Of a stretch of DNA of 64,000 nt, positions 1-64,000 are shown piece after piece (within the stretch, counting starts at the first letter, position 1; every line of letters starts with the position of its first letter). The DNA comes from an uncultured bacterium. Its GTDB lineage: Bacteria; Patescibacteriota; Minisyncoccia; Phycocordibacterales; GWA1-40-21. The stretch spans positions 6,793-70,792 of the forward strand of contig CAIKXY010000013.1 in NCBI GenBank assembly GCA_903831595.1, in the 5' to 3' direction. Position numbers and translations under genes: made by a program. Under the pieces are notes generated by a model. That model was not told the origin of the DNA. It worked only from the letters and a program-made list of their open reading frames with translations, and did not search any database.

Positions 1-444
1 ACCAAGAGAACTATACGCTTCAGCTATTTTTTTAAGTTTCTCCTCTTCTTTTGAATCATTGGCATAAATATAATTTGTACATCTTGAAAACTCGCATTCA
101 ATATTTTCTGATTTGATAATTTGTTCAATATTGTTTATTGCATCTTTTTGCGATTCAAGTATTAGCGTGGCATTTTTTTTGCCAAATCTCCCAATAAGTA
201 TTTGAGGTTCAGTATCAATAGTAGTTGTAAGAAAACCAGTTGTAGCACTTGTGACATAATTTCCAATTTTTTTCTTTTCAAGCAAAACTACTTTTTTACC
301 AGCTTTTGCAAGTAAATAAGCAGATGTGATACCGGCTATACCACCACCTATAATCAATACTTCAGTTTCGCTGGGTAGGGAAGTCTTTGGATATTGGTCA
401 ATTTTTATATTTTCAAACCAAATGTCATAATTTTCTTTGTCCAT
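1..444 (-). CDS. FAD-dependent oxidoreductase, N-terminal part (3' end runs off the window start)
   Basis: Reverse-strand translation begins MDKENYDIWF...VLIIGGGIAGITSAYLLAKAGKKVVLLEKKK. This is a Rossmann GxGxxG dinucleotide-binding motif followed by an acidic residue. The ATG is at 444-442. The reading frame is open to position 1. Confidence 0.55.
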   Translation of the reverse strand, partial: MDKENYDIWFENIKIDQYPKTSLPSETEVLIIGGGIAGITSAYLLAKAGKKVVLLEKKKIGNYVTSATTGFLTTTIDTEPQILIGRFGKKNATLILESQKDAINNIEQIIKSENIECEFSRCTNYIYANDSKEEEKLKKIAEAYSSLG

Positions 445-525
445 AATAATATATTTTTGATTATAACATTCAGGTTTTAATATTGCCATTATCGATTTAT
501 TAGTATATTATGTATTTATTATGGC

Positions 526-636
526 AAAACGAATGGCAGTGAATACTAAGAATAAAGCTTCTCGTTCTAAAAAGACAAAGAAGCGACTTGCAATAAAAAA
601 TGCAAGAATCGCAAATAGAAAGAGAAAAAATTTATA
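526..636 (+). CDS. Small highly basic protein (37 aa: MAKRMAVNTKNKASRSKKTKKRLAIKNARIANRKRKNL), possibly ribosomal-protein-like
   Basis: Short ORF absent from the 60-aa track. It is extremely K/R-rich. A hairpin/T-run terminator at 641-672 follows directly. No confident family assignment. Confidence 0.25.
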
Positions 637-640
637 GTAT

Positions 641-672
641 TTTTAAAAAACACCCAAGTGGGTGTTTTTTAT
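641..672 (+). terminator. Intrinsic terminator hairpin (cacccaagtgggtg) followed by a T-run
   Basis: Sequence is aaaaaacacccaagtgggtgttttttatt. A GC stem is flanked by an A-run and a T-run. Confidence 0.6.
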
Positions 673-715
673 TATTAGTATCAATACTTTATTTTTTTTG
701 CTATAATAATTTCCT

Positions 716-1504
716 ATGAATTTTGATAAACGTAAAATCTTTTCAGTTGTAATTTTTGTTGTAATCCTCGTTGGGTTAATACTTTTATATTCGGGTGTTT
801 TTCAGCTTCATGTTCCAGATATGAGAACTTACAAAGGTTGGATGCCAGCACTAGTCGGCTCCGCTGCACTTATTGATAGCGTAAATCCATGTGCTTTTTC
901 TGTTCTATTTTTAACTATAACTTTTTTGTTTAGTCTTGGAAGAAAAAGAAGGGATATCGTTTGGGCAGGGCTTGCTTATGTTTTTGGTATATTTGCCACT
1001 TATATTTTTATTGGTTTAGGTTTGTTAAAAGCATTAAGTCTATTTAATATTCCAAATTTGATGTCAAAAGTTGGCGCGACAGCTCTTATCTTATTCGGCT
1101 TAGTTGCACTTATAAATGAATTTTTTCCAAGTTTTCCAATCAAACTAAAAATTCCAAAATTTGCTTACGGGAGAATTTCAGTACTAATAGAAAAGGCGAC
1201 TTTACCAGCATCTTTTATTCTTGGTGTCGTTGTCGGTCTCTTTGAATTTCCCTGCACCGGCGGTCCATATTTGTTTGTTTTAGGACTTTTGCACGATCAG
1301 CACAATATTTTGAAAGGTACAGCTTATCTTTTGTTTTACAATCTTATGTTTGTTTTGCCTTTACTTGTTGCTCTTGGGATTGCTGTAAACAAAAAGGTTT
1401 TGGATACAATGGACAGAATTAGAAAGGCAGAAACAAAACAGGCGAGAATTTGGATTGCACTTATAATGATTCTTTTGGGTTCATTGGTTTTTATGATAAA
1501 CTAG
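716..1504 (+). CDS. CcdA/DsbD-family thiol-disulfide transmembrane electron transporter (cytochrome c biogenesis CcdA-like)
   Basis: Polytopic membrane protein with two conserved Cys in TM segments (DSVNPCAFSVL and FEFPCTGGPYLF), typical of CcdA/DsbD. A thioredoxin-fold CxxC gene lies downstream. Confidence 0.55.
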   Translation: MNFDKRKIFSVVIFVVILVGLILLYSGVFQLHVPDMRTYKGWMPALVGSAALIDSVNPCAFSVLFLTITFLFSLGRKRRDIVWAGLAYVFGIFATYIFIGLGLLKALSLFNIPNLMSKVGATALILFGLVALINEFFPSFPIKLKIPKFAYGRISVLIEKATLPASFILGVVVGLFEFPCTGGPYLFVLGLLHDQHNILKGTAYLLFYNLMFVLPLLVALGIAVNKKVLDTMDRIRKAETKQARIWIALIMILLGSLVFMIN

Positions 1505-1553
1505 GAATTAGTTAGAAAGTCGAAGGTCTATAAAGTCAATAAAGTAAAATTTT

Positions 1554-2045
1554 ATGAAAAACGAACTTGGTTATGAAGAAATAGTAAAAAAAGTTGAAGA
1601 ACTAAAGAAAGGTAAGAATTTTGATCTTTCGACTGAAGAAGATTTGGCAATTGCTATTATGAATCTTATTAGTCTTGAAGAACATTTTTTCTTTACAGGA
1701 GCTAAGACTAATAAATCGGATTATTTTGATATGTTACAGGAAATTCGTTCACTCCGCGCTAAACTTTTAGCAAGAATGATAGATAAAAAAGAGGGCGAAA
1801 CATGGTGCATATCGAAGCATTTGCTCGCAACCTCGATGAGGCTTATGGAAGTTGGTACTAAGCTTCAATCTGATAATAAAAAAGAAGAAGCAAAAGAAAT
1901 GTTTCAGAATGCATACAAAATGTTCAATATGTTTTTTGCTATAAGGTTGAAAATTGTTAATGTACCAGAAATAAAAAGTGAAAATAAACCGATGACAATG
2001 GACGACATTATGGCCAAGCTCGTGAATTGTTGTGATGAAAAATAA
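1554..2045 (+). CDS. Hypothetical protein (163 aa)
   Basis: ORF with coding-like composition. No recognisable motif. Confidence 0.4.
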   Translation: MKNELGYEEIVKKVEELKKGKNFDLSTEEDLAIAIMNLISLEEHFFFTGAKTNKSDYFDMLQEIRSLRAKLLARMIDKKEGETWCISKHLLATSMRLMEVGTKLQSDNKKEEAKEMFQNAYKMFNMFFAIRLKIVNVPEIKSENKPMTMDDIMAKLVNCCDEK

Positions 2046-2490
2046 ATTTAAAAATAAAATGAAAGACGAAAAAATAAGTAAGGGAAATATTATAATTATG
2101 GTTTTTGCAGTGTTAGTTATTATCGCTGTTCTTATTTTTGCTGCAGTATCTAAAACTTCTAAGCCTATAATAGTAAACAATGATATTAGAATCGAAGGTT
2201 TTGAAGGAGAAAAGACAATGCAAACATTAGCATCCACTACTGAGTGTGTTTTACCAACTAACAAAAATTTTGACGAATTTGCCAAATGTTTAACTCAAAA
2301 AGGCGCGGTTATGTATGGTGCTGTTTGGTGTCCTCATTGTAAAGATCAGAAAGCTGCCTTTGGTGATTCTTTTAAATATATAAATTATGTTGAATGTCCT
2401 GATAATACACAACTTTGTATCGATAAGGGTATTCAGGGCTATCCAACATGGATTATTGCTACAAGTTCAACCGATATAAAGAAAAACTGA
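2032..2490 (+). CDS. Membrane-anchored thioredoxin-fold thiol:disulfide oxidoreductase (WCPHC active site)
   Basis: N-terminal TM helix followed by a thioredoxin-like domain with the CxxC motif in AVWCPHCKDQK. Adjacent to the CcdA-like gene. Confidence 0.55.
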   Translation: MMKNKFKNKMKDEKISKGNIIIMVFAVLVIIAVLIFAAVSKTSKPIIVNNDIRIEGFEGEKTMQTLASTTECVLPTNKNFDEFAKCLTQKGAVMYGAVWCPHCKDQKAAFGDSFKYINYVECPDNTQLCIDKGIQGYPTWIIATSSTDIKKN

Positions 2491-2504
2491 TTAGTTTATT
2501 ATAT

Positions 2505-2954
2505 ATGAAAAAATCTATCATATTTACAATAATAATTTTAATAATTATAACTTTACTCGTGCTTATTTTTGATATTGGAAGAAAAGAAGTCAAAACACCA
2601 GAAAATGATATAAACGCAACTTCAACAGTTGGAATGCCTATTGTTGTAAATAATATAAAAGATAATCAAATCGTCTCAAATCCAATAAAAATATTTGGAA
2701 AGGCTAGGGGTAACTGGTTTTTTGAAGCATCGTTTCCTATTCAACTTGTTGATGCAGATGGAAATATTCTGGCTTCAACGGCCGCAAAAGCAGATGGTGA
2801 TTGGATGACAACTGATTTTGTAAATTTTAGTGCTGAACTTTCATATACCAAATCAACAAGTACCAGAAGGGCACTGTTGGTTTTAAATAAGGATAACCCA
2901 TCTGGTAATCCTGATTTCGACCAGTCGATTTTTATTCCTGTAATATTAAAATAA
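2505..2954 (+). CDS. Hypothetical secreted/membrane-anchored protein
   Basis: Track ORF 2448-2954. The likely start is MKKSIIFTIIILII at 2505, an N-terminal TM/signal anchor. No catalytic motif seen. Confidence 0.4.
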   Translation: MKKSIIFTIIILIIITLLVLIFDIGRKEVKTPENDINATSTVGMPIVVNNIKDNQIVSNPIKIFGKARGNWFFEASFPIQLVDADGNILASTAAKADGDWMTTDFVNFSAELSYTKSTSTRRALLVLNKDNPSGNPDFDQSIFIPVILK

Positions 2955-2956
2955 TA

Positions 2957-3721
2957 ATGAAAAAACAACCGACCTCATGGGGAAATGTATCAAATTGGTA
3001 TAATGATTTGCTTAAAAAAGAAAACACTTATCAGAATGAGGTTATTTTACCGAACCTGCTAAGGTTAATAAAGATTAAAAAAACAGATATAGTTTTGGAT
3101 CTTGCTTGTGGACAAGGTTTTTTCTCTCATGAATATGCAAAGTTTGGTGAAAAAATAATAGGGGTAGATGTATCTGAAGAACTTATTAAACTTGCAAAGA
3201 AAGGATCTGTTGCAAACGAAAACTTTTTTGTTTCTCCTGCTGCTAATTTGTTTTTTTTGCAAAGTAAGATAATTGATAAGATTTCAATAGTTTTAGCCCT
3301 TCAGAATATTGATAATTTTGATGCTGTTATAAAAGAATGCTCAAGGGTTTTAAAAGATAACGGTAAATTATTTATTGTTTTAAATCATCCAGCTTTTCGC
3401 ATACCCAAAAAGAGTGATTGGGGCTATGATGCTAAAAATAAAGTCCAATACAGAAGAATTGAGAAATACATGTCAGAAATAAATATAAACATCGATATGA
3501 ACCCAGGGGAAAAAGTGCAAAAATTTAAACAATATACAAAGTCTTTTCATATACCACTACAATCATATTTTAGGGCTTTTAATAATAACAATTTTGTTGT
3601 TAAAAATCTTGAAGAATGGATTTCAAACAAAAAAAGTCAAAATGGCCCAAGACAAAAAATTGAGGATATTGCTAGAAAAGAGATACCAATGTTCATGTGT
3701 TTAGAAGTTATTAAAATATAG
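2957..3721 (+). CDS. Class I SAM-dependent methyltransferase
   Basis: Motif I VLDLACGQGFFS and downstream acidic residues GVDVSEE are typical of the Rossmann-fold MTase family. Confidence 0.6.
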   Translation: MKKQPTSWGNVSNWYNDLLKKENTYQNEVILPNLLRLIKIKKTDIVLDLACGQGFFSHEYAKFGEKIIGVDVSEELIKLAKKGSVANENFFVSPAANLFFLQSKIIDKISIVLALQNIDNFDAVIKECSRVLKDNGKLFIVLNHPAFRIPKKSDWGYDAKNKVQYRRIEKYMSEININIDMNPGEKVQKFKQYTKSFHIPLQSYFRAFNNNNFVVKNLEEWISNKKSQNGPRQKIEDIARKEIPMFMCLEVIKI

Positions 3722-3764
3722 TATAATTTACCCCGTTAAATGGTTTTAATTTTTTTTCAATATA

Positions 3765-4019
3765 ATGTACTATACTTATGTATTAAGGTCGCCCAAAGAT
3801 AAAAAGTTCTATACAGGTTTTACAAAAAATTTTAAAATAAGATTTGAAGAACATACAAAAGGTAAAATTGAATCTACAAAAGAAAGGCGGCCGTTAGAAT
3901 TAATATATTACGAAGCGCGTCATAATCGACAAGATGCAACATATAGGAAAAAGTATTTAAAAAGTTATCATGGAAAGTCATTTATTAGAAAAAGAGTCAA
4001 ATCTTATTTAACAGGGTAA
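3765..4019 (+). CDS. GIY-YIG nuclease domain protein (84 aa)
   Basis: YTYVLRS...KFYTGFTKN...RFEEH matches the GIY-YIG motif arrangement. Confidence 0.5.
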   Translation: MYYTYVLRSPKDKKFYTGFTKNFKIRFEEHTKGKIESTKERRPLELIYYEARHNRQDATYRKKYLKSYHGKSFIRKRVKSYLTG

Positions 4020-4025
4020 AAAAAT

Positions 4026-5198
4026 ATGAGTATAAATTTTTCAAAATTCAAAAAAACCACTTTGTTTGTACTTTATGTAATAGGTTTTATTTTTGCTTTT
4101 ACATCATCAATACCTGCTTATGTTAACTCAAGTTTTCTTGCGAGTTTAACGAGTCAGCAATCTATCGGGGTATTTTATACAGTAAGTGCTATATTTTCAT
4201 TGATATCATTATTATATATTCCCAAATTACTGAAAAAGTATGGTAACTACAAAGTTACCTTGATATTGTCAATTCTATACTTTTTTAATTTTCTTGGGAT
4301 AGCATTAATATCGAATATTTTTTTTGTTTTATTCTGTTTTGTTTTATCTGGTGCTTTTGCTTCAGTATTGTATTTCAACTTTGACATTTTCGTTGAACAT
4401 AACTCTACTGATGAAAAAACGGGTGAGATAAGAAGTATATATTTAACGTGTATTAACTTTGCTTGGTTATTTTCTCCATGGCTAGCAGGTATAATAGTTC
4501 AAGAATTTTCTTACAGAACTATATATCTATTGGTTGCATTAATATTAGTACCTGTTATTTTTATTATTTTATTTAAATTAAAGAATTATAAAGATAGAGA
4601 ATACATGGCTTTTAATTTTTTTGAAACAGTAAAAAGTTTGAAGGGTAATAAGAATATTACAAATATTATAATTGCTGGTTTTTTGTTGCAGTTTTTTTAT
4701 TCTTGGATGGTTGTATACAGTCCAATCTATTTAAATCAGGTTGTTGGATTTAATTGGATTATTAGTGGTCTTATATTTTCAATTGCTCTCGTACCTTTTG
4801 TCGTTGTTCAGGTTCCACTCGGATATTTAGCAGATAAAAAGATCGGTGAAAAAGAGATGCTTATTGTTGGTTTCATTCTTATGGGGGTGTTCACTATAAT
4901 AATTCCATTAATTCATGGTAATAGCTTTCTTCTTTGGACGATAATACTTTTTATGGGGAGACTTGGTGCAGCAATCGTTGAAATTATGGCGGACACATAT
5001 TTTTTTAAAAATATTACTGATAAGAATTTGAATGTAATTAATTTATACAGAACAGTTAGCCCATTTGCCTATATTATTGGGCCAATAAGTGCAAGCATTA
5101 TTATGATATTCTTGCCTTTTAGTAGTATTTTTTATATTTTGGGTTTTTTGATGATTATAAGTGTACAATACGTTTGGGTTATAAAGGATACTAAATAG
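4026..5198 (+). CDS. MFS-type transporter (about 12 TM)
   Basis: 390 aa, highly hydrophobic, with two 6-TM halves and an MFS-like D/R-containing loop (GYLADKKIGEK). Confidence 0.55.
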   Translation: MSINFSKFKKTTLFVLYVIGFIFAFTSSIPAYVNSSFLASLTSQQSIGVFYTVSAIFSLISLLYIPKLLKKYGNYKVTLILSILYFFNFLGIALISNIFFVLFCFVLSGAFASVLYFNFDIFVEHNSTDEKTGEIRSIYLTCINFAWLFSPWLAGIIVQEFSYRTIYLLVALILVPVIFIILFKLKNYKDREYMAFNFFETVKSLKGNKNITNIIIAGFLLQFFYSWMVVYSPIYLNQVVGFNWIISGLIFSIALVPFVVVQVPLGYLADKKIGEKEMLIVGFILMGVFTIIIPLIHGNSFLLWTIILFMGRLGAAIVEIMADTYFFKNITDKNLNVINLYRTVSPFAYIIGPISASIIMIFLPFSSIFYILGFLMIISVQYVWVIKDTK

Positions 5199-5269
5199 TT
5201 ATAAACCATACGTTAAAAGTAAACACAAAAGGTGGGGCTGCGAAGGGCCCCACCTTTTATTTTGTAAAT

Positions 5270-7297
5270 TTATACTCCAATTACGACGGGTATCACCATT
5301 GGTTTTTTTGCAGTTTCTTGGAACAAGTATCTGCTAACATTATCATTTATTGCATCTTTCAACATGTCAAAATTGATTGGTTTACCAATAGCACCTTCCT
5401 CAATTGTTTTTTTAACAATAAGTCTTGTATGTTTTAATAAATCCTGTGATTCTTTTAAGTAAACAAAGCCTCTGGAAATAATATCTGGAGATTTTTTTAA
5501 TTTACCAAGATTTACATCAATACTTGCAATGATTACAAACATTCCATCCTGTGCAAGCATTTGCCTGTCACGGATAACAACCTCTTGAACATCTCCAACT
5601 GAGAATCCGTCCACCATGACTATTCCTGACGGTGCTTTTTCTTTTAACATTTTTATTTTTGCACCATTATCTACTATTTCAACTACGCTTCCGTTATCTG
5701 GTACAACAATATTTTCTTTTGGAGTACCAATATTCATTGAAAGTTCAGCATGCATTTTAAGCATGTAGTGGTGGCCGTGGTATGGCATAAAGAATTTGTA
5801 AGGGATTTGTCTGTGAATCCATTCAAGCTCGGATCTTTTTCCGTGGCCACCAGCGTGAACATCTGTGTCGGTGTAGGTAATTATTTTTGAATCATGTCTA
5901 TAAAGATTATCTTTTAGGTCTGCAACTGCACGTTCATTTCCGGGAATAATCGATGAAGATAAGATTATTGTATCTGTCTTGTTTAGTTTAATTTCTTTGT
6001 GTGTGTTATTAGACATTCTCATCAACCCTGCAAATTCTTCACCCTGAGCACCAGTTGAAAGTATCATGAGTTTGTGAGGAGGGTAGTCATGCATATCCTT
6101 AACATCAATAATATGTTTTGTATCAGCAAGTTTTAAGAACTTAATAATTTCAACATTATTTTTCATACTCCTTCCCTCGATGACTAATTTTTTCCCATAT
6201 TTTTCTGACATTCTTATGAAGTGTAAAATCCTTTCTACCTGAGATGAGAAAGTGGCAATGATTATTCTGCCCGTAACATTTTTTACTATATTATCAATTG
6301 TTGAAATAACTAGGTCCTCTGATATACCCCAACCAGGTTTTTCTATTCCAGTTGAATCCATCATAAGTAGTAAAACTTTTCTGTCTCTAAACATTTTATA
6401 TTGTTCAAACTCTTTTTCTTTTGGAATTCCGTTTGTATTATCAACCCTTACATCTCCAGTGCAGACAATATCTCCTTGTGGGGTTGCGATAATAACACCA
6501 GTTGAATCTGGTATTGCGTGAGTAATACCAAAGAATTTAATTTTTAAATTAGTGCCTATCGGTAAAAAATCAGTATTTTTATCTATCATCTTAATGTTCA
6601 ATTCTGGTAGGTGAGGGAATTCAGATTGTCGTTTTTTTATGAGTAGTGCACCGAATTCTCTTGTGTATATTGGACAATTGCCCAAAGATTCCATAACGAA
6701 AGGAATTGCGCCAATATGGTCCAAGTGTCCGTGGGTGATTATTAATCCACGAATCTTGCCTTTTCTTTGCTCAAGGTATTTTGTATTTGGCAAAATATAG
6801 TCAATCCCAGGGGTTTCTTCAGTCTTAAACTGAATCCCTGCATCTACAACCACAATGTCATCCCCGTATTCAATTGCAGTCATATTTTTCCCTATCCCCT
6901 CTACTCCACCAAGTGGAATTATTCTAATGTTTCCATCAATAAGTGAAGGAATAATTTGTTCTTTTTTTGTTGCAATATCTGATGTTACTTTTCTAACCCC
7001 GTGTTTTTTTTGCTGACCTCTGTGAGTCTGGCTTTGATTATGTGTATTTTGTGGTTCTCCTTTTCTGACAAAAATCAATTTCTTTTTTGGTTGATCATTT
7101 AGAAGCGTTTCTGGTTTATTTAAATTTTCAGCTACAAAAGATTTGGTATTTGTATTTACCACATGTGTATTAGCTGAAAAAGAGCCACTGTTTGTATGGT
7201 GAATTGTATTAGCACGATTCTGTCCAAAAGAAGAATTTCTTTTTGGCATGAATCTTCTTCCACCGTGATTATTTTGATGTTGTTGATTATATATCAT
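5270..7297 (-). CDS. rnj: Ribonuclease J (metallo-beta-lactamase / beta-CASP) with a long low-complexity N-terminal extension
   Basis: Motif HGHLDHIGA (HxHxDH), beta-CASP region and C-terminal domain are present. The first 110 aa or so are Q/N/H/T-rich low complexity. Confidence 0.85.
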   Translation of the reverse strand: MIYNQQHQNNHGGRRFMPKRNSSFGQNRANTIHHTNSGSFSANTHVVNTNTKSFVAENLNKPETLLNDQPKKKLIFVRKGEPQNTHNQSQTHRGQQKKHGVRKVTSDIATKKEQIIPSLIDGNIRIIPLGGVEGIGKNMTAIEYGDDIVVVDAGIQFKTEETPGIDYILPNTKYLEQRKGKIRGLIITHGHLDHIGAIPFVMESLGNCPIYTREFGALLIKKRQSEFPHLPELNIKMIDKNTDFLPIGTNLKIKFFGITHAIPDSTGVIIATPQGDIVCTGDVRVDNTNGIPKEKEFEQYKMFRDRKVLLLMMDSTGIEKPGWGISEDLVISTIDNIVKNVTGRIIIATFSSQVERILHFIRMSEKYGKKLVIEGRSMKNNVEIIKFLKLADTKHIIDVKDMHDYPPHKLMILSTGAQGEEFAGLMRMSNNTHKEIKLNKTDTIILSSSIIPGNERAVADLKDNLYRHDSKIITYTDTDVHAGGHGKRSELEWIHRQIPYKFFMPYHGHHYMLKMHAELSMNIGTPKENIVVPDNGSVVEIVDNGAKIKMLKEKAPSGIVMVDGFSVGDVQEVVIRDRQMLAQDGMFVIIASIDVNLGKLKKSPDIISRGFVYLKESQDLLKHTRLIVKKTIEEGAIGKPINFDMLKDAINDNVSRYLFQETAKKPMVIPVVIGV

Positions 7298-7375
7298 GTT
7301 TTGTTTTTAAAGTTCTAGATTTTAGGTGCGAGAAATATCTAAAATGCTAGAAAATATTTAATTAATAATAATTTT

Positions 7376-9133
7376 TTATTTTATAAAAATTTTCCAAAGA
7401 TTGTTTGTTTCAATATACCAATTATTAATATCAAGAAATCTTTCGAATGGTAATGTTACAGTATCTATTGTAAATCCTTGGATTTTTGCTGGTGTTATGT
7501 AAATGAATTCTGGTGAGTATAAAAATACTGCTGGAGTGTCTTTTTGAATTTCGTCAGCAAATAATTTGTATTTTGTTATTCTTGCGGAAGTATCAAGGGT
7601 CGTTCTTGCATCTTCCAGTAGTTTATCAACTTTTGCATTGGTATACATTGCAATATTTAGACCAGGGTCATTTCTTTGAGATGAATGCCAAAAGGCAAAG
7701 AAGTCCATATCTCTACCAATAACTTCACCAAAAAGAAGTGCCTCAAATTTTCTTGGTCTAATAATGTTTTGTTGTAAATCACCAAAATCAAATTGATTTA
7801 CATCAACTTTTGCACCGACTTTTTCCCAAGCGCTTTTTATGAGTTGTGCTGCCTTCACAAGATCATCACTATTTAATGTCGAAATTGTAAATGAAAGTTG
7901 AACTATTTTTGTTTTACTAATTTTTTTAGTCATAATACCAGTACTTGTACTTTTTACCCAGCCAGCTTTTGTTAGGAGTCCAATTGCTCCATCTATATTG
8001 TTGTCGACAATATTATTATTTGAATTGTCTATAAGGCCTGCGGGTATTGGACCATAAAGTGGACTACCATAGCCTGATAAAACGTTATTTACAATTGCAT
8101 ATCTATCCACTGCCATATTTAAAGCTTGCCTAACTTCTTTATACGTTAATGCTTCTGATTGATTTTGATTAAAAAATACCGCGAAAACTCTTGGTAGGGG
8201 AGAAACGTTAATTTTTGCACCACTATCTTTATTTATACTGACAATTTTTTCTGGTGAAATTGAATTTATTGATTCAACTTCACGTTTATTATATGCATCA
8301 ATCAGACTAGCTTCGTCTTTATAAAAATTAATAATAAGTTGTTCCACAAATGGTTTGCTAAAAACATAACCATCAAAAGCATTTAATTCGTAATATGTTG
8401 GAATAAGCAAACTATTTTTTTGCAAGGTTTCCATTTTTGTAATTTTATATGGTCCAGAACCAACGGGGTCAACATTGTATTGGCTTAAAGGAAATTGATC
8501 TGATGTCAAATCATCCCATAGATGTTTTGGTAGTATACCGACAGTAAGATTGCCCAAGAAAGGTGAATATGGTTTTTTAAGAATAAATTTGATAGTTTTA
8601 TCATCAACTTTTTCAACTTTTACATCATAAAATCCCGGTCTCTTTGGACTTTTAATTGTGCTATCCTCAATTTTATTTATTGTAAATTCAACATCATCTG
8701 TTGTAACCTTTGTTCCATCATGAAAATAAATGTCATCACGAAGTGTAAAAGTATAGACTAAACCATCATTTGAAACGTCATAGCTTTTAGCCAAATCATT
8801 AATTATAGAATTGTCTTTCCCAAATTTTAATAACCCAGAGTATACAAGTTCGGTCAAATCATGGTCTACATCTGAAACCGCAAGTACGGGATTAATAAAT
8901 CTTGGGGTACCAATAATACCTTCTTTCAAATATCCGCCATTTGTTGGTACTTTTACAGAGACTAAATTATTAACTTTATTTAATATTACTAGACCTGAGA
9001 CTACTAATATGGTACTTAAGGTATAAAATAACAATTTTTCAGATATACTGAATTTTTTTGTCATATCTGAGAGATTTTCAAAAAATCTAATCTCCCATTT
9101 TTTATTGAGAATTTTTTTAATCTTTTCTTTCAC
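7376..9133 (-). CDS. ABC transporter substrate-binding protein, family 5 (peptide/oligopeptide type)
   Basis: 585 aa, N-terminal TM anchor, large solute-binding fold typical of OppA/DppA-like SBPs. Confidence 0.65.
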   Translation of the reverse strand: MKEKIKKILNKKWEIRFFENLSDMTKKFSISEKLLFYTLSTILVVSGLVILNKVNNLVSVKVPTNGGYLKEGIIGTPRFINPVLAVSDVDHDLTELVYSGLLKFGKDNSIINDLAKSYDVSNDGLVYTFTLRDDIYFHDGTKVTTDDVEFTINKIEDSTIKSPKRPGFYDVKVEKVDDKTIKFILKKPYSPFLGNLTVGILPKHLWDDLTSDQFPLSQYNVDPVGSGPYKITKMETLQKNSLLIPTYYELNAFDGYVFSKPFVEQLIINFYKDEASLIDAYNKREVESINSISPEKIVSINKDSGAKINVSPLPRVFAVFFNQNQSEALTYKEVRQALNMAVDRYAIVNNVLSGYGSPLYGPIPAGLIDNSNNNIVDNNIDGAIGLLTKAGWVKSTSTGIMTKKISKTKIVQLSFTISTLNSDDLVKAAQLIKSAWEKVGAKVDVNQFDFGDLQQNIIRPRKFEALLFGEVIGRDMDFFAFWHSSQRNDPGLNIAMYTNAKVDKLLEDARTTLDTSARITKYKLFADEIQKDTPAVFLYSPEFIYITPAKIQGFTIDTVTLPFERFLDINNWYIETNNLWKIFIK

Positions 9134-9185
9134 GAGTCAAAAATGATACTAAATATTGTACCAAGGACTAGCCAACAAAGCAAAT

Positions 9186-9503
9186 TTACTTAATAATTAT
9201 AGCTAAAAGTGAGAATAATGCAAAAAGTACGCCGAGAATAATTGTTATATTAAAAGTTACTTTTTCAAAGCCCCTTCTTGTGTGATATCCAGCATTCCAG
9301 TTGTCAGCACCACCAAAGGCACCACCAGAGCTAGCATCTGACTGTTGTACTAAAACAGCTGCTATTATAAGAATAGCAAGAATTATTTGTATATAGGGTA
9401 TATATGAGGCAAAGCCAGTCATTACGAGAAAGAGTATAGCAAAATGAACAAAAAACACAAGGTTTTGCTTTTTTATAATAGTATTCTGTGATAGAATGTA
9501 CAC
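9186..9503 (-). CDS. secG: Preprotein translocase subunit SecG (true start probably the internal M near 9422)
   Basis: LVQQSDASSGGAFGGADNW...RRGFEKVTFNITIILGVLFALFSLL matches the SecG glycine-rich loop and two-TM layout. Confidence 0.55.
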   Translation of the reverse strand: MYILSQNTIIKKQNLVFFVHFAILFLVMTGFASYIPYIQIILAILIIAAVLVQQSDASSGGAFGGADNWNAGYHTRRGFEKVTFNITIILGVLFALFSLLAIIIK

Positions 9504-9696
9504 TAAGCTTTTTCACATTATCTTGAAAGCTTTTCTTTGTTTATCGAAACCCCGCAAAGAATTTTATAATAATAACTGTCAACATTAATTTTGAATATAA
9601 AAAATAAATTATTATTTTATTTTTTAATTTAAAAAAAAGTGAAAATTCACACGGGGCAAGCAAGAAATAATTTATTAGTAAATAAAATTTAAAAAA

Positions 9697-10251
9697 ATGG
9701 GAACTATATTGTTAATTATTTTGATAGTGGTTGTATTGTGGGGTGTTTTTAGCTACAACAAGTTTGTGACCCTTATAAATAGAGCAAAAGAAGCGTGGTC
9801 AGATATCGATGTACAATTAAAAAGAAGATACGATCTTATACCAAATCTTGTAAATACAGTAAAAGGTTATGCAACTCATGAAAGTGATGCTTTTGAAAAT
9901 GTTACAAAAGCTAGAGCTCAAGCAATGGGTGCGCAGAACATAGTTGATAAAGGGAAAACAGAAAATATGCTAGCAAGTGCATTGAAATCTGTTTTTGCAG
10001 TAGCGGAAGCTTATCCAGATTTAAAAGCAAATCAAAACTTTCTTTCTTTACAATCCGAACTTTCAGATACAGAAAATAAAATACAGGCAGCAAGAAGATT
10101 TTATAATGGTAATGTTAGAGACTTGAATATTGCCGTTGATTCATTCCCAAGCAATATAGTTTCAAATATTTTTCATTTTGTGAAAATGGAACTCTTTACT
10201 CTAGATGAGGGTGAAGCAGCTGCGAAGCAACCGGTTGAGGTTAAGTTTTAA
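9697..10251 (+). CDS. lemA: LemA family protein
   Basis: N-terminal TM plus the conserved stretch NRAKEAWSDIDVQLKRRYDLIPNLVNTVKGYATHE. Confidence 0.8.
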   Translation: MGTILLIILIVVVLWGVFSYNKFVTLINRAKEAWSDIDVQLKRRYDLIPNLVNTVKGYATHESDAFENVTKARAQAMGAQNIVDKGKTENMLASALKSVFAVAEAYPDLKANQNFLSLQSELSDTENKIQAARRFYNGNVRDLNIAVDSFPSNIVSNIFHFVKMELFTLDEGEAAAKQPVEVKF

Positions 10252-10255
10252 TTAA

Positions 10256-10284
10256 AAAACCGGCGATAAAGCCGGTTTTTTTAA
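10256..10284 (+). terminator. Intrinsic terminator (aaccggcgataaagccggtt + T-run)
   Basis: Perfect GC-rich hairpin followed by TTTTTTT. Confidence 0.7.
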
Positions 10285-10287
10285 ACG

Positions 10288-11172
10288 ATGAATAACATTC
10301 AAAACAAAAGCATAACTATAGAAGATATAAATCAGCTCAAAATACAATCGGTTATTGTTCTAATGAAGGAACACACCAAAAAACATTTTATTTTTTATAT
10401 TGTTTTACCTGTATTAAGCATTGTTTTATTTTTTTTATTATTAAGTTTTTTTTTCCAATTGAAAGATTTGCTTTTTGGAAGTAACTTCATCATATTATTT
10501 TTACCTTTTCTTCCTTCGCTAATACTATATTCCTTTTTGTATTATAAAAAAAACAGGGAATTTTTTACTTCATTTGCTAAACAATTAGGTTTTTCATTTT
10601 CTCAAAACGGAGATATGTCATCGGTTGAAGGAATGCTTTTTAAGGCCGGAAGAGCACAGACAATTTGTAATGTGATAGCTGGTACATATTATAATCATTT
10701 AACTAGATTTTATAATTTTCAGACAACTATTGGATATGGAAAAAGCCAACACTCTGAGTCATTCATGGTTTTAGAGGTTACATTCGATACATTATTACCA
10801 GAAATAATTTTGAATAGAAAATTTTGGATTTTTTCTGATATGACAATACAAAGAGATAATGAAAGAAAAATCTCACTTGAGGGCGATTTTGATAAATATT
10901 TTAATTTATACACCGTTGAAGGATATGAAAATGAAGTTTTACAAATTTTTACTCCAGAAATTATGAAAATATTTATGTATGACACAAAAGAACTTAATGT
11001 CGAAATGTTTAAAAATAGAATGTACATATATTCCAGGTCATTTTCGGCAGATATGAAAGGTCTCATTAAATTTTATGATTTTGGAAAGGATGTCATTATT
11101 AATCTTGACCAAAGATTAAAAAATTTAAAAGGTGATGTAAGTGCAATGGAAAAATATATTAAACTTACTTAA
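10288..11172 (+). CDS. Membrane protein of unknown function (two N-terminal TMs; LemA-associated, DUF3137-like context)
   Basis: 294 aa, hydrophobic N-terminus, sits between lemA and htpX. Family assignment is an inference from gene context only. Confidence 0.4.
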   Translation: MNNIQNKSITIEDINQLKIQSVIVLMKEHTKKHFIFYIVLPVLSIVLFFLLLSFFFQLKDLLFGSNFIILFLPFLPSLILYSFLYYKKNREFFTSFAKQLGFSFSQNGDMSSVEGMLFKAGRAQTICNVIAGTYYNHLTRFYNFQTTIGYGKSQHSESFMVLEVTFDTLLPEIILNRKFWIFSDMTIQRDNERKISLEGDFDKYFNLYTVEGYENEVLQIFTPEIMKIFMYDTKELNVEMFKNRMYIYSRSFSADMKGLIKFYDFGKDVIINLDQRLKNLKGDVSAMEKYIKLT

Positions 11173-12073
11173 AAATATGGCAACACTTTATACACAACAA
11201 TCTAAAAATGTTACCAAAACTTGGTTATTGATGACCTTGTTTTTTGTAGTAGTTATTTTTTTGGGATACTTTATTTCATATTACTACAATAGCCCAGGAA
11301 TTTTATATTTTGCCTTAATATTTAGTATTGTTATGAATATAATGAGCTATTGGTATTCAGACAAAATAGTTTTATCTATGTCAAAAGCGACTGAAGCGGG
11401 GCATGATGAATATATAGACCTATACAATATTGTTGAAAATCTTTCTATTACCGCTGGTTTACCGATGCCAAAAGTTTATATTATTGATGATGCGTCCCCA
11501 AACGCTTTTGCTACTGGGCGAAACAAAGAGCATGCCGTGGTTGTTGTGACAACTGGATTATTGGGAATATTAAATAAAACTGAACTTGAAGGTGTAATCG
11601 CGCACGAGCTTTCTCACATAGGAAATAGAGACATTTTGCTTTCCACAGTTGTTGTGGTGCTTGTTGGTTTTATTTCAATTCTAGCTAATATTTTTATGCG
11701 CGGAAGTTTTCTCGGAGGTGGTAGAAGCAGAGAAAAAAATGAAGCCGGAAGTATTTTTATGATAATAGGAATTATTTTTTTAATTCTTTCACCAATTGTC
11801 GCAAAATTAATACAACTTGCGATTTCAAGAAAAAGAGAATTTCTTGCCGATGCATCGGGTGCTCTGCTTACTAGATATCCAGATGGACTTGCCTCAGCCC
11901 TGCAAAAGATATCAAATGCAAATATTCCAATGAGAAATACAAATAATGCAACTGCACATCTTTTTATCGCAAATCCTTTTGGAGGTGAAGGCAGAAAAAT
12001 CTCAAATTTATTTAGCACACATCCACCGGTTGAAGAGAGGATAGAAGCACTTACTGGGATGAATAATAAATAA
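11141..12073 (+). CDS. htpX: Zinc metalloprotease HtpX (M48 family)
   Basis: HEXXH in GVIAHELSHIGNRD, TM helices flanking the active site, C-terminal STHPPVEERI as in HtpX. Confidence 0.8.
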   Translation: MQWKNILNLLKNMATLYTQQSKNVTKTWLLMTLFFVVVIFLGYFISYYYNSPGILYFALIFSIVMNIMSYWYSDKIVLSMSKATEAGHDEYIDLYNIVENLSITAGLPMPKVYIIDDASPNAFATGRNKEHAVVVVTTGLLGILNKTELEGVIAHELSHIGNRDILLSTVVVVLVGFISILANIFMRGSFLGGGRSREKNEAGSIFMIIGIIFLILSPIVAKLIQLAISRKREFLADASGALLTRYPDGLASALQKISNANIPMRNTNNATAHLFIANPFGGEGRKISNLFSTHPPVEERIEALTGMNNK

Positions 12074-12120
12074 TTTTGATTGAAAAACTTTTTTATTTGA
12101 GTAGTATAAAATTGTTTTAC

Positions 12121-12205
12121 GGAGACGTCGCATAGTGGTCTAGTGCGTTCGCTTGGAAAGCGAATGGGGTGAAAGCTCCCGCGAGTTCGAATCTCGCCGT
12201 CTCCG
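12121..12205 (+). tRNA. tRNA-Ser (anticodon GGA), class II long variable arm
   Basis: Acceptor ggagacg/cgtctcc, anticodon stem ttcgc/gcgaa with loop ttGGAaa, T-loop ttcgaat. No encoded CCA. Confidence 0.8.
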
Positions 12206-12220
12206 CTCATAATATTTTAG

Positions 12221-13249
12221 TTGATTGTTATAAAAATTGATTTCATGATAAAATCAAATTATATGAATAAAGATTCAATAATAGTTTCTAATCTTACAAA
12301 AAAATTCTCTTTTCAAGTAAAAAATGCAAATTCAAACTGGCTAAAAAATATTTTTTTCCCAGGCAAAAAAGAAATTGTTGCTGTAAACAATATTTCTTTT
12401 TCAGTAAGAGCTGGTGAAAGAATAGCCTTTATAGGACCCAACGGCGCTGGAAAGTCCACGACAATTAAAATGCTTACTGGTATTTTGTTTCCAACTTCTG
12501 GAAAAATAAATATACTAGGTTTGGATCCAACGAATGATAGAAAAAAACTCGCTTATCAGATAGGAACAGTTTTCGGACAGCGCTCGCAACTTTTTCCAAA
12601 TCTTCCACTTACAGATTCACTAGAATTTTTTGGTGTTATGTATGATTTATCTGATGATGATATAAAAAAGAGAATTGCTGAACTTATTAAATTATTTGAT
12701 TTAGGTTCTTTTATTGAGCAGCCCGTTCGTAAATTATCACTTGGTCAAAGGATGAGGGCAGAAGTAGCCGCATCTCTTATTCACAAGCCAAAAATAATAT
12801 TGCTTGATGAGCCTACAATTGGTCTTGATGTTGTAGCAAAAAAATCATTACGTGATTTGTTGCTAAAGATAAATAAAGAAGAAAATACAACAATATTTTT
12901 GACTTCACACGACGTTGGCGATGTTGAATTTTTATGTGAAAGAACAATTGTTATTAACCACGGAGAGATTATTAAAGATTTGCCAACAGAAGAATTATCA
13001 AAAACTTTCGTTAGTGAAAAGTACATTGATTTAATTCCAGAAAAAATATTTACAGTTTTTCCAGATTTACCAGCGGGGATAAGATATTCTCTTAAAGATA
13101 AAGATAAAATCACTGTTATTGTTGACGTAAAAATAATTGATGTTCAAGAATCATTGAGACAATTACTTAGCACTTTTAAAGTTGAAGATATTGATGTCTA
13201 TAATGTTGATTTAGAGACAGTTATTAGAAATATTTATGAAAGGAATTAG
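12221..13249 (+). CDS. ABC transporter ATP-binding protein (ABC-2 type)
   Basis: Walker A GPNGAGKST, signature LSLGQRMR, Walker B ILLDEPTIGLD. Confidence 0.8.
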   Translation: MIVIKIDFMIKSNYMNKDSIIVSNLTKKFSFQVKNANSNWLKNIFFPGKKEIVAVNNISFSVRAGERIAFIGPNGAGKSTTIKMLTGILFPTSGKINILGLDPTNDRKKLAYQIGTVFGQRSQLFPNLPLTDSLEFFGVMYDLSDDDIKKRIAELIKLFDLGSFIEQPVRKLSLGQRMRAEVAASLIHKPKIILLDEPTIGLDVVAKKSLRDLLLKINKEENTTIFLTSHDVGDVEFLCERTIVINHGEIIKDLPTEELSKTFVSEKYIDLIPEKIFTVFPDLPAGIRYSLKDKDKITVIVDVKIIDVQESLRQLLSTFKVEDIDVYNVDLETVIRNIYERN

Positions 13250-14036
13250 GCTATCAAAAAAAATAGTTGCCACTCTTGTAAAAGATCAAGTAAATTATCC
13301 AAGTAGACTTATTATTGACACATTTGGCCTAATTGCTCGTTGCGGGATATTATTAATTTTATATTGGTATATTTTTAAAATAAATGGCGGTGTTCTTAAT
13401 GGTACAACTTTTATTTTTACAGCATGGAGTATTTTTTTCTATTTTTCATTTTCAGTACTGCGTTTGAGAGATATATCAAGATTAATTATGCAAGATATTC
13501 AATCTGGTAATATTGAAGTTTTGTTTAGTAAGCCTATGTCATACCTTTTTTATCGTATTTGGTGGCAGGTTGGCCTTGGCGTTTATTCTTTTGTAGTAAT
13601 TAATTTTTTTGCAACTATTATTTTAATATTAATGCTTGGTATACCAAGCACAATGACAATCGGTATTTTTATTCCGACTTACATATTGACTTTTATTTTT
13701 TCGGCGGTTCTTTCTTTGCTTTTATATACCGTTGTTGGTTTATTGTCATTTTGGATTGATGATATAAATCCGATATATTGGATCGTTGATAAAGCAGTTA
13801 TGATTTTGGGTGGCTCGTATCTTCCAATCGCACTTTTTCCAGTATTGATGTACAAAATTGCATTATATAGTCCATTTGGCGCAACATTATTTGTTACACA
13901 CACAGTATCAGAATCTTGGAAGACAAATTGGTATCAGCTCGTTGGTATTCAGTTTATTTGGATAGTTATATTTGTCATACTTACGTTTATTATGTTTAAA
14001 AAAGCAAAACAAAGAGTATCGGTTAATGGGGGATAA
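13236..14036 (+). CDS. ABC-2 family transporter permease
   Basis: 266 aa polytopic membrane protein directly after the ATPase gene. Confidence 0.5.
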   Translation: MKGIRLSKKIVATLVKDQVNYPSRLIIDTFGLIARCGILLILYWYIFKINGGVLNGTTFIFTAWSIFFYFSFSVLRLRDISRLIMQDIQSGNIEVLFSKPMSYLFYRIWWQVGLGVYSFVVINFFATIILILMLGIPSTMTIGIFIPTYILTFIFSAVLSLLLYTVVGLLSFWIDDINPIYWIVDKAVMILGGSYLPIALFPVLMYKIALYSPFGATLFVTHTVSESWKTNWYQLVGIQFIWIVIFVILTFIMFKKAKQRVSVNGG

Positions 14037-14841
14037 TTATATGAGCATAAAAAATGAAATAAAATTTGCGGTTTACGCAATAAAGAAAAATATCGAAAGT
14101 AGTGCTGAATTAAGGACTAGTTTCTTGATGAATGTTTTAGGAATGATGATAAATAACGTAGCTTTTATATTGCTTTGGATGTTTTTTGCTAAATCTGCTG
14201 GGCCTATTGGTGGTTGGACACCAATGGATATTATTGGAATGCAGGGCTTTCTTGCTATTAGTTATGGAATAGTACTGTCTGCTGGAAATGGAATACGTAA
14301 AGTTGCGGAGTATACTGCATCAGGAGCATTAGATAGGTTTATGTTGTCTCCCAAAAATCTATTAACAAGAATTGCCACATCCAGTATGAATGTTTCCGCA
14401 ATTGGAGATTTATTTTTTGGGATCGTCTGTATGACAATATATTCAATAGCTATTCATGTAAGTTTAATTCAGGTTTTTCTTATTTTTGCATTATTAATTA
14501 TTTCTATGGTTTCTTTTTTTTCAATAATAATTATTATATATTCAACAAGTTTTTTCTTTATAGATGCGAACAATGTCACGACTGGAATTTATGAATTGTA
14601 TTTTACACCGGCGCTTTTTCACGGTGGGGCATTTCAAGGAATTATGAGATTTGTTTTTACGTTTGTAGTTCCAACATTACTTATTGCTTCAATACCAGTT
14701 GAAATACTAAAAAATATTTCTTTAGATAAGCTTTTAATGATTTTTATTTTAACTATAGTGTGGTTATTGGTTTCGATTTTTATTTTTAATAAAGCTATCA
14801 GACGATATGAAAGTTCAAACCTCATGACTTTTGGTAATTAA
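13972..14841 (+). CDS. ABC-2 family transporter permease (second permease)
   Basis: 289 aa polytopic membrane protein in the same apparent operon. Confidence 0.5.
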   Translation: MSYLRLLCLKKQNKEYRLMGDNYMSIKNEIKFAVYAIKKNIESSAELRTSFLMNVLGMMINNVAFILLWMFFAKSAGPIGGWTPMDIIGMQGFLAISYGIVLSAGNGIRKVAEYTASGALDRFMLSPKNLLTRIATSSMNVSAIGDLFFGIVCMTIYSIAIHVSLIQVFLIFALLIISMVSFFSIIIIIYSTSFFFIDANNVTTGIYELYFTPALFHGGAFQGIMRFVFTFVVPTLLIASIPVEILKNISLDKLLMIFILTIVWLLVSIFIFNKAIRRYESSNLMTFGN

Positions 14842-14847
14842 ATAAAT

Positions 14848-15351
14848 ATGAAAATTAAAATATTTAAAGTAATTTCATTAATTGTTATTGTTTTAATATT
14901 TATTTTTATAATTTATTTCAAGTTTATAAAAATAAATAGAAATATTCAAAATACAGTAACAGACACATACCAAACAAATTGTGGTGAATATAAAAAGGGT
15001 GAGGTTGGTATTGAAAATAAAAAATTACCAGTAGTAATTGCTGACGATAAATGCAAAATCATATTAGGTTTATCGGGAAATACAAATCTAAATAATGGCG
15101 GGATGATTTTTATTTTTAAAAAAGCTGGAAATTATGGATTTTGGATGAAAGATATGAATTTTGCATTAGATATTTTATGGATAAATGACAATTATGAAAT
15201 CGTAGGCATTGAAAAATCCCTTTCGCCAAGTACTTACCCAAATTCTTTCGGACAAAAGTATTTTGCTAAATATGTTTTGGAAGTTTCTGCAGGATATTGT
15301 GAAAAAAATAATATTAAAGTTGGAGACAAATTAATTTTTAACCAGAATTAG
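14848..15351 (+). CDS. DUF192 domain protein (secreted/anchored)
   Basis: N-terminal TM, then NNGGMIFIFKK...GFWMKDMNFALDILWINDNYEIVGI resembling the DUF192 (COG1430) core. Confidence 0.45.
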   Translation: MKIKIFKVISLIVIVLIFIFIIYFKFIKINRNIQNTVTDTYQTNCGEYKKGEVGIENKKLPVVIADDKCKIILGLSGNTNLNNGGMIFIFKKAGNYGFWMKDMNFALDILWINDNYEIVGIEKSLSPSTYPNSFGQKYFAKYVLEVSAGYCEKNNIKVGDKLIFNQN

Positions 15352-15621
15352 TTTTTTTATTGATTTTAATAAAAATTTAATGAAAAAATGTCTCATAAAA
15401 GGCATTTTTTCATTAAATTTCTTGAAAGAAAAAACAGTTAGTAATTAAAAATAATTTTTTATTGCTAAAACATCTATATTTTTAAGCATGTAATTACACC
15501 AAGCTTTACAGTGTATAATTTTTAGTTTATTTTTTGTAAAAAAGTTGTTTTTCTGTTCTTTTTTATTCAATTTAGGTGTAAAATTATTTAGCAACTTTAT
15601 TAATTATTAATTTTTATTACA

Positions 15622-17895
15622 ATGGTCAAAACAGGAAGCGGGAGAGCAAATCTCATCACAAGTATTAAGAAAAGAGACGGACAAATTGTCCCTTTTAATT
15701 TGTCAAAAATCACATCAGCGATAAATAAAGCGATGACGGTTTGTGGTGAAGGGTCACCAGAAGAAGCTGAACTTGTTGCAAATAAAGTTTTGGCCGAGCT
15801 TGTAAAAATAGCTAAGAAATTCAAGGATTTTATGCCAGATGTTGAGGGTATTCAGGATATTGTTGAAAGAGAGCTTATCCTTAGCGAATATGTTAAATCA
15901 TCAAAAGAGTACATTATTTATAGACAGGAAAGGGCAAAGCTTAGAAGTGTTGGTATACAAGTTCCAGCAAAATTAAAAAAACTTACTGCTGATAGTAAAA
16001 AATATTTTAAAAATCAACTTGGGGAATTTGTTTATTATAGAACATATTCTAAATGGATTGATTCAGAGGCGCGCAGAGAAACATGGATTGAAACTGTCGA
16101 CAGGTATTTGTTTTTTATGAAAGATAAGCTCGGAAAGCTTGTAAAAGATTCTGAGTACCAAGATTTGAGAGAGGCAATTTTAAATCAAGAAGTCATGCCA
16201 TCGATGAGACTTTTGCAATTTGCTGGGTCTGCGGTTGATAGGACAAACGTCTGTGCTTACAATTGCTCTTTCATTGCTCCATCAGTGCTAACAGATTTTG
16301 CAGAAATAATGTATATCTCAATGTGTGGAACCGGCGTTGGTTTTTCAGTTGAAAGTCAAAATGTTCAATCACTCCCACAAATTAAATTTCAAACAGGAAA
16401 AAAATTGGCGAAACATATTGTCGGTGATAGCAAAGAGGGTTGGGCAGACGCATTAACTTTTGGTTTGAAAACTTGGTTTGATGGAAATGATGTTGAGTTT
16501 GATTATTCTCAAATTAGACCAGCGGGTGCAAGATTAAAAACAATGGGAGGAAAAGCTTCTGGTCCAGATCCACTAATTAGACTTATGAATTTGGTGAGAA
16601 CGAAAGTCTTAGCAAAGCAGGGGAGACGATTATCAAATATTGATGCGCACGATATTGTCTGTGCTATTGGAGATTGTGTAGTCGCTGGAGGTGTTAGAAG
16701 AAGCGCACTCATCTCTTTGTCTGATTTGGACGATGAAGCTATGAGAGACGCAAAAAAGGGCCAATTTTATCTTACAGAACCACAAAGAAGTATTGCCAAC
16801 AACTCAGCCGTTTATATACACAAACCATCAGCGACAGAGTTTTTTGATGAATGGATTGCACTTATGAAATCTGGTTCTGGTGAGAGAGGAATATTTAACA
16901 GAGGGAGCTTAGCAACCTCACTACCTGAGAGAAGATTGAAAAAGCTCGGTGGTTTCATTGGAAATCTGGGTACCAATCCATGTGGAGAAATCATTCTACA
17001 ATCAAAACAGTTTTGTAATCTTTCAGAAGTTGTTGCCAGAGCAAATGATACAGAAGCGGATTTAATTAGAAAAATGAAACTTGCAGCGCTTCTTGGAACA
17101 TATCAAGCGACACTTACAAACTTCCAATATCTATCAAAAGAATGGAAAGAGAATTGCGAAAAAGAAAGATTACTCGGAGTTTCTATCACCGGTCAGTGGG
17201 ATTGCGCTGTAGTTCGTAATGCAAAAGTGTTAACAAAACTAAGAAAAGAAGCAATTAAAGCAAATGAAAGTTTTGCAAAAAGATTTAAGATAAACCCATC
17301 GACTTGTGTTACTTGTGTGAAGCCATCAGGTACAGTTTCTCAAACAGTTGATTGTGCTTCTGGTATGCACCCAAGATATGCACCATTTTATATTCGCAGA
17401 ATCAGAATTGCAGCAACCGATTCTTTATTTAAAATGATTCGAGATCAGGGCGTTCCTTATCAGCCTGAAGTTGGGCAGTCAAAAGAAAATGCTACAACTT
17501 ATGTTTTTGAATTTCCAGTTAAGGCTCCAAAAGGTGCAGTAGTTAAGAATGATATTTCTGCAATAGATCAGCTTGAATTTTGGAAAATGGTTAAAATAAA
17601 TTATACAGAGCACAACCCATCAGTAACAATTTATGTAAGTGAAAGTGAATGGATTGAAGTAGCAAATTGGGTTTATACAAACTGGGATATTATTGGTGGG
17701 CTTTCGTTCTTACCAAGAAATGATCATATATACCAACTAGCTCCTTATGAAGAAATAAATGAAGCCAGATACAATGAGCTTGTAAAGAAAATTGGAAATA
17801 TTGATTTTTCGAAAATTATTACTTACGAAAAGACAGATGTTTCCGATATGAAAAAAGAGTTGGCTTGTGCTGGGGGAACGTGTGAAGTTGTATAA
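15622..17895 (+). CDS. nrdJ: Ribonucleotide reductase, class II (adenosylcobalamin-dependent NrdJ-type) with N-terminal ATP-cone
   Basis: The N-terminal segment looks like an ATP-cone (SIKKRDGQIVPFNLSKITSAINKA). It has the active-site finger loop GTNPCGEI and a C-terminal Cys pair, CAGGTCEV. There is no glycyl-radical motif, so it is not class III. Confidence 0.7.
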   Translation: MVKTGSGRANLITSIKKRDGQIVPFNLSKITSAINKAMTVCGEGSPEEAELVANKVLAELVKIAKKFKDFMPDVEGIQDIVERELILSEYVKSSKEYIIYRQERAKLRSVGIQVPAKLKKLTADSKKYFKNQLGEFVYYRTYSKWIDSEARRETWIETVDRYLFFMKDKLGKLVKDSEYQDLREAILNQEVMPSMRLLQFAGSAVDRTNVCAYNCSFIAPSVLTDFAEIMYISMCGTGVGFSVESQNVQSLPQIKFQTGKKLAKHIVGDSKEGWADALTFGLKTWFDGNDVEFDYSQIRPAGARLKTMGGKASGPDPLIRLMNLVRTKVLAKQGRRLSNIDAHDIVCAIGDCVVAGGVRRSALISLSDLDDEAMRDAKKGQFYLTEPQRSIANNSAVYIHKPSATEFFDEWIALMKSGSGERGIFNRGSLATSLPERRLKKLGGFIGNLGTNPCGEIILQSKQFCNLSEVVARANDTEADLIRKMKLAALLGTYQATLTNFQYLSKEWKENCEKERLLGVSITGQWDCAVVRNAKVLTKLRKEAIKANESFAKRFKINPSTCVTCVKPSGTVSQTVDCASGMHPRYAPFYIRRIRIAATDSLFKMIRDQGVPYQPEVGQSKENATTYVFEFPVKAPKGAVVKNDISAIDQLEFWKMVKINYTEHNPSVTIYVSESEWIEVANWVYTNWDIIGGLSFLPRNDHIYQLAPYEEINEARYNELVKKIGNIDFSKIITYEKTDVSDMKKELACAGGTCEVV

Positions 17896-17941
17896 AATTA
17901 AAAAAAAAAAGAAAGCCGTCGCGAGCGACGGCTTTTTTTTG
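17896..17941. terminator. Bidirectional intrinsic terminator (gccgtcgcgagcgacggc flanked by A-run and T-run)
   Basis: Sits between convergent nrdJ (+) and the Cys-rich gene (-). Confidence 0.7.
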
Positions 17942-18409
17942 TTATACAGCAAGTGTTTGTTTTTTTTCCCTTTTTAAGCATTTATTACACAAAGGCCTTC
18001 TTTTCTTATCATAACCTTGTATGTGTTTCTTTCTATTACATGAAGAGCATACCTTGTGTTTTGAAGTGTCATTTCTATAACCTTTCGCGTAGCAAGAATG
18101 ACATATTCTCCCATCTATACATCTTTTATGCACCGCTTTAATTTTTTTGCAAATTGTGCAACGGAAATGATTTTGTGGATTTTTTCTGAAAATGATTGAG
18201 TAACAACTTACACAAATTGCCTCTCCTTTTTTATTTCGTTTTTGAACATGTGCCTTTTTTCCACATCTGTAACATTTTTCGTGTAATGATTTGTTTTTGT
18301 ATTTAATCTTTTTATTGCAGGCTGGACAAATTTTTTTTCCACTCTTTTTGTTCCTATAAACCATTTTTTTGTATTTCCCGCAAATTTGACAAGTGTCAGA
18401 GCTTCTCAT
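17942..18409 (-). CDS. Lysine- and cysteine-rich protein made of five tandem CxxC...CxxC zinc-ribbon-like repeats
   Basis: 155 aa with about 20 Cys in a periodic C-x2-C-x(8-12)-C-x2-C pattern roughly every 28 aa, and more than 25% K/R. Confidence 0.5.
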   Translation of the reverse strand: MRSSDTCQICGKYKKMVYRNKKSGKKICPACNKKIKYKNKSLHEKCYRCGKKAHVQKRNKKGEAICVSCYSIIFRKNPQNHFRCTICKKIKAVHKRCIDGRICHSCYAKGYRNDTSKHKVCSSCNRKKHIQGYDKKRRPLCNKCLKREKKQTLAV

Positions 18410-18635
18410 TTAGCCTCCTTTGGCTACGTTGTAGTCAAAAAACATAAATCTAAAAACATAATACATCAATTTTTGTTAGAAGTCAATTAAGAGAAGGATT
18501 CTAGCATGGGTATTTAATTGTTTTTTACTTTGTATTAACTAGTAAAAAATTATCAAAGGTCTTTAAGTCCTCACGCAAACAAAAGCCTCTTATTGTTTCC
18601 TGACACATCAAAAAATCAGCTTTCGCTGATTTATT

Positions 18636-18662
18636 TGTGCACGGGAGAGGAGTCTTGACCAT
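18636..18662 (-). pseudogene. tRNA-Leu(UAG) 3'-end fragment (degenerate direct duplicate)
   Basis: tgtgcacgggagaggagtcttgacc duplicates the plus-strand image of the tRNA-Leu 3' end at 18813-18835. It has its own downstream hairpin at 18611-18636. Confidence 0.6.
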
Positions 18663-18812
18663 TACATGGTCAGTATAGTCTTCGTATTTTTTCGGATTAT
18701 TAAATCCTCAAAAATATGCTCAGACTTTTCAAGCCCTCTCACGCAAGCAAAGTAGTTTGCTTGCTCCTTAGCAAATGAAAAACCTCAGCAGAAAGCCGAG
18801 GTTTTTCATTTG

Positions 18813-18893
18813 TGCACGGGAGAGGACTTGAACCTCCATGCCTTGCGGCACTAGCTCCTAAGGCTAGCGTGTCTGCCATTTCACCACCCGTGC
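18813..18893 (-). tRNA. tRNA-Leu (anticodon UAG), class II
   Basis: Reverse-strand read gcacgggtggtgaaatggcagacacgctagcCTTAGGAgctag...ggttcaagtcctctcccgtgca. Acceptor and T-arm are canonical. Confidence 0.8.
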
Positions 18894-18898
18894 ATATG

Positions 18899-18971
18899 TG
18901 CGCCCAGTTGGAGTCGAACCAACGACCTTATCCTTAAGAGGGATTTGCTCTACCAGCTGAGCTATGGGCGC
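18899..18971 (-). tRNA. tRNA-Lys (anticodon CUU)
   Basis: Acceptor gcgccca/tgggcgc, D-stem gctc/gagc, anticodon loop ctCTTaa, T-arm gttgg-ttcgact-ccaac. One A.A mismatch at the top of the anticodon stem. Confidence 0.7.
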
Positions 18972-19294
18972 AAGACCCACATGCGCAACTATAAAAATAA
19001 CAGAAAAATACGGAAAAATCAATTAAAATTAGGGAATCGGTTATATTTTCTACTTGAGTCCCATCCCGAACTCTAACAGCATATTTCTTTTGGTCCCATT
19101 CAAAACAATAAACAGACGGGGAGGGACCGCTTCGCTTATCTCTCCTTACAGGAACTGTACACCTTTCGTATCGTACTCACGACGTTCCGTGCGATAGACT
19201 CAAGGTTTTTCGATTCCCGCACACAAGCAAGTAATCTTGCTTGTTCCCGAGCACAAAATTAAAATACACATTTGAAATGTGTATTTTAATTTTG

Positions 19295-19378
19295 TGCTCG
19301 GGGCGGGAATCGAACCCGCATGGTGTTGCCACCGAGAGATTTTAAGTCTCTAGCGTCTACCAATTTCGCCACCCGAGC
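19295..19378 (-). tRNA. tRNA-Leu (anticodon UAA), class II
   Basis: gctcgggtggcgaaattggtagacgctagagaCTTAAAAtctct...gggttcgattcccgccccgagca. Confidence 0.8.
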
Positions 19379-19414
19379 AAAATTATTATCGAAACTTTAC
19401 TTATGTAAAATTTC

Positions 19415-19489
19415 TGGAGGCCTGGGGGAGAATTGAACTCCCGCATAGAGATTTTGCAGATCTCTGCCTTACCACTTGGCTACCAGGCC
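19415..19489 (-). tRNA. tRNA-Cys (anticodon GCA), 3' CCA encoded
   Basis: ggcctggtagccaagtggtaaggcagagatCTGCAAAatctc...gggagttcaattctcccccaggcctCCA. Confidence 0.8.
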
Positions 19490-19493
19490 TTTT

Positions 19494-19817
19494 TTATTTT
19501 AGAGGAATAGTATCTATTTTTTGTCTATGCTTTTCACCTAAATCGACTTCAAAATCAAATGATGGAATTCTACCAAGCTTTGTATTACTTTTGATAAAAT
19601 GTCGAAATTCAGACCTTATTCTTTTGGTAAACTCCAAGACCGCATCCTCTTTATCTTCTGGAAGAACTGTAAAAAGAATATTAGCATATTTTTCATCATT
19701 TGAAAGCTTCACATCAGTAATTGTGATGAGAGATGCGCCGTTTGACTCTTTTTGCATAAATTCTGCAGCGGCTTTTTTTATTATTTTTATTATTTTATCA
19801 GATCTGTTATCGGACAT
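19494..19817 (-). CDS. rbfA: Ribosome-binding factor A
   Basis: About 107 aa KH-like protein immediately downstream of infB, the conserved infB-rbfA order. The sequence KRIRSEFRHFIKSN..GRIPSFDF fits RbfA. Confidence 0.7.
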   Translation of the reverse strand: MSDNRSDKIIKIIKKAAAEFMQKESNGASLITITDVKLSNDEKYANILFTVLPEDKEDAVLEFTKRIRSEFRHFIKSNTKLGRIPSFDFEVDLGEKHRQKIDTIPLK

Positions 19818-21365
19818 TTATTTTTCTATCAATTTAAATATTTGTAATTTATCTCCAGGTGCTGGGGTGATTTCAGATTGGAATTGGCAACCAAATTCAA
19901 CCCCTTCACGGACTTCACCAGTTTTTTGTTTTTGTTGTTGTAGCTCACGAATTTTTCCTCTTCCAATTTCTGCATCTCTTCGCATTATCTTTACTTCTTC
20001 ACCTACAAAAACGGTTCCTTTTTCTACTCGTCCCCCGATAATATGTTTGTCTTTCATTGAACTAAATACTTTTAAAACTTTTGCTTCCGCAGTGACCTCC
20101 TCCACCATTACTTTTGGTGTTCTTTTTACAACTTCTTCATTTAACCATTCAGCAATTTTGTAAATTATATCAAAAGTCTTTATTTCTACTTTATATCTTT
20201 CGGCCAATTCTTTTGCAGAGGCGTCTGTACTGACATCAAAGCCAAGTATTATTCCAGGGTTTCTACCTGATGCAAGCTTTACATCATTTTCGGAAATATT
20301 TCCTATTCCGGCCCCAATTATTTTTATTTTTACCTTATCGCTGACTATTTTATTTATTTCATGCTCAACTGCGTTTATTGAACCGGCTGCTTCTGTTTTT
20401 ATCATTATTCTTATGTAATTCAATTCTGGATTTTCAGCTGAATTATCTGCGTTGTAATTTTTAATTGGGATTTTTTTCTCATTTTCTTTTTCATCAGAAA
20501 TATATTGTTCAGCTTCCTTTTTTGTTTTAAAAGTAATAAAAGGACCACCAACTTTTGGAAGTTTATCAAAACCAATAATCCTGATAGGGGATGAGAAGAT
20601 TGCTTCTTCTATTTTTTTACCCAAGAAACTTTCCATCATTCTTGTAGAAGCTATTTTGTCTCCGGCGACCACATACATTCCATTTTCTATATAACCATTT
20701 TTTATTACAAGGACTGCAGTAATACCTTTTTGTTTATCTAGATTTGCTTCTATCACCAAACCCTCAGCAAGTTTTTTGCTATCACCTTTAAGGTCTTCCA
20801 TTTCGGCGACAAGAAGAATCATGTCTAATAACTCTGGTATTCCTTCGCCGGATTTTGAGGAAATTGGAACAAATGGAACTGTGCCACCATATCCTTCAAT
20901 ATAAATTTCATTCTCAACTAAACTATTTTTTACTTTTTCGACATTAGCTGACGGCTTATCGATTTTACTAATTGCAACAATAAAAGGAATTTTACTTTCC
21001 GTAATACATTTCAATGCTTCGAGCGTTTGTTTTTTCACTCCTTCTTCTGCGGAAACAACAAGAATGGCTATATCTGCAATTGTTGTGCCACAAGTTCTCA
21101 TTGCACCAAAAGCTTCATGACCAGGTGTGTCGAGAAAAGTTATTCTCTCGTCTTTTCCATCTGGCATTTTGTGAACAAGTTCATATGCTGAAATCCTCTG
21201 AGTAATTCCACCAGCTTCAGTATCAACAATATTAGTTTTTCTTATATAGTCTAAAAGAGCCGACTTTCCATGGTCAATATGGCCCATTACACAAACAATA
21301 GGAGAGCGCTTTATTATGCTGTTTTTTGCATTCTTTTCCATGACTTTTTGACAATATAAAAACAA
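19818..21365 (-). CDS. infB: Translation initiation factor IF-2 (short form lacking the long N-terminal region)
   Basis: G-domain GHIDHGKSALLDYIRKTN, DTPGHEAF, NKID. The C-terminal beta-barrel domains are present. Total length is 515 aa. Confidence 0.85.
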   Translation of the reverse strand: MFLYCQKVMEKNAKNSIIKRSPIVCVMGHIDHGKSALLDYIRKTNIVDTEAGGITQRISAYELVHKMPDGKDERITFLDTPGHEAFGAMRTCGTTIADIAILVVSAEEGVKKQTLEALKCITESKIPFIVAISKIDKPSANVEKVKNSLVENEIYIEGYGGTVPFVPISSKSGEGIPELLDMILLVAEMEDLKGDSKKLAEGLVIEANLDKQKGITAVLVIKNGYIENGMYVVAGDKIASTRMMESFLGKKIEEAIFSSPIRIIGFDKLPKVGGPFITFKTKKEAEQYISDEKENEKKIPIKNYNADNSAENPELNYIRIMIKTEAAGSINAVEHEINKIVSDKVKIKIIGAGIGNISENDVKLASGRNPGIILGFDVSTDASAKELAERYKVEIKTFDIIYKIAEWLNEEVVKRTPKVMVEEVTAEAKVLKVFSSMKDKHIIGGRVEKGTVFVGEEVKIMRRDAEIGRGKIRELQQQKQKTGEVREGVEFGCQFQSEITPAPGDKLQIFKLIEK

Positions 21366-21401
21366 TCTGGCTTTCCATCTCGTTTATTTATTAGTTATTG
21401 A

Positions 21402-21863
21402 CTATATTATGCTTTCTTTAGCTTTTTGCAAGGCCGTTTTCTCCTCAGCGGTAAGTTCATATTCTGAAGAAGAATTTTTTATGGGTTTAGAAAATACGCT
21501 TAAATGGTCCCTTGAATATATGCTAGAAATCACAACGCCATCGCCTTCACTGTTTATAAGTGCAGTCGCAAAGCTCTGATTGCTTCCTGAGCCATCACCC
21601 TTAAATGGATTAAACCTTATGGTTTGATTTCCAGATACTGTTTTTTTAAGTTTTTTGTCTACGATTTCTAATTCCTCAACTGTTTTTTGTGCATGCCTTT
21701 TAAGTATATCTGTATCTTTTCGAATAGAGTTTATTGCGTCATCAAGAGAACCATTTTTACTTCCGAGAAGTTTTTTTAATTTAATCTCAAGTCTAATAAT
21801 CCAAACTAATAGTAATAAAATTATTAAAGCAACCCCAACAATTGTATATGTTTCAAAATTCAT
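21402..21863 (-). CDS. Membrane-anchored hypothetical protein (DUF4446-like)
   Basis: N-terminal TM, then a coiled-coil/charged region. Assignment is tentative. Confidence 0.4.
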   Translation of the reverse strand: MNFETYTIVGVALIILLLLVWIIRLEIKLKKLLGSKNGSLDDAINSIRKDTDILKRHAQKTVEELEIVDKKLKKTVSGNQTIRFNPFKGDGSGSNQSFATALINSEGDGVVISSIYSRDHLSVFSKPIKNSSSEYELTAEEKTALQKAKESII

Positions 21864-21937
21864 GTTGTTAATTATATATTTTAAAAAATATTTTGCAATT
21901 AATTTAAGGTCCCTAGTATAGATAAATTAATAATATT

Positions 21938-22633
21938 ATGGTATTCTGGCATTTAATATTAATATATATGATTGATGCACCTACAAAAAATAATGAAATG
22001 AAGGGGCCTTTTTTTGTTAAATCGTTAGAAAAGGATTTTGCTACAAAAACACTAAAAGGAAGAAAAAAAATATCGTTTCAAACTATTCATAATATTATAA
22101 AAACTGGTACGATAAAACCAAATACTAAAAGTTTTGGTTATAAAATGAGACTTGCATGTTCGTTACTTTTTGATGAATACACAAAAACTTATCGCGCTCA
22201 AGGTATTATTTTTAAAACAAAAAATAAACCAGATTATATTGCCCCATTCGATATAGTTTTACTAACAGAAACAGACGACATCATTGTTCAATACTATAGA
22301 ATAGAAGACAATCTTCATCTGTATTATAATCACAAATTAATTCCTGGTTACAAAAAGTTTATATTTAATAATATTGATATGATGACTAAGAAAATTCCTA
22401 ATCCAAAAATTGCTTGGGAAGAAGTAAATAAATTTAGAATGTCGGCTGGACATAAAAAACTTTCTAAACAAAAATATAGATTAGTCCAATATGTTGAAGC
22501 TATTTTTCATAAAACAATAGACATAGAACCGGTTGCCGTATTTGGATACACAAAAAAAGCAAGAATAGTAGCAAAGGAAAACGGATTATCTTGTTTCTCT
22601 TCAGCAAAAAAGTTTTATCAAAAATTTCGTTAA
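21938..22633 (+). CDS. Hypothetical protein (231 aa)
   Basis: ORF with no recognisable motif. The start may be the internal M at residue 11. Confidence 0.35.
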   Translation: MVFWHLILIYMIDAPTKNNEMKGPFFVKSLEKDFATKTLKGRKKISFQTIHNIIKTGTIKPNTKSFGYKMRLACSLLFDEYTKTYRAQGIIFKTKNKPDYIAPFDIVLLTETDDIIVQYYRIEDNLHLYYNHKLIPGYKKFIFNNIDMMTKKIPNPKIAWEEVNKFRMSAGHKKLSKQKYRLVQYVEAIFHKTIDIEPVAVFGYTKKARIVAKENGLSCFSSAKKFYQKFR

Positions 22634-22651
22634 TTTGTTATAAAATTACTT

Positions 22652-23821
22652 ATGAAAAAGATTTACTTAGATAATTCAGCCACAACACCTGTAGATAAGA
22701 AAGTGTTATCTGAAATGGCCAAATATTGGTCTATTGATTTTGCTAATCCAAGTTCTATTCACTCAATGGGTGTTATTGCAAAGGTGGCTTTACAAAAAGC
22801 TAGGAAAACTATTGCAGATATTATCTCTGGTCACGATAGAGAAATAGTTTTTACTTCAGGTGGTACAGAAGCAAACAATCTTGCTATTTTTGGTATTGTA
22901 AATAATTTAATTAAAAATGGTAAAAAATATTCTGATATTTATTTAATTACAACTGAAATAGAACACAGCTCAATCCAAGAGTGTTTCAAAAAACTTGAGT
23001 CTGATGGATGCAAAGTTGATTATTTAAAAGTAGATGAATTTGGAATTGTTAATCCAAAAGATTTGAGAAAATTAATAAAACCTGAAACCGCACTTGTCTC
23101 AATTGGCTATGCAAATAGCGAGATTGGTGTAATCCAATCTATCAAAGAAATAATAAAAGAGATTCGTCACAAAAGAAAAGAGTTTGAAAGAGCTGGAATT
23201 AATTTTCCGTATTTGCATATTGATGCATCACAGGCTGGACTTTATTTAAACGTAAATGTTGAAGAACTTGGCGTTGACTTAATGACTTTGGATGCACAAA
23301 AAATGTTTGGGCCAAAAGGAGTTGGTGCTTTGTTTGTGCGAGATGGGGTAAAAATTGAGCCAATGATGCTTGGCGGCGGTCAAGAAAATAACAGAAGGAG
23401 TGGAACAGAAAATATTCCATTAATTGTTGGATTTGCAAAGGCTTCTGAGTTGGCACAAAAAAATAAAGAGAAGGAAAGTGCAAGATTGATAAAGATAAGG
23501 GACGAATTTTTTGACAGCGTCAAAAGATTCGTTCCGAACGCAATTGTGAACGGTCATCTGAAAGAACGTCTTCCAAACAATATCAATATTTCTATACCAG
23601 GATTTGATGGAGAAATGATGGTGTTTAGACTCGATGAAGCTGGAATAATTTGCTCGTCATCGAGCGCTTGTGCTTCTGGTAGTGGTGAATCAGAAGTTGT
23701 AAAAAAAATCAGTTCAAGTGAAAGAGCAAAATCAACACTTAGATTTTCTATGGGTAAAGAAACAAAAAAAACTGATATAATAAAGCTTCTAAATACATTA
23801 AAAAAATTATGTCAAAATTAA
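22652..23821 (+). CDS. Cysteine desulfurase (class V aminotransferase, IscS/NifS-like)
   Basis: DNSATTPVD start, SGGTEANNLAI, the PLP-lysine region DAQKMFGPKGVGALFV, and the active-site Cys loop SSSSACASGSG. Confidence 0.75.
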   Translation: MKKIYLDNSATTPVDKKVLSEMAKYWSIDFANPSSIHSMGVIAKVALQKARKTIADIISGHDREIVFTSGGTEANNLAIFGIVNNLIKNGKKYSDIYLITTEIEHSSIQECFKKLESDGCKVDYLKVDEFGIVNPKDLRKLIKPETALVSIGYANSEIGVIQSIKEIIKEIRHKRKEFERAGINFPYLHIDASQAGLYLNVNVEELGVDLMTLDAQKMFGPKGVGALFVRDGVKIEPMMLGGGQENNRRSGTENIPLIVGFAKASELAQKNKEKESARLIKIRDEFFDSVKRFVPNAIVNGHLKERLPNNINISIPGFDGEMMVFRLDEAGIICSSSSACASGSGESEVVKKISSSERAKSTLRFSMGKETKKTDIIKLLNTLKKLCQN

Positions 23822-24141
23822 TAGCTTTTATTACAGCAATTTTTTTATCGGCAGTTGCAGTCCTTGCAGATTATTTTATTAAAAAAGCATCACAATTTCC
23901 TAATGTTTGGAATAAATCTTTGTTGATTGGGGCAGTAATATATGGGATAAGTGCTATTGGATGGGTTTTGGTTATGAAAAGTATGAAGCTTTCCACTTTA
24001 GGAGTTATCTTTGGATTAAGTTGTATTATTATGGTCACAGCCATTAGTGTTTTTATTTTTCATGAAAAATTATCAACTATAGAAATCATTGGTATTTTGC
24101 TCGGAATTATTTCTTTGAGTATTTTGTATAGATTTTCATAA
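23809..24141 (+). CDS. Small 4-TM membrane protein (SMR/DMT-superfamily-like)
   Basis: 110 aa with four hydrophobic helices, similar in size and topology to EmrE/EamA-type half-transporters. Confidence 0.4.
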   Translation: MSKLIAFITAIFLSAVAVLADYFIKKASQFPNVWNKSLLIGAVIYGISAIGWVLVMKSMKLSTLGVIFGLSCIIMVTAISVFIFHEKLSTIEIIGILLGIISLSILYRFS

Positions 24142-24191
24142 ATTGTTTTACAAGTTTCTATTTTGTTTTAAATAATATATAATATTGATGT

Positions 24192-25055
24192 ATGGAGAAT
24201 TTAACTAAACAACAATTAATTTTACTTGCGCTTTTAGTGAGCTTTGTTACGTCTATCGCGACGGGAATTGTTACTGTAGCTCTTATGAGTCAGGCACCAG
24301 TAGGTGTTGTACAAACGATTAATAAAGTCGTTGAAAGAACCGTTGAAACAGTTACAGGTCCAACAAAGGAAACACAGACGGTTGTAAAAGAAACAGTTGT
24401 CGTTAGTACAGATGATCAGATAGTTGCCGCGGTAGAAAAAAATAAAAACAGTGTAATTAGAATTTACAGAACAAATTCAGACCCAACTGCTGGATCAAAC
24501 TCGATGGTATTTGTTGGTTTGGGTGCAATTATTAGTACAGATGGTATGGTTGCAACAGATAATAATCTTATTACAGACGGCGCAAAATATTTTACAACCA
24601 ATGCTGATAGTAAATTGAGTGAATTGTCAGTCTTACGAGCAGTTTCTGGTGAGCAGATTGCACTATTAAAAATTAAAGGTGATGATAAAAATCCGATAAA
24701 ATATTCTGCCGTCTCTATTTCTAAAAATGATTTGAAACTTGGGCAATCAGTCATATATATAGGAGGAGAATCAAAAGACTCCGTTTCAACAGGAATTGTT
24801 TCGACATTATCAGCAAAAGAAATTAAATCAACCGACAACTCAACTTCAACCCCAATCACAACTCAAATATCAAGTATCGAAACTTCCGTTCCAGCAAATT
24901 TTACATCCGGGGGCTTATTATTAAATCTTTCTGGAGAGCTTGTTGGTATAAAAGCAATATATATGGATAGTTCAAAATCAGATTTATTTACACCTAGCCT
25001 AGATATACAAAATGCACTAAATGCGCTCGCAGATTCTCAGAAAAAAGCGCAATAA
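24192..25055 (+). CDS. Membrane-anchored trypsin-fold (S1C/HtrA-like) domain protein lacking the catalytic His; probable pseudoprotease
   Basis: It has GLGAIISTDGMVATDNNLI where HtrA has ...TNNHVV. The oxyanion/Ser box is FTSGGLLLN where HtrA has GNSGGPL. The whole protein contains no histidine. Confidence 0.5.
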   Translation: MENLTKQQLILLALLVSFVTSIATGIVTVALMSQAPVGVVQTINKVVERTVETVTGPTKETQTVVKETVVVSTDDQIVAAVEKNKNSVIRIYRTNSDPTAGSNSMVFVGLGAIISTDGMVATDNNLITDGAKYFTTNADSKLSELSVLRAVSGEQIALLKIKGDDKNPIKYSAVSISKNDLKLGQSVIYIGGESKDSVSTGIVSTLSAKEIKSTDNSTSTPITTQISSIETSVPANFTSGGLLLNLSGELVGIKAIYMDSSKSDLFTPSLDIQNALNALADSQKKAQ

Positions 25056-25133
25056 AACTATTAAATATAACGTTTTTTGACAAATTGCATTTTAACCGCT
25101 AAAATGCAATTTAAGTAATGATTTACAAAAAAT

Positions 25134-27812
25134 ATGCCACCATTTAATAATTTTACAACTAAAGCAAAGGAAACAATCAGAAGAGCTCACGAGCTTGCTA
25201 TTGAACGTGGACAAAATCATGTGAACCCGTTGCATCTTCTTGCAGCACTTGTGCTTCAAGAGGAAAGCGTTGTATCTTCAATTTTAGACAGACTAGAAAT
25301 TGATTTAATTTTATTTACAGATTCTATTCTTGAAGCAATCGAATCTAGTGCGGGTTCAACAACTCTTTCCCCAGCAAATCAAATTTATTTAACTCCAGAC
25401 TTGGCAAAAATTTTAGATTTATCTGGAAAAGAAGCGCAAGATTTGAAAGATGAATTTATTTCAACAGAGCATCTTTTTTTAGCGGAACTTGATACACCAA
25501 CTTCTGCTCGAGATATTTTAGTTAGATTTAAAATTGATAAAGCAACCATATTAAAAATTCTTTCTGAATTAAAAACTTTAAAAGGTGATGAAATAAATCA
25601 ACCAAAAAAATACAGAGCGATTTTGAAATATACTAGAAATCTCACAAAACTTGCAAAAGATAATAAACTTGACCCAGTCATCGGACGAGATAATGAAATC
25701 TCAAGAATAATTCAAATTCTTTCAAGAAGAACAAAAAATAATCCAATTCTTATTGGTGAGGCTGGAGTAGGAAAGACAGCAATTGTTGAAGGACTTGCGA
25801 TTAGGATTGCAACAAACGATGTCCCCGAATCTTTGAAAGATAAAGAATTGGTTTCACTCGACCTCGGACTTCTTATCGCAGGAACAAAATATAGAGGAGA
25901 ATTCGAGGAAAGATTAAAAGGAATTATAAAAGAAATTGAAAAATCAGAAGGTAAAATAATTTTGTTTATCGATGAGATACATACTATTGTAGGGGCAGGT
26001 TCAGCCGAAGGTTCAATGGATGCATCAAATATGTTAAAGCCAGCATTATCAAGAGGTGAACTTAGAACTATCGGTGCAACAACAATTAAAGAATATCAAA
26101 AAATCGAAAAAGACCCAGCATTAACAAGGCGTTTTCAGGCCGTCATTGTTTCTGAGCCATCAATTGAAGATGCAGTTGCAATACTTCGAGGGCTTAAAGA
26201 AAAGTACGAACTTTATCATGGAGTCAGGATTACTGATGATGCAATTTTGTCTGCTGTGAATTTGAGTTCAAGATATATTACCGATAGATTTTTGCCTGAC
26301 AAGGCGGTTGACCTTATTGACGAGGCTTCATCAATGCTAAAAATTTCTCTCGAAAATATGCCACCAATTCTTGAAGAGACAAGAAGAAAAGTTATGCGAC
26401 TTGAAATTGAAAAAGAAGCATTGAAAAAAGAAGTTGAAGGCGAAAAGAAAAAAGAAACAAAAAAGCGAGTTGAAATAATTGAAAAAGAAATTGCAGATTT
26501 GAAAGAAAAAACTTCTGACCTTGAACTTCGATGGACAACAGAAAAAGAAATATTAAGTGGGATAAAATTTCTGAAAAAACAATTGGAGATTTTGAGAATC
26601 GATGCAGAAAATGCAGAAATACAAGCCGACCTTTCAAAAGCTGCTGAAATAAGATATGGAAAAATACCAGAAGCGGAAAAAGAATTGGATATAAAATTAA
26701 AGAAATTAAAAAAACTTCAAACTTCACGAAGGGTTTTGAAAGAAGAAATTACAGAAGAAGACATTGCATCAGTCGTTTCCAAATGGACTGGTGTGCCGGT
26801 TTCTCGCATGCTTGAAAGTGAAGCTCATAAGCTTGTCAGGATGGAACAAGAGCTTGAAAAGAGAATTGTCGGTCAAAATGAAGCAGTAAGAAAAATTGCC
26901 GATACAATAAAAAGATCCCGTGCCGGTATTGCCGACCCAAATAGACCAATCGGTTCATTTATTTTCTTGGGTCCAACTGGGGTTGGAAAAACTGAACTTA
27001 CAAAAGCACTTGCAGAATTTATGTTTGATGACGAAAGAGCTTTGATAAGAGTAGATATGTCAGAGTTCATGGAAAAACATTCAACCTCAAAACTTATTGG
27101 TTCGCCTCCAGGATATGTTGGTTATGAAGAAGGTGGAGCACTCACAGAAACAGTTCGCCATAGACCATATTCAGTTATTTTATTTGATGAAATTGAAAAA
27201 GCACATCCAGAAGTATTTAACTTATTACTTCAGGTTCTTGATAATGGACGACTTACAGATTCAAAAGGAAGAGTAGTAAACTTCAAAAATACTTTGATCA
27301 TTATGACATCAAATATTGGGGCTCAATTCATAGATAAAATGGAGCAAATTGGTTTTACAGCAAAAGATGAAAAGAAAAACGAATACAATTTGGTAAAAGA
27401 AAAAGTATTGGCAAGTTTGAAAGATTTCTTTAGACCAGAGTTTATGAACAGACTTGATGATGTAATTATCTTTGATATCTTGTCGAAAGAAGCCATTAAA
27501 AAAATTGTTGATATTCAATTAAACTTGGTCAGAGAAAGGTTGAATGCGAAGGAAATTACTTTGCAGATGTCAGAAAAGGCGATCGAATATCTTGCAGATA
27601 AAGGTTACAATCCACAATACGGTGCAAGACCACTTAAGAGATTGATTCAGGATAAAATTTTAAATCACATTGCATCATTAATTATTTCAGAAGGAATATT
27701 AAAAGGTGGAACTGTTGTTGTTGATATAAAAAATGATGAGATGTCTTTTAGTGTAAAGAAGGGGAAAAGAGGAATGATTATTGAAAAGCAATTAGTTGTA
27801 AGTAAACCCTAA
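25134..27812 (+). CDS. clpB: Chaperone ClpB (two AAA+ modules with a middle coiled-coil domain)
   Basis: 892 aa with a Clp N-domain, NBD1 GEAGVGKTAIVEGLA, a long coiled-coil M-domain, NBD2 GPTGVGKTELTKALA and a sensor-2 region. Confidence 0.9.
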   Translation: MPPFNNFTTKAKETIRRAHELAIERGQNHVNPLHLLAALVLQEESVVSSILDRLEIDLILFTDSILEAIESSAGSTTLSPANQIYLTPDLAKILDLSGKEAQDLKDEFISTEHLFLAELDTPTSARDILVRFKIDKATILKILSELKTLKGDEINQPKKYRAILKYTRNLTKLAKDNKLDPVIGRDNEISRIIQILSRRTKNNPILIGEAGVGKTAIVEGLAIRIATNDVPESLKDKELVSLDLGLLIAGTKYRGEFEERLKGIIKEIEKSEGKIILFIDEIHTIVGAGSAEGSMDASNMLKPALSRGELRTIGATTIKEYQKIEKDPALTRRFQAVIVSEPSIEDAVAILRGLKEKYELYHGVRITDDAILSAVNLSSRYITDRFLPDKAVDLIDEASSMLKISLENMPPILEETRRKVMRLEIEKEALKKEVEGEKKKETKKRVEIIEKEIADLKEKTSDLELRWTTEKEILSGIKFLKKQLEILRIDAENAEIQADLSKAAEIRYGKIPEAEKELDIKLKKLKKLQTSRRVLKEEITEEDIASVVSKWTGVPVSRMLESEAHKLVRMEQELEKRIVGQNEAVRKIADTIKRSRAGIADPNRPIGSFIFLGPTGVGKTELTKALAEFMFDDERALIRVDMSEFMEKHSTSKLIGSPPGYVGYEEGGALTETVRHRPYSVILFDEIEKAHPEVFNLLLQVLDNGRLTDSKGRVVNFKNTLIIMTSNIGAQFIDKMEQIGFTAKDEKKNEYNLVKEKVLASLKDFFRPEFMNRLDDVIIFDILSKEAIKKIVDIQLNLVRERLNAKEITLQMSEKAIEYLADKGYNPQYGARPLKRLIQDKILNHIASLIISEGILKGGTVVVDIKNDEMSFSVKKGKRGMIIEKQLVVSKP

Positions 27813-27842
27813 CACCTAAATTATAAGATTTAGGTGTTAGGG

Positions 27843-27890
27843 TAAATAAATAAAACAAAAAGAGCGGGGCGCTTTGCGCCCCGCTCTTTT
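27843..27890 (+). terminator. Intrinsic terminator (agagcggggcgctttgcgccccgctct + T-run)
   Basis: Long GC-rich perfect hairpin flanked by A- and T-runs. Confidence 0.75.
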
Positions 27891-27931
27891 TGTTTGAAAT
27901 TCCGAATAATAAATGATACTATGCTTTTATT

Positions 27932-28013
27932 GCGCCGGTCGTATAGTGGCAATTACACGAGACTGTAAATCTTGCGGCTTCGGCCTTCGGGGGTTCGAGT
28001 CCCTCCCGGCGCA
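27932..28013 (+). tRNA. tRNA-Tyr (anticodon GUA), class II
   Basis: gcgccggtcgtatagtggcaattacacgagaCTGTAAAtcttgcggcttcggccttcgggggttcgagtccctcccggcgca. Confidence 0.8.
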
Positions 28014-28051
28014 CAAAAATAAAACGCTTTAATAGCGTTTTTATTTTTGTG
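28013..28051. repeat. 39-nt near-perfect palindrome immediately 3' of tRNA-Tyr (cacaaaaataaaacgct ttaat agcgtttttatttttgtg)
   Basis: Read directly from the sequence. Equivalent long palindromes follow tRNA-Leu(UAA) at 19252-19296 and tRNA-Phe at 32584-32623. Another lies between tRNA-Glu and a tRNA-Glu-like 5' fragment (39606-39634), and a self-complementary stretch occurs at 63941-63956. Confidence 0.7.
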
Positions 28052-28372
28052 CGTCCGGAGTAAGTGCTAGGATGCACTTACGTGAGGGACTCGAAGCCTG
28101 TTTGAGCAGATTTTGTGAGTGAAGCGAAACAAAATCTCCAAACAGGGTACTGACCCTGTAAGGGTCGAATGTCCCTCCTCGTGTTCGTATTTCAAATTTG
28201 GCGTGGGGACCTGAATTTTATGACTTGACCGAGTCCCTCCCGGCATTTCGTTGCGCTCAAAATTTTGTTGGACCCCAAATTTTATGACTCTCATCTCTTG
28301 ATTAATCAAATTTGTCATGCTTTACTTGCATTAGAAGTTAAGTCTAAAAATTCTGATGGACGGAGGTCCAAT

Positions 28373-28786
28373 ATGCACATAAAAGCGCCGATTGTTTCTA
28401 AACCTGTAGGAGCAAGTGAAATACCTGAAGGAGGCTTTGGATGGAATCTTGATCATCGCGGAACTGACGGTCCAATTCTGTGTGAATTTTGTGGAACGAA
28501 TCACCCAGAGCGATTAGATCAGTCATACACACTGGGCACAGTTCTTGGTTTGCAAGTGGTTGAGGAGTGTTGCGGAAAAGTAATAGATATTTTGTACAAA
28601 GAGCTAGCGGAAGATTTTACACAAGCTTATCTTGAAGAATTTGCTAGAAACCCGACCAATCCTCGCTTTTTCTTTTTTCTAGACAAATTGTCAAAGGTAC
28701 TTGAAGTAGCCGCGAAAAAAGTAAATGAAACATCCGCTGCTATTTCTAGCAGCAAAGAGTCACTCTCAAAGATAAAAAATGTTTAA
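28373..28786 (+). CDS. Hypothetical protein (GC-richer than its surroundings)
   Basis: Track ORF 28265-28786. The likely start is MHIKAPIV, preceded by a ggaggt RBS. Composition differs from the flanking genes. Confidence 0.4.
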   Translation: MHIKAPIVSKPVGASEIPEGGFGWNLDHRGTDGPILCEFCGTNHPERLDQSYTLGTVLGLQVVEECCGKVIDILYKELAEDFTQAYLEEFARNPTNPRFFFFLDKLSKVLEVAAKKVNETSAAISSSKESLSKIKNV

Positions 28787-28962
28787 CAAGTATTTAAACC
28801 AGCCCGAGATAATTTCAAAGGCTGGTTTTTAAATTTTTATCAATGGTTGAACTTAAATCAAAACTTTACATTAAACTTTTTTTATGCTATAAAATGGCAA
28901 GGTGTTCTAGCTTTGGATATCCGAAAGGATAAATCAAATCCAAGGCTTAATAGGGGGATTTA

Positions 28963-29463
28963 ATGAATAAAAGCTTGTCGGCAAGAGAAGTAATTAAGAA
29001 AGCGTGTCATTCTTTAAGTTCAGAGTTAAAAGGATGTAAATTCGATATACACGCGATTTCAGAAGTTTCTACATGCTGGGAAGGAAAGGGATACATGAAA
29101 TATCACGAGGCCTACATTTTACGTGGGGCCAAAGGATATTGGGGGGTATGTTTGGGTGAACACGACAAAAGCGTGTTCACAAAGCAATACGACTGTGATT
29201 TAACAGTTATAAGAATTCTCGGCCCAGAAAAGAAATTCATTGTTAGTGCAATTGAACAGGCGAAATGGTTTTCTAAGTCTCTGATGCACGCGACGCGGGA
29301 TAATGTGTTTCACTTTAATTTAGATAATTATCCCAAGCACATAAAAATACTAGAAACAAAAATGAGGGAAAATTTAATCAGACTTGACGTAGGAGGTGTC
29401 CGATATAAAGAAAGTTTCCCAAATGAATTACATGGTGTCATGAGAAAATTGGTGACATCATAA
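28963..29463 (+). CDS. Hypothetical protein (GC-richer than its surroundings)
   Basis: 166 aa with a ggggga RBS upstream. No recognisable motif. Confidence 0.4.
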   Translation: MNKSLSAREVIKKACHSLSSELKGCKFDIHAISEVSTCWEGKGYMKYHEAYILRGAKGYWGVCLGEHDKSVFTKQYDCDLTVIRILGPEKKFIVSAIEQAKWFSKSLMHATRDNVFHFNLDNYPKHIKILETKMRENLIRLDVGGVRYKESFPNELHGVMRKLVTS

Positions 29464-29546
29464 AGTAACAATCCGAGCCTCGGCGTTTACGCGCTGGGGC
29501 TTTTTTCATTTCAATTTTTTCCATTTTTCTGCTAATATGAACAAAC

Positions 29547-31358
29547 ATGAACATAAGAAATTTTAGTATTATTGCCCATATAGACCACGGAAAATCGACC
29601 CTAGCAGATCGTATGCTTGAGATTACAAATACCATAGAAAAGCGCAAAATGATGGACCAGGTGCTTGATAGTATGGAGCTTGAAAGAGAGCGTGGAATAA
29701 CCATTAAAATGCAGCCAGTTCGCATGAAATGGCACCTAAATAACGAGGAATATGTAATGAACCTCATTGATACGCCTGGCCATATTGACTTCTCTTATGA
29801 GGTTTCTAGGGCTCTAAAAGCCGTTGAAGGATCTATACTTTTGGTGGATGCTACACAGGGTGTTCAAGCTCAAACTTTGACTACTTTAAATATGGCGCGA
29901 GAATCAAATCTTGTGATTATCCCCGTCGTCAGTAAGATCGATTCACCACTTGCACGCACTATTGAAGTTAAAGAAGAAATCGCAAAACTATTAAATATTA
30001 ATGAAAGTGAAATCCTTGAAGTGTCAGGAAAAACAGGTGCAGGTGTCGCTGAACTATTGAATGAAGTTATAAAAAGAATTCCTGCACCACGCGGAGAGTT
30101 TGGCGAGGAAAATTATAAATTAGAAATAAATGAAAAATCTTTTAGAGCTTTGGTTTTTGATTTTAAATATTCAAATCATAGTGGGGTCACCGTTTTTGTC
30201 CGCGTTTTTAATGGTCAGGCAAAAAGAAATACACCGCTAACTTTTAAAGTTTCCGGTAAATCTTTTTCAGCAGTTGAAGTTGGAATTTTTTCTCCATCAG
30301 AGCTCGCAACTGACACTTTGTCTGCTGGAGAAATAGGATATATTACTACTGGAATTAAAGAATCTGATATAGCATCAGTCGGAGACACAATTTCTCATGT
30401 AAATGATACTCAACCGCCACTGCACGGATACTTCAAACCATCTCCTGTGGTCTGGGCCTCAATTTATCCAGAAGGTGCTGATGATTTTGCAATGTTAAAA
30501 CTTGCACTTGGGAAACTTAAGCTTTCTGATTCTTCTTATACATTTGATGAAGAAACTTCTGGAACATTAGGCAGAGGATTTCGTTGTGGTTTTTTGGGAA
30601 TGTTACACTTGGAAATTATTGTTGAGAGATTAAAAAGGGAATTTAATTTACAGCTTATTGTCACAACTCCTAGCGTAAATTATGAAGTAACTTTTAATAA
30701 TGGGAAGAAAGAAATGATTTTTTCTCCATCACTATTTCCGGAAGATCATATGATTGCGAAGGTTATGGAGCCATGGGTAAGAGTGAGAATTATTACTCCA
30801 GGACAATATATTGGTGCAATTATGCAACAACTTTATGAGCACGAAGCTGTGATAGGCGACTCTGAAAGTTTTGGAGACAACAGAGCTTCTCTTACACTTG
30901 AAATGCCGCTTCGCGAACTTATGAGAAATTTTTTTAATGAATTAAAAAGTATGACTTCTGGTTATGCGTCAATTTCATATGAAGCAATGCCTATGAAGGA
31001 AGCTGATGTTGTTAAAATGGAGGTTTTGGTGGCGGATGAGCCAGTTGCTGCTTTTTGTAAAATTGTTGCAAGAAGAAGAATGCAAGAAGAGGCGGAACAA
31101 ACAGTTGAAAAACTTCATGGTGTAATAGAAAGAACAATGTTCAATTTTAAAATTCAAGCAAAAGCCACAGGAAGAATTCTTGCTTCAAGGTCTGTTTCAG
31201 GAATGAAAAAAGATGTTACGGACTATTTATATGGCGGAGATATTACAAGAAAAATGAAATTGAGAGAAAAGCAAAAGAAAGGGAAAAAGAGAATGAAGGA
31301 GAGGGGGAAGGTAAATATTGGTCATGATGTATTTTTGAAGATGATGAAACAGGAGTAA
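29547..31358 (+). CDS. lepA: Elongation factor 4 (LepA)
   Basis: NIRNFSIIAHIDHGKSTLADRML, DTPGHIDF, and the LepA-specific C-terminal domain. 603 aa. Confidence 0.9.
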   Translation: MNIRNFSIIAHIDHGKSTLADRMLEITNTIEKRKMMDQVLDSMELERERGITIKMQPVRMKWHLNNEEYVMNLIDTPGHIDFSYEVSRALKAVEGSILLVDATQGVQAQTLTTLNMARESNLVIIPVVSKIDSPLARTIEVKEEIAKLLNINESEILEVSGKTGAGVAELLNEVIKRIPAPRGEFGEENYKLEINEKSFRALVFDFKYSNHSGVTVFVRVFNGQAKRNTPLTFKVSGKSFSAVEVGIFSPSELATDTLSAGEIGYITTGIKESDIASVGDTISHVNDTQPPLHGYFKPSPVVWASIYPEGADDFAMLKLALGKLKLSDSSYTFDEETSGTLGRGFRCGFLGMLHLEIIVERLKREFNLQLIVTTPSVNYEVTFNNGKKEMIFSPSLFPEDHMIAKVMEPWVRVRIITPGQYIGAIMQQLYEHEAVIGDSESFGDNRASLTLEMPLRELMRNFFNELKSMTSGYASISYEAMPMKEADVVKMEVLVADEPVAAFCKIVARRRMQEEAEQTVEKLHGVIERTMFNFKIQAKATGRILASRSVSGMKKDVTDYLYGGDITRKMKLREKQKKGKKRMKERGKVNIGHDVFLKMMKQE

Positions 31359-31370
31359 AGATAGATATCA

Positions 31371-31408
31371 ATATAAAAGGGCGGCGCCGTAGGCGCCGCC
31401 CTTTTGTT
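31371..31408 (+). terminator. Intrinsic terminator (gggcggcgccgtaggcgccgccc + T-run)
   Basis: Perfect GC hairpin followed by ttttgttgttttt. Confidence 0.7.
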
Positions 31409-31416
31409 GTTTTTAT

Positions 31417-31530
31417 TTAGTCCAAAGCGATGGGGCATAAAGTACAAGCATTCCGAGAATCAATATTGCTCCTACTACAACCCAAGCATACTTCATAAAT
31501 TTTCTAGTTTTTTTGTGGAAAAGCATTTTA
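31417..31530 (-). CDS. Small single-TM protein (37 aa, MLFHKKTRKFMKYAWVVVGAILILGMLVLYAPSLWTK)
   Basis: Short ORF not in the 60-aa track. It has a basic N-terminus plus one hydrophobic helix. Low confidence. Confidence 0.25.
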
Positions 31531-31577
31531 CTGGTTAATTATTCTTTTAAAATGTTATATACTAACTATACACCAAA

Positions 31578-31952
31578 ATGATAGATTTTCAACAAAAGAA
31601 AAAAATAAATAAGTTTTTGTATTCGAAAGTGACTTTGGTTATTTTTTTTATAATTATAATTTTTTTAGCTAAAGCGACCTATAATATTTACCAGAAATAT
31701 AAATTAAATGCGGAAAATTATGATACAGTTAAAAAACAATATGATAGTTTGAATGAGCGAAAAGATATGCTAAATTCAGAAATAGAAAGGTTAAAGACGG
31801 ACACTGGTGTTGAGGAGGAAATACGAAGTAGGTTTAACGTCGCAAAGCCCGGGGAGACAGTAGTTGTTGTCATAAATGGTAGCAGTAGCGGTTCAAGTAC
31901 TAGTAGCCAAAATAAAGGATTTTGGGCAAGTTTTTGGAGTATATTCAAATAA
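31578..31952 (+). CDS. Septum formation initiator (FtsB/DivIC family)
   Basis: N-terminal TM, a coiled coil, and the conserved EEEIRSRFNVAKPGE motif. Confidence 0.5.
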   Translation: MIDFQQKKKINKFLYSKVTLVIFFIIIIFLAKATYNIYQKYKLNAENYDTVKKQYDSLNERKDMLNSEIERLKTDTGVEEEIRSRFNVAKPGETVVVVINGSSSGSSTSSQNKGFWASFWSIFK

Positions 31953-32004
31953 TAATACAATTTAACGGGCGAAGAACATTGGTTTCTTAAAATTAATATG
32001 CTAA

Positions 32005-32075
32005 GCGAGTATGATTTAGTGGTAGAATGCGACCTTCCCAAGGTTGATATGCGGGTTCGATTCCCGCTACTCGCA
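32005..32075 (+). tRNA. tRNA-Gly (anticodon CCC)
   Basis: gcgagtatgatttagtggtagaatgcgaccTTCCCAAggttg...gggttcgattcccgctactcgca. Confidence 0.75.
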
Positions 32076-32163
32076 CAAATTGAATATTACGTACCAAAAT
32101 ATTATTATTGCATTTTAAAACTTATGATATAATAAAAAAGTTATAAGTTAATAAACAAATAAT

Positions 32164-32403
32164 ATGCAAAAAAAAGTAGTAATGTATTCAACGCCAACAT
32201 GTCATTATTGTAATCTAGCAAAAGATTTTTTTCACGATTATAATATTTCTTATGAAGTATTTAATGTACAAACAGATTTGGCCAAAAGAAAAGAGATGGT
32301 AGAAAAGAGTGGACAAATGGGAGTACCTGTAATTATTGTCGATGATGAAATTATAAAAGGATTCGATGAAGATAGATTGAGAGAATTGTTAGAAATAAAA
32401 TAA
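32164..32403 (+). CDS. nrdH: Glutaredoxin-like protein (NrdH/YruB-type thioredoxin-fold redoxin, CHYC active site)
   Basis: 79 aa, VVMYSTPTCHYCNLAKDFF, and a C-terminal GVPVIIVDDEIIKGFDEDRL glutaredoxin fold. Confidence 0.6.
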   Translation: MQKKVVMYSTPTCHYCNLAKDFFHDYNISYEVFNVQTDLAKRKEMVEKSGQMGVPVIIVDDEIIKGFDEDRLRELLEIK

Positions 32404-32623
32404 ACAAAAAACCGCGAAAGCGGTTTTTTAATGTGCCAAGGGCCGGAATCTCTCCCTCACCTCTCATTTCGTCGACACTCAATTCGGGCTAGGCACCAGC
32501 TCATTCATTTTTTCTGCTGAAAAAATATCATTCCGCTGTTCTCGTCCGGACAGAAGCAAAGCAGTTTGCTTCTTCCCTTAGCCCAAATTTAAAAACACCA
32601 GATACTGGTGTTTTTTAAATTTG

Positions 32624-32697
32624 TGCCAAGGGCCGGACTCGAACCGGCGACCACATCCTCTTCAGGGACATGCTCTACCAACTGAGCTACCTTGGCT
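32624..32697 (-). tRNA. tRNA-Phe (anticodon GAA)
   Basis: gccaaggtagctcagttggtagagcatgtccCTGAAGAggatg...gccggttcgagtccggcccttggca. Confidence 0.8.
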
Positions 32698-32748
32698 TTA
32701 CAATGAGATATTACACTATTTGATAGAAAAATTCTAGGGTCAAAAAAC

Positions 32749-33015
32749 TTATTTTATTATATTTGTAATGGAAGTAGGAATTTTATTTGTTACCGATTTA
32801 ACACTATTTATGCTACCCTGTAAGCTTTGATATGCTTTAAGTGCTGTGTTCAAATATGGCTGGACAAAATTATATGCAATCACAGCAACAACAATAATTA
32901 TTATCCAATAAATCACCCTAATAATTGAAGACCAGCGATTTGCCCGTCTCATTCCTTTGAGCATGTGGTTATTTTCTTTTACCAAATCATAAATTTCTTT
33001 TTCGTTTGGGTTCAT
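32749..33015 (-). CDS. Small membrane protein (88 aa), hypothetical
   Basis: A single central TM helix. Confidence 0.35.
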   Translation of the reverse strand: MNPNEKEIYDLVKENNHMLKGMRRANRWSSIIRVIYWIIIIVVAVIAYNFVQPYLNTALKAYQSLQGSINSVKSVTNKIPTSITNIIK

Positions 33016-33258
33016 AAGTATATTATACTATACGGTTGGTATTTATCAATTATTTGTGGTGCGTCCCTGGCCAGACCATGAGTACATTTATTTCCTTCGA
33101 CTAAAACTTTGCCGTCACTCAGCTTTGTCTAGGCACCTGCTCATTTGTTCCACAAGCTTGTGGAACATCATTCCGCCGTTCGATTCTGGCTCACAAGCAA
33201 AGAAGTTTGCTTGTTCAGCGACACATAATAAAACTGCTAGAAAAGCATTATTATTATG

Positions 33259-33330
33259 TGTCCCTGGCCAGAATCGAACTGACATCTATCCCTTAGGACG
33301 GGATTGTTCTATCCATTGAACTACAAGGAC
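33259..33330 (-). tRNA. tRNA-Arg (anticodon CCU)
   Basis: gtccttgtagttcaatggatagaacaatcccgTCCTAAgggat...gtcagttcgattctggccagggaca. Confidence 0.7.
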
Positions 33331-33448
33331 ATAGAGCAAATATAACATGAAAGCAATAATTGTTTAATCTAGTAATTTATGTTATTCTCTGCTGAGATTT
33401 CTAGGCGTTGGTCTAGAAAAATTCAAATACATCTTAAAAGGGGGTAAA

Positions 33449-33805
33449 ATGAAAAAGATTTTCTGCATTGAAGATGATGAAAAAATTTTGAATATGTGGA
33501 AACTTTCTTTTCAAAAAGAGATCATGCAAGGGAAAATCACTATCATATCGGCAATGACGATAAAAGAAGCAGAAGAAAAATTTTTATCGAACCATGATAT
33601 CGACATAATCGTAATTGATGGATGTGTTCCGGGACGTGAATTAAACACAATTCCTCTCGTAAAGAAAATTAAGAAGTCCTTTAAAGGAATTATGATCGGA
33701 ACTTCATCAGTAGATGAATATAGAAGGCAGTTGTTAGGCGCAGGTTGTGATTTTGAATGCACAAAATGGAACCTACCAATAACACTTTCGCAATTAATAA
33801 AATAA
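33449..33805 (+). CDS. Single-domain response regulator (CheY-like receiver)
   Basis: 118 aa with an acidic pocket (IEDDE), a phospho-acceptor region DIIVIDGCVPG, and a conserved Lys near the C-terminus. Confidence 0.55.
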   Translation: MKKIFCIEDDEKILNMWKLSFQKEIMQGKITIISAMTIKEAEEKFLSNHDIDIIVIDGCVPGRELNTIPLVKKIKKSFKGIMIGTSSVDEYRRQLLGAGCDFECTKWNLPITLSQLIK

Positions 33806-33842
33806 ACAAAGGCCCCGAGGTTTTTCCTCGGGGTCGTTTTTA

Positions 33843-34292
33843 TTATGAATTTTTAATCTTTAATTTTGCCTGTCTATGTTTATCTATCTTTGGCATTCTA
33901 ATTACAAGTAAACCATTCTTATTTATTGCTTCAGATTCATCAACATCTATTTCTTGGGGAAGTATGATAGTTCTTGAAAATAAACCCCAATACAACTCTT
34001 TATGAAAATAATCATTTCCAAGCGTATCGTTTGATTCTTCTCTGTGGCCTTTTATAACAACCATATCTCTAGTGATTGAAATATCTAAATCTTCCTGTTT
34101 AACACCTGCAATCATAGTTTTTATGATTATTTCAGAAGGAGTTTGATACATATCAACAGCTAGCTGACCTTCTTCCTCAGATTCAGCATCTTCAAGCTCA
34201 GTTTCAATATCGTTTTCAGATTCAAGCTCTTGTTTATCATCATCCACCCGAATAATTCCAGTAAGTTTTTCAAAAAAAGATTTTTTCTTCAT
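33843..34292 (-). CDS. Small heat-shock protein (Hsp20/alpha-crystallin family)
   Basis: Alpha-crystallin domain ...VVIKGHREES...LYWGLFSRTIILP...GLLVIRMPK. Confidence 0.75.
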   Translation of the reverse strand: MKKKSFFEKLTGIIRVDDDKQELESENDIETELEDAESEEEGQLAVDMYQTPSEIIIKTMIAGVKQEDLDISITRDMVVIKGHREESNDTLGNDYFHKELYWGLFSRTIILPQEIDVDESEAINKNGLLVIRMPKIDKHRQAKLKIKNS

Positions 34293-34325
34293 TTATTTTA
34301 AATAATTAATCTAATAAATATAAAA

Positions 34326-35111
34326 TTAAATTTTTTCTAATCTGATTTTCTTAATTTTTTCAAAGGCTATTAGAACTATTATAACAGCTATCCAAATAAG
34401 TTCCAATGCCGTGACAGATGTATCATTATTTCCTAGCATAAAATAGTTGAAAACACTGTGAACAATAATGGCTACAATAATACCTAAAATTGTATAAAGT
34501 GTTTTTTCAATTTTTTTGTCAAAGAAATTAAAACTTATAAACAATGCGATTGTGGCAGAAGAAACGGTGTGTAAAAGTGTCGCTCCAATAAATCTCATAT
34601 TGCCACTAAAAATTGACGCGATTACATTTTGTTTTGAAATAGGGTCAATCAAAAAAAGCATGTTTTCTATGGCAGCAAATCCAAGTGCTGTTGTAATCAT
34701 GTAAATCATTGGATCAAGTGGCTCGTCATCTTCTTTTGATCTCAATACTAAAATGAAAGCTAAAATGAATTTTGAAAGTTCTTCTATAAGTGGGGCGCAT
34801 ACCATTACTAATAAAACTTTGTCTATTGAAATACCTGTTTTTATTGCAATACCTTGGAACCATGGCAAAATATGACTAAATATTCCTGTTGAGAAAAAGT
34901 TTTTTAAACCCAAACCATAAAAATATTTTTCTAAAAAAAGTGAGATAACAACGGCAACCATTCCTCCCAAGAAGGCAAGTGCTATCATACTTTTTGGCTC
35001 AGGATTTTTTTTATCTTCTCTTGTCCAAAACCAAAGCCAAACCAGCGTTGGTAAAACACCACTAAAAAATGCAATTACTATTGTCCCTAATTGTGCGTTT
35101 CCTTCAATCAT
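34326..35111 (-). CDS. PrsW-family intramembrane metalloprotease
   Basis: Polytopic membrane protein with EELSK (EExxK), GFAAIENM (GFAxxEN), and His-containing helices (LLHTV, IVHSVFN). Confidence 0.5.
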   Translation of the reverse strand: MIEGNAQLGTIVIAFFSGVLPTLVWLWFWTREDKKNPEPKSMIALAFLGGMVAVVISLFLEKYFYGLGLKNFFSTGIFSHILPWFQGIAIKTGISIDKVLLVMVCAPLIEELSKFILAFILVLRSKEDDEPLDPMIYMITTALGFAAIENMLFLIDPISKQNVIASIFSGNMRFIGATLLHTVSSATIALFISFNFFDKKIEKTLYTILGIIVAIIVHSVFNYFMLGNNDTSVTALELIWIAVIIVLIAFEKIKKIRLEKI

Positions 35112-35112
35112 A

Positions 35113-37326
35113 TTATATTGGCCATTTTTCTATCATTAAAATACTTTTATCTTCATTTATTGATTGCCAAATTTCCTCAGTTAAAAAAGGCATGAATGGG
35201 TGAAGAATAGTGAGGATTATTCTAATTGTAGATAATAAAAATTGTTTTCTTGATGTTTTTGATGTTTCATCGGTATTTTCCTCTGCAAAAACTTTTTTAC
35301 TATCCTCAAGTATTATGTCTGCAAATGTATGCCATGCATAATGATATATTTTTTCTCCTGCCATGTAAAATCTAAATTCTTCCATGTCAGATGTTATATC
35401 AGCAACAAAATTATTTCTTTCTTCAATTAATTTTTTATCAGCATCAGAAAATTTATTAAACTTTGAATCAAATTTTGTTTCTTTTACTGACTCTAAAATA
35501 AATCTAGTTATATTCCAAATTTTGTTTGCGAAATTTTTATAGGCCTTAACTTTGTCGTCTGACCACCGAGTATCTGTACCAGGAGTATTACCGATTACGA
35601 GCGCCATTCTCAATGCATCTGTACCAGATTTTTTTGATATATCAACTGGATCAATATTATCTCCCAAAGACTTTGATATTTTTTGGCCTTTTTGGTTGCG
35701 AACCATTCCGTGAAAGTAAACAGTTTTAAATGGAATATCTCCTAAAACATAAGTGGACATAAGTATCATTCTTGCTATCCAAAAGAAAATTAAATCATAG
35801 CCACTCTCAAGCACATCTGTTGGATGGTAAAATGACAAATCTTTGGTCTTTTCTGGCCATCCAAGCGTTGAAAATGTCCATAAACCAGAGGAAAACCATG
35901 TATCTAGTGTATCCTCATCTTGTGTCCATCCGCCACCTTTTGGGGCTTCTATTCCACAATAAACCTCTGTACCTTTGTACCAAACGGGAATACGGTGGCC
36001 ATACCATATTTGTCTTGAAATACACCAGTCTCTTAGAGTATCAATCCAGTGGAAATAAGTTTTTGTAACATAATCAGGGATAACATTTATTTGCCCACCT
36101 TTTACCGCATTTTCCATTAGTTCTTTAAGTGTTGTCTCTTGTCCATTTTTTATACCTTTAATATTCGAGTGTTCAATTTTAAAAGATTTATTTACAGCAA
36201 CAAACCATTGAAGTTTTGGTAATGGTTCAATAATTCCTCCCGTTCTTTCAGCAGTAGAAACATTTTGTTTTATTTCTTCCTCTTTTTCCAGAAGTTTTTC
36301 CGATTTTAACCACTCAACAATTATTTCTCTTGCCTCAACAACTTTTTTACCAAAAATATTTTCACCACCAACCATCATTCTTGCTTTTTCATCTATTACT
36401 TGTACAACAGGTAATTTATTTTTTTCTCCAATTTCCCAGTCAATCATTGAGTGTGCTGGAGTTACACCAAGCGCACCTGTTCCGAATTCTTTATCGACTG
36501 ATTCATCCGCAATAATTTTTATATGAATTTTTACACCACAAAATACGGCATCATATTCTTTACCAATATATTTTTGATAGCGAGCATCATCGGGATGAAC
36601 AGCAACGGCAGTATCACCAACTTTTGTTTCGGGCCTTGTGGTAGAGATTGAAATAGGGAAGTCCTTCGAATACTTAAAGGTATAAAATTTTGCTGGTCTT
36701 TCTTCATAAACTATTTCTTCATCAGAAATTGTTGTTTGACCTTTTGGATCCCAATTCACGATTCTGAAACCTCGATAAATAAGTCCATCATCATACATTT
36801 TTTTAAATACTGTCCTTACTGCAAGATTTCTTTTTTCGTCCATTGTAAACGCTTCACGTGACCAATCTAAAGATGCACCCATTACTTTTGATTGAGAAAT
36901 AATTGTGTCATGGCTTTGTTTTACAAAAATACCTATTCTTTTTAATAGTTCTTCTCGTCCCAAATCGTATCTCGATTTGTCTTCTTTTTTCTTAATATCT
37001 TTTTCTACACGCGATTGTGTTGCTATTGCGGCATGATCTGTACCTGGAACCCAAAGTGTTTTTTTACCACGCATTCTTTGATAGCGAATCATAATATCTT
37101 CTATCGTCAAAGTCAGAGCGTGACCCATATGAAGAATACCCGTCACATTTGGCGGAGGTAACATTATTGAGTATTTTTCTTTGTGTCTTGGTGGGAGGTT
37201 ATCGGGATTAAAATAACCAGAATCTTCCCATAGTTTGTATATTTTAGATTCGGTTTCTTGTGAATTATATGGCTTTAGGAATTTGCTTGCCACGTGTGAA
37301 TTTTCGCTTTGTTCTTCTTTTGACAT
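35113..37326 (-). CDS. valS: Valine--tRNA ligase (compact form)
   Basis: PPPNVTGILHMGHAL (HIGH), KISKSLGN (KMSKS), an editing-domain region, and a C-terminal coiled coil. 737 aa. Confidence 0.85.
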   Translation of the reverse strand: MSKEEQSENSHVASKFLKPYNSQETESKIYKLWEDSGYFNPDNLPPRHKEKYSIMLPPPNVTGILHMGHALTLTIEDIMIRYQRMRGKKTLWVPGTDHAAIATQSRVEKDIKKKEDKSRYDLGREELLKRIGIFVKQSHDTIISQSKVMGASLDWSREAFTMDEKRNLAVRTVFKKMYDDGLIYRGFRIVNWDPKGQTTISDEEIVYEERPAKFYTFKYSKDFPISISTTRPETKVGDTAVAVHPDDARYQKYIGKEYDAVFCGVKIHIKIIADESVDKEFGTGALGVTPAHSMIDWEIGEKNKLPVVQVIDEKARMMVGGENIFGKKVVEAREIIVEWLKSEKLLEKEEEIKQNVSTAERTGGIIEPLPKLQWFVAVNKSFKIEHSNIKGIKNGQETTLKELMENAVKGGQINVIPDYVTKTYFHWIDTLRDWCISRQIWYGHRIPVWYKGTEVYCGIEAPKGGGWTQDEDTLDTWFSSGLWTFSTLGWPEKTKDLSFYHPTDVLESGYDLIFFWIARMILMSTYVLGDIPFKTVYFHGMVRNQKGQKISKSLGDNIDPVDISKKSGTDALRMALVIGNTPGTDTRWSDDKVKAYKNFANKIWNITRFILESVKETKFDSKFNKFSDADKKLIEERNNFVADITSDMEEFRFYMAGEKIYHYAWHTFADIILEDSKKVFAEENTDETSKTSRKQFLLSTIRIILTILHPFMPFLTEEIWQSINEDKSILMIEKWPI

Positions 37327-37429
37327 GATATTAATTTATTGAATACTAGAAAATACTAGCAGTGCTACCACTTATTACAAAATTCTTTACGTGGTTTTGC
37401 ATTGTGGCTTTATAATAGCAAATATATAT

Positions 37430-37466
37430 AAAATTGGGAATAAAATAACCCCTTTGTAAAAAGGGG
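37430..37466 (-). terminator. Intrinsic terminator on the minus strand (cccctttttacaaagggg followed by ttattttatt)
   Basis: Plus-strand hairpin cccctttgtaaaaagggg at 37449-37466. A T-rich run follows only in the minus orientation. Confidence 0.5.
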
Positions 37467-37628
37467 CTTATAAGTCACGAAGTACTTATATATTTTGTGC
37501 GTGGGGGAACCTAGAGACTCCGGTATAGGCTATTTAGAGCCTAAGTCTCCCATAGGGTTTTGGGTCACATAGGTATCCCCCTCGCATAGGAAAGGATATT
37601 AATATAAATCAAAATAAAAATCAAGTGT

Positions 37629-37664
37629 TATTATTAATCATATTAATTATTAATTAATAAAAAA
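37629..37664 (-). terminator. Strong intrinsic terminator on the minus strand (ggcccagcgtatgagcgacgcttgggcc + 8 U)
   Basis: On the plus strand: aaaaaaaa ggcccaagcgtcgctcatacgctgggcc. A GC-rich 9-10 bp stem. Confidence 0.7.
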
Positions 37665-37886
37665 AAGGCCCAAGCGTCGCTCATACGCTGGGCCCCATTG
37701 GAAGACCTATCATTTCAATTTATTTGGTCCCCCTAACTCTAACAACAAGGAGCTAGCGGCATGGTCCCCGAGGCTAAATCTCATTGGATTTTAGCCTACA
37801 TTACCCTCCTCCCTCGAGTTATCTTGGATATGTTATTCCTATTAATAAAAAAGGCAACATCAAACTGTTGATAACTTTTTGGCTTA

Positions 37887-39050
37887 TTATAAGCTTAAAT
37901 TTCCTTTTGCTTTAAATTCAGTTTCTGGTTTTTTACCAGCTTTAATATTTATATACCCAGCAAGTGCAATCATAAAAGCGTTGTCTGTTGATGCACTTAT
38001 TTCCGGTACTAAAAATTTAATATTTAAATCTTCGGCAAGTTTTGTAAAATCATTTCTAATTTTTTTGTTTGCACTGACTCCACCTCCCATGATTATGGTT
38101 TGGGCACCATATTGTTCAACAGCTTCTTTTGTTTTTTTAACAATTACTTCGACAACGGCATCTTCAAATTCTCTGGCAATTTCTTGCTTCATTGTGTCAG
38201 TTAATTTATCAATTTTTTGCACGGTATATAGAACGGCAGTTTTTATTCCTGAAAATGAAAAATTTAAATCATGAGAATGAATCATTGGTCTTGGAAGAGG
38301 GAATGGAGGAATCTTGTTTGGAAACTCAATTCTTTCTTTTTCCGCAAGTTTTGAAATCTGTGGACCACCGGGATATGGAAGTCCAAGTATTCTTGCAACT
38401 TTATCAAACGCTTCACCAATAGCATCGTCTTTTGTATTTCCAACTATTTCGTAATTCAAATTATCTTTAATTAATACAAGCTGAGTGTGTCCACCACTTA
38501 TTAAGAGTGCAATAGCGGGGAATTGAATATCAGTCATCTCGTATTCTTTGTCAGACGTTTTTTTAAGTGGAGCTACCATAATATGTCCTTCCATGTGATT
38601 TGTCGGTATCACTGGAATATCCCAAAGTGCTGAAAGAGCTTTTGCAAAGCTAACACCCACCCAAAGTGCTGGTTCAAGCCCTGGACCGTTTGTGACGGCT
38701 ATGGCGTCTATTTTTGGCTTTTCAATTTTTTTGGCTAATTCTATTAATGGTTCAAATAAACCTTCTTCTCTAATCAAAATTTGTTTTAATTTAGTATTTT
38801 TTTCTTTTGAGACATTTGTTTTTTTATTTTGTTTTAAAACATTTGCTTCTTCCAGACACTTTTCCAAAAGGGGAGTTAGATTTTTTCCATGTTCTCTTTT
38901 TGCCATCATTGGAAATACACCACCATATTGTGCATGGAGTGCGACTTGAGAATATAGTTGATTGCCTAGTATTTTAACCGAATTATCTTTTGCTTCAATA
39001 AGGCAAATCGCAGTTTCGTCACAGGATGTTTCAATACCTAAAATAATCAT
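37887..39050 (-). CDS. tsaD: tRNA N6-adenosine threonylcarbamoyltransferase TsaD (Kae1/YgjD family)
   Basis: MIILGIETSCDETAICLI, metal-binding HMEGH, GGGVSAN. It has an insertion of about 45 aa relative to typical TsaD. Confidence 0.85.
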   Translation of the reverse strand: MIILGIETSCDETAICLIEAKDNSVKILGNQLYSQVALHAQYGGVFPMMAKREHGKNLTPLLEKCLEEANVLKQNKKTNVSKEKNTKLKQILIREEGLFEPLIELAKKIEKPKIDAIAVTNGPGLEPALWVGVSFAKALSALWDIPVIPTNHMEGHIMVAPLKKTSDKEYEMTDIQFPAIALLISGGHTQLVLIKDNLNYEIVGNTKDDAIGEAFDKVARILGLPYPGGPQISKLAEKERIEFPNKIPPFPLPRPMIHSHDLNFSFSGIKTAVLYTVQKIDKLTDTMKQEIAREFEDAVVEVIVKKTKEAVEQYGAQTIIMGGGVSANKKIRNDFTKLAEDLNIKFLVPEISASTDNAFMIALAGYINIKAGKKPETEFKAKGNLSL

Positions 39051-39115
39051 AATAGAATCTAATTTAGCAGAAATATCAATAAAAAACCACTTCTTGAAGC
39101 GAAGTAAAATACTTT

Positions 39116-39382
39116 TTATTCCACATCACCATTCTCTTGAATTTTTTCTTCCTCGTATGGCCCTATTATTTTTCTGTAAAATTCTTGAGTTATTGCTGTT
39201 AAAACTCCAAGCGCTCTATTGAAATGGAAATATTTTTTTGGATAAACATTTTTTAATATTTTAGTTACAGCATAATTAATTGAACCGTCCTGATCTTCAA
39301 CGGGGAGCGATTTAACATGCTCAATAATTGGTTGAACTAATTTATCTATTTGTGGGCGTTGTTCTTTTTTAATATATGGCAT
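39116..39382 (-). CDS. Hypothetical protein (88 aa)
   Basis: ORF only. No motif recognised. Confidence 0.35.
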   Translation of the reverse strand: MPYIKKEQRPQIDKLVQPIIEHVKSLPVEDQDGSINYAVTKILKNVYPKKYFHFNRALGVLTAITQEFYRKIIGPYEEEKIQENGDVE

Positions 39383-39426
39383 AATTATATTCTATCAGAA
39401 TTTAATTATAATAGAAAATACTTTTG

Positions 39427-39498
39427 TGACCTTACGGGGAATCGAACCCCGATTCCAGCCTTGAAAAGGCCGTGTCCTAACCGTTAGACGATAAGGCC
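39427..39498 (-). tRNA. tRNA-Glu (anticodon UUC)
   Basis: ggccttatcgtctaacggttaggacacggccTTTTCAAggctg gaat cggggttcgattccccgtaaggtca. Confidence 0.7.
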
Positions 39499-39600
39499 AA
39501 AACATAATTCATAAACTATACCGAACCCCGAATTTCCCTTCTTACAGAAGCTGTACACCTGTTCTGTTTTTTATTTCGCTATAACTCATAAAAAACTATC

Positions 39601-39680
39601 ACAGGTCTTGTGTTTGGGTCCCATATCCCAAACACAACCTTTCAAAGGCCTATGTCTAACTATCAGACGATAAGGCCGAT
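39601..39680 (-). pseudogene. tRNA-Glu-like 5' fragment (acceptor 5' strand, D-arm, degenerate anticodon arm; no T-arm or acceptor 3' strand)
   Basis: ggccttatcgtctgatagttagacataggcctttgaaaggttg is near-identical to the 5' half of tRNA-Glu. It then runs into the palindrome ttgtgtttggg...cccaaacacaa instead of a T-arm. Confidence 0.55.
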
Positions 39681-39742
39681 TAAATACACTATGCAATATA
39701 GCATTTTTTGAGAAAAAGGCAAAAAATGCTATTGTTATTTAA

Positions 39743-39762
39743 TGGAAGAGTGGCTGAGTGGG
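39743..39762 (+). repeat. Direct copy of the 5' end of tRNA-Ser(CGA) (tggaagagtggctgagtgg), about 120 nt upstream of the gene
   Basis: Matches 39866-39885 exactly. The interval between holds the hairpin ggaagccacgtttcgcgaaagcggcttcc. Confidence 0.7.
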
Positions 39763-39866
39763 AAAAAGTTAAACTACTTTAATTTTTTCCACGAGCGAAG
39801 CGAGGGCGGCAACCAGGAAGCCACGTTTCGCGAAAGCGGCTTCCATTTGAACGAAGTGAAATATAT

Positions 39867-39954
39867 GGAAGAGTGGCTGAGTGGTTGAAGGCGCCGCATT
39901 CGAAACGCGGTAGGGGCGAAAGTCTCTCGTGGGTTCAAATCCCACCTCTTCCGC
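39867..39954 (+). tRNA. tRNA-Ser (anticodon CGA), class II
   Basis: ggaagagtggctgagtggttgaaggcgccgcaTTCGAAAcgcgg taggggcgaaagtctctc gtgggttcaaatcccacctcttccg. One A.C mismatch closes the anticodon stem. Confidence 0.7.
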
Positions 39955-39996
39955 ATTAAAATGGTATTTCTTTTTTCCTAGTAGTATAATATTGGT

Positions 39997-40380
39997 ATGA
40001 CAAAGATATTTATGGCGGATGATGATTCTTTGCTTGTTCATATTTACGGAAAAAAATTTCAGGCGAGTGGCTTTGATATTGAGTTTGCTATGGATGGTGA
40101 AGAAGCTATTTCTAAATTAAAAAATATGGAAATAAAACCAGTCATGATTCTTTTGGATTGTCAGATGCCAAGAAAAAGTGGTTTTGAAGTAATGGAAGAA
40201 ATAATAAAAGATAAAGAATTGAAAAATATTCCGGTTGTATTTTTAACAAATATGTACGAACCAAATGATGAACGAAGGGGAATAAATTTGGGGGCTGTAG
40301 CATATTTAGTGAAGAGCCAATATATTCCTTCTGAAATAGTAGATAAAGTAAAAGAGGTTTGTGATAAGTATTGTAGTTAA
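39997..40380 (+). CDS. Single-domain response regulator (CheY-like receiver)
   Basis: FMADDDSLL acidic pocket, ILLDCQMPRKSGFEV phospho-acceptor region, and AVAYLVKS near the C-terminus. Confidence 0.6.
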   Translation: MTKIFMADDDSLLVHIYGKKFQASGFDIEFAMDGEEAISKLKNMEIKPVMILLDCQMPRKSGFEVMEEIIKDKELKNIPVVFLTNMYEPNDERRGINLGAVAYLVKSQYIPSEIVDKVKEVCDKYCS

Positions 40381-40384
40381 TAGA

Positions 40385-40432
40385 AAAAAACAATTACGCC
40401 GTTTTCGCTTTGCGAAAACGGCGTAATTGTTT
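40385..40432 (+). terminator. Intrinsic terminator (caattacgccgttttcgctttgcgaaaacggcgtaattg + T-run)
   Basis: Long perfect hairpin followed by ttttat. Confidence 0.7.
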
Positions 40433-40480
40433 TATAGATATTTTTGTGATAATATCTTTTTTGTTAGTGTGTGTTATTGG

Positions 40481-40553
40481 GGGCGGTTAGCTCAGTTGGT
40501 AGAGCATTTCTTTGACGTAGAAAGGGTCAGAGGTTCGAATCCTCTACCGCCCA
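40481..40553 (+). tRNA. tRNA-Val (anticodon GAC)
   Basis: gggcggttagctcagttggtagagcatttctTTGACGTagaaa gggtc agaggttcgaatcctctaccgccca. Confidence 0.8.
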
Positions 40554-40839
40554 CAAAAATTCCCGAATAGGGAATTTTTGGGACGGTAAGAAAGCTCTGG
40601 GAGAGCTTTCGTGGGGATTCGAAAACCTTTGATAGTTTTTTGCAAGCTAACGCGAAGTAAAAAACAGAAAAGGTGTACAGAAACTGTAAGTTTCGAAATT
40701 CCTCTACATCACAAACAAAAAACTAGTGACCGAGTACTGCACCGTCCACAAAATAAAAAACCGCCATTTGGCGGTTTTTTATTTTTTCAAAAATTTAAAA
40801 ATATATTTTTAGACTTTAATAGTATCACCAATAACTATG

Positions 40840-42168
40840 TTATTTTATTAGGAGCACCCCAGCAAAACTTAGAACTACAATTATTGCAAGCGAAAGGAAT
40901 AATTTAACAGCAAATTTTCTATTACCTTGAAAGAATGAGTAAATTGATTTGCTAGCTAAGTTTGTTGCACTTACACACAAGAATGTTATCAAAGCAAATT
41001 TGTACGTGATTATTCCACCGGCCATTTCTGCCAAGTTTACAACTATCGCATCAATACCAGCAAAAGACGCAACCATAGAGCTTACAAGGAATCCTGATTG
41101 ACCGAAGATAATTAAGCAAATCTTTGTCGCTAACTTAACAATGATTAATATTAAAGCAAACTTTAAAGCTGGTACTAAAGAAAATATATTACCATCTTCT
41201 TTTTTCTCTTCTTCGGAGTTATTTTCATTTGTTTCTTTATCTTTCTTTTTTAAGAAAATGATAGACAGAATGATGGCCGTAATTATCATTATTAATAAAC
41301 TTGGGATTATTGCTATCAGCCATTTACCATTTAGTGGCCCAACTAAAAGAAATATTTGTAAGAAACTTGCCATATTAGCTAATAGTGCCGCGCCAACTAA
41401 ATAATTTACAATCCCAGTTTTCTTACTTTTTTGTGCTAACGATTGTGTGGTTGATGTTGAGGAAATAAAGCCACCAACAGTACTAGCTAAAGTGAAACTA
41501 CTTTTATTTCCAATTATTCTGCCTAGTACGTATCCAAAAACATCAATACCAGTAATCAAAGCGACCGTCATCCATATTTTATATGGATTAATTAATTCTA
41601 GTGTTGCGAATGCCCCTAAGTTTATACCTAAGTTGCTAAAAATGGACGATAAAAACGGAATATCAATCAGTTTATATCCGATGTTTGGTAGAAATGGCAA
41701 AACGACTAAAGCAATAATTGCGTAGCTTATAAAAGACTCAATTTCTTTTGACGTTATACCAGCTACTAATTTACTAATTTTTTCTTTTAATGAAAGTATT
41801 AAAACGATAACCACAAAAATAACCACAATGATTTTTAAGGGAATTATTTTTAGCATAGGTAATAATCCAATTAGGAAGGTAAAAAAAATTGCCAATTCAT
41901 TTGTCATACCAAAACTTTTTGTAAAAGTTGAGTTTGTAATGTAATAAGATATCAATATGACAAAAAATACTGCGGCTATCAAAATGGCTAGGACAGTTAA
42001 ATTATTTATGTAGAAAATACCACACAAGGCTCCAAGCAGTGAAATTAGGGCAAATGTACGTATTCCACCAGCAGAACCGGCATGTTGTCCTCCGCTTTCT
42101 CTTTCTAAACCAATAGCAGCTCCAAATAACAAAGCTAAAACGAGATTAATAACTATTGAAGTATCCAT
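40840..42168 (-). CDS. MgtC/SapB-family membrane protein with a C-terminal DUF4010-like polytopic domain
   Basis: N-terminal GLERESGGQHAGSAGGIRT matches the MgtC family signature. 442 aa with many TMs and a K/E-rich loop. Confidence 0.55.
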   Translation of the reverse strand: MDTSIVINLVLALLFGAAIGLERESGGQHAGSAGGIRTFALISLLGALCGIFYINNLTVLAILIAAVFFVILISYYITNSTFTKSFGMTNELAIFFTFLIGLLPMLKIIPLKIIVVIFVVIVLILSLKEKISKLVAGITSKEIESFISYAIIALVVLPFLPNIGYKLIDIPFLSSIFSNLGINLGAFATLELINPYKIWMTVALITGIDVFGYVLGRIIGNKSSFTLASTVGGFISSTSTTQSLAQKSKKTGIVNYLVGAALLANMASFLQIFLLVGPLNGKWLIAIIPSLLIMIITAIILSIIFLKKKDKETNENNSEEEKKEDGNIFSLVPALKFALILIIVKLATKICLIIFGQSGFLVSSMVASFAGIDAIVVNLAEMAGGIITYKFALITFLCVSATNLASKSIYSFFQGNRKFAVKLFLSLAIIVVLSFAGVLLIK

Positions 42169-42239
42169 AGTAAAAATTTAATTAATAAATAATTCTATAA
42201 ATTATATCACTTTACTAAAAAATATAGCAAACATTAAAT

Positions 42240-43166
42240 TCACTTTTGTATCCTTAAATATTTATAAATATCTTCTAATGCTTTTATAGCATCACCGGCT
42301 GCAATATTATTTTGATGATATATTCCGTCTGTACAATCTCCAGCCGCCCAGATACCTAGCTCTGAAGTTTTTTGTGTTTTTGCATCAACGATAATTTCTT
42401 GTTTGTCGTTGAGTTTTATTATTCCGTTTTCTAAATATGCAACTGACGGATTTGCCCCAATCTCTACAAAAATCCCGTTGGTAGGCAATTCCACTTCTTT
42501 TCCTGTGTCCTTATCTTTATATAAAAGTGAAGTAACAAATTTATCACCTTTTATTTCAAGTAAATCAACATTGGAAATACCGCGAATTTTTGGATTCGAA
42601 AGTACTTTTTTAATAGTAATTGGATCTGCTCTAAAATCGCTTCTTTGTACTATTGTTACACTTTTTGCATATGCAGAAAGCTGAGAAGCAGATTCAAATG
42701 CAGAGTTTCCTCCACCAATTACCACAACGTCCATATCGGTAAACATAGGACCATCACATGTGGCACAATAGGTGATACCTTTTCCGTCAAATTTATCTGC
42801 GCCTGTAATTTTTATTTTTCTTCTAACACTTCCAGAAGCTATCAACACTGTTTTTGCTGAATATTCAGCTTTGTCGGTTTTAATTTTAAATGTGCTGTCT
42901 GTATTTTTTAATAATTCAGAAACAATTTCTTTTTCTTTTATATCAATATCTTTCGAGTAATTTTTAACATGTTTTTCTAAACTTTTTGCCAAATCTTCAC
43001 CGCTTATTGAAATCGTTCCTATCCAATTTTGAATATTATCTGAAACAACACTTTGATTACGAAAGTTTTCTGTAATCAGAACAGTTTTAATTTTCTTTCT
43101 AGCGGCGTAAACTCCAGCAGATACTCCTGCTGGTCCTCCACCAATTATAGCTAAATCATATAACAT
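42240..43166 (-). CDS. trxB: Thioredoxin-disulfide reductase
   Basis: LAIIGGGPAGVSAG FAD motif, redox-active CATCDG, a second Rossmann VVVIGGGNSA, and GDCTDG near the C-terminus. Confidence 0.85.
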   Translation of the reverse strand: MLYDLAIIGGGPAGVSAGVYAARKKIKTVLITENFRNQSVVSDNIQNWIGTISISGEDLAKSLEKHVKNYSKDIDIKEKEIVSELLKNTDSTFKIKTDKAEYSAKTVLIASGSVRRKIKITGADKFDGKGITYCATCDGPMFTDMDVVVIGGGNSAFESASQLSAYAKSVTIVQRSDFRADPITIKKVLSNPKIRGISNVDLLEIKGDKFVTSLLYKDKDTGKEVELPTNGIFVEIGANPSVAYLENGIIKLNDKQEIIVDAKTQKTSELGIWAAGDCTDGIYHQNNIAAGDAIKALEDIYKYLRIQK

Positions 43167-43167
43167 A

Positions 43168-44334
43168 TTATTTTTTGTTACCTCTTCTCAAAAAAGCTGG
43201 GACAACACCCCAGTCATCTTCATCTGTGATGGCTTGTTTGTTTGTTTCGTCATCGATTACAATAGTTGCAGTTTTTTTCTCCTCTGGCTTAATTTTCTTT
43301 TCTTCAACTTGAGGTGTATGTTTTGGTGTATTTACTACTGGTGCTGGGGATGAAAAAAATAAAGATTTTTTAGCTGGCATATCTGAAAATCCGGAAGCAA
43401 TGACTGTAATTTGCATTTCGTTTTTCTTTAGTTTGTCTGTAGAAATAGTTCCAAAAATAACTTTTGCATTTGCGTCAATTGATTCTGTAATAACTTTTGC
43501 GGCCTCTTGTATTTCAAACAAGGTTATATCATCGCCGCCAGCAATTGAGAACAATACTCCTTTTGCACCGTTGATAGAAACCTCAAGAAGTGGGGAATTA
43601 ATAGCCATTTTTGCTGCTTCTTCCGCTCTCTTTTCTCCTGAAGCTCTTCCGATACCCATAAGTGCAGAACCGGCATTTTCGATGACTGCTTTAATATCTG
43701 CGAAATCAATGTTAATTGTACCAGGAGTTGTAATCAAATCTGAAATACCCTCAACAGCTTGTCTTAGAATATCATCACAAATAGCAAAGGCAGATTTAGC
43801 AGTTGTGTCTTTACTGACCATAGACATCAATCTATCATTAGGTACTATAATAATAGCATCAACGTTTTTCTTTAATTCTTCGATAGAAACCTCAGCGATT
43901 TTGTTTCTTTGCAATCCTTCAAACATAAAAGGTCTGGTAACAACAGCGATTGTAAGAATGCCCAAATCTTTTGCAATTTTTGCTATAACAGGTGCAGCAC
44001 CTGAACAAGTTCCTCCACCCATTCCTCCCGCGACGAAAACCATGTCAGCACCTTTCAACATTTCTGTTATTTCTTCTTTTGTTTCTTCCGCGGCCTTTTT
44101 ACCAAGTTCTGGATTCATTCCTGTTCCCAAACCTTTCGTAAGATTTTTTCCAATGTGAATTTTTTTCTGAGCGAGTGATTGATGTAAATCTTGGGCGTCA
44201 GTATTTATAGCAATAAAATCAACCCCTTTAACTTTTGAGCTAATCATATGGTTGATAGCATTCTTTCCTGAACCTCCAACACCTAAAACTTTTATTCTTG
44301 CGAATGTTTCTACGTCTGGTTTGATTTGTGGCAT
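43168..44334 (-). CDS. ftsZ: Cell division GTPase FtsZ
   Basis: GVGGSGKNAINHM, NTDAQ, GGMGGGTCSGAAPVIA tubulin signature, and a C-terminal conserved tail DDWGVVPAFLRRG. Confidence 0.9.
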   Translation of the reverse strand: MPQIKPDVETFARIKVLGVGGSGKNAINHMISSKVKGVDFIAINTDAQDLHQSLAQKKIHIGKNLTKGLGTGMNPELGKKAAEETKEEITEMLKGADMVFVAGGMGGGTCSGAAPVIAKIAKDLGILTIAVVTRPFMFEGLQRNKIAEVSIEELKKNVDAIIIVPNDRLMSMVSKDTTAKSAFAICDDILRQAVEGISDLITTPGTINIDFADIKAVIENAGSALMGIGRASGEKRAEEAAKMAINSPLLEVSINGAKGVLFSIAGGDDITLFEIQEAAKVITESIDANAKVIFGTISTDKLKKNEMQITVIASGFSDMPAKKSLFFSSPAPVVNTPKHTPQVEEKKIKPEEKKTATIVIDDETNKQAITDEDDWGVVPAFLRRGNKK

Positions 44335-44516
44335 TTTAATTATGTTATTAAACTAATAAAGCAACTAAATATTATGTGATAATAATATCAGAATAAATAA
44401 AAAAAAGAAAAGGGTTGTCGAGGGGCTATATTTATGTTGAAAAAAGTTGACTTTAAGCTTTGTAAGTTATAATATTTTTAAGGACGCAAAAATTCGTGCT
44501 TTAATGGAGGAATATT

Positions 44517-44636
44517 ATGGTTGAAAGAAATTTGTATATTCAGCTGATTAATATTGTAAAAAAGATACAAGAGAAAAAAATTGCAGAAAGAAAAAAGAAT
44601 GCAAAATTTTCAAAGATTCTAGTTGAAAAGATGTAA
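44517..44636 (+). CDS. Small basic protein (39 aa, MVERNLYIQLINIVKKIQEKKIAERKKNAKFSKILVEKM)
   Basis: Short ORF with a ggagg RBS 7 nt upstream. A strong terminator at 44637-44672 follows directly. Its leader resembles that of the next small ORF. Confidence 0.3.
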   Translation: MVERNLYIQLINIVKKIQEKKIAERKKNAKFSKILVEKM

Positions 44637-44672
44637 AAGGCGGGCTCGTTTACGAGCCCGCCCTTTTTTTGT
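44637..44672. terminator. Bidirectional intrinsic terminator (ggcgggctcgtttacgagcccgcc flanked by A-run and T-run)
   Basis: Perfect 10-bp GC stem. Confidence 0.75.
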
Positions 44673-44738
44673 TTTACTTTATTTTTGTAAGTGATATTAT
44701 TTGAAAGGAAGTAAATTCTAGTTTTAATAGGAGGTATT

Positions 44739-44945
44739 ATGCTTGTAGCAAAGAGTGAAAATTATATGTCTTTGCCAAGATGTATAATAATGTCAAAGAA
44801 AAAATTTTCAGATAAACAAGCTGAAGAAGCGTTCATGAATGCCGAGGTAAATTCATTGAGCGATGTTTTATCTTTGGCGGCAAGTTTAAAAAAGTATAGG
44901 CCAGCTCTATTCAAAAAAATTGAAAAGAAATATGTGTGTGTTTGA
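44739..44945 (+). CDS. Hypothetical small protein (68 aa)
   Basis: The leader aataggaggtattATG closely resembles the leader of the 44517 ORF. A terminator hairpin follows at 44948-44982. Confidence 0.35.
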   Translation: MLVAKSENYMSLPRCIIMSKKKFSDKQAEEAFMNAEVNSLSDVLSLAASLKKYRPALFKKIEKKYVCV

Positions 44946-45000
44946 TAAAAAAAGCTAGGTTGGCCGCCTAGCTTTTTCTTTATAAAAAAATCTAAAATAA

Positions 45001-46275
45001 TTAAGGTAAGAATTTTTTAAACCAATCAGACATACCCTTGAAAGCTTTATTTGTTGTGTCTTTTGCAACATTAAAAATTTCAGTTGAGCTTTCTTCATCA
45101 TTTAAATTTAACCCAAAAACTGAAAGCCCATAAGCAACAGACCAGTATGAATCTTGAAGATGACTATTTTTTAAAGCAGTCATAACATCAACACAAGACA
45201 CTTTTGATGGAAGTTTAAGTGATGCCCTCGCAATATCTTCTATTGTATCTATACCAGAGCCACCGCCGGTAAGAATGATTCCTGCAGGCAATAGTCCACT
45301 TCTGCCAATTTTTTTTAGGTGCGCCTCAATCAATTCAAAAATATCTGAAAGTCTGGCTAAAATGATCTCATCCAATTTCTTTTTTTGGTATGGCATTTCT
45401 CCTGTGCAACCAAGCTTAATATTTTCTGCTTCAGTTATAGGGATTCTAAAACCTAGCGCAATGTCATTTGTTATGTCTGCACTACCGATAGGGAAAACTT
45501 CCAAAGATATTGGAATATTATTTTCAAACACAGCAAGAGAAACAGTTTCTGAACCAATATTTACCAAAATACAGCCGGCAATCTTCTGGCTTTTTGTGAG
45601 AGAAACTATACTTGCTGCGATAGGTGATGGAATGACATCTATTATATCAATATTTGCATCTTCGACAGCTTTTAGAATATCAGAAAAATGTTGTCTCAAG
45701 GAAACAATAAACAAAACTTTTGCTTCAAGTTTTGTACCCTTCATTCCGACTGGTCTACCCATAAGTAGTTGGCCATCAATCTTGAATGCTTGTGGAATAA
45801 CTTGAATAATCTGCTTATTTAATAATGCAGACGCTGGTAAAGATGCTTCAGCTTCTGCTAGAACATTTTTTACATCAAGGTCTGTGATTTCCATATCAGC
45901 TCGCGTCGTCATGACAGAACCTTTACTAATCATTGAACTAAGTCCGATGCCACCGATCGAAATATAACCCTTTCTTATTTTTATTTTTGCATTTTTTTCG
46001 GCTTGGGCTACTGCGAGTTTGATACAGCGAGTTACGTCAGCAATATTTATAATATAGCCGTGTCTCAAACCTTTCGATTCTGCTTCGCCGGTAGCAATTA
46101 TTTTTGGGGAGTAGGAGCCATCTTCAGTCAAAACACTTTCAGATACCACAACTTTGATTTGGTATGTTCCGATGTCTATTCCAACTGAAATTTTTTGTGA
46201 CATGATTGATTTATAATGAGCGAAGCGATTAAAAAAATCATCACCCTGTGAAATATTTTGCTTCAGCAAAATCAA
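45001..46275 (-). CDS. ftsA: Cell division protein FtsA (actin-like ATPase)
   Basis: VGIDIGTYQIKVVV phosphate-1, DIGSETVSLAV, and GGGSGIDTIED adenosine motif. The true start is probably the internal M (MSQKISVGIDIGT). Confidence 0.8.
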   Translation of the reverse strand: MILLKQNISQGDDFFNRFAHYKSIMSQKISVGIDIGTYQIKVVVSESVLTEDGSYSPKIIATGEAESKGLRHGYIINIADVTRCIKLAVAQAEKNAKIKIRKGYISIGGIGLSSMISKGSVMTTRADMEITDLDVKNVLAEAEASLPASALLNKQIIQVIPQAFKIDGQLLMGRPVGMKGTKLEAKVLFIVSLRQHFSDILKAVEDANIDIIDVIPSPIAASIVSLTKSQKIAGCILVNIGSETVSLAVFENNIPISLEVFPIGSADITNDIALGFRIPITEAENIKLGCTGEMPYQKKKLDEIILARLSDIFELIEAHLKKIGRSGLLPAGIILTGGGSGIDTIEDIARASLKLPSKVSCVDVMTALKNSHLQDSYWSVAYGLSVFGLNLNDEESSTEIFNVAKDTTNKAFKGMSDWFKKFLP

Positions 46276-46393
46276 ATCGTGTAAGATTTATATTTCACTG
46301 GGGTTGGGAATATTGCTTCACTACTTATTGATAAGATTATATCAAAATAGTTTTATAAAAGCGATAGGGAAATGTGTTATTTACAAATCAATA

Positions 46394-46777
46394 CTAAACC
46401 TTAAAATATGCTCTAAATTTTCTTTCTAAAGCCTCCATTTTGTTTCCGTGTTTATTTCCTAAAAGGTGAACACATCCATGTATAAATAGAAAAGCAAAAA
46501 AATTATTATATTCTCTTTCAAAATCTTTACATTTTTTCTTAGCAATTTTTTTGCAAATAAATATTTCCCCAGAATTTTTTTCAAGAGGGAAGCTAAGAAT
46601 ATCTGTGGGCGAATCCACGTGTCTATAAGTTTTGTTTAATGCGTGTATTTTTTTATCGCTTACAAATATCAAATCAAGCTCGTATTTTTTACCGAGGATT
46701 TTGTTTTTTATTTTGTCAAAAGGCAAGCTTGGAAGCCTGCCTTTTGTTTCGTTTATAATTGAGAATTTTTCTTCCAT
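46394..46777 (-). CDS. ybeY: Endoribonuclease YbeY (rRNA maturation factor)
   Basis: Zinc-binding HGCVHLLGNKH motif, about 127 aa. Confidence 0.8.
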   Translation of the reverse strand: MEEKFSIINETKGRLPSLPFDKIKNKILGKKYELDLIFVSDKKIHALNKTYRHVDSPTDILSFPLEKNSGEIFICKKIAKKKCKDFEREYNNFFAFLFIHGCVHLLGNKHGNKMEALERKFRAYFKV

Positions 46778-46783
46778 TTAAAC

Positions 46784-47050
46784 TTATTTACTTTTTGTGT
46801 TTTGTCTTGATTGAGCGTCGTTTCTGTCTGCCATTTTACCCATTCTTATAAGCTCTTCTATTTCAGCTTTTTTAGAAATTGATGCTAATCTTTGAACTTT
46901 TGTTTTGTATGATGATAGCTCTCTTTTTGCATATCTGATTGAACGGACACGAGGAAGAACTCCTGAACCTTGAACTTTCTTTGTAAAACGTCTAAGCATA
47001 CTTGCGTTGCTTTCGTTGCTATTTTTGCTGATTTCTATATTTATTGCCAT
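46784..47050 (-). CDS. rpsU: 30S ribosomal protein bS21
   Basis: MLRRFTKKVQGSGVLPRVRSIRYAKRELSSYKTKVQRLA resembles the S21 core ([27 protein letters not shown]). Confidence 0.6.
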   Translation of the reverse strand: MAINIEISKNSNESNASMLRRFTKKVQGSGVLPRVRSIRYAKRELSSYKTKVQRLASISKKAEIEELIRMGKMADRNDAQSRQNTKSK

Positions 47051-47092
47051 AGAACAAAGATATTAACACTTTAGATATATAAAAGCAAGATA

Positions 47093-48322
47093 TTAAGCCT
47101 TGATTTTCTTAATATGCTCCACCAACTGATGTATTGGTACGCTTTGTTGCGTTCGTGTGATGTTTTCTCGCACAGTAACTGCGTTTTCTAAAAATTCCTT
47201 TTTACCCATGATAATCACGAAAGGAACTTTTGTTTTTTCGACATGAGCAAACTGACTGCCAAATTTATCTCGTCCAAGCATATGGTGAACAAATATTTTT
47301 TCTTGTTTTAACATTTCAATTATCTCCAAACTTTTATGTTTTGCTTCATCACCTAGCTGAATATAAAACGCGACTGGTTTTTCTACTTTTGAAACTTTTC
47401 GTACAACAGCTTTCTTTGGCAAGAAAATTTTAATTCCAACGCCAGGGTTGTCTCTCTTGTGTCCAACTTTTTGCGCTATCCCGTCATATCTAAAACCAAC
47501 AGCAAGAGTTTCTCCGACTTTTCCGTCGCTTAGATTTTCTTTTATTTCAAAAATTGTTCCAGAGCAGTATTTTTTATCAGGCACCAAATTATTGTTTATT
47601 TTATATGGAATATTCATTGTTTCGATGAATTCCAAAACTTCCTTAAAGTGTTCTCGGCTTACATCGGAAAGGCAACTAATAGATGTTGGCGCAGCTTCCT
47701 TTAGCTTTCCTTCAGGGTCACATTCGTTACAATGCAAAAGACACAAAGCGTCTTTTTTGAAATTTTGTCGGCAGTGAGCTGAAAGGCTATTCAAATTTTT
47801 CTTATAATAATTTGTAAGCTCTCTTGAAAATTTATTCATTGATTCTTTGTCGCCGATGCTGTTGATTTCAATTGTAAAATCTTTGTAGCCGTTGTCTTTC
47901 AAAATTGAGACAGCGGTTTTGATAAGCATTGCTTCTGCAATACTTCTGTTTGTCCCCATAACTTCAAGATTGATTGTGTGTTTTGCCCTTTCTTTTATAA
48001 TGTCGCTTTCATGAACAAGCATAACTGGCTGGGGAAGTGACGAAAGATTTTTTTCTAAATATTCACGAAGCAAAGCAATCCTTTCTTCAGCAAATACTTG
48101 AGAAAAAGTCCAAGGCAAACCGGAAACATTTTTTGTGTAAGCGTCTTTCAAAGACGAAGCTTTATGGACATCATCTTTTGTAATTTGAAGTGGTTTAGTA
48201 GGTGTAAAGCCAAAGTAAAGCGAAGCTTCAGCCATTTTGTTGATTGGCAAGAAGTTTATGTAACTAACTTTTTTAATCTTTGACTTTCTACTTGATTTTT
48301 TTGTTGTTTTTTTCTTTTTCAT
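47093..48322 (-). CDS. Histidyl-tRNA synthetase-like class II aaRS protein (HisS/HisZ family, divergent) with a poly-Lys N-terminus
   Basis: GFRYDGIA (cf. HisRS GGRYDGL) and a C-terminal anticodon-binding-like domain (VPFVIIMGKKEFLENAVTVRE). Class II motifs 1/2 are not clearly recognisable. Starts MKKKKTTKKSSRKSKIKK. Confidence 0.45.
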   Translation of the reverse strand: MKKKKTTKKSSRKSKIKKVSYINFLPINKMAEASLYFGFTPTKPLQITKDDVHKASSLKDAYTKNVSGLPWTFSQVFAEERIALLREYLEKNLSSLPQPVMLVHESDIIKERAKHTINLEVMGTNRSIAEAMLIKTAVSILKDNGYKDFTIEINSIGDKESMNKFSRELTNYYKKNLNSLSAHCRQNFKKDALCLLHCNECDPEGKLKEAAPTSISCLSDVSREHFKEVLEFIETMNIPYKINNNLVPDKKYCSGTIFEIKENLSDGKVGETLAVGFRYDGIAQKVGHKRDNPGVGIKIFLPKKAVVRKVSKVEKPVAFYIQLGDEAKHKSLEIIEMLKQEKIFVHHMLGRDKFGSQFAHVEKTKVPFVIIMGKKEFLENAVTVRENITRTQQSVPIHQLVEHIKKIKA

Positions 48323-48326
48323 TCTT

Positions 48327-49019
48327 TTAATAATTAAAATAATCTCCCGGGTTAATACCTATTTCATTAAAAGGGAAGAGTCTGATATACGATTTCCCGA
48401 TTATGTTTGCTTTTGGTAATACTCCCCAAAGTCTTGAATCGGAGCTGTTGTGTCTGTTGTCTCCCATTACGAAATACTCGTTATCTTTCAATGTTATTTT
48501 TTCTTTAATCTCTGTAAATTGTGAAGGCACGTTTTTATTTATGTTTATGTATGGTTCATTCAAAACTTTTCCATCGGGATTTTCTTTATTGAAAATTTTT
48601 ACTTCATCGCCGTTTATCTCAACAGTTTCTCCAGGAAGTCCGATGATTCTTTTTATATAATAAACAGTTTGTGTCGTTGAAACTTTTTGTAATTCAAGCG
48701 CTGAAGCGGGTGCTTTCAAAACTATCACCTCACCTCTTTTTGGTAATTGAAATCTGTATGAAATCTCATCAATAATTAAATAATTTCCATCTTGATATGT
48801 ATTGTCCATTGATGCGCCAGATACGACATAGGGTTGAGCGATAAAAGCTCGTATAGGCAACACAATCAAAAGTGATATAACAATAATATAAGCTGTTTCT
48901 TTAATGAACGATTTGGCTTGTTGCATCTTATTAGGAATTATTTCACTATTATTATCTTCTTTATTTGTGTCGTTCATTTCAAAAATATGGCTAAAAATAT
49001 GACTAAAATTACTATTCAA
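48327..49019 (-). CDS. lepB: Signal peptidase I
   Basis: Catalytic Ser box VVSGASMDNTY (SM.P/N), GDNRHNSSDSRLWG (S26 box E), and an N-terminal TM. Confidence 0.8.
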   Translation of the reverse strand: MNSNFSHIFSHIFEMNDTNKEDNNSEIIPNKMQQAKSFIKETAYIIVISLLIVLPIRAFIAQPYVVSGASMDNTYQDGNYLIIDEISYRFQLPKRGEVIVLKAPASALELQKVSTTQTVYYIKRIIGLPGETVEINGDEVKIFNKENPDGKVLNEPYININKNVPSQFTEIKEKITLKDNEYFVMGDNRHNSSDSRLWGVLPKANIIGKSYIRLFPFNEIGINPGDYFNY

Positions 49020-49094
49020 AGCCTATTATATAGTAAAAAATGATAAAATGCAAATTTTAGTTATTTAATAAATAATTACAGATAAATACAAATA

Positions 49095-50072
49095 TTGTAT
49101 AGTGGCAATTATTTTTGTTTAATATATTCATGTTATACTTTTAATATGGAAGAAAAATTTAAATTTACTGGACCCAAAAATGAATATACTTTAAATTTAG
49201 AAAAGAAAGTAAAAGGCTTGAGTGAATTTCATGATAAAGGAAAAGAAAAAATTGAAGGAGAATTTGAGAAGACTCCCGAACAAATTGAGATGATAAATAC
49301 TGTGAATCAAACACTAATAAGCATTTTTAATTTTTTAAATCTAAAAGAAAAAAAACAAATAAATGAAGATCGGGTTCATTTTTTAAATAACTTTCTTTTT
49401 GAAAAAAACTGCCATTCTGATAATTATGGTATATATAATTCGGTTCGTGATTCTATATATCTAAACTTAGAAAAAATTGGAAATGATAAGGCACATCTTT
49501 TTTCCACCTTACTACATGAAGCGGTCCATGCGGTCTCAGAAAAATATTTTTTCGCAGAAAAAACAGACAAAAATAATATCGATATATCTGATGCAAGGGT
49601 GGGCTTTAGATTAAATTCTCAGTGGAAGAGGGAGAGAAGTATATTAAGAGGATTTAATGAATTTGTTGTTAATGAAATAGTTTATAATTCAGTAAATATG
49701 ATAGCTAAGTCACTGGAAACTCGTTTTGGTATTTCAAAAAATGATTTGAAAAGAAATATCTACAGTAGTGGTGGTGTTCATCAAAAATTGATGGAGACTA
49801 TATATGGCAAGTTAATTAATAGTAAAGAAGTAGATGAAAGTTATATAACATTTATTGCAAAAACACATTTTAGTGGTTCATTAAGGATACTTCGCCCAAT
49901 AGATAAAGTATACGGAAAAGGTTCTATTCATGTATTAAGTTGTCTGGACATTTTTGATGATGGTAATATAGAAAAAGACAAAGTAAATAATATGGTAGAA
50001 GAGTATTTTTTGCATGCAGACGAAAAAAGGAAATCTGAAATTCGTGATATTTTGACTAAAATAATCAAATAA
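49095..50072 (+). CDS. Hypothetical protein with an HExxH motif (possible metallopeptidase-like)
   Basis: LLHEAVHAVSE. The likely start is MEEKFKF at 49146. No further family resemblance recognised. Confidence 0.35.
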   Translation: MYSGNYFCLIYSCYTFNMEEKFKFTGPKNEYTLNLEKKVKGLSEFHDKGKEKIEGEFEKTPEQIEMINTVNQTLISIFNFLNLKEKKQINEDRVHFLNNFLFEKNCHSDNYGIYNSVRDSIYLNLEKIGNDKAHLFSTLLHEAVHAVSEKYFFAEKTDKNNIDISDARVGFRLNSQWKRERSILRGFNEFVVNEIVYNSVNMIAKSLETRFGISKNDLKRNIYSSGGVHQKLMETIYGKLINSKEVDESYITFIAKTHFSGSLRILRPIDKVYGKGSIHVLSCLDIFDDGNIEKDKVNNMVEEYFLHADEKRKSEIRDILTKIIK

Positions 50073-50559
50073 ACAAATTTTTTAAAATATAGTTTATAAT
50101 TTTTGATTGCAGTTACTTCTTTGAAAAATGGTTTGACTAAAATTTAAAAACAAAAAGCGGCTCCTATCCAAGGAACCGCTAAAGTAAAATTTGTTGCTAT
50201 TTGTTTCTATTCACCATTTCCTTATGAACAATGAATATTACAAATGCACAAATTAGTGACAAAAAAAACGGGGAAAAAGTCAATACCCTTTTTACCTGCC
50301 AAAAAATAAAAAAATACCTCGCTGAAACAATTAACATTATAACTTCTAGCAAAAATAATAATGTTTGAAACAACCTAAATAAATTTTTTCTCATTTAAAC
50401 CTCCTGTGTTTTTTTAAAAATTAATAATACTTTCAACTAGATTTATTTATTGTAGAAAGAATCCATACTCCTGATTTAAGGCTAACTGAAAACATAGATT
50501 TTGTAAACAGCAATGATTTTGCGACTTTTAATAATTTATTAATAAGTTATACTTTAGAA

Positions 50560-50970
50560 ATGAAAATTTTTATAATTTGTAGCAAAGCATTTTATGGAAA
50601 AGTTCCTGGAATAAAGAAAATTTTAGAAAATAAAGGAAATATTATAACTTTACCAAACTGTTTTGATGCACCGGAAACGGAAGATAAATATAGAAAACTT
50701 GGTTTTGAAGCACATTCAAAATGGAAGGGTGAAAAATTAAAACATAGTGCTACAGTCATTCTTGAAAATGACGCTGTTTTAGTTTTAAATTTTGAGAAAA
50801 ATGGAATTAAAAATTATATTGGTGGTGCCACATTTTTGGAAATGTATGATGCTTTTAAGCTTGGGAAAAAAATATATTTATATAATGATATTCCTGATGG
50901 TATGTTGAAAGATGAAATCGTTGGATTTTACCCCGTGATTATAAATGGTGACCTAAGTAAGATTAATTAA
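50560..50970 (+). CDS. Nucleoside 2-deoxyribosyltransferase-like protein
   Basis: NDAVLVLNF...IGGATFLEMYDAFKLGKKIYLY resembles the Ndt/Rcl core (DsGTafElGyAyalGKPv). Confidence 0.45.
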   Translation: MKIFIICSKAFYGKVPGIKKILENKGNIITLPNCFDAPETEDKYRKLGFEAHSKWKGEKLKHSATVILENDAVLVLNFEKNGIKNYIGGATFLEMYDAFKLGKKIYLYNDIPDGMLKDEIVGFYPVIINGDLSKIN

Positions 50971-51012
50971 AATCGGCTTTACATTATTGGTTTTAACCTA
51001 TAAAATTGAAAT

Positions 51013-51612
51013 ATGAATTATATAATTGTTGGTCTCGGAAATCCGGGACAGGAATATGAAAATACAAGACACAATACAGGCAGAATGATTGTGGATGCTT
51101 TTGCTAAAAAAATTAGAGAAGAAGATTGGAAGGAAGATAAAAAAATAAAATCAGAAGTTGTAAAAGCAAAATTGGGAAAAAATTCTGTGCTTTTAATAAA
51201 GCCGAATACTTTTATGAATAAATCTGGAGATGCTGTTCGCTCTTTAGTAAAAAGTAAAAAAGCTGCAGAGACATTAGTCGTGGTGCATGACGACCTAGAT
51301 TTACCTTTTGGAAAAATTAAAATTTCATTTAATAAAAGTGCTGGTGGTCACAGGGGAGTGCAGTCAATTATGAAAGTTGTAAAGACGGAGGCCTTTATAA
51401 GAATGAGAGTTGGAATTTCTCCAGTTACAGCAAGTGGAAAAATGAAAAAACCTTTTGGAGAAAAAGATGTTACAGCTTTGATTCTTGGAAAATATAAACC
51501 AAGCGAGCTCGAAATTTTTAAGAAAACAGCAAAAAGGGGAGCTGAAGGACTTGAATCTATAGTTATTGATGGAAGAGATACTGCGACGATGAAGGTGAAT
51601 AGCAATAATTAA
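51013..51612 (+). CDS. pth: Peptidyl-tRNA hydrolase
   Basis: IIVGLGNPGQEYENTRHNTG and VVHDDLDLPFGKIK. 199 aa. Confidence 0.85.
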   Translation: MNYIIVGLGNPGQEYENTRHNTGRMIVDAFAKKIREEDWKEDKKIKSEVVKAKLGKNSVLLIKPNTFMNKSGDAVRSLVKSKKAAETLVVVHDDLDLPFGKIKISFNKSAGGHRGVQSIMKVVKTEAFIRMRVGISPVTASGKMKKPFGEKDVTALILGKYKPSELEIFKKTAKRGAEGLESIVIDGRDTATMKVNSNN

Positions 51613-51619
51613 TTTTTAT

Positions 51620-51662
51620 AATAAAAAAAGCTCCGGTGTCCAGCCGGAGCTTCTGCTTTTTA
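51620..51662. terminator. Bidirectional intrinsic terminator (gctccggtgtccagccggagc)
   Basis: Hairpin flanked by an A-run and a T-run, between convergent pth (+) and the zinc-ribbon gene (-). Confidence 0.65.
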
Positions 51663-51663
51663 T

Positions 51664-51897
51664 CTATTTTGCATTATTTTCCTTCACGCCAGTTCCACAT
51701 TTAGGACAAACACTGTGGTTTGGGTGTACCAGCGTCCCGCATTTACATTTGTGAATGGGGTTTGCCACATCTTTACATGTCGGGCATATAGACTGGTAGA
51801 TTATTTCGTCACATTTTGAGCACAAATATTTTTTTACCATTTTTACACCTCCTTTTATCAATTTTTTTATCGGCATAATCAAAATAGTTATTTCCAA
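51664..51897 (-). CDS. Small zinc-ribbon protein (two CxxC pairs plus a CxC)
   Basis: MVKKYLCSKCDEIIYQSICPTCKD...CKCGTLVHPNHSVCPKCG. The probable start is at 51841. Confidence 0.4.
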   Translation of the reverse strand: MEITILIMPIKKLIKGGVKMVKKYLCSKCDEIIYQSICPTCKDVANPIHKCKCGTLVHPNHSVCPKCGTGVKENNAK

Positions 51898-52079
51898 GGA
51901 TAAAGATAAAATCTAAGAACATTCAAAATAACTTTGTCTCGAACTCTATAAATAAAATTAATCATTCTATATATAAAATCCAGCATTTTTCCTCCTTTGT
52001 AAAATAGCAAAATAATAACTGCGTACTACTCTAATTAAAAAATAGCAGATAGCGGGGAATTGTCAAACAAATAAAAAGA

Positions 52080-52108
52080 GGGGCGGCCTTCGGCCGCCCC
52101 TCTTTTTA
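52080..52108. terminator. Bidirectional terminator (gaggggcggccttcggccgcccctc)
   Basis: Perfect GC hairpin flanked by A/T runs, downstream of rpsA. Confidence 0.7.
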
Positions 52109-52114
52109 TTTTAA

Positions 52115-53227
52115 TTATTTTACAAAATTTAACCCCATCTTCTGATTCTTTGGTTCAAAAACATTGATTTTGAAAGTATAGCTTTTACCCAAACTAATTT
52201 TTTCTTTCATTTTTGCTTCTGAGCCAAAATCTGAAATGTGAACAAGTCCTGAAACTCCTTCTTCAATACTTGCAAGAGCTCCGTATTTGTTAAATTTAAT
52301 AATAACAGCTTGTATCTCATCTCCTTTTTTGTATTTCTTTTCTGCTTCTGTCCAAGGATTTGGTTTCAATGCTTTTATAGAAAGTGAAACTTTTCCGTCT
52401 TTTACTTCTATAACTTTTACGTTTACTTTATCGCCAATTTTGAACATTGTTTTTGGATCTTCAACAAGTGCCCAATCTATTTCTGAAATGTGTACAAGAC
52501 CTTCAAGTCCATCTTCAAGTTTGACGAAGACACCAAAGTCTACTGTTCCTGTAACTTCACCTACAAATATGTCTCCAACTTTATATTTATCAGCTTTCTT
52601 TTGGTTTTCTTTTTTCTCAAGATTTTTCTCAGAGAAAATAAGTTTACCTTCTTTTGGAACAGCTGTGATAATCGCAACTGATATTTTTTGTCCGACAAGC
52701 TTTTTTAATTCTTCATGAATCTTGTCTTTATCTCCATCAGAAACTTTTGGATAGTGTTCAGACTTTAATTGTGAAGCGGGAAGGAAACCGATAATACCTT
52801 GCCATGAAATAATAAGACCACCTTTGTTTGCTTCCTGAATTGGAAGTTCAAAAGTTGTTTTGTTTTTGATTGCTTTGTCTGCTTCATCCCAAATAAGTGC
52901 TTGTCTTGCTTCTTTTAGGGAAATTTCTATATAACCTTCTTTGTTAATGTGGTCTACGATTTTTGCAGAAACAGTGTCGCCAATGTTTAATTTTTTAATA
53001 ACATCTCTTGCTGTAATAAATTCTTTTCCGTAGATAATACCTGTTCCGTATGGTTGTAAATCTACATAAACTCTAGATTTTTCTATACCAATAACTTTTC
53101 CTTCAATAACTTCTCCAGCCATTGGCGGGTTTTTTGTGTCATTGAAATACTTTGCCATCACACTGCTGTTTTTAGCTTTTGTTTTTTCGTCTTCTATTTT
53201 AACTGCTTTAATTTTTTCTTTCGCCAT
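52115..53227 (-). CDS. rpsA: 30S ribosomal protein S1 (four S1 domains, compact)
   Basis: Repeated S1/OB motifs (GDIFVGEVTGTVDFGVFVKL, GDKVNVKVIEVKDGKVSLSIK and others). 370 aa. Confidence 0.75.
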   Translation of the reverse strand: MAKEKIKAVKIEDEKTKAKNSSVMAKYFNDTKNPPMAGEVIEGKVIGIEKSRVYVDLQPYGTGIIYGKEFITARDVIKKLNIGDTVSAKIVDHINKEGYIEISLKEARQALIWDEADKAIKNKTTFELPIQEANKGGLIISWQGIIGFLPASQLKSEHYPKVSDGDKDKIHEELKKLVGQKISVAIITAVPKEGKLIFSEKNLEKKENQKKADKYKVGDIFVGEVTGTVDFGVFVKLEDGLEGLVHISEIDWALVEDPKTMFKIGDKVNVKVIEVKDGKVSLSIKALKPNPWTEAEKKYKKGDEIQAVIIKFNKYGALASIEEGVSGLVHISDFGSEAKMKEKISLGKSYTFKINVFEPKNQKMGLNFVK

Positions 53228-53426
53228 GTTTTTATAATAAAAAATGCACCCTCAAGGCGCATACGTTTTGACAAAAAGTTTCGCGTCATTTTACTCTTCC
53301 ACGCGAGGTTAGCTTTCTGTGCAACCTTGTAATAGATATAAGGTACTACAAGTCTTTTATAAAGTAAAGCACAATTTAGTGTAAAAATTTGGTTGATAAT
53401 ATATTTAATTTTGCTATAATTACTAA

Positions 53427-54062
53427 ATGATAATAACTTACCTAGGGGTGGAGTTTTTTAAAGTTCAATTTGGCGATACCACCATCGCTTTTAATCCTAT
53501 TTCTAAAGATTCAAAGTTTAAGCCAACAAGATTCTTTTCTGATATTGCACTTGTTAGTTTAAACAATCCAGATATGAATGGTACGGAAAATCTTTCCTAC
53601 AACGGCAAAGACCCATTTGTTATTTCTGGTCCGGGAGAATATGAAGTCAAAGATATTTTCATAAAAGGTTTTGCTTCAAAATCAAATTATGGAGGAAAAG
53701 AAAGAATCAATACAATATATTCTGTTACTCTTGAAAATATGAACTTGTGTTTTTTGGGCGCGCTTTCCGATATCAATCTTTCATCTGAAGTCAAAGAGGC
53801 GCTTGGTGATGTTGATATTTTGTTTTTACCAATCGGAGACGACAGCGTTCTTGATGCCGGAAAAGCAGAAAAGCTTTCTGTTGAAATTGAGCCGAAAATA
53901 ATTATTCCTATGCATTTTGGCCAAGTTGGAATCAAAGATGCTTTGAAAAAATATTTGAAGGAGGCAGGTGAAGATGCAGTAAAGCCGATAGATAAATTGA
54001 CGATTAAACGAAAAGATTTAGAAGGGAAAATGGGCGAGGTAGTAGTTCTTTCAGAAGCATAA
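53427..54062 (+). CDS. MBL-fold metal-dependent hydrolase (COG2220-like)
   Basis: ITYLG... and DILFLPIGDD, IIIPMHFG are typical of the UlaG-like beta-lactamase superfamily. Confidence 0.5.
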   Translation: MIITYLGVEFFKVQFGDTTIAFNPISKDSKFKPTRFFSDIALVSLNNPDMNGTENLSYNGKDPFVISGPGEYEVKDIFIKGFASKSNYGGKERINTIYSVTLENMNLCFLGALSDINLSSEVKEALGDVDILFLPIGDDSVLDAGKAEKLSVEIEPKIIIPMHFGQVGIKDALKKYLKEAGEDAVKPIDKLTIKRKDLEGKMGEVVVLSEA

Positions 54063-54077
54063 AATTTTGTAAAAGGA

Positions 54078-54413
54078 ATGAAATTGATAAATCAAATAAA
54101 AAAATTATCTTTTGAGAAAAAAAGAATTTTAGCAATTTCGTTGGCGGTTTTGTTAACAATTATTTTAATCATTATTAATTCAATAATTAATTCAGTGTGG
54201 AAAGATGATAGCGTTGGTGCAGTAAAAAGTAAAAATGACCCAATAAAATCTTTACAACAATCGGTATCAGAAATTATTAATCAAGCAAAACCAATAATAA
54301 GCCAAGCATTTGGTAGTTCGACAAGAAACATGGCTTCAGGCACGGACCAAACAATAGATCAGAATAATTTGGCAAGTTCTAGTGTTAGTACAAGTTCAAA
54401 TGTAGTACAATAA
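54078..54413 (+). CDS. Membrane-anchored hypothetical protein (S/T/N-rich)
   Basis: N-terminal TM, low-complexity C-terminus. Confidence 0.35.
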   Translation: MKLINQIKKLSFEKKRILAISLAVLLTIILIIINSIINSVWKDDSVGAVKSKNDPIKSLQQSVSEIINQAKPIISQAFGSSTRNMASGTDQTIDQNNLASSSVSTSSNVVQ

Positions 54414-54418
54414 AAATC

Positions 54419-56869
54419 ATGAGTAAAGAAAAAGAAATAAGCGGAGAACATAAAGCGCTTTCAAATAGAAATATAGTAACAGAGATGAAAGAATCTTATT
54501 TGGATTATGCTATGTCTGTTATTACACAGAGAGCTCTCCCTGATGTACGCGACGGTTTGAAGCCAGTTCACAGAAGAATTCTTTTTGCTATGGGTCAGAT
54601 GGGAATCACTGCTGGTTCAAAAACTAGAAAGTCTGCATCAGTAGTAGGAGAAGTTATGGGAAATTATCACCCACACGGAGATGCGGCGATTTATGAATCT
54701 ATGGTGAAGCTTGCACAAGATTTTGCTACCAGATATCCACTTATAATTGGACAGGGAAACTTTGGAAACATTGATGGAGATTCTGCTGCTGCTATGAGGT
54801 ACACTGAGGCAAAAATGTCTAAAATTTCTGGTGAAATGTTGAAAGACCTTGAAAAAGATACCGTTGAATGGAGACCAAACTATGACAATACAAAAAAGGA
54901 GCCCGCAGTTCTTCCAGCTGCTGTTCCAAACCTTCTATTAAATGGAACGCTTGGTATTGCTGTTGGTATGGCGACAAATATTCCACCTCACAATCTTACA
55001 GAAGTTGTGGATGCGACTTTGCATTTAGCTGACAATCCAGACGCATCAACAGAAGATTTATTACAATTTATAAAAGGACCAGATTTTCCAACTGGTGGAA
55101 CAATTTTTAATCAAACAGATATTAATCACGCTTATGCTACTGGCCGAGGTGGAGTTGTCACACGAGGACATGCAGAAATAGTTGAAGACAAAAAAGGCAC
55201 ATTCCAAATTATTATTACTTCTATTCCTTATAGAGTAAATAAAGCTGAGCTTATTATTTCTATTGCAAACCTTGTTCGCGATAAAAAAATTGAAGGTATA
55301 AAAGGTTTGCGAGATGAGTCAGCAAAAGATATTCGTATTGCAATTGATTTGAAAAATGGAGCTCAGCCACAAAGTGTTTTGAATTATTTATATAAACATA
55401 GCCAGCTTGAAGAAACATTTCACTTCAATCTTGTCGCGCTTGTAAACGGAGTTCCAAAAACTCTTTCACTAAAAACATTTTTGGATGAATTTATTGAACA
55501 CAGAAAAATTGTTATAAAAAGAAGAACAGAATTTGATTTGAAAAAAGCCGAAGCACGTGAGCATATTTTGCTTGGCTTGAAAAAAGCGCTTGATCACATC
55601 GATGAAATAATAAAAATAATTAAGAAATCAAAAGACGTTGATGATGCACGAGCTCAGCTCATGAAGTCATTTAAGTTTTCTGAAATTCAAGCAAATGCGA
55701 TTCTTGAAATGAAATTACAAAAGCTTGCCGGACTCGAAAGAAAGAAAATTGAAGATGAATTGAAAGCTGTTCAAGAATTGATAAAAGATTTGAAAGATAT
55801 CCTTTCAAAAACAAAGAGAATTTTGCAAATCATAAAAGATGAGCTTGTTGAAATTAAAACAAAATATGGTGATGATAGAAGAACCAGAATTGTTAAAGGT
55901 GGAATAAAATCATTTTCTGAAGAGGATTTGATTCCAGATGCACCAAGTATGCTTGTTCTTACTGCTGGTGGCTATGTAAAGCGAACAAATCCAGACGAAT
56001 ACAGAAAACAAAAAAGAGGTGGCGTTGGTGTAGTAGACCTTGATACAAAAGATGAAGATTTTATTACCCATTTCCTTACTGCAACAACACACAACGATAT
56101 TTTATTCTTTACTGATAAAGGAAAAGCTTACCAATTAAAAATGTATGAATTACCAGAAGGAAAGAGGGCAACAAAAGGAAAGGCAATAGTAAATTATCTT
56201 GCAATTTCAAGCGAAGAAAAAATTACCTCTGTTCTTGCAATGCCGAAAGAATTAAAAAATCTCAAACTCTCACTTATTTTGGTAACAAAAAATGGAACAA
56301 CAAAAAGAGTGGATGCAGATGCGTTTAAAGATGTCAGAAGAAATGGTTTGATTGCTATAACTCTTGATAGTGGAGATGAACTTCGTTCAGCTTTGTTTAT
56401 GTCAGAAGGCGACCAAGTTATACTTGCGACAAAAGAAGGACAAGCAATCAGATTTAAAGATAAAGATGTGAGAGTTATGGGCAGAAATGCAAGCGGCGTA
56501 CGTGGAATGAAGCTTGATAAAGGTGATTCTATTGTTGGTGCTGATGTCGTAAAGAAAGAAATGAAGAATCCAGAATTACTTGTCATCAGTTCTCACGGTT
56601 ATGGAAAGAAAACTCCACTAGATGAATATAAGGTTCAAGGGAGAGGAGGTTCTGGAATTATCACAATGAAAGTTACAGATAAGACTGGGCAAATAATTTC
56701 ATCAAAAGTTGTCACGGATGAAGAAGATGAAATTGCAGCAATTTCAAAAAAGAGCCAGGTTATAAGAGTTGAGGTAAAAGAAATTCCAAGTTTGGGAAGA
56801 CAAACACAAGGCGTAAGAATTATGAAACTTAGAGAGGGAGATTCGATTGCTTCAGTGACGTGCATTTAA
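54419..56869 (+). CDS. gyrA: DNA gyrase subunit A
   Basis: YAMSVITQRALPDVRDGLKPVHRRILFAM, an active-site Tyr region, and six C-terminal beta-pinwheel repeats. 816 aa. Confidence 0.9.
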   Translation: MSKEKEISGEHKALSNRNIVTEMKESYLDYAMSVITQRALPDVRDGLKPVHRRILFAMGQMGITAGSKTRKSASVVGEVMGNYHPHGDAAIYESMVKLAQDFATRYPLIIGQGNFGNIDGDSAAAMRYTEAKMSKISGEMLKDLEKDTVEWRPNYDNTKKEPAVLPAAVPNLLLNGTLGIAVGMATNIPPHNLTEVVDATLHLADNPDASTEDLLQFIKGPDFPTGGTIFNQTDINHAYATGRGGVVTRGHAEIVEDKKGTFQIIITSIPYRVNKAELIISIANLVRDKKIEGIKGLRDESAKDIRIAIDLKNGAQPQSVLNYLYKHSQLEETFHFNLVALVNGVPKTLSLKTFLDEFIEHRKIVIKRRTEFDLKKAEAREHILLGLKKALDHIDEIIKIIKKSKDVDDARAQLMKSFKFSEIQANAILEMKLQKLAGLERKKIEDELKAVQELIKDLKDILSKTKRILQIIKDELVEIKTKYGDDRRTRIVKGGIKSFSEEDLIPDAPSMLVLTAGGYVKRTNPDEYRKQKRGGVGVVDLDTKDEDFITHFLTATTHNDILFFTDKGKAYQLKMYELPEGKRATKGKAIVNYLAISSEEKITSVLAMPKELKNLKLSLILVTKNGTTKRVDADAFKDVRRNGLIAITLDSGDELRSALFMSEGDQVILATKEGQAIRFKDKDVRVMGRNASGVRGMKLDKGDSIVGADVVKKEMKNPELLVISSHGYGKKTPLDEYKVQGRGGSGIITMKVTDKTGQIISSKVVTDEEDEIAAISKKSQVIRVEVKEIPSLGRQTQGVRIMKLREGDSIASVTCI

Positions 56870-56875
56870 AGTAGT

Positions 56876-56930
56876 TAATAGGTTAATAAAATAAAATACA
56901 GGGAGGCCGCTTCGCGGCCGCCCTGTATTT
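56876..56930 (+). terminator. Intrinsic terminator (acagggaggccgcttcgcggccgccctgt + T-run)
   Basis: Long GC hairpin after gyrA. Confidence 0.75.
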
Positions 56931-57007
56931 TTGTTTGACATAGCAATTTGCATGTGTTAATTTAAAAAAGGGAGTACGAAATTATTTATTGTCCAAAGGA
57001 GGACATT

Positions 57008-57301
57008 ATGATAGGCAGCAAAAAAGAAATGAACAAGTTTTTTCTTTTTAAGTTGGCAAAGGTAAGGAGGAAATTTTTTAACTTACGTGCGCACTTAAAA
57101 AAGAGCGTTTCCGATTCAGTTTTAAGAAGAACTTTAATTAAAGAAACAAAGGAAATTGAAAGCAACATGCAGGATTTGGTTGAAAAGCAAAAAAAGGATT
57201 TTAAGACCATGTTTTGTGATATGGAGACCCAAGCAAAAATAAAAGAACAGTGCATACGTGCGAAGATTTTAGCTGAAATAGCTGAAAGACAGAATAAGTA
57301 A
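57008..57301 (+). CDS. Hypothetical basic/coiled-coil protein (97 aa)
   Basis: ORF followed by a terminator hairpin gggcggtcagcgatgaccgcc at 57306-57330. Confidence 0.35.
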   Translation: MIGSKKEMNKFFLFKLAKVRRKFFNLRAHLKKSVSDSVLRRTLIKETKEIESNMQDLVEKQKKDFKTMFCDMETQAKIKEQCIRAKILAEIAERQNK

Positions 57302-57388
57302 ATTAAGGGCGGTCAGCGATGACCGCCTTTTCTATATTTATCCACTAGCAAGATTTCTATTGTGGGGTTATAATATAGACATAAAAAA

Positions 57389-57916
57389 ATGTTTTCAGAC
57401 CCGCAAAAAAATATTGAACAATTTGGTTTAGGAAAAGGTAATTATGTCGCCGATTTTGGTACGGGCTCTGGTTTTTATGCATTTGCTGCCGCTGAGATAA
57501 TTGGTGTTTCTGGAAAAGTGTACGCTGTAGATGTACAAAAAGACTTGTTAGCCAGGATAAAAAGTGAAGCTATTAATGTTAGACATTTAAATAATATTGA
57601 GATTATTTGGGCTGACTTAGAACATGTAGGAGGTACAAAACTCCGAGAAAATTCAATGGATGCAGTCATTGTAGCAAACACTTTTTTCCAATTAGAAAAT
57701 AAGGATAATGCATGTCGGGAAGTTAAAAGAATCTTAAAACCAAATGGTAGAGTGCTTTTTGTTGATTGGTCTAGTTCTTTTGGTGGCATTGGTCCTCAGC
57801 CGGAACATGTTTTTTCAGAGAATCAAGCTAAAGATCTTTTTAATAAACACGGCCTTGTAATAGACAGATTAATTAGTGCGGGGGCTCAGCACTATGGTAT
57901 AATTTTTAGAAAATAA
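57389..57916 (+). CDS. Class I SAM-dependent methyltransferase
   Basis: Motif I VADFGTGSGFYAFAAA, motif II VDVQKD, and LKPNGRVLFVDW. Confidence 0.6.
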   Translation: MFSDPQKNIEQFGLGKGNYVADFGTGSGFYAFAAAEIIGVSGKVYAVDVQKDLLARIKSEAINVRHLNNIEIIWADLEHVGGTKLRENSMDAVIVANTFFQLENKDNACREVKRILKPNGRVLFVDWSSSFGGIGPQPEHVFSENQAKDLFNKHGLVIDRLISAGAQHYGIIFRK

Positions 57917-57918
57917 TA

Positions 57919-59220
57919 ATGAATCCAACATCAAGCAAATTTAAATTAATCCTTATGATTGTTTTCGGTTTTTTTATTGTTTTTGGTATGATAGCTTTTT
58001 CAAGTTACAAAGCCACCAAACAGGTAAACACAACAACAGAAATTAAGGTGTGGGGTACGATTGATAAGACGGTTTTTGACTCTTTTATAAAAAAATATCA
58101 GGAAGATAACAGTATTAAATTTAATTTGACATATACTTATAAAAGTATAGATACAATTGATAATTTACTTGTCGAGGCTATTGCTACTGGAAATGGTCCA
58201 GATGCTATTTTAGTTCCGCAATCTTTAGAAAAAAGGTATTTGGATAAGGTTTTGTTAATTCCATTTTCAAACATCTCAGAAAGAACTTTTCGTGACACTT
58301 TTGTACAAGAATCAGACATCTATGTTTACCCAAATGGCATTTTTGCACTCCCCCTATTTGTTGATCCAATGTTGATGTATTGGAATAAAGATATGTTTGC
58401 GACAGCTGGTATAGCATTACCGCCAACAAAATGGAGTGAATTTCCACAATTAGCAAGTAAATTATCGCAGAGTGATAGTAATGCAAATATAATTTCAAGT
58501 GCTGCCTCCCTAGGTGAATATAGAAACGTTGATAATGCAAAAGCTCTACTTAGTACACTAATATTGCAGGCCGGTAGCCCAATAGTTTCGTTTACCAATA
58601 ACTCATTTAATGCAGAATTAAAATTCCAATCATCCAATGACGTTTTAGTACCCACAGTTTCAGCTTTGCAATTTTTTACTGATTATTCTAACCCCAAAAA
58701 ATCAATATATTCATGGAATAGATCCTTACCTTCATCGAAACAGTCATTTATAAGTGAAAATCTTGCTACCTTTTTTGGTTTTGCTTCAGAATATCAAGAC
58801 ATAAAAGATAAAAACCCAAATTTAAACTTTGATGTTGCAATTATGCCGCAGGCATTGGGACAAAAAACAAGTACAACATTTGGAAATATTTATGGTTTCT
58901 CTATATTAAAAAGCTCAAAAAACCCTACACTTACATTCAGTTTATTATCCTCCATTACAGATTCTTCAGCAGCGTCAGTTTTTCTTGGTATGACAAACTA
59001 TGCTCCAGCTAGAAAAGATCTTATCTCTATTGGTTCAACTGACCCAATTAAAACAATATTTTATAATTCGGCATTAATATCAAAAGCTTGGATAGATCCA
59101 GATTCAAAAAAAACAGATAAAATATTTCAAGACATGGTTGAAAATATCACTACGGGGCAATTAGATGTATCTGGTTCAGTGTCGAAGGCGAATGGAGAAT
59201 TAGATGTTTTATTGTTATAA
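57919..59220 (+). CDS. Extracellular solute-binding protein (ABC-type, family 1-like), N-terminally membrane-anchored
   Basis: 433 aa with an N-terminal TM and a periplasmic-binding-protein-like fold composition (WGTIDKTVFDSFIKKYQ...). Confidence 0.5.
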   Translation: MNPTSSKFKLILMIVFGFFIVFGMIAFSSYKATKQVNTTTEIKVWGTIDKTVFDSFIKKYQEDNSIKFNLTYTYKSIDTIDNLLVEAIATGNGPDAILVPQSLEKRYLDKVLLIPFSNISERTFRDTFVQESDIYVYPNGIFALPLFVDPMLMYWNKDMFATAGIALPPTKWSEFPQLASKLSQSDSNANIISSAASLGEYRNVDNAKALLSTLILQAGSPIVSFTNNSFNAELKFQSSNDVLVPTVSALQFFTDYSNPKKSIYSWNRSLPSSKQSFISENLATFFGFASEYQDIKDKNPNLNFDVAIMPQALGQKTSTTFGNIYGFSILKSSKNPTLTFSLLSSITDSSAASVFLGMTNYAPARKDLISIGSTDPIKTIFYNSALISKAWIDPDSKKTDKIFQDMVENITTGQLDVSGSVSKANGELDVLLL

Positions 59221-59242
59221 TATTGTATGTTAACATTAAAAA

Positions 59243-59707
59243 ATGAAATATAAAAAAATTATAATATCTTGTTTATTGTTATTAACGTTTTTACCATCAT
59301 TCGTCATTGCTGCTGGTTTAATTCCTTGTGGAAATGTTACTGTTGAAGGTGGAAAAGTGAGCAACGACCAAAACACTGATGCACACATGTGTACATTTGC
59401 TGATGTTATGACTTTTGTGAATAAGACGATAACATGGTTTATTGATGCTTCAGTATTTATTGCTGCTATTACATTTACTGTAGCTGGAGTAAAAATATTA
59501 TTTAATCCTTCTAGTCCAGAAAAAATTAAGGAAGGATGGAGTATGTTCAGGAAAACTGTAATTGGTTTGCTTATCGTTCTAGGTGCGTGGTTGGTGATTC
59601 ATACGCTTATCATAACTTTTGTAGACCAACCTGAAAATCCCGGTGGTGCGCTACAATTTTTTACAAAAACAAATCAAACAACAAATACAGATTCGACACA
59701 ACAATAA
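59243..59707 (+). CDS. Small secreted/membrane protein, member 1 of a tandem paralogous family (signal peptide, Cys pair, C-terminal TM)
   Basis: The signal peptide ends at VIAAG. Two Cys (CGNVTVEGG...AHMCTF). The C-terminal motif KEGWSMFRKTVIGLLIVLGAWLV is shared with the next four ORFs. Confidence 0.5.
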   Translation: MKYKKIIISCLLLLTFLPSFVIAAGLIPCGNVTVEGGKVSNDQNTDAHMCTFADVMTFVNKTITWFIDASVFIAAITFTVAGVKILFNPSSPEKIKEGWSMFRKTVIGLLIVLGAWLVIHTLIITFVDQPENPGGALQFFTKTNQTTNTDSTQQ

Positions 59708-59731
59708 TTTATTAATAATTTTTATAAAACA

Positions 59732-60088
59732 ATGAAAGCAAACATAATTAAAATATCGGCAACAGTTTCAGTGGCATGTTTGGTATTACTTCCATTGATT
59801 GTCTTTGCTGAGACAGCACAGACAATCAATAATCCTTTAGGTAATCAATACAATACCTTGTCGGCTTTTATACCGTACATATTAAGTTATGTTGTTAAAA
59901 TTGCTGGAGTTATTGCCATAGGTGCATTTATGTACTCCGGTTTTCTTTTTGTTAAATCACGAGGTAATCCAGAGGGAATTAAGACAGCAAAAACTGTTTT
60001 TATGAATACATGTATAGGGGTTGCTGTTCTTCTAGGTGCTCAATTAATTGCAAATATTATTCATGGGACAATAACTGGTTTAAAATAA
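59732..60088 (+). CDS. Small secreted/membrane protein, family member 2
   Basis: Signal peptide (VFAETAQ), a central TM, and the C-terminal motif KTAKTVFMNTCIGVAVLLGAQLIANI. Confidence 0.5.
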   Translation: MKANIIKISATVSVACLVLLPLIVFAETAQTINNPLGNQYNTLSAFIPYILSYVVKIAGVIAIGAFMYSGFLFVKSRGNPEGIKTAKTVFMNTCIGVAVLLGAQLIANIIHGTITGLK

Positions 60089-60091
60089 TTT

Positions 60092-60553
60092 ATGAAAAAA
60101 ATATTAAAAATTTCTTTTATATCATTATTTTTATTCATGACTATATATGGCATTGGATTTGCAATAGGTACTATTGAGGAGCCAAATGCAAATCTTAATC
60201 CATCTGGTTCGGTCCCCGTAGAGCAAACATTACATCAGGTTGTTTGTAATAATATTAGTTTTGTTAAGAGTTTCAGTGATCTTGCTTACACCGTTGTATA
60301 TTGTTTCTTTAATACGGCCGTTGAGATTATTTTAGCCTTATCTGTTGTGGTTTTTCTTTGGGGTATTTTTAGGTTTTTGTCTTCTGAAGAAAAAAAGGAG
60401 GAAGGTAAACAATTTATGTTTTGGAGTATTATTGGTATTTTTGTAATGGTGTCTCTTTGGGGCTTGGTTAGCATACTTAAGAGTACTATTGCAGTAAACT
60501 ATGATACATTGAATAACATTCCCGCAATTAAAGTGCCTGATATATTTAAATAA
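60092..60553 (+). CDS. Small secreted/membrane protein, family member 3
   Basis: Motif EEGKQFMFWSIIGIFVMVSLWGLVSIL. Confidence 0.5.
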   Translation: MKKILKISFISLFLFMTIYGIGFAIGTIEEPNANLNPSGSVPVEQTLHQVVCNNISFVKSFSDLAYTVVYCFFNTAVEIILALSVVVFLWGIFRFLSSEEKKEEGKQFMFWSIIGIFVMVSLWGLVSILKSTIAVNYDTLNNIPAIKVPDIFK

Positions 60554-60686
60554 CTAATAATATATTAATACTCATTGCATATGTTGATTGTGAGCTTGCT
60601 TGTTCATTAATATGGTTATATAATTGTATATGTAATTTTTATTGGTCGTTTCTAGTTTGATTATTAATTTATTAATATAATAATAT

Positions 60687-61058
60687 ATGAAAAGAAAAAT
60701 TTTAGCTTTTGTTGTAGCAGGTTTGGTACCATCAGTGTCATTTGCAGCTGTAGCCATTACAACTTCAGTAAGCGGTGGTGTTTATGGTTTGTTAAAGTGG
60801 TTTGGTGATATGCTTAGTTTGGTTGTTCCGCTAATTATTTCTTTAGCGGTTGTTTATTTTATTTGGCAAGTATTTCGATATGCTATTGCGGGTAATGAAG
60901 AGGACAAAGCAAAAGCAAAAACACACATGATATGGGGTATTGTAGGAATCTTCGTAATGGTTTCTGTCTGGGGATTGGTAGGAATACTCACAAGCACTTT
61001 TGGTACTGCCGGTCAAAGTGCAATGACTGGACCATCAATAAATGTTATAGGACAATAA
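60687..61058 (+). CDS. Small secreted/membrane protein, family member 4
   Basis: The signal peptide ends at SFAAV. Motif KAKTHMIWGIVGIFVMVSVWGLVGIL. Confidence 0.5.
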   Translation: MKRKILAFVVAGLVPSVSFAAVAITTSVSGGVYGLLKWFGDMLSLVVPLIISLAVVYFIWQVFRYAIAGNEEDKAKAKTHMIWGIVGIFVMVSVWGLVGILTSTFGTAGQSAMTGPSINVIGQ

Positions 61059-61064
61059 TATAAA

Positions 61065-61352
61065 ATGGATTTTTTTGTTCAAACAGTTTACGCTGCAGAT
61101 TTTCAAAGTAGTTCATTTGATTCACTATTTGGGAAGATCATAAACAATATTGTTAACCCAGGGATAACATTATTATTGGGTTTAGCAGTTGTATTTTTTG
61201 TTTGGGGATTGTTTGAATTTATTTCAAATTCTGCGCAATCAGAAAAGAGAGATCAAGGGTACCAACATATGTTGTGGGGAGTAATAGGAGTCTTTATTAT
61301 GTTAGCAGCAAAAGGGATAATAAATATTATTTTGGCTACCGTTGGAGCATAG
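61065..61352 (+). CDS. Small secreted/membrane protein, family member 5
   Basis: Motif RDQGYQHMLWGVIGVFIMLAAKGIINI. Followed by a hairpin/T-run at 61376-61400. Confidence 0.5.
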   Translation: MDFFVQTVYAADFQSSSFDSLFGKIINNIVNPGITLLLGLAVVFFVWGLFEFISNSAQSEKRDQGYQHMLWGVIGVFIMLAAKGIINIILATVGA

Positions 61353-61454
61353 AAAAATTTAATCTTAATTAATAAAAAACACCTATTTATAATAGGTGTT
61401 TTTTATTTTTTTATATCAGTTTGCTTAATAGTAAATTGTATTGTACAATTGCTT

Positions 61455-61795
61455 TTGCCTTTATATTGGATAACCGCTTTAGCTGTAAAGTTGGAGAGGA
61501 AAGTCCGAACACTACCTCGATGTTAAAGTTGAGGAGAAGGGTAGCGGGTAACACCCGTCCATAGCAATATGAGAGGTGCGAACAGTGACGCCGATGCCGA
61601 AAGGCTAGGATTCCTTCGGGAATAATCTCATTGAAAAGTGAGGGTGCAACGGCAAAATTCCTTACCTTAGTGCAAGGCCGTGCCTACCTCGTGTAGGAGC
61701 GCCGCTTGAGCCAATCAGTAATGTTTGGCCCAGATAGATGGTTATCTCGTTGTAGTAATACAGCGAACAGAATTCGGCTTATAGGTATAGAGGTT
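61455..61795 (+). ncRNA. rnpB: RNase P RNA (bacterial type A)
   Basis: Universally conserved P4 strands ggagaggaaagtccgaacac and acagaattcggcttata, plus a P15-like ggtaacacc and internal conserved loops. The 5' and 3' ends are approximate. A terminator follows at 61800-61835. Confidence 0.8.
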
Positions 61796-61799
61796 ATGG

Positions 61800-61835
61800 A
61801 GGGGGCGCACCGAAAGGTGCGCCCCTTTCTCTTAT
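61800..61835 (+). terminator. Intrinsic terminator (gggggcgcaccgaaaggtgcgcccc + T-run)
   Basis: Perfect hairpin after rnpB. Confidence 0.7.
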
Positions 61836-61887
61836 AAATTTTTTGAAAATAATTCGAAAACCTGTATAATGAATCAAATATAAAAAA

Positions 61888-63564
61888 ATGGTCAAAAGAT
61901 TTTTTAGTGTAATTAACAAAGAAGTTAGTGGTTTGCATCAAGCAGCATATCTTTTGGCTTTTTTTGCGATATCATCTCAATTACTTGCCCTTGTGAGAGA
62001 CAGACTTTTAGCATCACATTTTGGGGCAGGCCACACTCTCGATCTTTATTATGCAGCTTTTAGAATTCCTGATTTTATTTTTATTACAGTTGGTTCTATG
62101 GTTTCTGTTTCAGTACTTATTCCGTTTCTTGTTGAAAAAATGAAAGCTGGTGCGGAAGAGGGAAGAAGATTTATTGGTAATATTTTTACTTTTTTCTTTT
62201 TATTAATTATTGTAATAAGTATAATTGCATTTTTCTTTATTCCAACAATAAATAAATTACTTTTTACAGGCTTCAGTACTGCAGATTTGAGTATTGTAAA
62301 CAACATGACAAGAATTTTGCTTTTGTCACCTATTTTTCTTGGTATTTCAAACATTTTTGGTACTCTAACTCAAACATACAAACGCTTTTTAATCTATTCT
62401 TTAAGCCCTATTTTATACAATCTAGGCATTATTTTAGGCATCATTTTACTTTACCCAATGTTTGGCCTAGTTGGCTTGGTCTTGGGGGTTGTGGTAGGAG
62501 CATTTTTACATTTCGCAATCCAGATCCCATTTATAGTTGAGAATAATTTTTTTCCAAAACCAAAATTAAATTTTGATTTTGCCGAAATTAGAAAAGTTTT
62601 GCTCGTTTCTATTCCAAGAACTTTTACTTTGGGTTCAGATAATATTTCTGTAATCTTTTTACTTTCTTTTGCTTCATCAATGGTTGCAGGCTCTATTGCA
62701 GTTTTTAATCTTTCATACAATATGCAGTCTGTTTTGCTCTCTGTTATCGGCGTCAGCTATTCTCTCGCTGCGTTTCCCATACTTGTGAGATTTTTTGCCG
62801 ATGGGGAAAGAGGTAAATTTTTAGATCAAATTATTCTTTCAGCACAGCATATTATTTTCTGGTCGCTACCATGTGTGATTTTGTTTATTACACTTCGAGC
62901 GCAAATTGTCAGAACGATTTTAGGCGCGGGAGTTTTTAATTGGACACAAACCCGTCTTACTGCTGCAGCGCTCGCTGTTTTTGTTATTTCAGTGATTTTT
63001 CAAAACCTTACTCTTTTGTTTGTCAGGGCATATTATGCGACTGGAAACACAAAAAAACCATTTATAGCCAAATTTATTAACGCCACTTCGACAGTAGCAC
63101 TTGGTTTTGGTTTTATGATTTTGTATAAAGTCTATCCACCATTTAAGGATTTGCTTGAAAGTTTATTGAGAATTAAAGATGTTCCCGGAACTATTATTTT
63201 AGCTTTACCCTTAGGCTGGTCTGTTGGGGAAGTATTAAATAGTTTAGTTTTATGGTTTGTTTTTGAAAAAGATTTCAAAGGTTTTTCAAAGCCAGTATTA
63301 AAAACAGCACTTCAGGTTTTGCTATCATCAATTTCAATTGGCGTGGTAAGCTATTTTTCTTTGAATCTTTTTGCTATTATTTTTGACCTTGATACCACTA
63401 TTGGAATATTTATGCAGGGCTTTTTATCAGGGTTACTCGGTATTATGGCTGGTATAATTGTTCTAATTGTATTAAAAAACAAAGAAATTATTGATGTTCA
63501 CAATACTTTAAAGAGCAAAATATCAAAAATTAAAATATTTGCACCAACACAAACTGGTCTATAA
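61888..63564 (+). CDS. murJ: Lipid II flippase MurJ (MviN family)
   Basis: 558 aa, 14-TM MOP-superfamily layout. N-terminus AAYLLAFFAISSQLLALVRDRLLASHFGAG and conserved Arg/Asp in TM1-2. Confidence 0.8.
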   Translation: MVKRFFSVINKEVSGLHQAAYLLAFFAISSQLLALVRDRLLASHFGAGHTLDLYYAAFRIPDFIFITVGSMVSVSVLIPFLVEKMKAGAEEGRRFIGNIFTFFFLLIIVISIIAFFFIPTINKLLFTGFSTADLSIVNNMTRILLLSPIFLGISNIFGTLTQTYKRFLIYSLSPILYNLGIILGIILLYPMFGLVGLVLGVVVGAFLHFAIQIPFIVENNFFPKPKLNFDFAEIRKVLLVSIPRTFTLGSDNISVIFLLSFASSMVAGSIAVFNLSYNMQSVLLSVIGVSYSLAAFPILVRFFADGERGKFLDQIILSAQHIIFWSLPCVILFITLRAQIVRTILGAGVFNWTQTRLTAAALAVFVISVIFQNLTLLFVRAYYATGNTKKPFIAKFINATSTVALGFGFMILYKVYPPFKDLLESLLRIKDVPGTIILALPLGWSVGEVLNSLVLWFVFEKDFKGFSKPVLKTALQVLLSSISIGVVSYFSLNLFAIIFDLDTTIGIFMQGFLSGLLGIMAGIIVLIVLKNKEIIDVHNTLKSKISKIKIFAPTQTGL

Positions 63565-63622
63565 TATGGTTGCTTTTTTAGTCTTTTTGATATATACTTT
63601 TTGAACTTAAATAAATAATGCA

Positions 63623-63781
63623 ATGTCACAAGATCAATTAATCAAACTTGCTTGTAAAACCTGTAAAAGAGTAAATTACTTTACAAGAAAAAACAAAAAG
63701 AAAGTTGAGAGAAAAATAGAACTCAATAAGTTTTGTAAATGGTGCAAAAAAACTACTTTACACAAAGAACTCAAGAAATAA
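63623..63781 (+). CDS. rpmG: 50S ribosomal protein bL33 (zinc-ribbon type)
   Basis: 52-aa ORF MSQDQLIKLACKTCKRVNYFTRKNKKKVERKIELNKFCKWCKKTTLHKELKK. It has the CxxC...CxxC arrangement and the NKKN..KLEL.KFC..C.KHTLH pattern of L33. A terminator follows at 63786-63812. Confidence 0.7.
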   Translation: MSQDQLIKLACKTCKRVNYFTRKNKKKVERKIELNKFCKWCKKTTLHKELKK

Positions 63782-64000
63782 TATTAAAAACCGCCGAGGG
63801 GGCGGTTTTTTAGTGCGGGAGATGGGGATCGGTCACAAGTATTTTTCTGCTGAAAAATCTTGCGACCATTACATGGTCAGTACACCATTTTGGATATTTT
63901 ATTTTGCTGCACTCATAAAATATCTCAAAAGGTCTTTCGGTTGGGTCCCAACCCAATCCTCAACCCGACTCAGCTCGTCAGCTTCCGTCTTCCGATTCCT

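Follow-up and report, generated by a model that had tools for sequence, protein, structure and literature searches.

Non-coding modules made of split and displaced tRNA 3′-end copies beside the tRNA genes of an uncultured patescibacterium

At over half of its tRNA loci the 64-kb stretch of patescibacterial DNA analyzed here (the window) carries a non-coding insert, and at least seven modules of one design lie on the 3′ side of tRNA genes. Such a module is a non-coding insertion that combines copies of the host tRNA's own 3′ end with conserved hairpins. The module-bearing tRNAs are Leu(UAG), Leu(UAA), Tyr, Phe, Arg and Val, with one more cut by the window end; a pseudo-tRNA-Glu holds a related insertion, which brings the family to at least eight copies in the window. 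We think it somewhat better than an even chance that the modules are mostly decaying copies of miniature, protein-less elements that integrate at tRNA genes from the T-loop to just past the discriminator. The basis for this reading is the core and hairpins that modules have in common, differences in presence and absence, tandem and mixed stacks, decay, and the lack of a nearby recombinase.

Read antisense to the tRNA, a module runs from a displaced direct copy of the tRNA 3′ end through a structured core to arm A (the inverted T-loop and T-stem 3′ strand), a hairpin of about 25 nt (h) in place of nt 65, arm B (the acceptor 3′ strand plus discriminator) and a palindromic terminator, T1, which adjoins the intact tRNA. 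Arms A and B, collinear copies of one strand, together form the complement of the final 20 nt of the tRNA. In the tRNA direction we label the intact tRNA end R, the h-split reverse complement of the last 20 nt I and the displaced copy D; the order is then R, T1, I, a core of 50–110 nt, D, and the next terminator or flank. The inserted unit, which includes T1 and a 15–22 nt direct duplication with its 5′ limit within the T-loop, leaves the tRNA intact, lacks an ORF and measures about 125–344 nt (median 174, all 47 well-defined units). In most units the identity between R and D starts at nt 54–61 and ends 1–5 nt beyond the discriminator, so that direct repeats of the tRNA 3′ segment border the insert, with the intact tRNA at one junction.

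The layout is seen at tRNA-Leu(UAA) (19295–19378, minus strand, tRNA prediction), the intact target. On the plus strand a displaced degenerate copy of its 3′ end (19115–19135) is followed by an alpha core (19143–19208, from the core alignment) comprising tcc-TTACA-gga, CTGTACACC, HP2 and CTCAAGG, and then by arm A, TTCGATTCCCGC (19209–19220, inverted repeat I6), a perfect inverted copy of the T-loop and T-stem 3′ strand that matches 19303–19314 at 12 of 12 positions. Hairpin h, CAAGCAAG-TAAT-CTTGCTTG, occupies 19224–19243 on the plus strand. The copies of T-loop and T-stem, the hairpin and the acceptor copy are present as the original prediction had described them; the adjoining palindrome is perfect, as claimed, and is in fact 57 nt long (19246–19302, inverted repeat I1, 28+1+28 nt, 100% complementary) rather than 45 nt at 19252–19296, uniting arm B (19246–19253, CCCGAGCA), T1 and the real acceptor end.

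At tRNA-Leu(UAG) (18813–18893, minus strand, tRNA prediction), again an intact target, the T-arm copy, the hairpin at 18744–18763, the T1 hairpin and the 3′-end duplicate with a hairpin of its own all lie where they had been placed. T1, a palindromic terminator-like hairpin (18772–18812, arms 18772–18789 and 18795–18812, inverted repeat I2), lies between module and tRNA. The remaining features are read on the plus strand: a degenerate arm B, the inverted acceptor 3′ strand and discriminator (CTCCTTAGCA region, 18765–18773); hairpin h, CAAGCAAAG-TAG-TTTGCTTG, inserted where the T-stem and acceptor parts of the inverted copy meet; arm A (18728–18739), whose T-loop and T-stem 3′ strand copy has one mismatch (TTCAAGCCCTCT versus TTCAAGTCCTCT in the tRNA); and an alpha core with HP2, an AT-rich covarying stem (18685–18716, inverted repeat I5, six-core alignment), and HP1, ttgacca-TTACA-tggtca (18655–18672), recognized by family-wide stem covariation and a conserved YTRCR loop. 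The displaced copy D′ (18630–18662, antisense) is a degenerating direct copy of the tRNA 3′ end, with 95% identity over the 22 nt of repeat D1 (18630–18651 versus 18805–18826). After it stands the T2 hairpin/terminator (18610–18635, inverted repeat I7), which is terminator-like on the minus strand (18632–18613).

The same design had been announced for Phe, Arg, Tyr and Val, and we found it at all four loci. The tRNA-Tyr module (28014–28245, minus strand) consists of T1 (28014–28049), arm B (28050–28059), h (28060–28081), arm A (28084–28095), an alpha core and two displaced copies (28162–28180 and 28227–28245), and the tRNA-Val module (40554–40780, minus strand) of T1 (40554–40579), arm B (40580–40589), h (40590–40610), arm A (40612–40623), an alpha core with HP1 at 40680–40694, displaced copies at 40690–40710 and 40728–40748, and T2 (40755–40780). 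Beta cores are found on the plus strand in the tRNA-Phe module (32404–32623: T2 32404–32428; D′ 32433–32451; a degenerate arm A at about 32538–32551; h 32552–32573; B 32574–32584; T1 32585–32622) and in that of tRNA-Arg(CCU) (33058–33258: D′ 33058–33080; A 33179–33190; h 33194–33213; B 33216–33223; T1 33224–33258). The pseudo-tRNA-Glu (39499–39680, plus strand), upstream of the intact tRNA-Glu, has its 5′ part (nt 1–43) at 39635–39680 and carries an alpha core and hairpin at the variable loop, while a same-family module cut by the window end (63786–64000, plus strand) retains T2, a displaced tRNA-end copy (63812–63832), an alpha core and the start of a beta part.

The claim that the modules form a family, far from chance, is borne out by 229 tRNA loci from 80 related Paceibacteria genomes, picked regardless of the motif. 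Both arms of the tRNA's own 3′ end occur inverted downstream at 11 of these loci (at most one mismatch per arm), and the split inverted copy appeared 0 times in five shuffles pairing tRNAs with flanks of other tRNA types; the arms are 25 nt apart in eight cases and 23, 27 and 47 nt apart in one each. The hairpin motif CAAGCAA-N(2-8)-TTGCTTG occurs three times against 0.01 expected. Alikeness also goes beyond tRNA-end duplication, as alignment brings out a non-tRNA core and hairpins in common: the six window modules can be aligned with one another, as can six window alpha cores, in which HP1 and HP2 are conserved. This conserved structured core had been left out of the earlier description. A model of the alpha core detects further copies in L004, L005, L007, L008, L018, L021, L024, L043 and L051, and a common core and hairpin combined with tRNA-specific arms are seen in the Val module, two tandem L004 Ser modules, the L007 Ser module and the Glu insertion. 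Core identity between modules at different tRNAs is 59–79%, and tRNA-Phe carries differing core families in different genomes. Recent copying of a module from Phe to Arg in this genome was considered and rejected, core identities of 59–71% being too low to show it.

The hairpin itself needs two corrections. It had been taken to be the same everywhere, which holds for Leu(UAG), Leu(UAA) and Arg, and as a variant for Phe, so that it does recur at further tRNAs, while Tyr and Val differ; and it sits at the T-stem/acceptor junction as proposed, though not as a clean fit between nt 65 and 66, since nt 65 is replaced. Its loop is not an anticodon, as TAG at Leu(UAG) and TAA at Leu(UAA) might suggest, for Arg has GAAG, Phe GCAG, and the family consensus is GCAG. 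A D-arm origin of the Val hairpin was likewise discarded, the hairpins of other modules being unlike D arms. Counted from a gapless alignment, 307 of 315 cells in h stems are Watson–Crick against 213.5±4.5 in shuffles, and 105 of 125 in HP1 stems against 48±4, with a single G–T pair in the 440 stem cells of h and HP1.

The same design is present at about 10–14% of the 229 loci, and 94 modules were counted among 435 tRNAs in all DNA gathered. In metagenomes an antisense tRNA lies within 140 nt in 83 of the 126 matches listed, spanning about 30 anticodons; these figures are lower bounds, of at least 83 tRNAs from at least 120 stretches. Occupancy by tRNA is 6/48 for Phe, 3/47 for Arg, 7/24 for Ser, 7/31 for Val and 1/22 for Gly. 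When orthologous tRNAs of relatives were compared for presence and absence, as had been proposed, occupancy proved patchy, close relatives differing: the window has a module at tRNA-Arg where L003 has none, and the tRNA-Gly site, empty in the window, holds in L003 a 143-nt insert that includes T1 and a 16-nt duplication. T1 is absent from the empty Gly site. Downstream hairpins average −16.8 kcal/mol at tRNAs with a module and −10.4 kcal/mol at those without (p = 6e-5), and T1 is therefore part of the insert. A site can be re-targeted, as tandem copies in L004, L043, L101, L133, L155, L156, L169 and L174 attest, where unequal crossing-over could be an alternative to re-insertion; mixed-family stacks also occur. 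Frequent local inversions and turnover of tRNA ends were observed between relatives.

These data bear on an account that does without a mobile element, in which template switching or fold-back synthesis at the terminator palindrome makes the inverted copies and slippage the direct ones, quasi-palindrome extension being placed downstream of a highly transcribed tRNA gene. The arm, T1 and tRNA end do form one long palindrome, perfect over the 57 nt at Leu(UAA), the stems are nearly all Watson–Crick, and I, D and R seem identical at birth, as local templating predicts. What it leaves unexplained is the non-tRNA core and h common to tRNAs, genomes and metagenomes, the constant 25-nt break at nt 65 (a contiguous inverted copy, with spacing 0, was never seen) and the lack of T1 at the empty site. 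We hold this account to be quite unlikely, even if local templating could still help to keep or rewrite the arms.

With nt 65 left out, I agrees with R against D at 128 sites and D with R against I at 101, while I and D agree against R at 5 (5–7 across counts). This pattern indicates that the tRNA-derived copies I and D decay independently and neutrally, with no selection keeping the arms, and it weighs on the reading of the modules as functional structured RNA, either a tRNA-like trailer co-transcribed with the tRNA or an antisense or guide RNA pairing with the tRNA 3′ end. As a trailer, the transcript would end at T2, with D and the complement of arm B paired in an acceptor-like stem and h standing in for both the D arm and the anticodon arm. 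Indeed, a young module in the tRNA direction folds cloverleaf-like with an acceptor-like stem (z = −10), the hairpins covary, the T2 sites are terminator-like in that direction, and the arms complement the tRNA end. Yet the decay of I and D lacks a compensatory pattern, one G–T pair in 440 stem cells is atypical of RNA stems, occupancy is patchy and unlike between close relatives, scans of two regions detected no promoter-like site oriented with the module, and Rfam gave no match to the modules, be it at the gathering threshold over the whole window or at E ≤ 5 over 18300–41000, where only tRNAs and hairpin noise were returned. On these grounds we consider an RNA function unlikely, and the suggestion of a processing or antisense RNA module is not upheld. 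The near lack of G–T pairs fits DNA, and fits equally well stems copied as perfect complements. A tRNA-like gene on the opposite strand, once suggested by what looked like compensatory change in the Val acceptor pair (GGACGGT/ACCGTCC versus GGGCGGT/ACCGCCC), was rejected: there is no T-stem 5′ strand before arm A and no family-wide excess of sites at which I and D agree against R, and neither ARAGORN nor Rfam called a tRNA on the opposite strand at modules.

None of the window's ORFs, about 50 in number, was found to encode a recombinase, transposase, reverse transcriptase, Cas1 or family B polymerase, in line with the earlier remark that no integrase is nearby. The modules had been said not to resemble a classic attL/attR pair; direct repeats are in fact the usual trace of tRNA integration, and it is the small size and the lack of an integrase that are unusual. 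Because an integrase classically leaves direct repeats from T-loop to 3′ end, with the tRNA intact at one of the junctions, the modules might be leftovers of large tRNA-integrated prophages or islands, later deleted down to their attL- and attR-proximal arms. We judge this very unlikely: all 47 well-defined units measure 125–344 nt, distant direct repeats (>350 nt away) are lacking in 80 loci, which like the window hold no integrase genes, and independent deletions would not keep leaving the same ordered set of hairpins. Nor was similar sequence found in phage and plasmid collections by blastn or in viral contigs, two scans of which for a viral attP origin gave one chance match each, inside coding sequence, and this origin was dismissed. 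Large islands were dismissed as well, given the lack of distant repeats and the ordinary-looking genes (judged from N-termini alone) beside 15 metagenome modules. Old copies are decaying scars, as the idea of a recombination scar would have it, which leaves the conserved core and hairpins unexplained. The small tRNA-targeting non-autonomous element is the best supported of the three readings first offered; since no excised form, enzyme or autonomous relative of the module was found, its mobility is inferred from comparative patterns only. A full-text literature search, including the hairpin sequence, found no description of the modules, in keeping with the view that they are not a described element.

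For such a miniature element we propose the following route. A small circle, core-I-T1-P (P denoting a tRNA-end copy), would act as the intermediate and recombine with the tRNA gene in the T-loop through a recombinase encoded elsewhere and acting in trans. Because I and P flank T1, a single element strand could fold into a three-way junction (z = −13 for the folded single strand of a module, in silico). The junction stem would reproduce the target as a duplex, from which h would project as an extrahelical arm, with T1 at the tip. Single-strand exchange at the stem base, then replication, would yield the observed order D′-core-I-T1-R′, after which I and D would have no further role and would decay. 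The folded strand is possibly a mimic of the target during insertion, by analogy with known systems; a double-stranded circle would end in an identical order, without accounting for the inverted copy. To account for about 30 tRNAs, a model with a conservative recombinase has to invoke either numerous tRNA-specific lineages or an additional step of re-templating, and because core identity across tRNAs is so low, retargeting of the backbone among them may be ancient.

Several known systems resemble the modules in part. Tyrosine integrases reportedly serve the T-loop sublocation class of tRNA-integrating islands and prophages ascribed to Williams in 2002. Like the modules, these islands and prophages insert in the 3′ part of a tRNA gene that element-borne sequence restores, leave a direct repeat from T-loop to 3′ end and may insert in tandem. 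In contrast to them, the modules are 125–344 nt long, have no gene (and no integrase gene inside), bring their own palindromic terminator and an internal inverted, hairpin-split target copy, and occupy about 30 tRNAs. CTX-phi attP(+) and integron attC act as folded single-strand recombination sites. With these and other Xer-exploiting elements the modules have in common inverted half-sites round a variable tip that fold (here in silico) into a target duplex with extrahelical features, and, on the proposed route, would share with attP(+) and attC crossover at the stem base, a regenerated target at which tandem insertions accumulate, an enzyme encoded elsewhere, and stem pairing conserved above sequence. 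They differ in that the target is a tRNA gene rather than dif or attI (XerCD/IntI), the extrahelical feature is a 9-bp hairpin rather than single bases, and the single-strand form is known only as a predicted fold. MITEs and CIMEs are likewise small, non-coding, multi-copy, structured, dependent on an enzyme in trans and present as decaying copies; unlike MITEs, the modules are strictly tRNA-linked, duplicate 15–22 nt of tRNA instead of 2–10, have tRNA-derived arms as their only long inverted repeats, and have no known cognate transposase. Casposons insert by means of Cas1 at tRNA 3′ ends with 14–15 bp duplications; target and unusually long duplication are alike, whereas the modules are about 100-fold smaller and without Cas1, polymerase or clear terminal inverted repeats. 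IS110 bridge RNA and TIGR tigRNA, too, hold two target-matching segments parted by conserved structure, and parasitic bacteria are a further point of likeness. TIGR spacers are 9 nt long and pair with opposite strands (PMC12045711), whereas in the modules both segments lie collinearly on a single strand and together match 20 contiguous bases of the target, with neither arrays nor an adjacent recombinase or Nop-domain (Tas) gene. The modules do not follow the rules of TIGR arrays and bridge RNA, and both were set aside.

A bolder version of the element reading, offered tentatively and with a chance of being right that is well below even, takes the modules for the non-coding half of a new insertion system: a rewritable, hairpin-split 20-nt replica of the target, as folded ssDNA or as an RNA guide, whose three-way junction would be read by a trans-encoded Patescibacteria enzyme that inserts the element and rebuilds the tRNA. 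A replica rewritable for any tRNA would explain how one backbone comes to stand at about 30 anticodons, and such target-programmable, structure-guided integration would differ from fixed-att integrases, bridge RNAs and CRISPR-associated transposons. A target replica split by a hairpin points to recognition of a 20-nt site that is guided by structure, and by extension to a possible tool for site-specific insertion.

On a practical level, displaced and inverted tRNA fragments cause mis-annotation of tRNAs in metagenome-assembled genomes. Patescibacteria have among the smallest and most streamlined bacterial genomes, and despite this streamlining non-coding, parasite-like inserts are abundant in the window, with one design found across many species and at almost every tRNA type. 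Mobile modules, if that is what these are, would be the smallest known elements to home to tRNA genes while repairing them; they would also supply terminators and might drive the frequent local inversions and the turnover of tRNA ends between relatives.

Downstream of tRNA-Leu(UAG) (18813–18893, minus strand) we located every feature of the original prediction: a palindromic, terminator-like hairpin adjoining the tRNA (T1, 18772–18812), a plus-strand copy of the T-loop/T-stem (18728–18739), the hairpin h (18744–18763) and a direct repeat of the tRNA end (18630–18651 versus 18805–18826; 22 nt, 95%) preceded by its own hairpin. At tRNA-Leu(UAA), h (19224–19243) indeed lies between two copied blocks, TTCGATTCCCGC (19209–19220) and CCCGAGCA (19246–19253), but the palindrome, predicted as 45 nt at 19252–19296, is a perfect one of 28+1+28 nt at 19246–19302, containing CCCGAGCA and extending into the acceptor end of the real tRNA-Leu(UAA). 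With three occurrences against 0.01 expected, the hairpin motif is not coincidental. The same design recurs, as proposed, at the Phe, Arg, Tyr and Val loci. Read antisense to the tRNA, all six loci follow a common order. A further hairpin, T2, comes first where it occurs; next are D', which repeats the tRNA 3' end at a displaced position and in the orientation of the gene, and a core whose hairpins are conserved; arm A (sense; the T-loop with the 3' strand of the T-stem), h and arm B (the 3' acceptor strand with the discriminator) follow, and T1 and the intact tRNA complete the series. Two core types, alpha and beta, occur within the window. In alpha, a covarying stem of 5 bp, whose loop is TTACA, is followed by (A/T)GTACACC, by a second covarying stem, which is AT-rich, and by CTCAAAGG; beta consists of GTCRCTCAG...TCTAGGCACCWGCTCAYT, a hairpin and then ATCRYTCCGCYG. 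Alpha followed by beta forms one longer core in related loci and in a seventh module (63786–64000), which directly follows the terminator of a gene resembling that for ribosomal protein L33 and extends past the window end, where its tRNA must sit. An alpha core with hairpin also interrupts the variable loop of a pseudo-tRNA-Glu (39499–39680) that is cut off in the T-loop, 22 nt upstream of an intact tRNA-Glu; the 5' part of this pseudo-tRNA and the Glu–Ser intergenic region match the real tRNA-Glu/Ser promoter region of the related locus L003. In L005, a module-like unit (5650–6030) with an alpha plus beta core and an inverted repeat around a terminator adjoins sequence resembling the 3' part of a tRNA; not called by ARAGORN, this sequence is possibly a pseudo-tRNA or else a target of unusual type.

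Across the window and 80 related loci, self-copies of at least 10 nt lie within 350 nt of 75 of 242 tRNAs. Strict matching finds the split inverted copy at 11 of 229 tRNAs, with an arm spacing of 25 nt in eight of these and never of 0, and at none of the mismatched tRNA/flank controls. A metagenome scan for a T-loop followed by N12–14 and GCAAAGCAGTTTGC matched at least 120 stretches; an antisense tRNA follows within 140 nt after 83 of the 126 matches listed, with at least about 30 anticodons represented, and the same pattern in 2.9 million viral contigs gave a single chance match, inside coding sequence. Among the matches listed, arm A shows at most one mismatch to the adjoining tRNA in 55 of 85 modules and arm B in 39, of which 28 have an interruption of 25 nt. 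Pure template-switch scars cannot explain this constant interruption, nor the core and h that the modules have in common.

A small unit inserts at the segment from T-loop to 3' end, duplicating part of the tRNA 3' end and leaving the tRNA intact; T1 arrives with the insert and the site is reusable. tRNA-Gly of the window is an empty site without terminator, whereas its counterpart in L003, where ValRS is 95% identical, has an insert of 143 nt composed of T1, B, h, A, core and a duplication of 16 nt, ATTCTCGCCACTCGCA; tRNA-Arg holds a module in the window and is empty in L003. Such differences between orthologous tRNAs, which had been named as a sign of mobility, extend across species as patchy occupancy (Phe 6/48, Arg 3/47, Ser 7/24, Val 7/31, Gly 1/22). 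Modules also occur in tandem, and one stack may combine different core families. tRNA-Phe has a beta core in the window, L003 and L004 and another core in L005 and L024. Core and hairpin are common to the window Val, two L004 Ser and one L007 Ser module, in which all tRNA-derived parts differ, so that similarity between modules at different tRNAs goes beyond tRNA-end duplication. In 47 well-defined units of 125–344 nt (median 174), identity between the real end (R) and the displaced copy (D) starts at nt 54–61, within the T-loop, and in most stops 1–5 nt beyond the discriminator. The hairpin directly 3' of the tRNA is much stronger with a module than without (−16.8 versus −10.4 kcal/mol, p = 6e-5), which agrees with the view that T1 belongs to the insert.

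We compared R, D and the inverted copy (I) in 67 distinct modules, excluding from the counts nt 65, a position systematically replaced where the hairpin joins. I equals R and D differs at 128 sites, D equals R and I differs at 101, and I equals D and R differs at only 5; both copies thus started identical to the tRNA and then decayed independently, and compensatory pairing between them was absent from the 67 modules. These alignments indicate that the host does not maintain the copies. The h and HP1 stems (the latter in the alpha core) do covary, with Watson–Crick pairs in 307 of 315 cells (shuffled partners 213.5±4.5) and 105 of 125 cells (48±4), respectively, values equalled by 0 of 1000 shuffles in either case, and with a G–T pair in just 1 of 440 cells. 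We infer from this that the structure matters at the DNA level, or that the stems arose by copying as perfect complements, and not that an RNA has been selected over the long term. A functional RNA, be it the processing or the antisense module first considered, is disfavoured: the copies decay independently, wobble pairs are lacking, occupancy is patchy, Rfam has no match and two scanned regions contain no promoter-like site in module direction. A young module in which I, D and R are identical (L036) is predicted to fold, as single-stranded DNA, into a three-way junction in which an A·A' stem meets the h arm and a B–T1–B' arm (z = −13); in its alternative pairing, which involves D, it takes a cloverleaf-like form (z = −10).

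As the mechanism of insertion we propose a small circular intermediate, core–I–T1–P (P being a copy of the tRNA end), that would recombine with the tRNA gene in the T-loop. With T1 lying between I and P, one strand could form a double-stranded likeness of the target by folding; exchange of this single strand at the stem base and subsequent replication would give the observed order D'–core–I–T1–R'. Folded-strand exchange of this kind is used by CTX-phi attP(+) and integron attC, to which the module mechanism would be analogous. A double-stranded circle would yield the same final order but leave I without a role. The inserting enzyme was found neither in the window nor in viral, phage and plasmid collections. 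The original prediction saw no integrase nearby, and our domain search of some 50 window ORFs likewise returned no recombinase, transposase, reverse-transcriptase, HUH or Cas1 domain. Remains of large islands are disfavoured, the units being uniformly small, with no integrase among the window ORFs and no distant repeats in the 80 loci. The modules do not conform to TIGR arrays or bridge RNAs.

The window, to which a contig of MAG GCA_903954215.1 is 99.9% identical, holds 12 tRNA genes, one RNase P RNA and the usual housekeeping genes, and the closest species are Patescibacteria of the Paceibacteria/Nomurabacteria type. About ten ORFs of 110–325 aa (including 28265–28786, 28963–29463, 21938–22633 and 10288–11172) are without Pfam match at E ≤ 1e-5/1e-6; that at 28265–28786, adjoining the tRNA-Tyr module at its far end, has none at 1e-3 either. 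The window tRNAs without 3' module (12121, 18899, 19418, 32005, 39427, 39867) all directly precede another tRNA or a protein gene read in the same direction, and none has a terminator hairpin; it may be that modules, with the terminator they supply, persist only in places where termination is harmless. Between the window and L003 and L004, tRNA genes are inverted in place together with promoters and modules (Val unit, Glu/Ser pair, Phe-to-Arg block; window 32406–33323, 39425–39955, 40406–40555), and over the 80 loci tRNA strand relative to ValRS is highly variable (same strand: Arg 14/46, Val 20/30, Glu 21/36). The tRNA-Arg(CCU) genes of the window (33259–33330) and L003 (8728–8800), genomes about 85% identical in DNA, differ in five of seven acceptor pairs (GTCCTTG/CAGGGAC versus GTCGCCA/TGGCGGC) and are about 96% identical in D and anticodon arms, which suggests that the end was replaced rather than point-mutated. 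A second kind of partial duplication consists of direct copies of the tRNA 5' end (nt 1–12 up to 1–24) located 40–160 nt upstream of the gene, at window 39744–39866 (a tRNA-Ser(CGA) pseudo 5' end at 39744–39761), L019 Gly (in tandem, spaced 63 nt), L021 Val, L044 Gly and L051 Glu/Phe.

The modules match no Rfam family, phage record or plasmid record, and a full-text literature search that included the hairpin sequence found no description of them. The tRNA 3' duplication footprint is of an already known kind; as far as our searches show, no earlier description covers the protein-less size of 125–344 nt, the inverted target copy split by a hairpin, the structured core or the occurrence at almost every kind of tRNA. 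That arms fit about 30 tRNAs could reflect many old tRNA-specific lineages, for which core identities of only 59–79% leave room, or re-templating by palindrome correction.

Follow-up and report, generated by a model that had tools for sequence, protein, structure and literature searches.

Putative small insertion modules at Patescibacteria tRNA genes that duplicate the tRNA end and carry its split complement

What are the 275 nt that follow the tRNA-Tyr gene of this Patescibacteria genome, a tract in which parts of the tRNA end recur in both orientations? The preliminary description of the locus had listed a palindrome, an inverted tRNA-end copy split by a hairpin, a direct repeat of the tRNA 3' end and a 12-nt tandem motif, and had suggested a recombination site in front of composition-shifted genes. 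We found all of these features, each within one base of its reported position, in the 64-kb stretch of DNA analyzed here (the window), and the earlier reading as a whole was partly supported. The tract consists of one A-type module and one or two D-type tail relics (Table 1). On balance, and with moderate confidence, we regard 28015-28289 as stacked relics of very small (∼100 to 250 nt), protein-less, modular insertion elements found at the ends of Patescibacteria tRNA and tmRNA genes.

Table 1. Parts of the tRNA-Tyr locus and related modules in the window
Feature	Position	Strand	Basis or remark
Promoter-like TTGAAA-17-TACTAT ahead of tRNA-Tyr	27894-27922		Predicted motif
tRNA-Tyr(GTA), CCA not encoded	27932..28013	+	ARAGORN; Rfam tRNA, 53 bits
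Proximal end segment E, final ∼20 nt of tRNA-Tyr, T-loop to discriminator	27994-28014		
Linker L: A-run, hairpin, T-run; terminator-like	28015..28048	+	Terminator scan, both strands, at 28021-28041
X'acc, complement of acceptor 3' strand and discriminator; gtgcgTccgg, one additional T	28049..28058	+	
Side hairpin H1*, gtaagtgctaggatgcacttac, 8-bp stem, 6-nt loop	28060..28081	+	Variant of family hairpin aCAAGCAAA-CTGC-TTTGCTTGt
X'T, complement of T-stem 3' strand and T-loop	28082..28097	+	Exact over 28084-28095
A-type body	28098..28166	+	nhmmer E = 7e-10; row 9 in 25-sequence alignment with covarying stems
X1, degenerate direct tRNA-end copy ggtcgaatgtccctcctcgtg, closes A-type module	28163..28183	+	Read off sequence
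D-type 3' tail relic: hairpin caaattt...gaatttt, then ATGACTTGACCGA	28190..28229	+	Holds 12-nt motif copy 1
X2, perfect 15-nt direct tRNA-end copy CGAGTCCCTCCCGGC	28230..28244	+	
Second D-type tail relic, without GACCGA and X	28249..28289	+	Holds 12-nt motif copy 2; kept in L001
Two tandem 3'-type modules after tRNA-Leu(TAG), distal more decayed	18500..18811	-	
3'-type A module after tRNA-Leu(TAA)	19075..19293	-	
3'-type B module after tRNA-Phe	32433..32622	-	
3'-type B module after tRNA-Arg(CCT)	33063..33257	-	
5'-type module before tRNA-Glu; degenerate ∼40-nt copy of tRNA-Glu 5' half, E-A body	39499..39680	-	
5'-type module before tRNA-Ser(CGA)	39744..39866	+	Same design in L128, L147
3'-type A module after tRNA-Val	40555..40745	+	
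Composite D/E/A module, cut at window end	63820..64000	-	Ends tRNA-like cgatccccatctcccgcac, then terminator

The palindrome reported at 28013-28051 is present but imperfect. Its arms run into the tRNA gene (28003-28024 and 28039-28060; 22 nt, 91% complementary), and its center, together with TATTTTTG, has the form of an intrinsic terminator on both strands, which accounts for the linker only. The acceptor-like 5' strand that had been noticed after the palindrome corresponds to X'acc, and the inserted hairpin H1*, previously placed one base away, interrupts the complement exactly at the acceptor/T-stem junction; the copy in L001, the closest relative, is identical. The inverted T-arm copy is an exact 12-nt complement of ttcgagtccctc within arms (27991-28008 and 28081-28098) that are 89% complementary over 18 nt. 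The A-type body that follows has a closing helix, a long hairpin whose internal loop is GA-rich, the element GGUACUG and the 3' hairpin gaccc-uguaa-gggtc, and the Tyr A-type fold is predicted at -59.9 kcal/mol (z = -6.3). Within X1, gtccctcc recurs at 28171. The first D-type tail relic aligns with D tails at L017 Val, L002 Tyr, L019 Glu, L052 Arg and L073 Gly and in the module at the window end. No promoter-like site was found inside the Tyr module.

Could this arrangement have arisen by chance, or through a single duplication or palindrome-forming event confined to the Tyr locus? AT-rich intergenic DNA yields short repeats, and the 12-mer aattttatgact is not significant by itself (4 occurrences with at most one mismatch versus 2.3 expected). 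Both of its reported copies are exact (28214-28225 and 28278-28289, the second having been placed at 28277), inside a 23-nt repeat of 78% identity. Rather than an independent tandem motif, however, it proved to be the 3' arm of the D-type module hairpin, present here in two relic copies. Against chance stands the direct repeat of the tRNA 3' end, which was confirmed: the 15 nt at 27996-28010 return at 28230-28244, and with up to three mismatches this 15-mer has 3 matches in the window versus 0.09 expected, a number reached by 0 of 100 shuffles. Moreover, dozens of tRNAs in many genomes show the same architecture together with homologous bodies, and the chance reading, refuted by this recurrence, retains a probability close to nil.

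We counted at least 10 modules in the window. The split-copy architecture, which had already been noticed at other loci with different inserted hairpins, does follow the genes for Leu-TAG, Leu-TAA, Phe, Arg and Val, and the 3'-type layout was found after six tRNAs in the window. Its order is E, a linker hairpin, the Watson-Crick complement of E interrupted by a hairpin exactly at the acceptor/T-stem junction, a structured body and a direct copy of E; the body may be one or several, of types A to D, and the spacing from X'acc to X'T is ∼25 nt throughout the family. A mirror form (5'-type) occupies tRNA 5' ends. At tRNA-Ser, the native promoter abuts a copy of tRNA nucleotides 1 to 18, which is followed by a hairpin, a body, AGCCAC, a mini-hairpin, CTTCC, a 22-nt linker and the tRNA; this entire unit is absent from relatives. 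Enrichment of a GCGAAGC mini-hairpin (8 occurrences in the window versus 2.5 expected) was considered and rejected, only 2 of the 8 being inside modules. The duplicated segment measures 13 to 22 nt in 3'-type and 18 to ∼40 nt in 5'-type modules, and the left edge of the identity block varies with body type (TTCGA, CGA, ATTC, GTCC or TCC). This variability fits neither a transposase with a fixed stagger nor a fixed crossover point.

Such modules are widespread. Among close relatives, 26 of 83 tRNAs are followed within 140 nt by an inverted T-arm copy, whereas the controls gave none (0 of 83 on the upstream side, 0 of 76 at +1 kb); for distant relatives, the corresponding values are 15 of 168 versus 1 of 166 and 4 of 158 in the controls. 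In 1.4 Mb, 18 of 19 CTGC-loop hairpins are located 5 to 50 nt past a tRNA of the same orientation, and the remaining one, 138 nt past a tRNA, is part of a tandem module. The hairpin 18-mer was detected in at least 120 metagenome contigs. The 80 contigs examined contain 82 matches, of which 41 lie no more than 400 nt downstream of tRNAs (21 species called by ARAGORN); other metagenome matches follow tmRNA. Related modules are also present in Patescibacteria metagenome-assembled genomes. A phage or plasmid origin was considered and rejected, the 18-mer having only one match in IMG/VR, a chance one within coding sequence.

The modules span 100 to 250 nt and contain no open reading frame (ORF). 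A Pfam scan of window ORFs gave no integrase, transposase or reverse transcriptase domain, the other window ORFs being judged housekeeping by eye, and the ORF clusters that recur within 4 kb of the at least 120 metagenomic copies are housekeeping only (such as IF-2, GatA, ParB, MiaA and SmpB), with no recombinase. At gathering score, Rfam 15 recovered only tRNAs and RNase P over the window; at E values up to 5 it added sub-threshold hairpin look-alikes and no ribozyme. Inside the modules, neither ARAGORN nor Rfam gave a tRNA or tmRNA call when the window was scanned. We found no description of these tRNA-end modules in the literature, and the family is apparently undescribed so far.

Under the reading drawn from the preliminary description, a site-specific recombinase acting on gagtccctcccggc would have used the 15-nt repeat as its att core and brought in the downstream genes as an islet. 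According to PMC9897764 (citing Williams 2002 and Reiter 1989), integration classically takes place at tRNA 3' ends and leaves a partial tRNA copy behind. Also in favor of the islet, the distance from tRNA-Tyr to lepA ranges from 1.5 to 6.8 kb among relatives, no family could be assigned to the two orphan ORFs that follow the module (and precede lepA, divIC, tRNA-Gly and glutaredoxin), and the GC content is somewhat higher there. However, the repeat closes a ∼230-nt mini-module and precedes the genes; no further copy of the tRNA-Tyr end was found downstream in the window, and neither a second repeat at the far end nor joint inheritance of repeat and genes was observed. At the orthologous tRNA-Tyr locus of L001, a 183-nt internal deletion has removed the body and the direct repeat while the same two ORFs are kept, essentially the outcome that had been named as speaking against a recombination site, and this largely refutes the islet. 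No integrase is found among the scanned window ORFs or in the variable Tyr-lepA stretch of relatives, and none of 80 related loci has a tRNA end repeated more than 400 nt away. The compositional shift is weak evidence, as the GC fraction of 0.39 at 28 to 30 kb includes the housekeeping gene lepA and other windows reach 0.37 to 0.385. We thus consider an att-bounded islet very improbable. The broader parts of the proposal are supported: the repeats are related to the tRNA 3' end, and they do record an insertion into a tRNA gene that duplicated the end of the gene.

The modules match the local tRNA. At Arg, Tyr and Leu-TAA, a single linker/hairpin/body lineage is 83 to 86% identical over 142 to 174 nt, and the differences are confined to X'acc, the X'T stem and the distal copy, which follow the local tRNA. 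At stem positions that are not Watson-Crick paired in the tRNA, the split complement (X') is the complement of the 3' strand in 81 cases and a copy of the 5' strand in 9; the T-stem G·U position of tRNA-Tyr is one where the Watson-Crick complement is found. In Ala modules, G3·U70 is rendered as A3-U70, so that the identity pair is lost. On these counts, we rejected the idea that X' is a copy of the tRNA 5' strand, as in a tandem tRNA duplicate. X' is likewise not the complement of a mature CCA end, as in a primer-binding site, since it runs on along the genomic trailer (cac-aaa). No strand bias was seen where E and its complement are mismatched (19 G·T versus 23 A·C).

Such matching might suggest nucleic-acid-guided or RNA-mediated homing, in which the split complement would pair with a tRNA-sense target, or in which the genomic copies would record a small circular RNA or DNA. 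Candidate enzymes acting in trans would be of the HUH type, the IS110/Nop type, a reverse transcriptase or another kind, and in the circular variant the rod-like stem of a replicating circle would be the tRNA acceptor/T helix. This reading is favored by a complement that is strictly Watson-Crick to the target strand and extends into the genomic trailer rather than CCA, by the guide-hairpin-guide layout with fixed spacing, by the one body lineage with target-matched segments at three tRNAs, by the free shuffling of modules among elements and by the lack of a linked protein near the metagenomic copies; a circle of 5' strand, hairpin, body, 3' strand and linker would also unify the 3'- and 5'-types. 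On the other hand, the two halves form a single interrupted antisense to one strand, unlike bridge RNAs and tigRNAs (PMC12045711), the distal copy has to change with the target as well, neither a ribozyme nor any other Rfam match was obtained, IMG/VR gave only the chance match mentioned above, and no candidate enzyme was found. We consider guided homing distinctly doubtful. The same low probability applies to its specific form, in which the split complement would be a programmable guide, with protein-less modules homing to tRNA and tmRNA ends by ∼20-nt pairing and re-templating guide and distal copy for each target, possibly via a circle whose stem is an acceptor/T helix.

The structure of the modules points to selection on a single-stranded form. 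In the B body, 94% of cells are paired versus 40 to 42% in slid controls, and 25 pairs show double changes versus 5 to 8 in controls, a value reached by 0 of 500 shuffles; ∼32 G·U cells versus ∼8 A·C cells place the G·U pairs on the sense strand. In the 3' hairpin of the A body, three of five pairs show 10 to 13 double changes. The sense strand folds better than the antisense strand by 4.5 to 4.8 kcal/mol (P = 0.003, n = 20). In the modeled fold of the sense strand, the complement and the distal copy would close a helix imitating the acceptor/T-stem "top half" of the neighboring tRNA, with the hairpin in place of nucleotides 8 to 48 and the body in place of the T-loop. The design corresponds to a tRNA-like minihelix, in which a 7-bp acceptor-like stem is stacked on a T-stem-like helix: X' occupies tRNA positions 1 to 7 and 49 to 53, and the minimum-free-energy fold of the L006 Tyr module has an 8-bp P1, the H1 hairpin and an 8-bp P2 (-65.9 kcal/mol, z = -6.5). 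By eye, the bodies are suggestive of hammerhead, k-turn and C/D structures, the B body having a C/D-like motif (AUGAUG...UGA). A kissing interaction of the H1 loop (CUGC) with body loops (GCAG) was rejected as inconsistent between copies.

These properties are also compatible with a host function. The modules could be a host-serving RNA domain of the tRNA transcription unit, cotranscribed and folding as a mimic of the tRNA top half, that would direct processing by RNase P, RNase Z or the CCA-adding enzyme, persist as a stable small RNA, or act as a decoy drawing off factors that attack tRNA acceptor ends, with selection or gene conversion keeping the duplicated end and the complement matched to the tRNA. 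Besides the compensatory covariation with sense-strand G·U pairs and the more stable sense fold, several features argue for such a role. On the sense strand, the hairpin invariably comes after the 5' acceptor-like strand, in 3'- and 5'-types alike, which suggests that an RNA-level design is conserved rather than a DNA mirror image. The spacing at the acceptor/T junction is constant, and 5'-type modules, lying between the native promoter and the tRNA, must be transcribed. However, the modules are patchily present among genomes with 92 to 96% LepA identity, most of the Tyr module is deleted in L001, and X'acc is decayed at Tyr, Phe and Leu-TAG in the window genome. The same tRNA carries different body types in different genomes, tandem copies exist, the Ala identity pair is not kept, and a terminator-like hairpin separates the tRNA from the 3'-type module. 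A host RNA alone would also leave the spread of homologous bodies to many tRNAs unexplained, and we regard it as possible but unlikely.

Orthologous sites can be filled, empty or partly deleted. The tRNA-Gly site is empty in the window genome and in L002, L003, L004, L006 and L017, and in L001, L010 and L039 it is filled by a 128- to 136-nt unit that ends in a tRNA-end copy and is followed by the same flank. A terminator-like hairpin is absent from the empty sites and lies within the insertion at the filled site, and on this evidence linker L comes with the module and is not native to the tRNA. Each empty site could be an exact loss between direct repeats rather than the ancestral state, and gain is therefore inferred only from the tandem copies (Leu-TAG, L053 Arg and L114 tmRNA), the body-type differences on one tRNA and the one lineage on three tRNAs.

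Returning to the insertion-element reading, we propose that the modules are most likely non-autonomous and home to tRNA ends. A module would enter through recombination in the short segment common to it and the tRNA end, either in a Campbell-type event or by repair synthesis on a small circle or tandem intermediate in which the acceptor 5' strand is followed by the hairpin, the body, the acceptor 3' strand and the linker. A 3'-side crossover would give a 3'-type module and a 5'-side crossover a 5'-type module, with the mobilizing enzyme acting in trans. At tRNA-Tyr, a newer A-type module (28015-28186) would have come to adjoin the gene, displacing outward an older D-type tail with its end copy (28187-28244) and a second tail relic (28245-28289). 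The complement would keep the duplicated tRNA end paired, so that tRNA folding and processing stay normal, and may double as a recognition structure. In the window genome the Tyr copy is decaying and, in this view, dispensable. Besides the variable length of the duplicated segment, the covariation of the bodies and the lack of a G·T bias in mismatches of E with its complement, several points speak against this reading: no mobile intermediate, recombinase or fresh insertion was seen, there is no simple model for how complement and distal copy come to match each new tRNA, and the upstream terminator-like linker should restrict transcription of 3'-type modules.

How do the modules compare with known systems? 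CIME-like elements are non-autonomous derivatives of integrative elements. As in the tRNA/tmRNA integrative elements of the tyrosine-integrase type (Reiter 1989 and Williams 2002, cited in PMC9897764), insertion affects the 3' part of the gene, the gene is regenerated and a copy of its end lies at the far side; the copy spans the T-loop region to the 3' end, and serial insertions stack outward. The 15-nt repeat and the filled and empty tRNA-Gly sites likewise recall attL/attR direct repeats. Unlike integrative elements, the modules measure 100 to 250 nt, have no integrase within them, among the scanned window ORFs or recurring near the metagenomic copies, show a variable left edge instead of a fixed crossover, use tRNA 5' ends too, carry a split complement and covarying bodies, and spread one body lineage across dozens of tRNAs.

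MITEs, REP/BIME sequences and the IS200/IS605-derived PATEs are small, non-coding, hairpin-rich, mosaic and dependent on an enzyme in trans. IS200/IS605 elements have short internal guide bases that anneal to one strand of the flanking target. The modules resemble this group (the MITE survey is PMC11602168) in being small, non-coding, hairpin-rich, mosaic, intergenic and often beside terminators. Unlike MITEs, they have neither fixed terminal inverted repeats nor a target duplication of fixed length (13 to 22 or 18 to 40 nt), and their terminal complementarity is derived from the target and changes with the tRNA. PATEs and REPs are characterized by subterminal hairpins recognized on one strand, by insertion 3' of a short target that is not duplicated and by a Y1 HUH transposase in the genome; the modules have hairpins and a strand-specific structure, yet the tRNA end is duplicated, the complementarity is ∼20 nt rather than the 4 to 5 nt of IS200/IS605, and their location is strictly at tRNA ends. 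Folded single-strand recombination sites include integron attC and CTXphi attP. The modules are similar in their order (E, spacer, complement of E, cargo, E), in their imperfect palindrome with an extrahelical element and in their strand-specific structure, but their ∼20-nt core is the tRNA end, and no IntI/Xer motif and no cargo gene were found.

Among RNA systems, the tRNA-like domain of tmRNA, viral 3' TLS and mascRNA also form an acceptor/T-stem-like helix from their ends with foreign RNA between. Plant tRNA-snoRNA dicistrons are processed by RNase Z (cited in PMC12045711), and by analogy the linkage of the modules to the tRNA transcription unit suggests that tRNA enzymes may process them. 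In contrast to tRNA-like domains, the modules have no free T-loop, which is paired or replaced by the body, their helix follows the neighboring tRNA instead of having one fixed identity, and the identity pairs used in aminoacylation are not retained. Bridge RNAs (IS110) and tigRNAs (TIGR-Tas), systems of a type known from CPR bacteria, have guide segments that pair with opposite DNA strands and an adjacent IS110 or Tas (Nop-domain) gene (PMC12045711). Two target-complementary segments flank a hairpin or loop there as in the modules, whose B body also has the C/D-like motif, but both module segments complement the tRNA-sense strand, neither an array nor a donor-binding loop was found, and no IS110 or Tas gene was found nearby; TIGR-Tas (PMC12045711) was judged inapplicable as an explanation.

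If the family is as it appears, Patescibacteria genomes of ∼0.7 Mb hold dozens of tiny structured modules on their tRNA genes. In annotation, such loci yield tRNA-fragment or pseudo-tRNA signals and long palindromes that can be mistaken for att sites, islands or artefacts of assembly. The central question is how a protein-less element of 100 to 250 nt gains a copy and an exact complement of each new tRNA end. Solving it could bring to light a new mechanism of homing or templating, or a new way in which RNAs are built on a tRNA scaffold and released by tRNA-processing enzymes; the guide reading, if true, would make the modules a new class of mobile element of ultra-small bacteria, one that is guided by nucleic acid and retargets itself. 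The covarying A to D bodies are candidate new structured RNAs, and existing groundwater metagenomes and metatranscriptomes allow direct testing.

The preliminary description had listed a palindrome, a split inverted copy of the tRNA end, a direct repeat and a 12-nt tandem motif beside tRNA-Tyr. All of these features are present in the sequence, with the hairpin coordinates off by one base, and the architecture that it reported at further loci was found in the window after tRNA-Leu(TAG) (twice, in tandem), Leu(TAA), Phe, Arg(CCT) and Val. At these sites the tRNA is followed by an A/T-flanked hairpin (the linker), the complement of the acceptor 3' strand (X'acc), a second hairpin, the complement of the T arm (X'T), a body of ∼100 nt and a direct copy of the tRNA end. 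The tRNA-proximal Leu(TAG) module is intact and the distal one decayed, which fits serial insertion.

nhmmer profiles built from the window copies and used on related genomes detected many further copies, as well as a truncated one at the window end. The latter is a composite, with an A-type body carrying a gggaccc hairpin nested in a D-type body; it finishes with cgatccccatctcccgcac and a terminator, and its tRNA or tmRNA lies past the window end. Loci centered on LepA place the host within the Patescibacteria (Paceibacterota/Parcubacteria MAGs). Inverted T-arm copies, counted with at most one mismatch in 12 nt, were strongly enriched at tRNA 3' ends: in close relatives they occurred within 140 nt downstream of 26 of 83 tRNAs, compared to 0/83 in the 140 nt upstream and 0/76 at +1 kb, and the corresponding counts in distant relatives were 15/168, 1/166 and 4/158. 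All 19 hairpins with the conserved CTGC loop in 1.4 Mb followed a co-oriented tRNA at a distance of 5 to 50 nt, except for one at 138 nt that belongs to a tandem module, and the two halves of the complement (together X') were separated by a nearly constant ∼25 nt. A metagenome scan with an 18-mer of this hairpin yielded at least 120 contigs. Of the 82 matches on the 80 of these that were examined, 41 were located no more than 400 nt downstream of 21 different tRNA species called by ARAGORN, several others followed tmRNA genes (with two tandem modules on contig L114), and further matches were modules at tRNA 5' ends (5'-type).

Features of the tRNA-Tyr locus and of other loci (window positions unless a metagenome contig is named)
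Feature	Location	Strand	Remarks
Sigma-70-like promoter TTGAAA-17-TACTAT	27894-27922		Directly upstream of tRNA-Tyr
tRNA-Tyr(GTA)	27932-28013		
Near-palindrome	28013-28051		Encloses terminator-like hairpin 28021-28041 (scored, both strands)
A-type module	28015-28186		Body matches A profile, E=7e-10; degenerate end copy ggtcgaatgtccctcctcgtg at its close
gtgcgTccgg	28049-28058		Complement of tRNA-Tyr acceptor 3' strand
Hairpin gtaagtgctaggatgcacttac	28060-28081		
12-nt complement	28084-28095		Exact; T-loop and T-stem 3' strand
D-type tail	28190-28244		Aligns to 3' tails of D-type modules: hairpin AAATTT...GAATTT, ATGNNTGACCGA, end copy
Direct copy of tRNA-Tyr end, CGAGTCCCTCCCGGC	28230-28244		Perfect, 15 nt
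Second D-type tail	28249-28289		Without end copy
Glu 5'-type unit, related	39499-39680	-	Degenerate ∼40-nt copy of tRNA-Glu 5' half
Ser(CGA) 5'-type module	39744-39866	+	Starts with exact copy of tRNA nt 1-18 (39744-39761)
tmRNA genes with modules at tRNA-like 3' end	L099 8330-8830; L111 3300-3979; L114 6246-6900		
Leu(TAG) tandem modules	18500-18811	-	
Window-end composite	63820-64000	-	
Lysine-rich 155-aa protein	17942-18409	-	Adjoins Leu(TAG) modules downstream; about five CxxC zinc-ribbon repeats; weak DZR matches only
GIY-YIG nuclease-domain ORF	3765-4019	+	84 aa, stand-alone
RNase P RNA (class A)	61458-61797	+	112 bits versus gathering score of 100; divergent version

Comparison of related loci revealed both empty and filled sites. 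The tRNA-Gly(CCC) site was empty in the window and in L002, L003, L004, L006 and L017, and in L001, L010 and L039 it was filled by a 128- to 136-nt unit consisting of a linker hairpin, cgagtg, a hairpin, gggcgagaatcgaa, a short body and attctcgccactcgcac. Since the same flank resumes beyond this unit and directly abuts the tRNA in L002, the linker hairpin is part of the insertion. At tRNA-Tyr, a clean A-type module of 166 to 167 nt, its 16-nt end copy perfect, is present in L006 and L017; L002 has a D-type module, and the site is empty in L003 and L004. Decay of X'acc in the window genome was also seen at Phe and Leu(TAG).

At the window Tyr locus, two or three insertions are stacked, and the direct repeat is the closing end of a mini-module. 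The repeat CGAGTCCCTCCCGGC has three matches in the window with up to 3 mismatches (0.09 expected), and aattttatgact occurs as two exact copies inside a 23-nt repeat of 78% identity. Both copies of the 12-nt tandem motif lie in D-type tails, and the motif is thus the D-type hairpin's 3' arm, present twice. The arms of the near-palindrome extend into the tRNA, with 28003-28024 and 28039-28060 being 91% complementary over 22 nt. The direct repeat had also been read as the att core of a downstream islet. This reading is essentially refuted by L001 (96% LepA identity), which has tRNA-Tyr, linker, X'acc and hairpin identical to those of the window, lacks window positions 28089-28271 through a deletion between GGAC repeats, and nevertheless keeps the same two downstream ORFs. 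Insertion at the tRNA end held up, the att site for downstream genes did not, and the Tyr locus is a dispensable relic.

Those two ORFs (28370-28786 and 28963-29463, both +), orphans of 138 and 166 aa, lie between the module and lepA; Pfam, PHROGs and NCBIfam gave no match for either. Both are absent from L002, L003, L006 and L017, in which other genes, alanine racemase-like ones among them, occupy the Tyr-lepA interval of 2.7 to 6.8 kb. Two strong perfect hairpins of 16 and 20 bp, the second scoring as a minus-strand terminator, were observed between clpB and the tRNA-Tyr promoter (27806-27895).

Modules at tRNA-Arg in L006, tRNA-Tyr in L017 and L006, and tRNA-Leu(TAA) in the window have linker style, hairpin and body in common, with pairwise identities of 83 to 86% over 142 to 174 nt. 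They vary in X'acc, the variable X'T-stem position and the distal copy, each fitting the local tRNA. Bodies are also exchanged independently of the other module parts: the L001 Cys and L019 Phe modules have E-A bodies of 91% identity and unlike left parts, and the B-type bodies of Phe and Arg modules have hairpin variants in common whose distribution does not track tRNA type.

In single-stranded form, pairing of X' with the distal copy closes the module. The fold of the L006 Tyr module (-65.9 kcal/mol, z=-6.5) comprises P1 and P2 of 8 bp each, with the side hairpin between them, and the hairpins of the body; the A-type module at the window Tyr locus reaches -59.9 kcal/mol (z=-6.3). X'acc is equivalent to tRNA nt 1-7, the hairpin stands in place of nt 8-48, X'T starts with the T-stem 5' strand and the body replaces the T-loop, making the module a mimic of the acceptor/T "top half" of the adjacent tRNA. 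We rejected the idea that X' duplicates the 5' strand of the tRNA: where the stem has G·U or another non-Watson-Crick pair, X' was the 3'-strand complement in 81 cases versus 9. G3·U70 of tRNA-Ala, for instance, becomes A-U, and X' runs on into the genomic trailer, not CCA.

The bodies are under structural selection. In the B body (11 sequences from Phe and Arg modules), 25 of 36 predicted pairs show double changes, and 94.4% of cells are paired, compared to 40 to 42% with slid partners, with 0/500 shuffles reaching the observed value; ∼32 cells are G·U versus ∼8 A·C. Among 25 A-body sequences, one of them the window Tyr copy, 3 of the 5 pairs of the 3' hairpin show 10 to 13 double changes. 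Sense-strand folds were 4.5 to 4.8 kcal/mol better than antisense ones (p=0.003, n=20), and mismatches between the tRNA end and its complement showed no strand bias. Given this covariation, the modules could possibly be RNA domains that serve the host. By eye, a motif resembling box C/D or a k-turn (cagcGGAAUGAUG, hairpin, AAUGAGCUG) was noted at the base of the first B-body hairpin (window 32436-32591 and 33073-33225, both -, and the B-body alignment). GCGAAGC, a very stable DNA mini-hairpin sequence, occurs 8 times in the whole window (2.5 expected), and similar loops cap many module bodies, e.g., ...gcgaagcgGTCC....

A mirror form exists at tRNA 5' ends. In L001, L006, L015 and others, the native divergent promoter region directly abuts tRNA-Ser(CGA); in the window it abuts a 5'-type module instead. 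Here the copy of nt 1-18 is followed by a hairpin, a body, AGCCAC (complement of nt 7-12), a mini-hairpin, CTTCC (complement of nt 1-5), a 22-nt linker and the functional tRNA. L128 and L147 share this design, and their complements, CCTCC and GCTCC, co-vary. The Ser(CGA) and Glu modules stand back-to-back between the two divergent tRNA genes, which in relatives such as L001 are separated by only the 66-nt promoter region. On the sense strand of both module types, the hairpin comes after the 5' acceptor-like strand, indicating conservation of an RNA-level layout rather than a DNA mirror image. Lying between promoter and tRNA, 5'-type modules must be transcribed within the pre-tRNA leader.

No ORF was found inside the modules. 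The window ORFs that were scanned yielded no domain of an integrase, transposase or RT, only the small GIY-YIG ORF; no recombinase recurred near the at least 120 metagenomic copies, and there were no large repeat-bounded islands. Small ORFs similar to the GIY-YIG ORF of the window were observed within 4 kb of matches to the side hairpin at three metagenome loci, including L085. The modules had no Rfam or viral match, and a full-text literature search found no earlier description. Their strict Watson-Crick matching makes guide-directed or RNA-mediated homing a possible alternative; TIGR-Tas and bridge RNAs (PMC12045711) have a similar "guide-hairpin-guide" look, but their strand logic is different and a protein gene lies next to them. 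More probably, modules enter through recombination or repair synthesis in the stretch common to module and tRNA end, with a small circular or tandem intermediate made of 5' strand, hairpin, body, 3' strand and linker. Such an intermediate would account for both 3'- and 5'-types, variable duplication length and tandem copies. Through the complement the duplicated end would stay paired, permitting normal tRNA maturation. Complement and distal copy might be reset at a new tRNA by templated correction of the quasi-palindrome formed by tRNA end, linker and complement, by mismatch correction of an annealed intermediate, or by fast compensatory evolution in a replicating pool.

We conclude that the insertions stacked at the Tyr locus are relics of a recurrent, modular and protein-less insertion family that is specific for tRNA and tmRNA ends, carries a copy and a complement matching its target, and displays single-strand structural selection, polymorphism and decay. 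This family appears to be undescribed, and it is mechanistically puzzling.

Follow-up and report, generated by a model that had tools for sequence, protein, structure and literature searches.

The window analysed here, a 64-kb stretch of DNA with a GC content of 33%, carries on its minus strand the gene tsaD (39050..37887; PF00814), a spacer of 560 nt and a class-I aminoacyl-tRNA synthetase gene (37326..35113) that encodes 737 aa and whose homologues carry the name valine-tRNA ligase (valS below). The nearest public relatives of this ValS come from metagenome-assembled genomes labelled Paceibacterota, Nomurabacteria or 'uncultured bacterium', and the window genome is of the CPR/Patescibacteria, Paceibacteria/Nomurabacteria type; a cluster look-up for relatives closer than those used returned singletons. 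Read along the minus strand, the spacer holds a candidate small RNA (B), then a GC-rich hairpin (element A) with a promoter-like site ahead of it and a terminator behind it, and finally a promoter-like site of valS. The positions of these features, together with those of other structured regions of the window, are collected in Table 1.

Table 1. Features of the tsaD-valS spacer and the most stable folds elsewhere in the window
Feature	Position	Strand	Basis or remark
Candidate sRNA B	37659..37857	-	Conserved in L001, L164, L173 and L086
Promoter-like site of B, TTGCCT-N16-TAACAT	37857..37830	-	
Structured core of B, 76 nt	37818..37743	-	
Terminator of B, GGCCCAGCG..CGCUUGGGCC + U8	37694..37659	-	10-bp GC-rich stem
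Promoter-like site of the candidate sRNA, TTGATT-N17-TAATAT	37596..37624	-	Sequence reading; position kept in L001 and L164
-35 hexamer of this site, TTGATT	37624..37619	-	
-10 hexamer of this site, TAATAT	37601..37596	-	17-nt spacer between the hexamers
Element A, imperfect GC-rich hairpin, 89 nt	37498..37586	-	Fold; identical in L162 and L163
Short AU-rich hairpin, UAUAAGU-ACUUCGUG-ACUUAUA	37470..37490	-	MFE structure; between element A and the terminator
Intrinsic terminator of the candidate sRNA, AGCCCCUUU-UUAC-AAAGGGGUU then AUUUUAUU	37437..37468	-	Terminator scan
Promoter-like site of valS, TTCCCA-N17-(TG)cTATTAT	37412..37440	-	Promoter scan; outside the sRNA, 3′ of the terminator
tRNA-adjoining structures	18700-18840, 19180-19320, 33150-33290	-	Most stable folds of the window
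tRNA-adjoining structures	27985-28260, 40520-40790	+	Most stable folds of the window
tRNA-adjoining structure	32430-32650		Most stable folds of the window

Among 160 related loci, tsaD lies immediately 5′ of valS in 124. The two genes abut or overlap (gap below 60 nt) in 44 of these 124 syntenic loci, about one third, which looks like the ancestral arrangement; the gap measures 150-700 nt in 46 and exceeds 700 nt in 25, with extremes in Paceibacteria of -15 nt and ~3 kb (L001-L160). What lies between the genes is mostly unrelated from lineage to lineage and, because gap sizes vary and contents are unrelated, the junction can be regarded as a hot spot of insertion and turnover. Structured GC-rich stretches with terminators were seen in several junctions (L002, L005, L087, L092, L095, L098, L102). 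The rule that the spacer of every relative consists of promoter-hairpin-terminator units was rejected, since strict terminator counting found a perfect-stem sense terminator in just 12 of the 46 spacers of 150-700 nt. The junction of L002 (9481-10001) holds three tandem hairpin-plus-terminator units, and that of L003 (7771-10001) two ORFs, a GC-rich RNA-like stretch and a small winged-helix-like ORF. At 9150-9400 of L003, three consecutive units, each running from CACGTC through a variable hairpin to GACGCAAACTAAATAGA and ATTTCC, form a short hairpin array with conserved flanks and variable interiors. A GC-rich unit at 8960-8985 of the same locus and another in the tsaD-valS spacer of L093 share AGTAGTGGCG(A/T)(G/A)(C/A)CGAAAG; this motif resembles CAGUAGCGGCGAGCGAA, a conserved segment of 23S rRNA, and the two units could be rRNA-derived fragments.

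Element A had been noticed in a reading of the sequence alone as a strikingly GC-rich patch that folds into a long irregular hairpin, and both parts of this description were borne out. GC content is 0.47-0.48 across 37490-37579 compared with 0.13-0.25 in the flanks, and the predicted fold beats chance, with a minimum free energy of -38.2 kcal/mol (z = -4.05) that none of 200 dinucleotide shuffles equalled. The outer stem, put at about 14 bp in the sequence-only reading, is GCGTGGGGGAACCTAG / CATAGGTATCCCCCTCGC and comprises 15 bp interrupted by a single mismatch and a single bulge; GAGACT/AGTCTC as inner helix and TAGGCT-ATTTAG-AGCCTA as apical hairpin were recovered as described. On the minus strand, the basal helix UGCG/CGCA is followed by an A.A mismatch and then by GGGGGA/UCCCCC and ACCUA/UAGGU, the interior can form either CCC/GGG or GAGACU/AGUCUC, and the apex is UAGGCU-CUAAAU-AGCCUA. 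The entire 157-nt unit of the window folds at -54.9 kcal/mol (z = -4.3). Shuffle-based z-scores for the hairpin were -4.05 in the window, -4.9 in L001 and -3.0 in L164, and those for the whole unit were -4.3 and -7.3. The opposite strand of element A folds equally well (-39.5 kcal/mol, z = -3.9), and structure therefore gives no strand assignment; the minus strand was assigned because both terminators in the spacer have U-tails on that strand only.

The hairpin is 100% identical in two independent assemblies of the same species, L162 (GCA_903954215.1) and L163 (an ENA assembly), and is thus not an assembly artefact. Pattern search, blastn-short and nhmmer detected one copy in the 64-kb window, and no further copy of the window, L001 or L164 hairpin was present elsewhere in ~1.8 Mb of related loci; a dispersed repeat was thereby rejected. 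A small peptide was also considered and rejected, as the 17-codon ATG frame of the window lacks a start codon in both L001 and L164. A sliding-window scan over the full 64 kb, corrected for GC, ranks the element A locus just ~13th, several tRNA-linked structures being far more extreme.

These most stable structures of the window (-58 to -75 kcal/mol per ~125 nt) lie just 3′ of tRNA genes and share a common order: past the 3′ half of the tRNA, a bidirectional terminator is followed by an inverted copy of the acceptor 3′ strand, then by a hairpin (e.g. ACAAGCAAGATTACTTGCTTGT) and finally by an inverted copy of the T-arm. With tRNA-Tyr and tRNA-Val there is in addition a direct partial copy, the third, 190-240 nt downstream. 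Over all the DNA examined, an exact inverted copy of at least 10 nt of the tRNA 3′ end was found within 160 nt for 31 of 351 tRNAs, and shuffled sequences gave none longer than 8 nt. The tRNA-adjoining structures have no Rfam match. A small palindromic motif, TTTTTCTGCTGAAAAA, occurs at ~32509-32525 and at ~63842-63857, each time inside a separate GC-rich structured intergenic region, one of which adjoins tRNA-Phe while the other follows a terminator at ~63790-63812.

Searches against known families placed the element A unit in no described RNA family. An Rfam 15 search of 37300-37950, enclosing the interval 37400-37700 singled out in the sequence-only reading, gave no match at the gathering threshold, and at E<=10 there were chance-level matches only, the best scoring <=22.6 bits against thresholds of 39-100. 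No family matched the L001 and L164 counterparts at E<=10 or the tsaD-valS spacers of 17 relatives at the gathering threshold; none of the structured spacers examined (window, L001, L164 and 17 relatives) matches an Rfam family, and over the whole window and 17 related loci Rfam returned only tRNAs, RNase P and chance-level matches. ARAGORN placed 12 tRNAs in the window and no tRNA or tmRNA in 37300-37900. The sequence-only reading had also reported that the T-box signature and the motifs of SRP RNA domain IV are missing, and this agrees with our results: a AGGGUGGNACCGCG-like pattern had no match with up to 3 mismatches in 37300-37700, the Rfam T-box model (RF00230) gave none even at E<=10, and there was no GNRA tetraloop, no AGCA or GGUCAGG loop and no SRP covariance model match at any threshold. 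Element A had no match in phage collections, plasmid collections or IMG/VR. When trans-targets were sought by RNAduplex against 70 start regions, long gapped duplexes were obtained and no outlier.

The AT-rich stretch that had been called promoter-like (37593-37628) does contain a candidate promoter, TTGATT-N17-TAATAT, with the base of the hairpin 10 nt beyond the -10 hexamer; transcription of the candidate sRNA is predicted to start near 37589, a few nucleotides ahead of the hairpin base. The site is unlisted by the promoter scan because it agrees with the consensus at 8 of 12 positions, one under the threshold. Equivalent sites are TTGCTT-N17-TAATAT in L001 and TTGATT-N16-TATTAT in L164, and in all three lineages having element A the promoter-like hexamers lie 8-10 nt before the hairpin base. 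The hexamers agree only weakly with the consensus (8/12 in the window and 7/12 in L001), the DNA is so AT-rich that matches of this kind are frequent in it, and the promoter scan of the region reported 3 sites against 3.6 expected by chance.

On the other side of the hairpin, an A-rich linker leads to the short AU-rich hairpin, whose stem ATAAGT/ACTTAT is conserved in L001 and L164 and whose loop varies. A minus-strand terminator had been placed about 30 nt past the hairpin, and the scan recovered it there: AGCCCCTTTTTACAAAGGGGTT + ATTTTATT at 37468..37437 begins 30 nt after element A. It is conserved in L001 and L164 with G-U-compatible changes, and its counterpart is degenerate in L173, a lineage without element A. 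The unit accordingly has an intrinsic terminator of its own on the same strand, and element A is bracketed at its 5′ side by the strong minus-strand terminator of B and its own promoter-like site and at its 3′ side by its own terminator.

Candidate sRNA B sits directly 3′ of tsaD, and its terminator insulates element A from tsaD transcription. In addition to the structured core it has a second hairpin, GGGGGACC..GGUCUUCC. RNAalifold on a MAFFT alignment of B including the promoter gave a poor consensus, and hence covariation was assessed on a trimmed alignment of the window, L001, L164, L173 and L086 with a hand-derived structure. Here, 94% of the cells in the core are paired, and in 6 of 19 pairs both partners change across the five lineages; values this high were obtained in only 2-5 of 500 shuffles, and in slid controls 30-56% of cells pair. 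A covariance model of B matches these lineages only (~1.8 Mb searched), B is confined to the clade with ValS identity of at least 82%, and Rfam has no family that matches it. Of the two candidate sRNAs, B has the stronger support.

The two units are linked through the DNA ahead of them. In L164, the 70-nt stretch 5′ of the hairpin is clearly paralogous to that 5′ of B (score 51 versus 22.5 +/- 3.7 for shuffles, z = 7.6, 0/500), and among the parts it contains are the CAACA..TTG hairpin on the tsaD side and the -10 region GGAATA-TATA; this paralogy is eroded in the window and L001 (z ~1.5). In L087 the same promoter module is freshly duplicated ahead of two different RNAs, and the doubled module in that junction (3379-3992) drives both. 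The paralogy in L164 and the duplication in L087 support two conclusions, that the stretch 5′ of element A is a promoter module and that a local duplication gave rise to the unit. For the RNA bodies of A and B, paralogy is not supported: the pairwise comparison gave z = 3.4 in the window, but profile HMMs of the two domains of B score the A variants no higher than shuffles.

Positional counterparts of element A occur only in the two closest lineages, an 86-nt hairpin (GUACGGGGUG...CACCCCGUAC) in L001/L081 (ValS identity to the window 94-95%) and an 87-nt hairpin in L164-L167 (94%). In L086 (89%) the hairpin is absent while the 3′ half of the AU hairpin and the terminator are kept, consistent with a deletion; L168 (84%) has a 5-bp stub, GGGGGUCGCGCGGCCCCCACACACAAAG; and L173 (82%) has merely a promoter-like remnant and a decayed terminator. 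Since L173 and L086 lack it and L168 has no more than a stub, element A is dispensable. Between the three lineages that have it, neutral positions are heavily diverged, four-fold degenerate sites of valS being identical at 0.58 between the window and L001, 0.63 between the window and L164 and 0.54 between L001 and L164. Against this background, promoter-like site, AU hairpin, terminator and valS promoter, which together make up the frame of the unit, are ~85-90% identical across the three.

The hairpin bodies have fared differently. Those of L001 and L164 are strongly alike (nhmmer E = 5e-9; local alignment z = 25.8); 2 of 32 predicted pairs differ, both of which still pair via G-U, and substitutions are concentrated in the loops and apex. 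Because these hairpins are far more conserved than neutral sites, they appear to be under purifying selection in the two lineages. The window hairpin shows no significant sequence similarity to that of L001 or L164 (z ~0); its nhmmer E-value of 0.003 comes from an alignment that extends into the conserved 3′ flank, and the window is no farther from L164 than L001 is. A match by eye is possible for the basal helix alone (UGCG-A-GGGGG versus GUAC-GGGGG, with one exchange of G-C to A-U), and homology of the hairpin bodies rests on position, like length (89, 86 and 87 nt) and this one compensatory basal pair; with just three lineages, there is essentially no covariation statistic for element A. 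As the bodies are dissimilar and the frame is conserved, we conclude that the hairpin body was remodelled or replaced in the window lineage with the frame kept.

We favour the reading, at a probability of roughly 0.45, that element A is the body of a young, clade-restricted, dispensable and independently transcribed sRNA; its status as an sRNA, its transcription, its start site and any activity in trans are matters that we infer. According to this model, element A would be the 5′ stem-loop body of a stand-alone non-coding minus-strand transcript of ~145-150 nt. Transcription would begin at the sigma-70-type promoter TTGATT-N17-TAATAT a few nucleotides ahead of the hairpin base, pass through the 89-nt hairpin, the A-rich linker and the short AU hairpin, and stop at the terminator 37468..37437. 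The element A unit would thereby be the second of two tandem small-RNA units between tsaD and valS, its promoter module born by duplication of the module of the upstream unit B, and it would be evolutionarily young, present in a narrow clade only and deleted or truncated in sister lineages. If functional, it would most likely act in trans, either by base pairing via its C/A-rich internal or apical loops or as a protein-binding hairpin, with no cis action on valS.

The main rival, which we consider less probable and on balance doubtful, is that element A is a functionless GC-rich quasi-palindrome, produced and remodelled by mutational events that make or perfect inverted repeats (e.g. template switching or local duplication) in a fast-evolving spacer. 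Incidental transcription would be possible without any role of its own, and the conserved parts of the region would be terminators and promoters serving tsaD, B and valS. A DNA palindrome would fold equally well on both strands, as element A does, and the rival would sit comfortably with a hairpin body that is wholly different between genomes with 94% identical ValS and that close relatives have lost or truncated. The junction is moreover a general dumping ground (44, 46 and 25 of 124 loci by gap class), and the genome forms other, far larger palindromes beside its tRNA genes. What a functionless palindrome does not account for is that conservation between the hairpins of L001 and L164 far exceeds that of four-fold sites, the stems being nearly invariant, and that a promoter-like module is held at a fixed distance from the hairpin in three lineages.

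Element A could alternatively be a 3′ extension of the tsaD/B transcript or a transcriptional insulator that adds to the tandem terminators or stabilisers parting tsaD from valS. This is unlikely. There are indeed two tandem terminators ahead of the valS promoter, and tsaD and valS overlap ancestrally and were probably co-transcribed; however, the terminator of B, 5′ of element A, should already stop most transcription, an irregular 89-nt hairpin with no U-tail is no terminator, and the duplicated promoter module would be left unexplained.

The sequence-only reading had offered two possibilities, an independent sRNA or an unfamiliar leader of valS. The first is favoured by the anatomy of the unit, with its own promoter-like site and terminator, and by the comparative data. 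The second is not supported: valS has its own conserved promoter-like site 3′ of the terminator, and because of this element A is not taken to be the valS leader. The sequence of that site, TTYCCAA...TTTGCTATTAT, is conserved whether or not a lineage carries element A, and the site is kept in the hairpin-less relatives L173, L086, L168, L002, L118 and L092, and tsaD and valS abut at about one third of the loci. A cis-acting leader or attenuator, in which a signal at the hairpin, T-box-like or protein-binding, would set termination or read-through at 37468..37437, is thus given a very low probability. Its appeal lies in the attenuator-like layout (a promoter, a long irregular hairpin about as large as Stem I, then a small hairpin, a terminator and an aaRS gene) and in the G-run and C-run of the hairpin, which, as read from the sequences of the window, L001 and L164, could pair with the C4 and G4 arms of the terminator; a hairpin of -38 kcal/mol is, however, far too stable for such alternative pairing to compete. 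Besides the missing T-box sequence and the lack of a T-box match in Rfam at E<=10, no valine codon is consistently found at a specifier-like position over the three variants: by inspection, GUC/GUU triplets in the 3′ arm of the hairpin are paired in the window and do not occur at equivalent positions in L001 or L164.

The feature of this clade that does look like a valS leader lies downstream and is independent of element A. In L001 and L164 the valS ATG is ~10 nt past the -10 of the valS promoter-like site; the same ATG instead opens a conserved short uORF, M[QN]DHVKNF..., in the window and in 10 or more further lineages. The ancestral valS start codon in the window is 37402..37400, ~3 nt beyond the predicted valS transcription start. 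From there the uORF (37291-37402 region, minus strand) reads MQNHVKNFVISGSTASIF and ends at a stop codon, its first 8 codons being conserved in at least 11 lineages. After the uORF comes an insert of ~95 nt with inverted ends, CCACGTAAAGAATTTTG ... CGAAAATTCACACGTGG, which supplies the present valS ATG (37326) and an N-terminal extension, and which L001 and L164 do not have. The segment of uORF and insert may be a MITE-like insertion, a translational leader or both. Element A and the uORF are distributed independently, the window having both, L001 and L164 only element A, and L173 and L168 only the uORF. The real leader feature of valS in this clade is taken to be the uORF/insert at 37402..37291, and control of valS is more likely to be exerted via this downstream conserved segment.

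Least probable of all is a role at the DNA level, in which element A would be what is left of, or the one copy of, a small mobile or recombination element, be it an attachment site, a recombination site or a palindrome of the MITE or REP type. In favour of this, the two arms might function as terminal inverted repeats, the valS 5′ end 100 nt away carries a MITE-like insertion (~95 nt, inverted ends), and the junction is an insertion hot spot that in some relatives contains islands with ORFs. Against it, element A has one copy in 64 kb and none further in ~1.8 Mb of related loci, no match in phage or plasmid collections or IMG/VR, no adjoining transposase, integrase or reverse transcriptase gene and no evident target-site duplication.

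A bolder scenario can be drawn, to which we attach little probability: the tsaD-valS junction would be a birthplace of small RNA genes, in which a promoter-terminator cassette duplicates and its hairpin cargo is swapped wholesale between genomes whose ValS is still ~94% identical, the variable hairpin being an RNA that determines specificity (e.g. a guide, a decoy or an immunity determinant for some partner). If true, such swapping would explain at one stroke the conserved frame, the exchanged body and the conservation of the body within sub-lineages.

To our knowledge, almost nothing is known of regulatory RNAs in CPR/Patescibacteria. A lone, clade-restricted candidate hairpin is of modest interest by itself; if transcribed, however, the element A unit and B would be among the earliest candidate sRNAs reported from Paceibacteria, and the pair illustrates at close evolutionary range how duplication of a promoter module can give rise to an sRNA unit that is later lost. 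For valS biology the outcome is negative, in that the hairpin is no aminoacyl-tRNA synthetase leader.

Several known systems invite comparison with element A. TIGR-Tas arrays consist of tandem ~36-nt dual-spacer units beside a Nop-domain Tas gene (PMC12045711), whereas element A is a single hairpin with no tandem units and its neighbours are tsaD and valS. Retron ncRNAs differ in a similar respect, for the gene 3′ of element A is valS and that 5′ of it is tsaD, with no adjoining reverse transcriptase. With the small SRP (4.5S) RNA of bacteria (RF00169) it shares the form of a hairpin-shaped RNA of ~100 nt, but it is not universal in relatives, as an essential RNA would be. GC-rich palindromic repeats of AT-rich genomes, such as the Rickettsia palindromic elements, REP/BIME and the GC clusters of yeast mitochondria, offer a closer parallel: element A too is an imperfect palindrome of ~90 nt in an AT-rich spacer, both its strands fold equally, and it shows presence/absence polymorphism and fast turnover. 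Such repeat families are, however, defined by many dispersed copies, and element A has one copy in 64 kb and none in other related DNA.

The T-box leader (RF00230) is similar in its setting, since element A lies 5′ of an aaRS gene on the same strand and presents an irregular hairpin of Stem-I size followed by a terminator. Unlike a T-box, it has no T-box sequence, antiterminator bulge, conserved specifier codon or covariance model match; a separate valS promoter lies past the terminator, and the element is absent in close relatives. The nearest likeness is to stand-alone bacterial sRNAs, which have their own promoter and an intrinsic terminator and of which the Hfq-independent RsaE of AT-rich Firmicutes, with its C-rich loops, is an example. 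The element A unit differs from known sRNAs in bearing no sequence or covariance-model relation to any Rfam family and in having no seed conserved across its three variants. It resembles them in its size (~150 nt), in its GC-rich stem-loops within an AT-rich spacer, in a promoter-like site near the 5′ stem, in a Rho-independent terminator and in its position between operons, and, like sRNAs of the RsaE type, it presents C/A-rich unpaired stretches, CCCAAAACCC in the window and AACCAAAU in L001 and L164.
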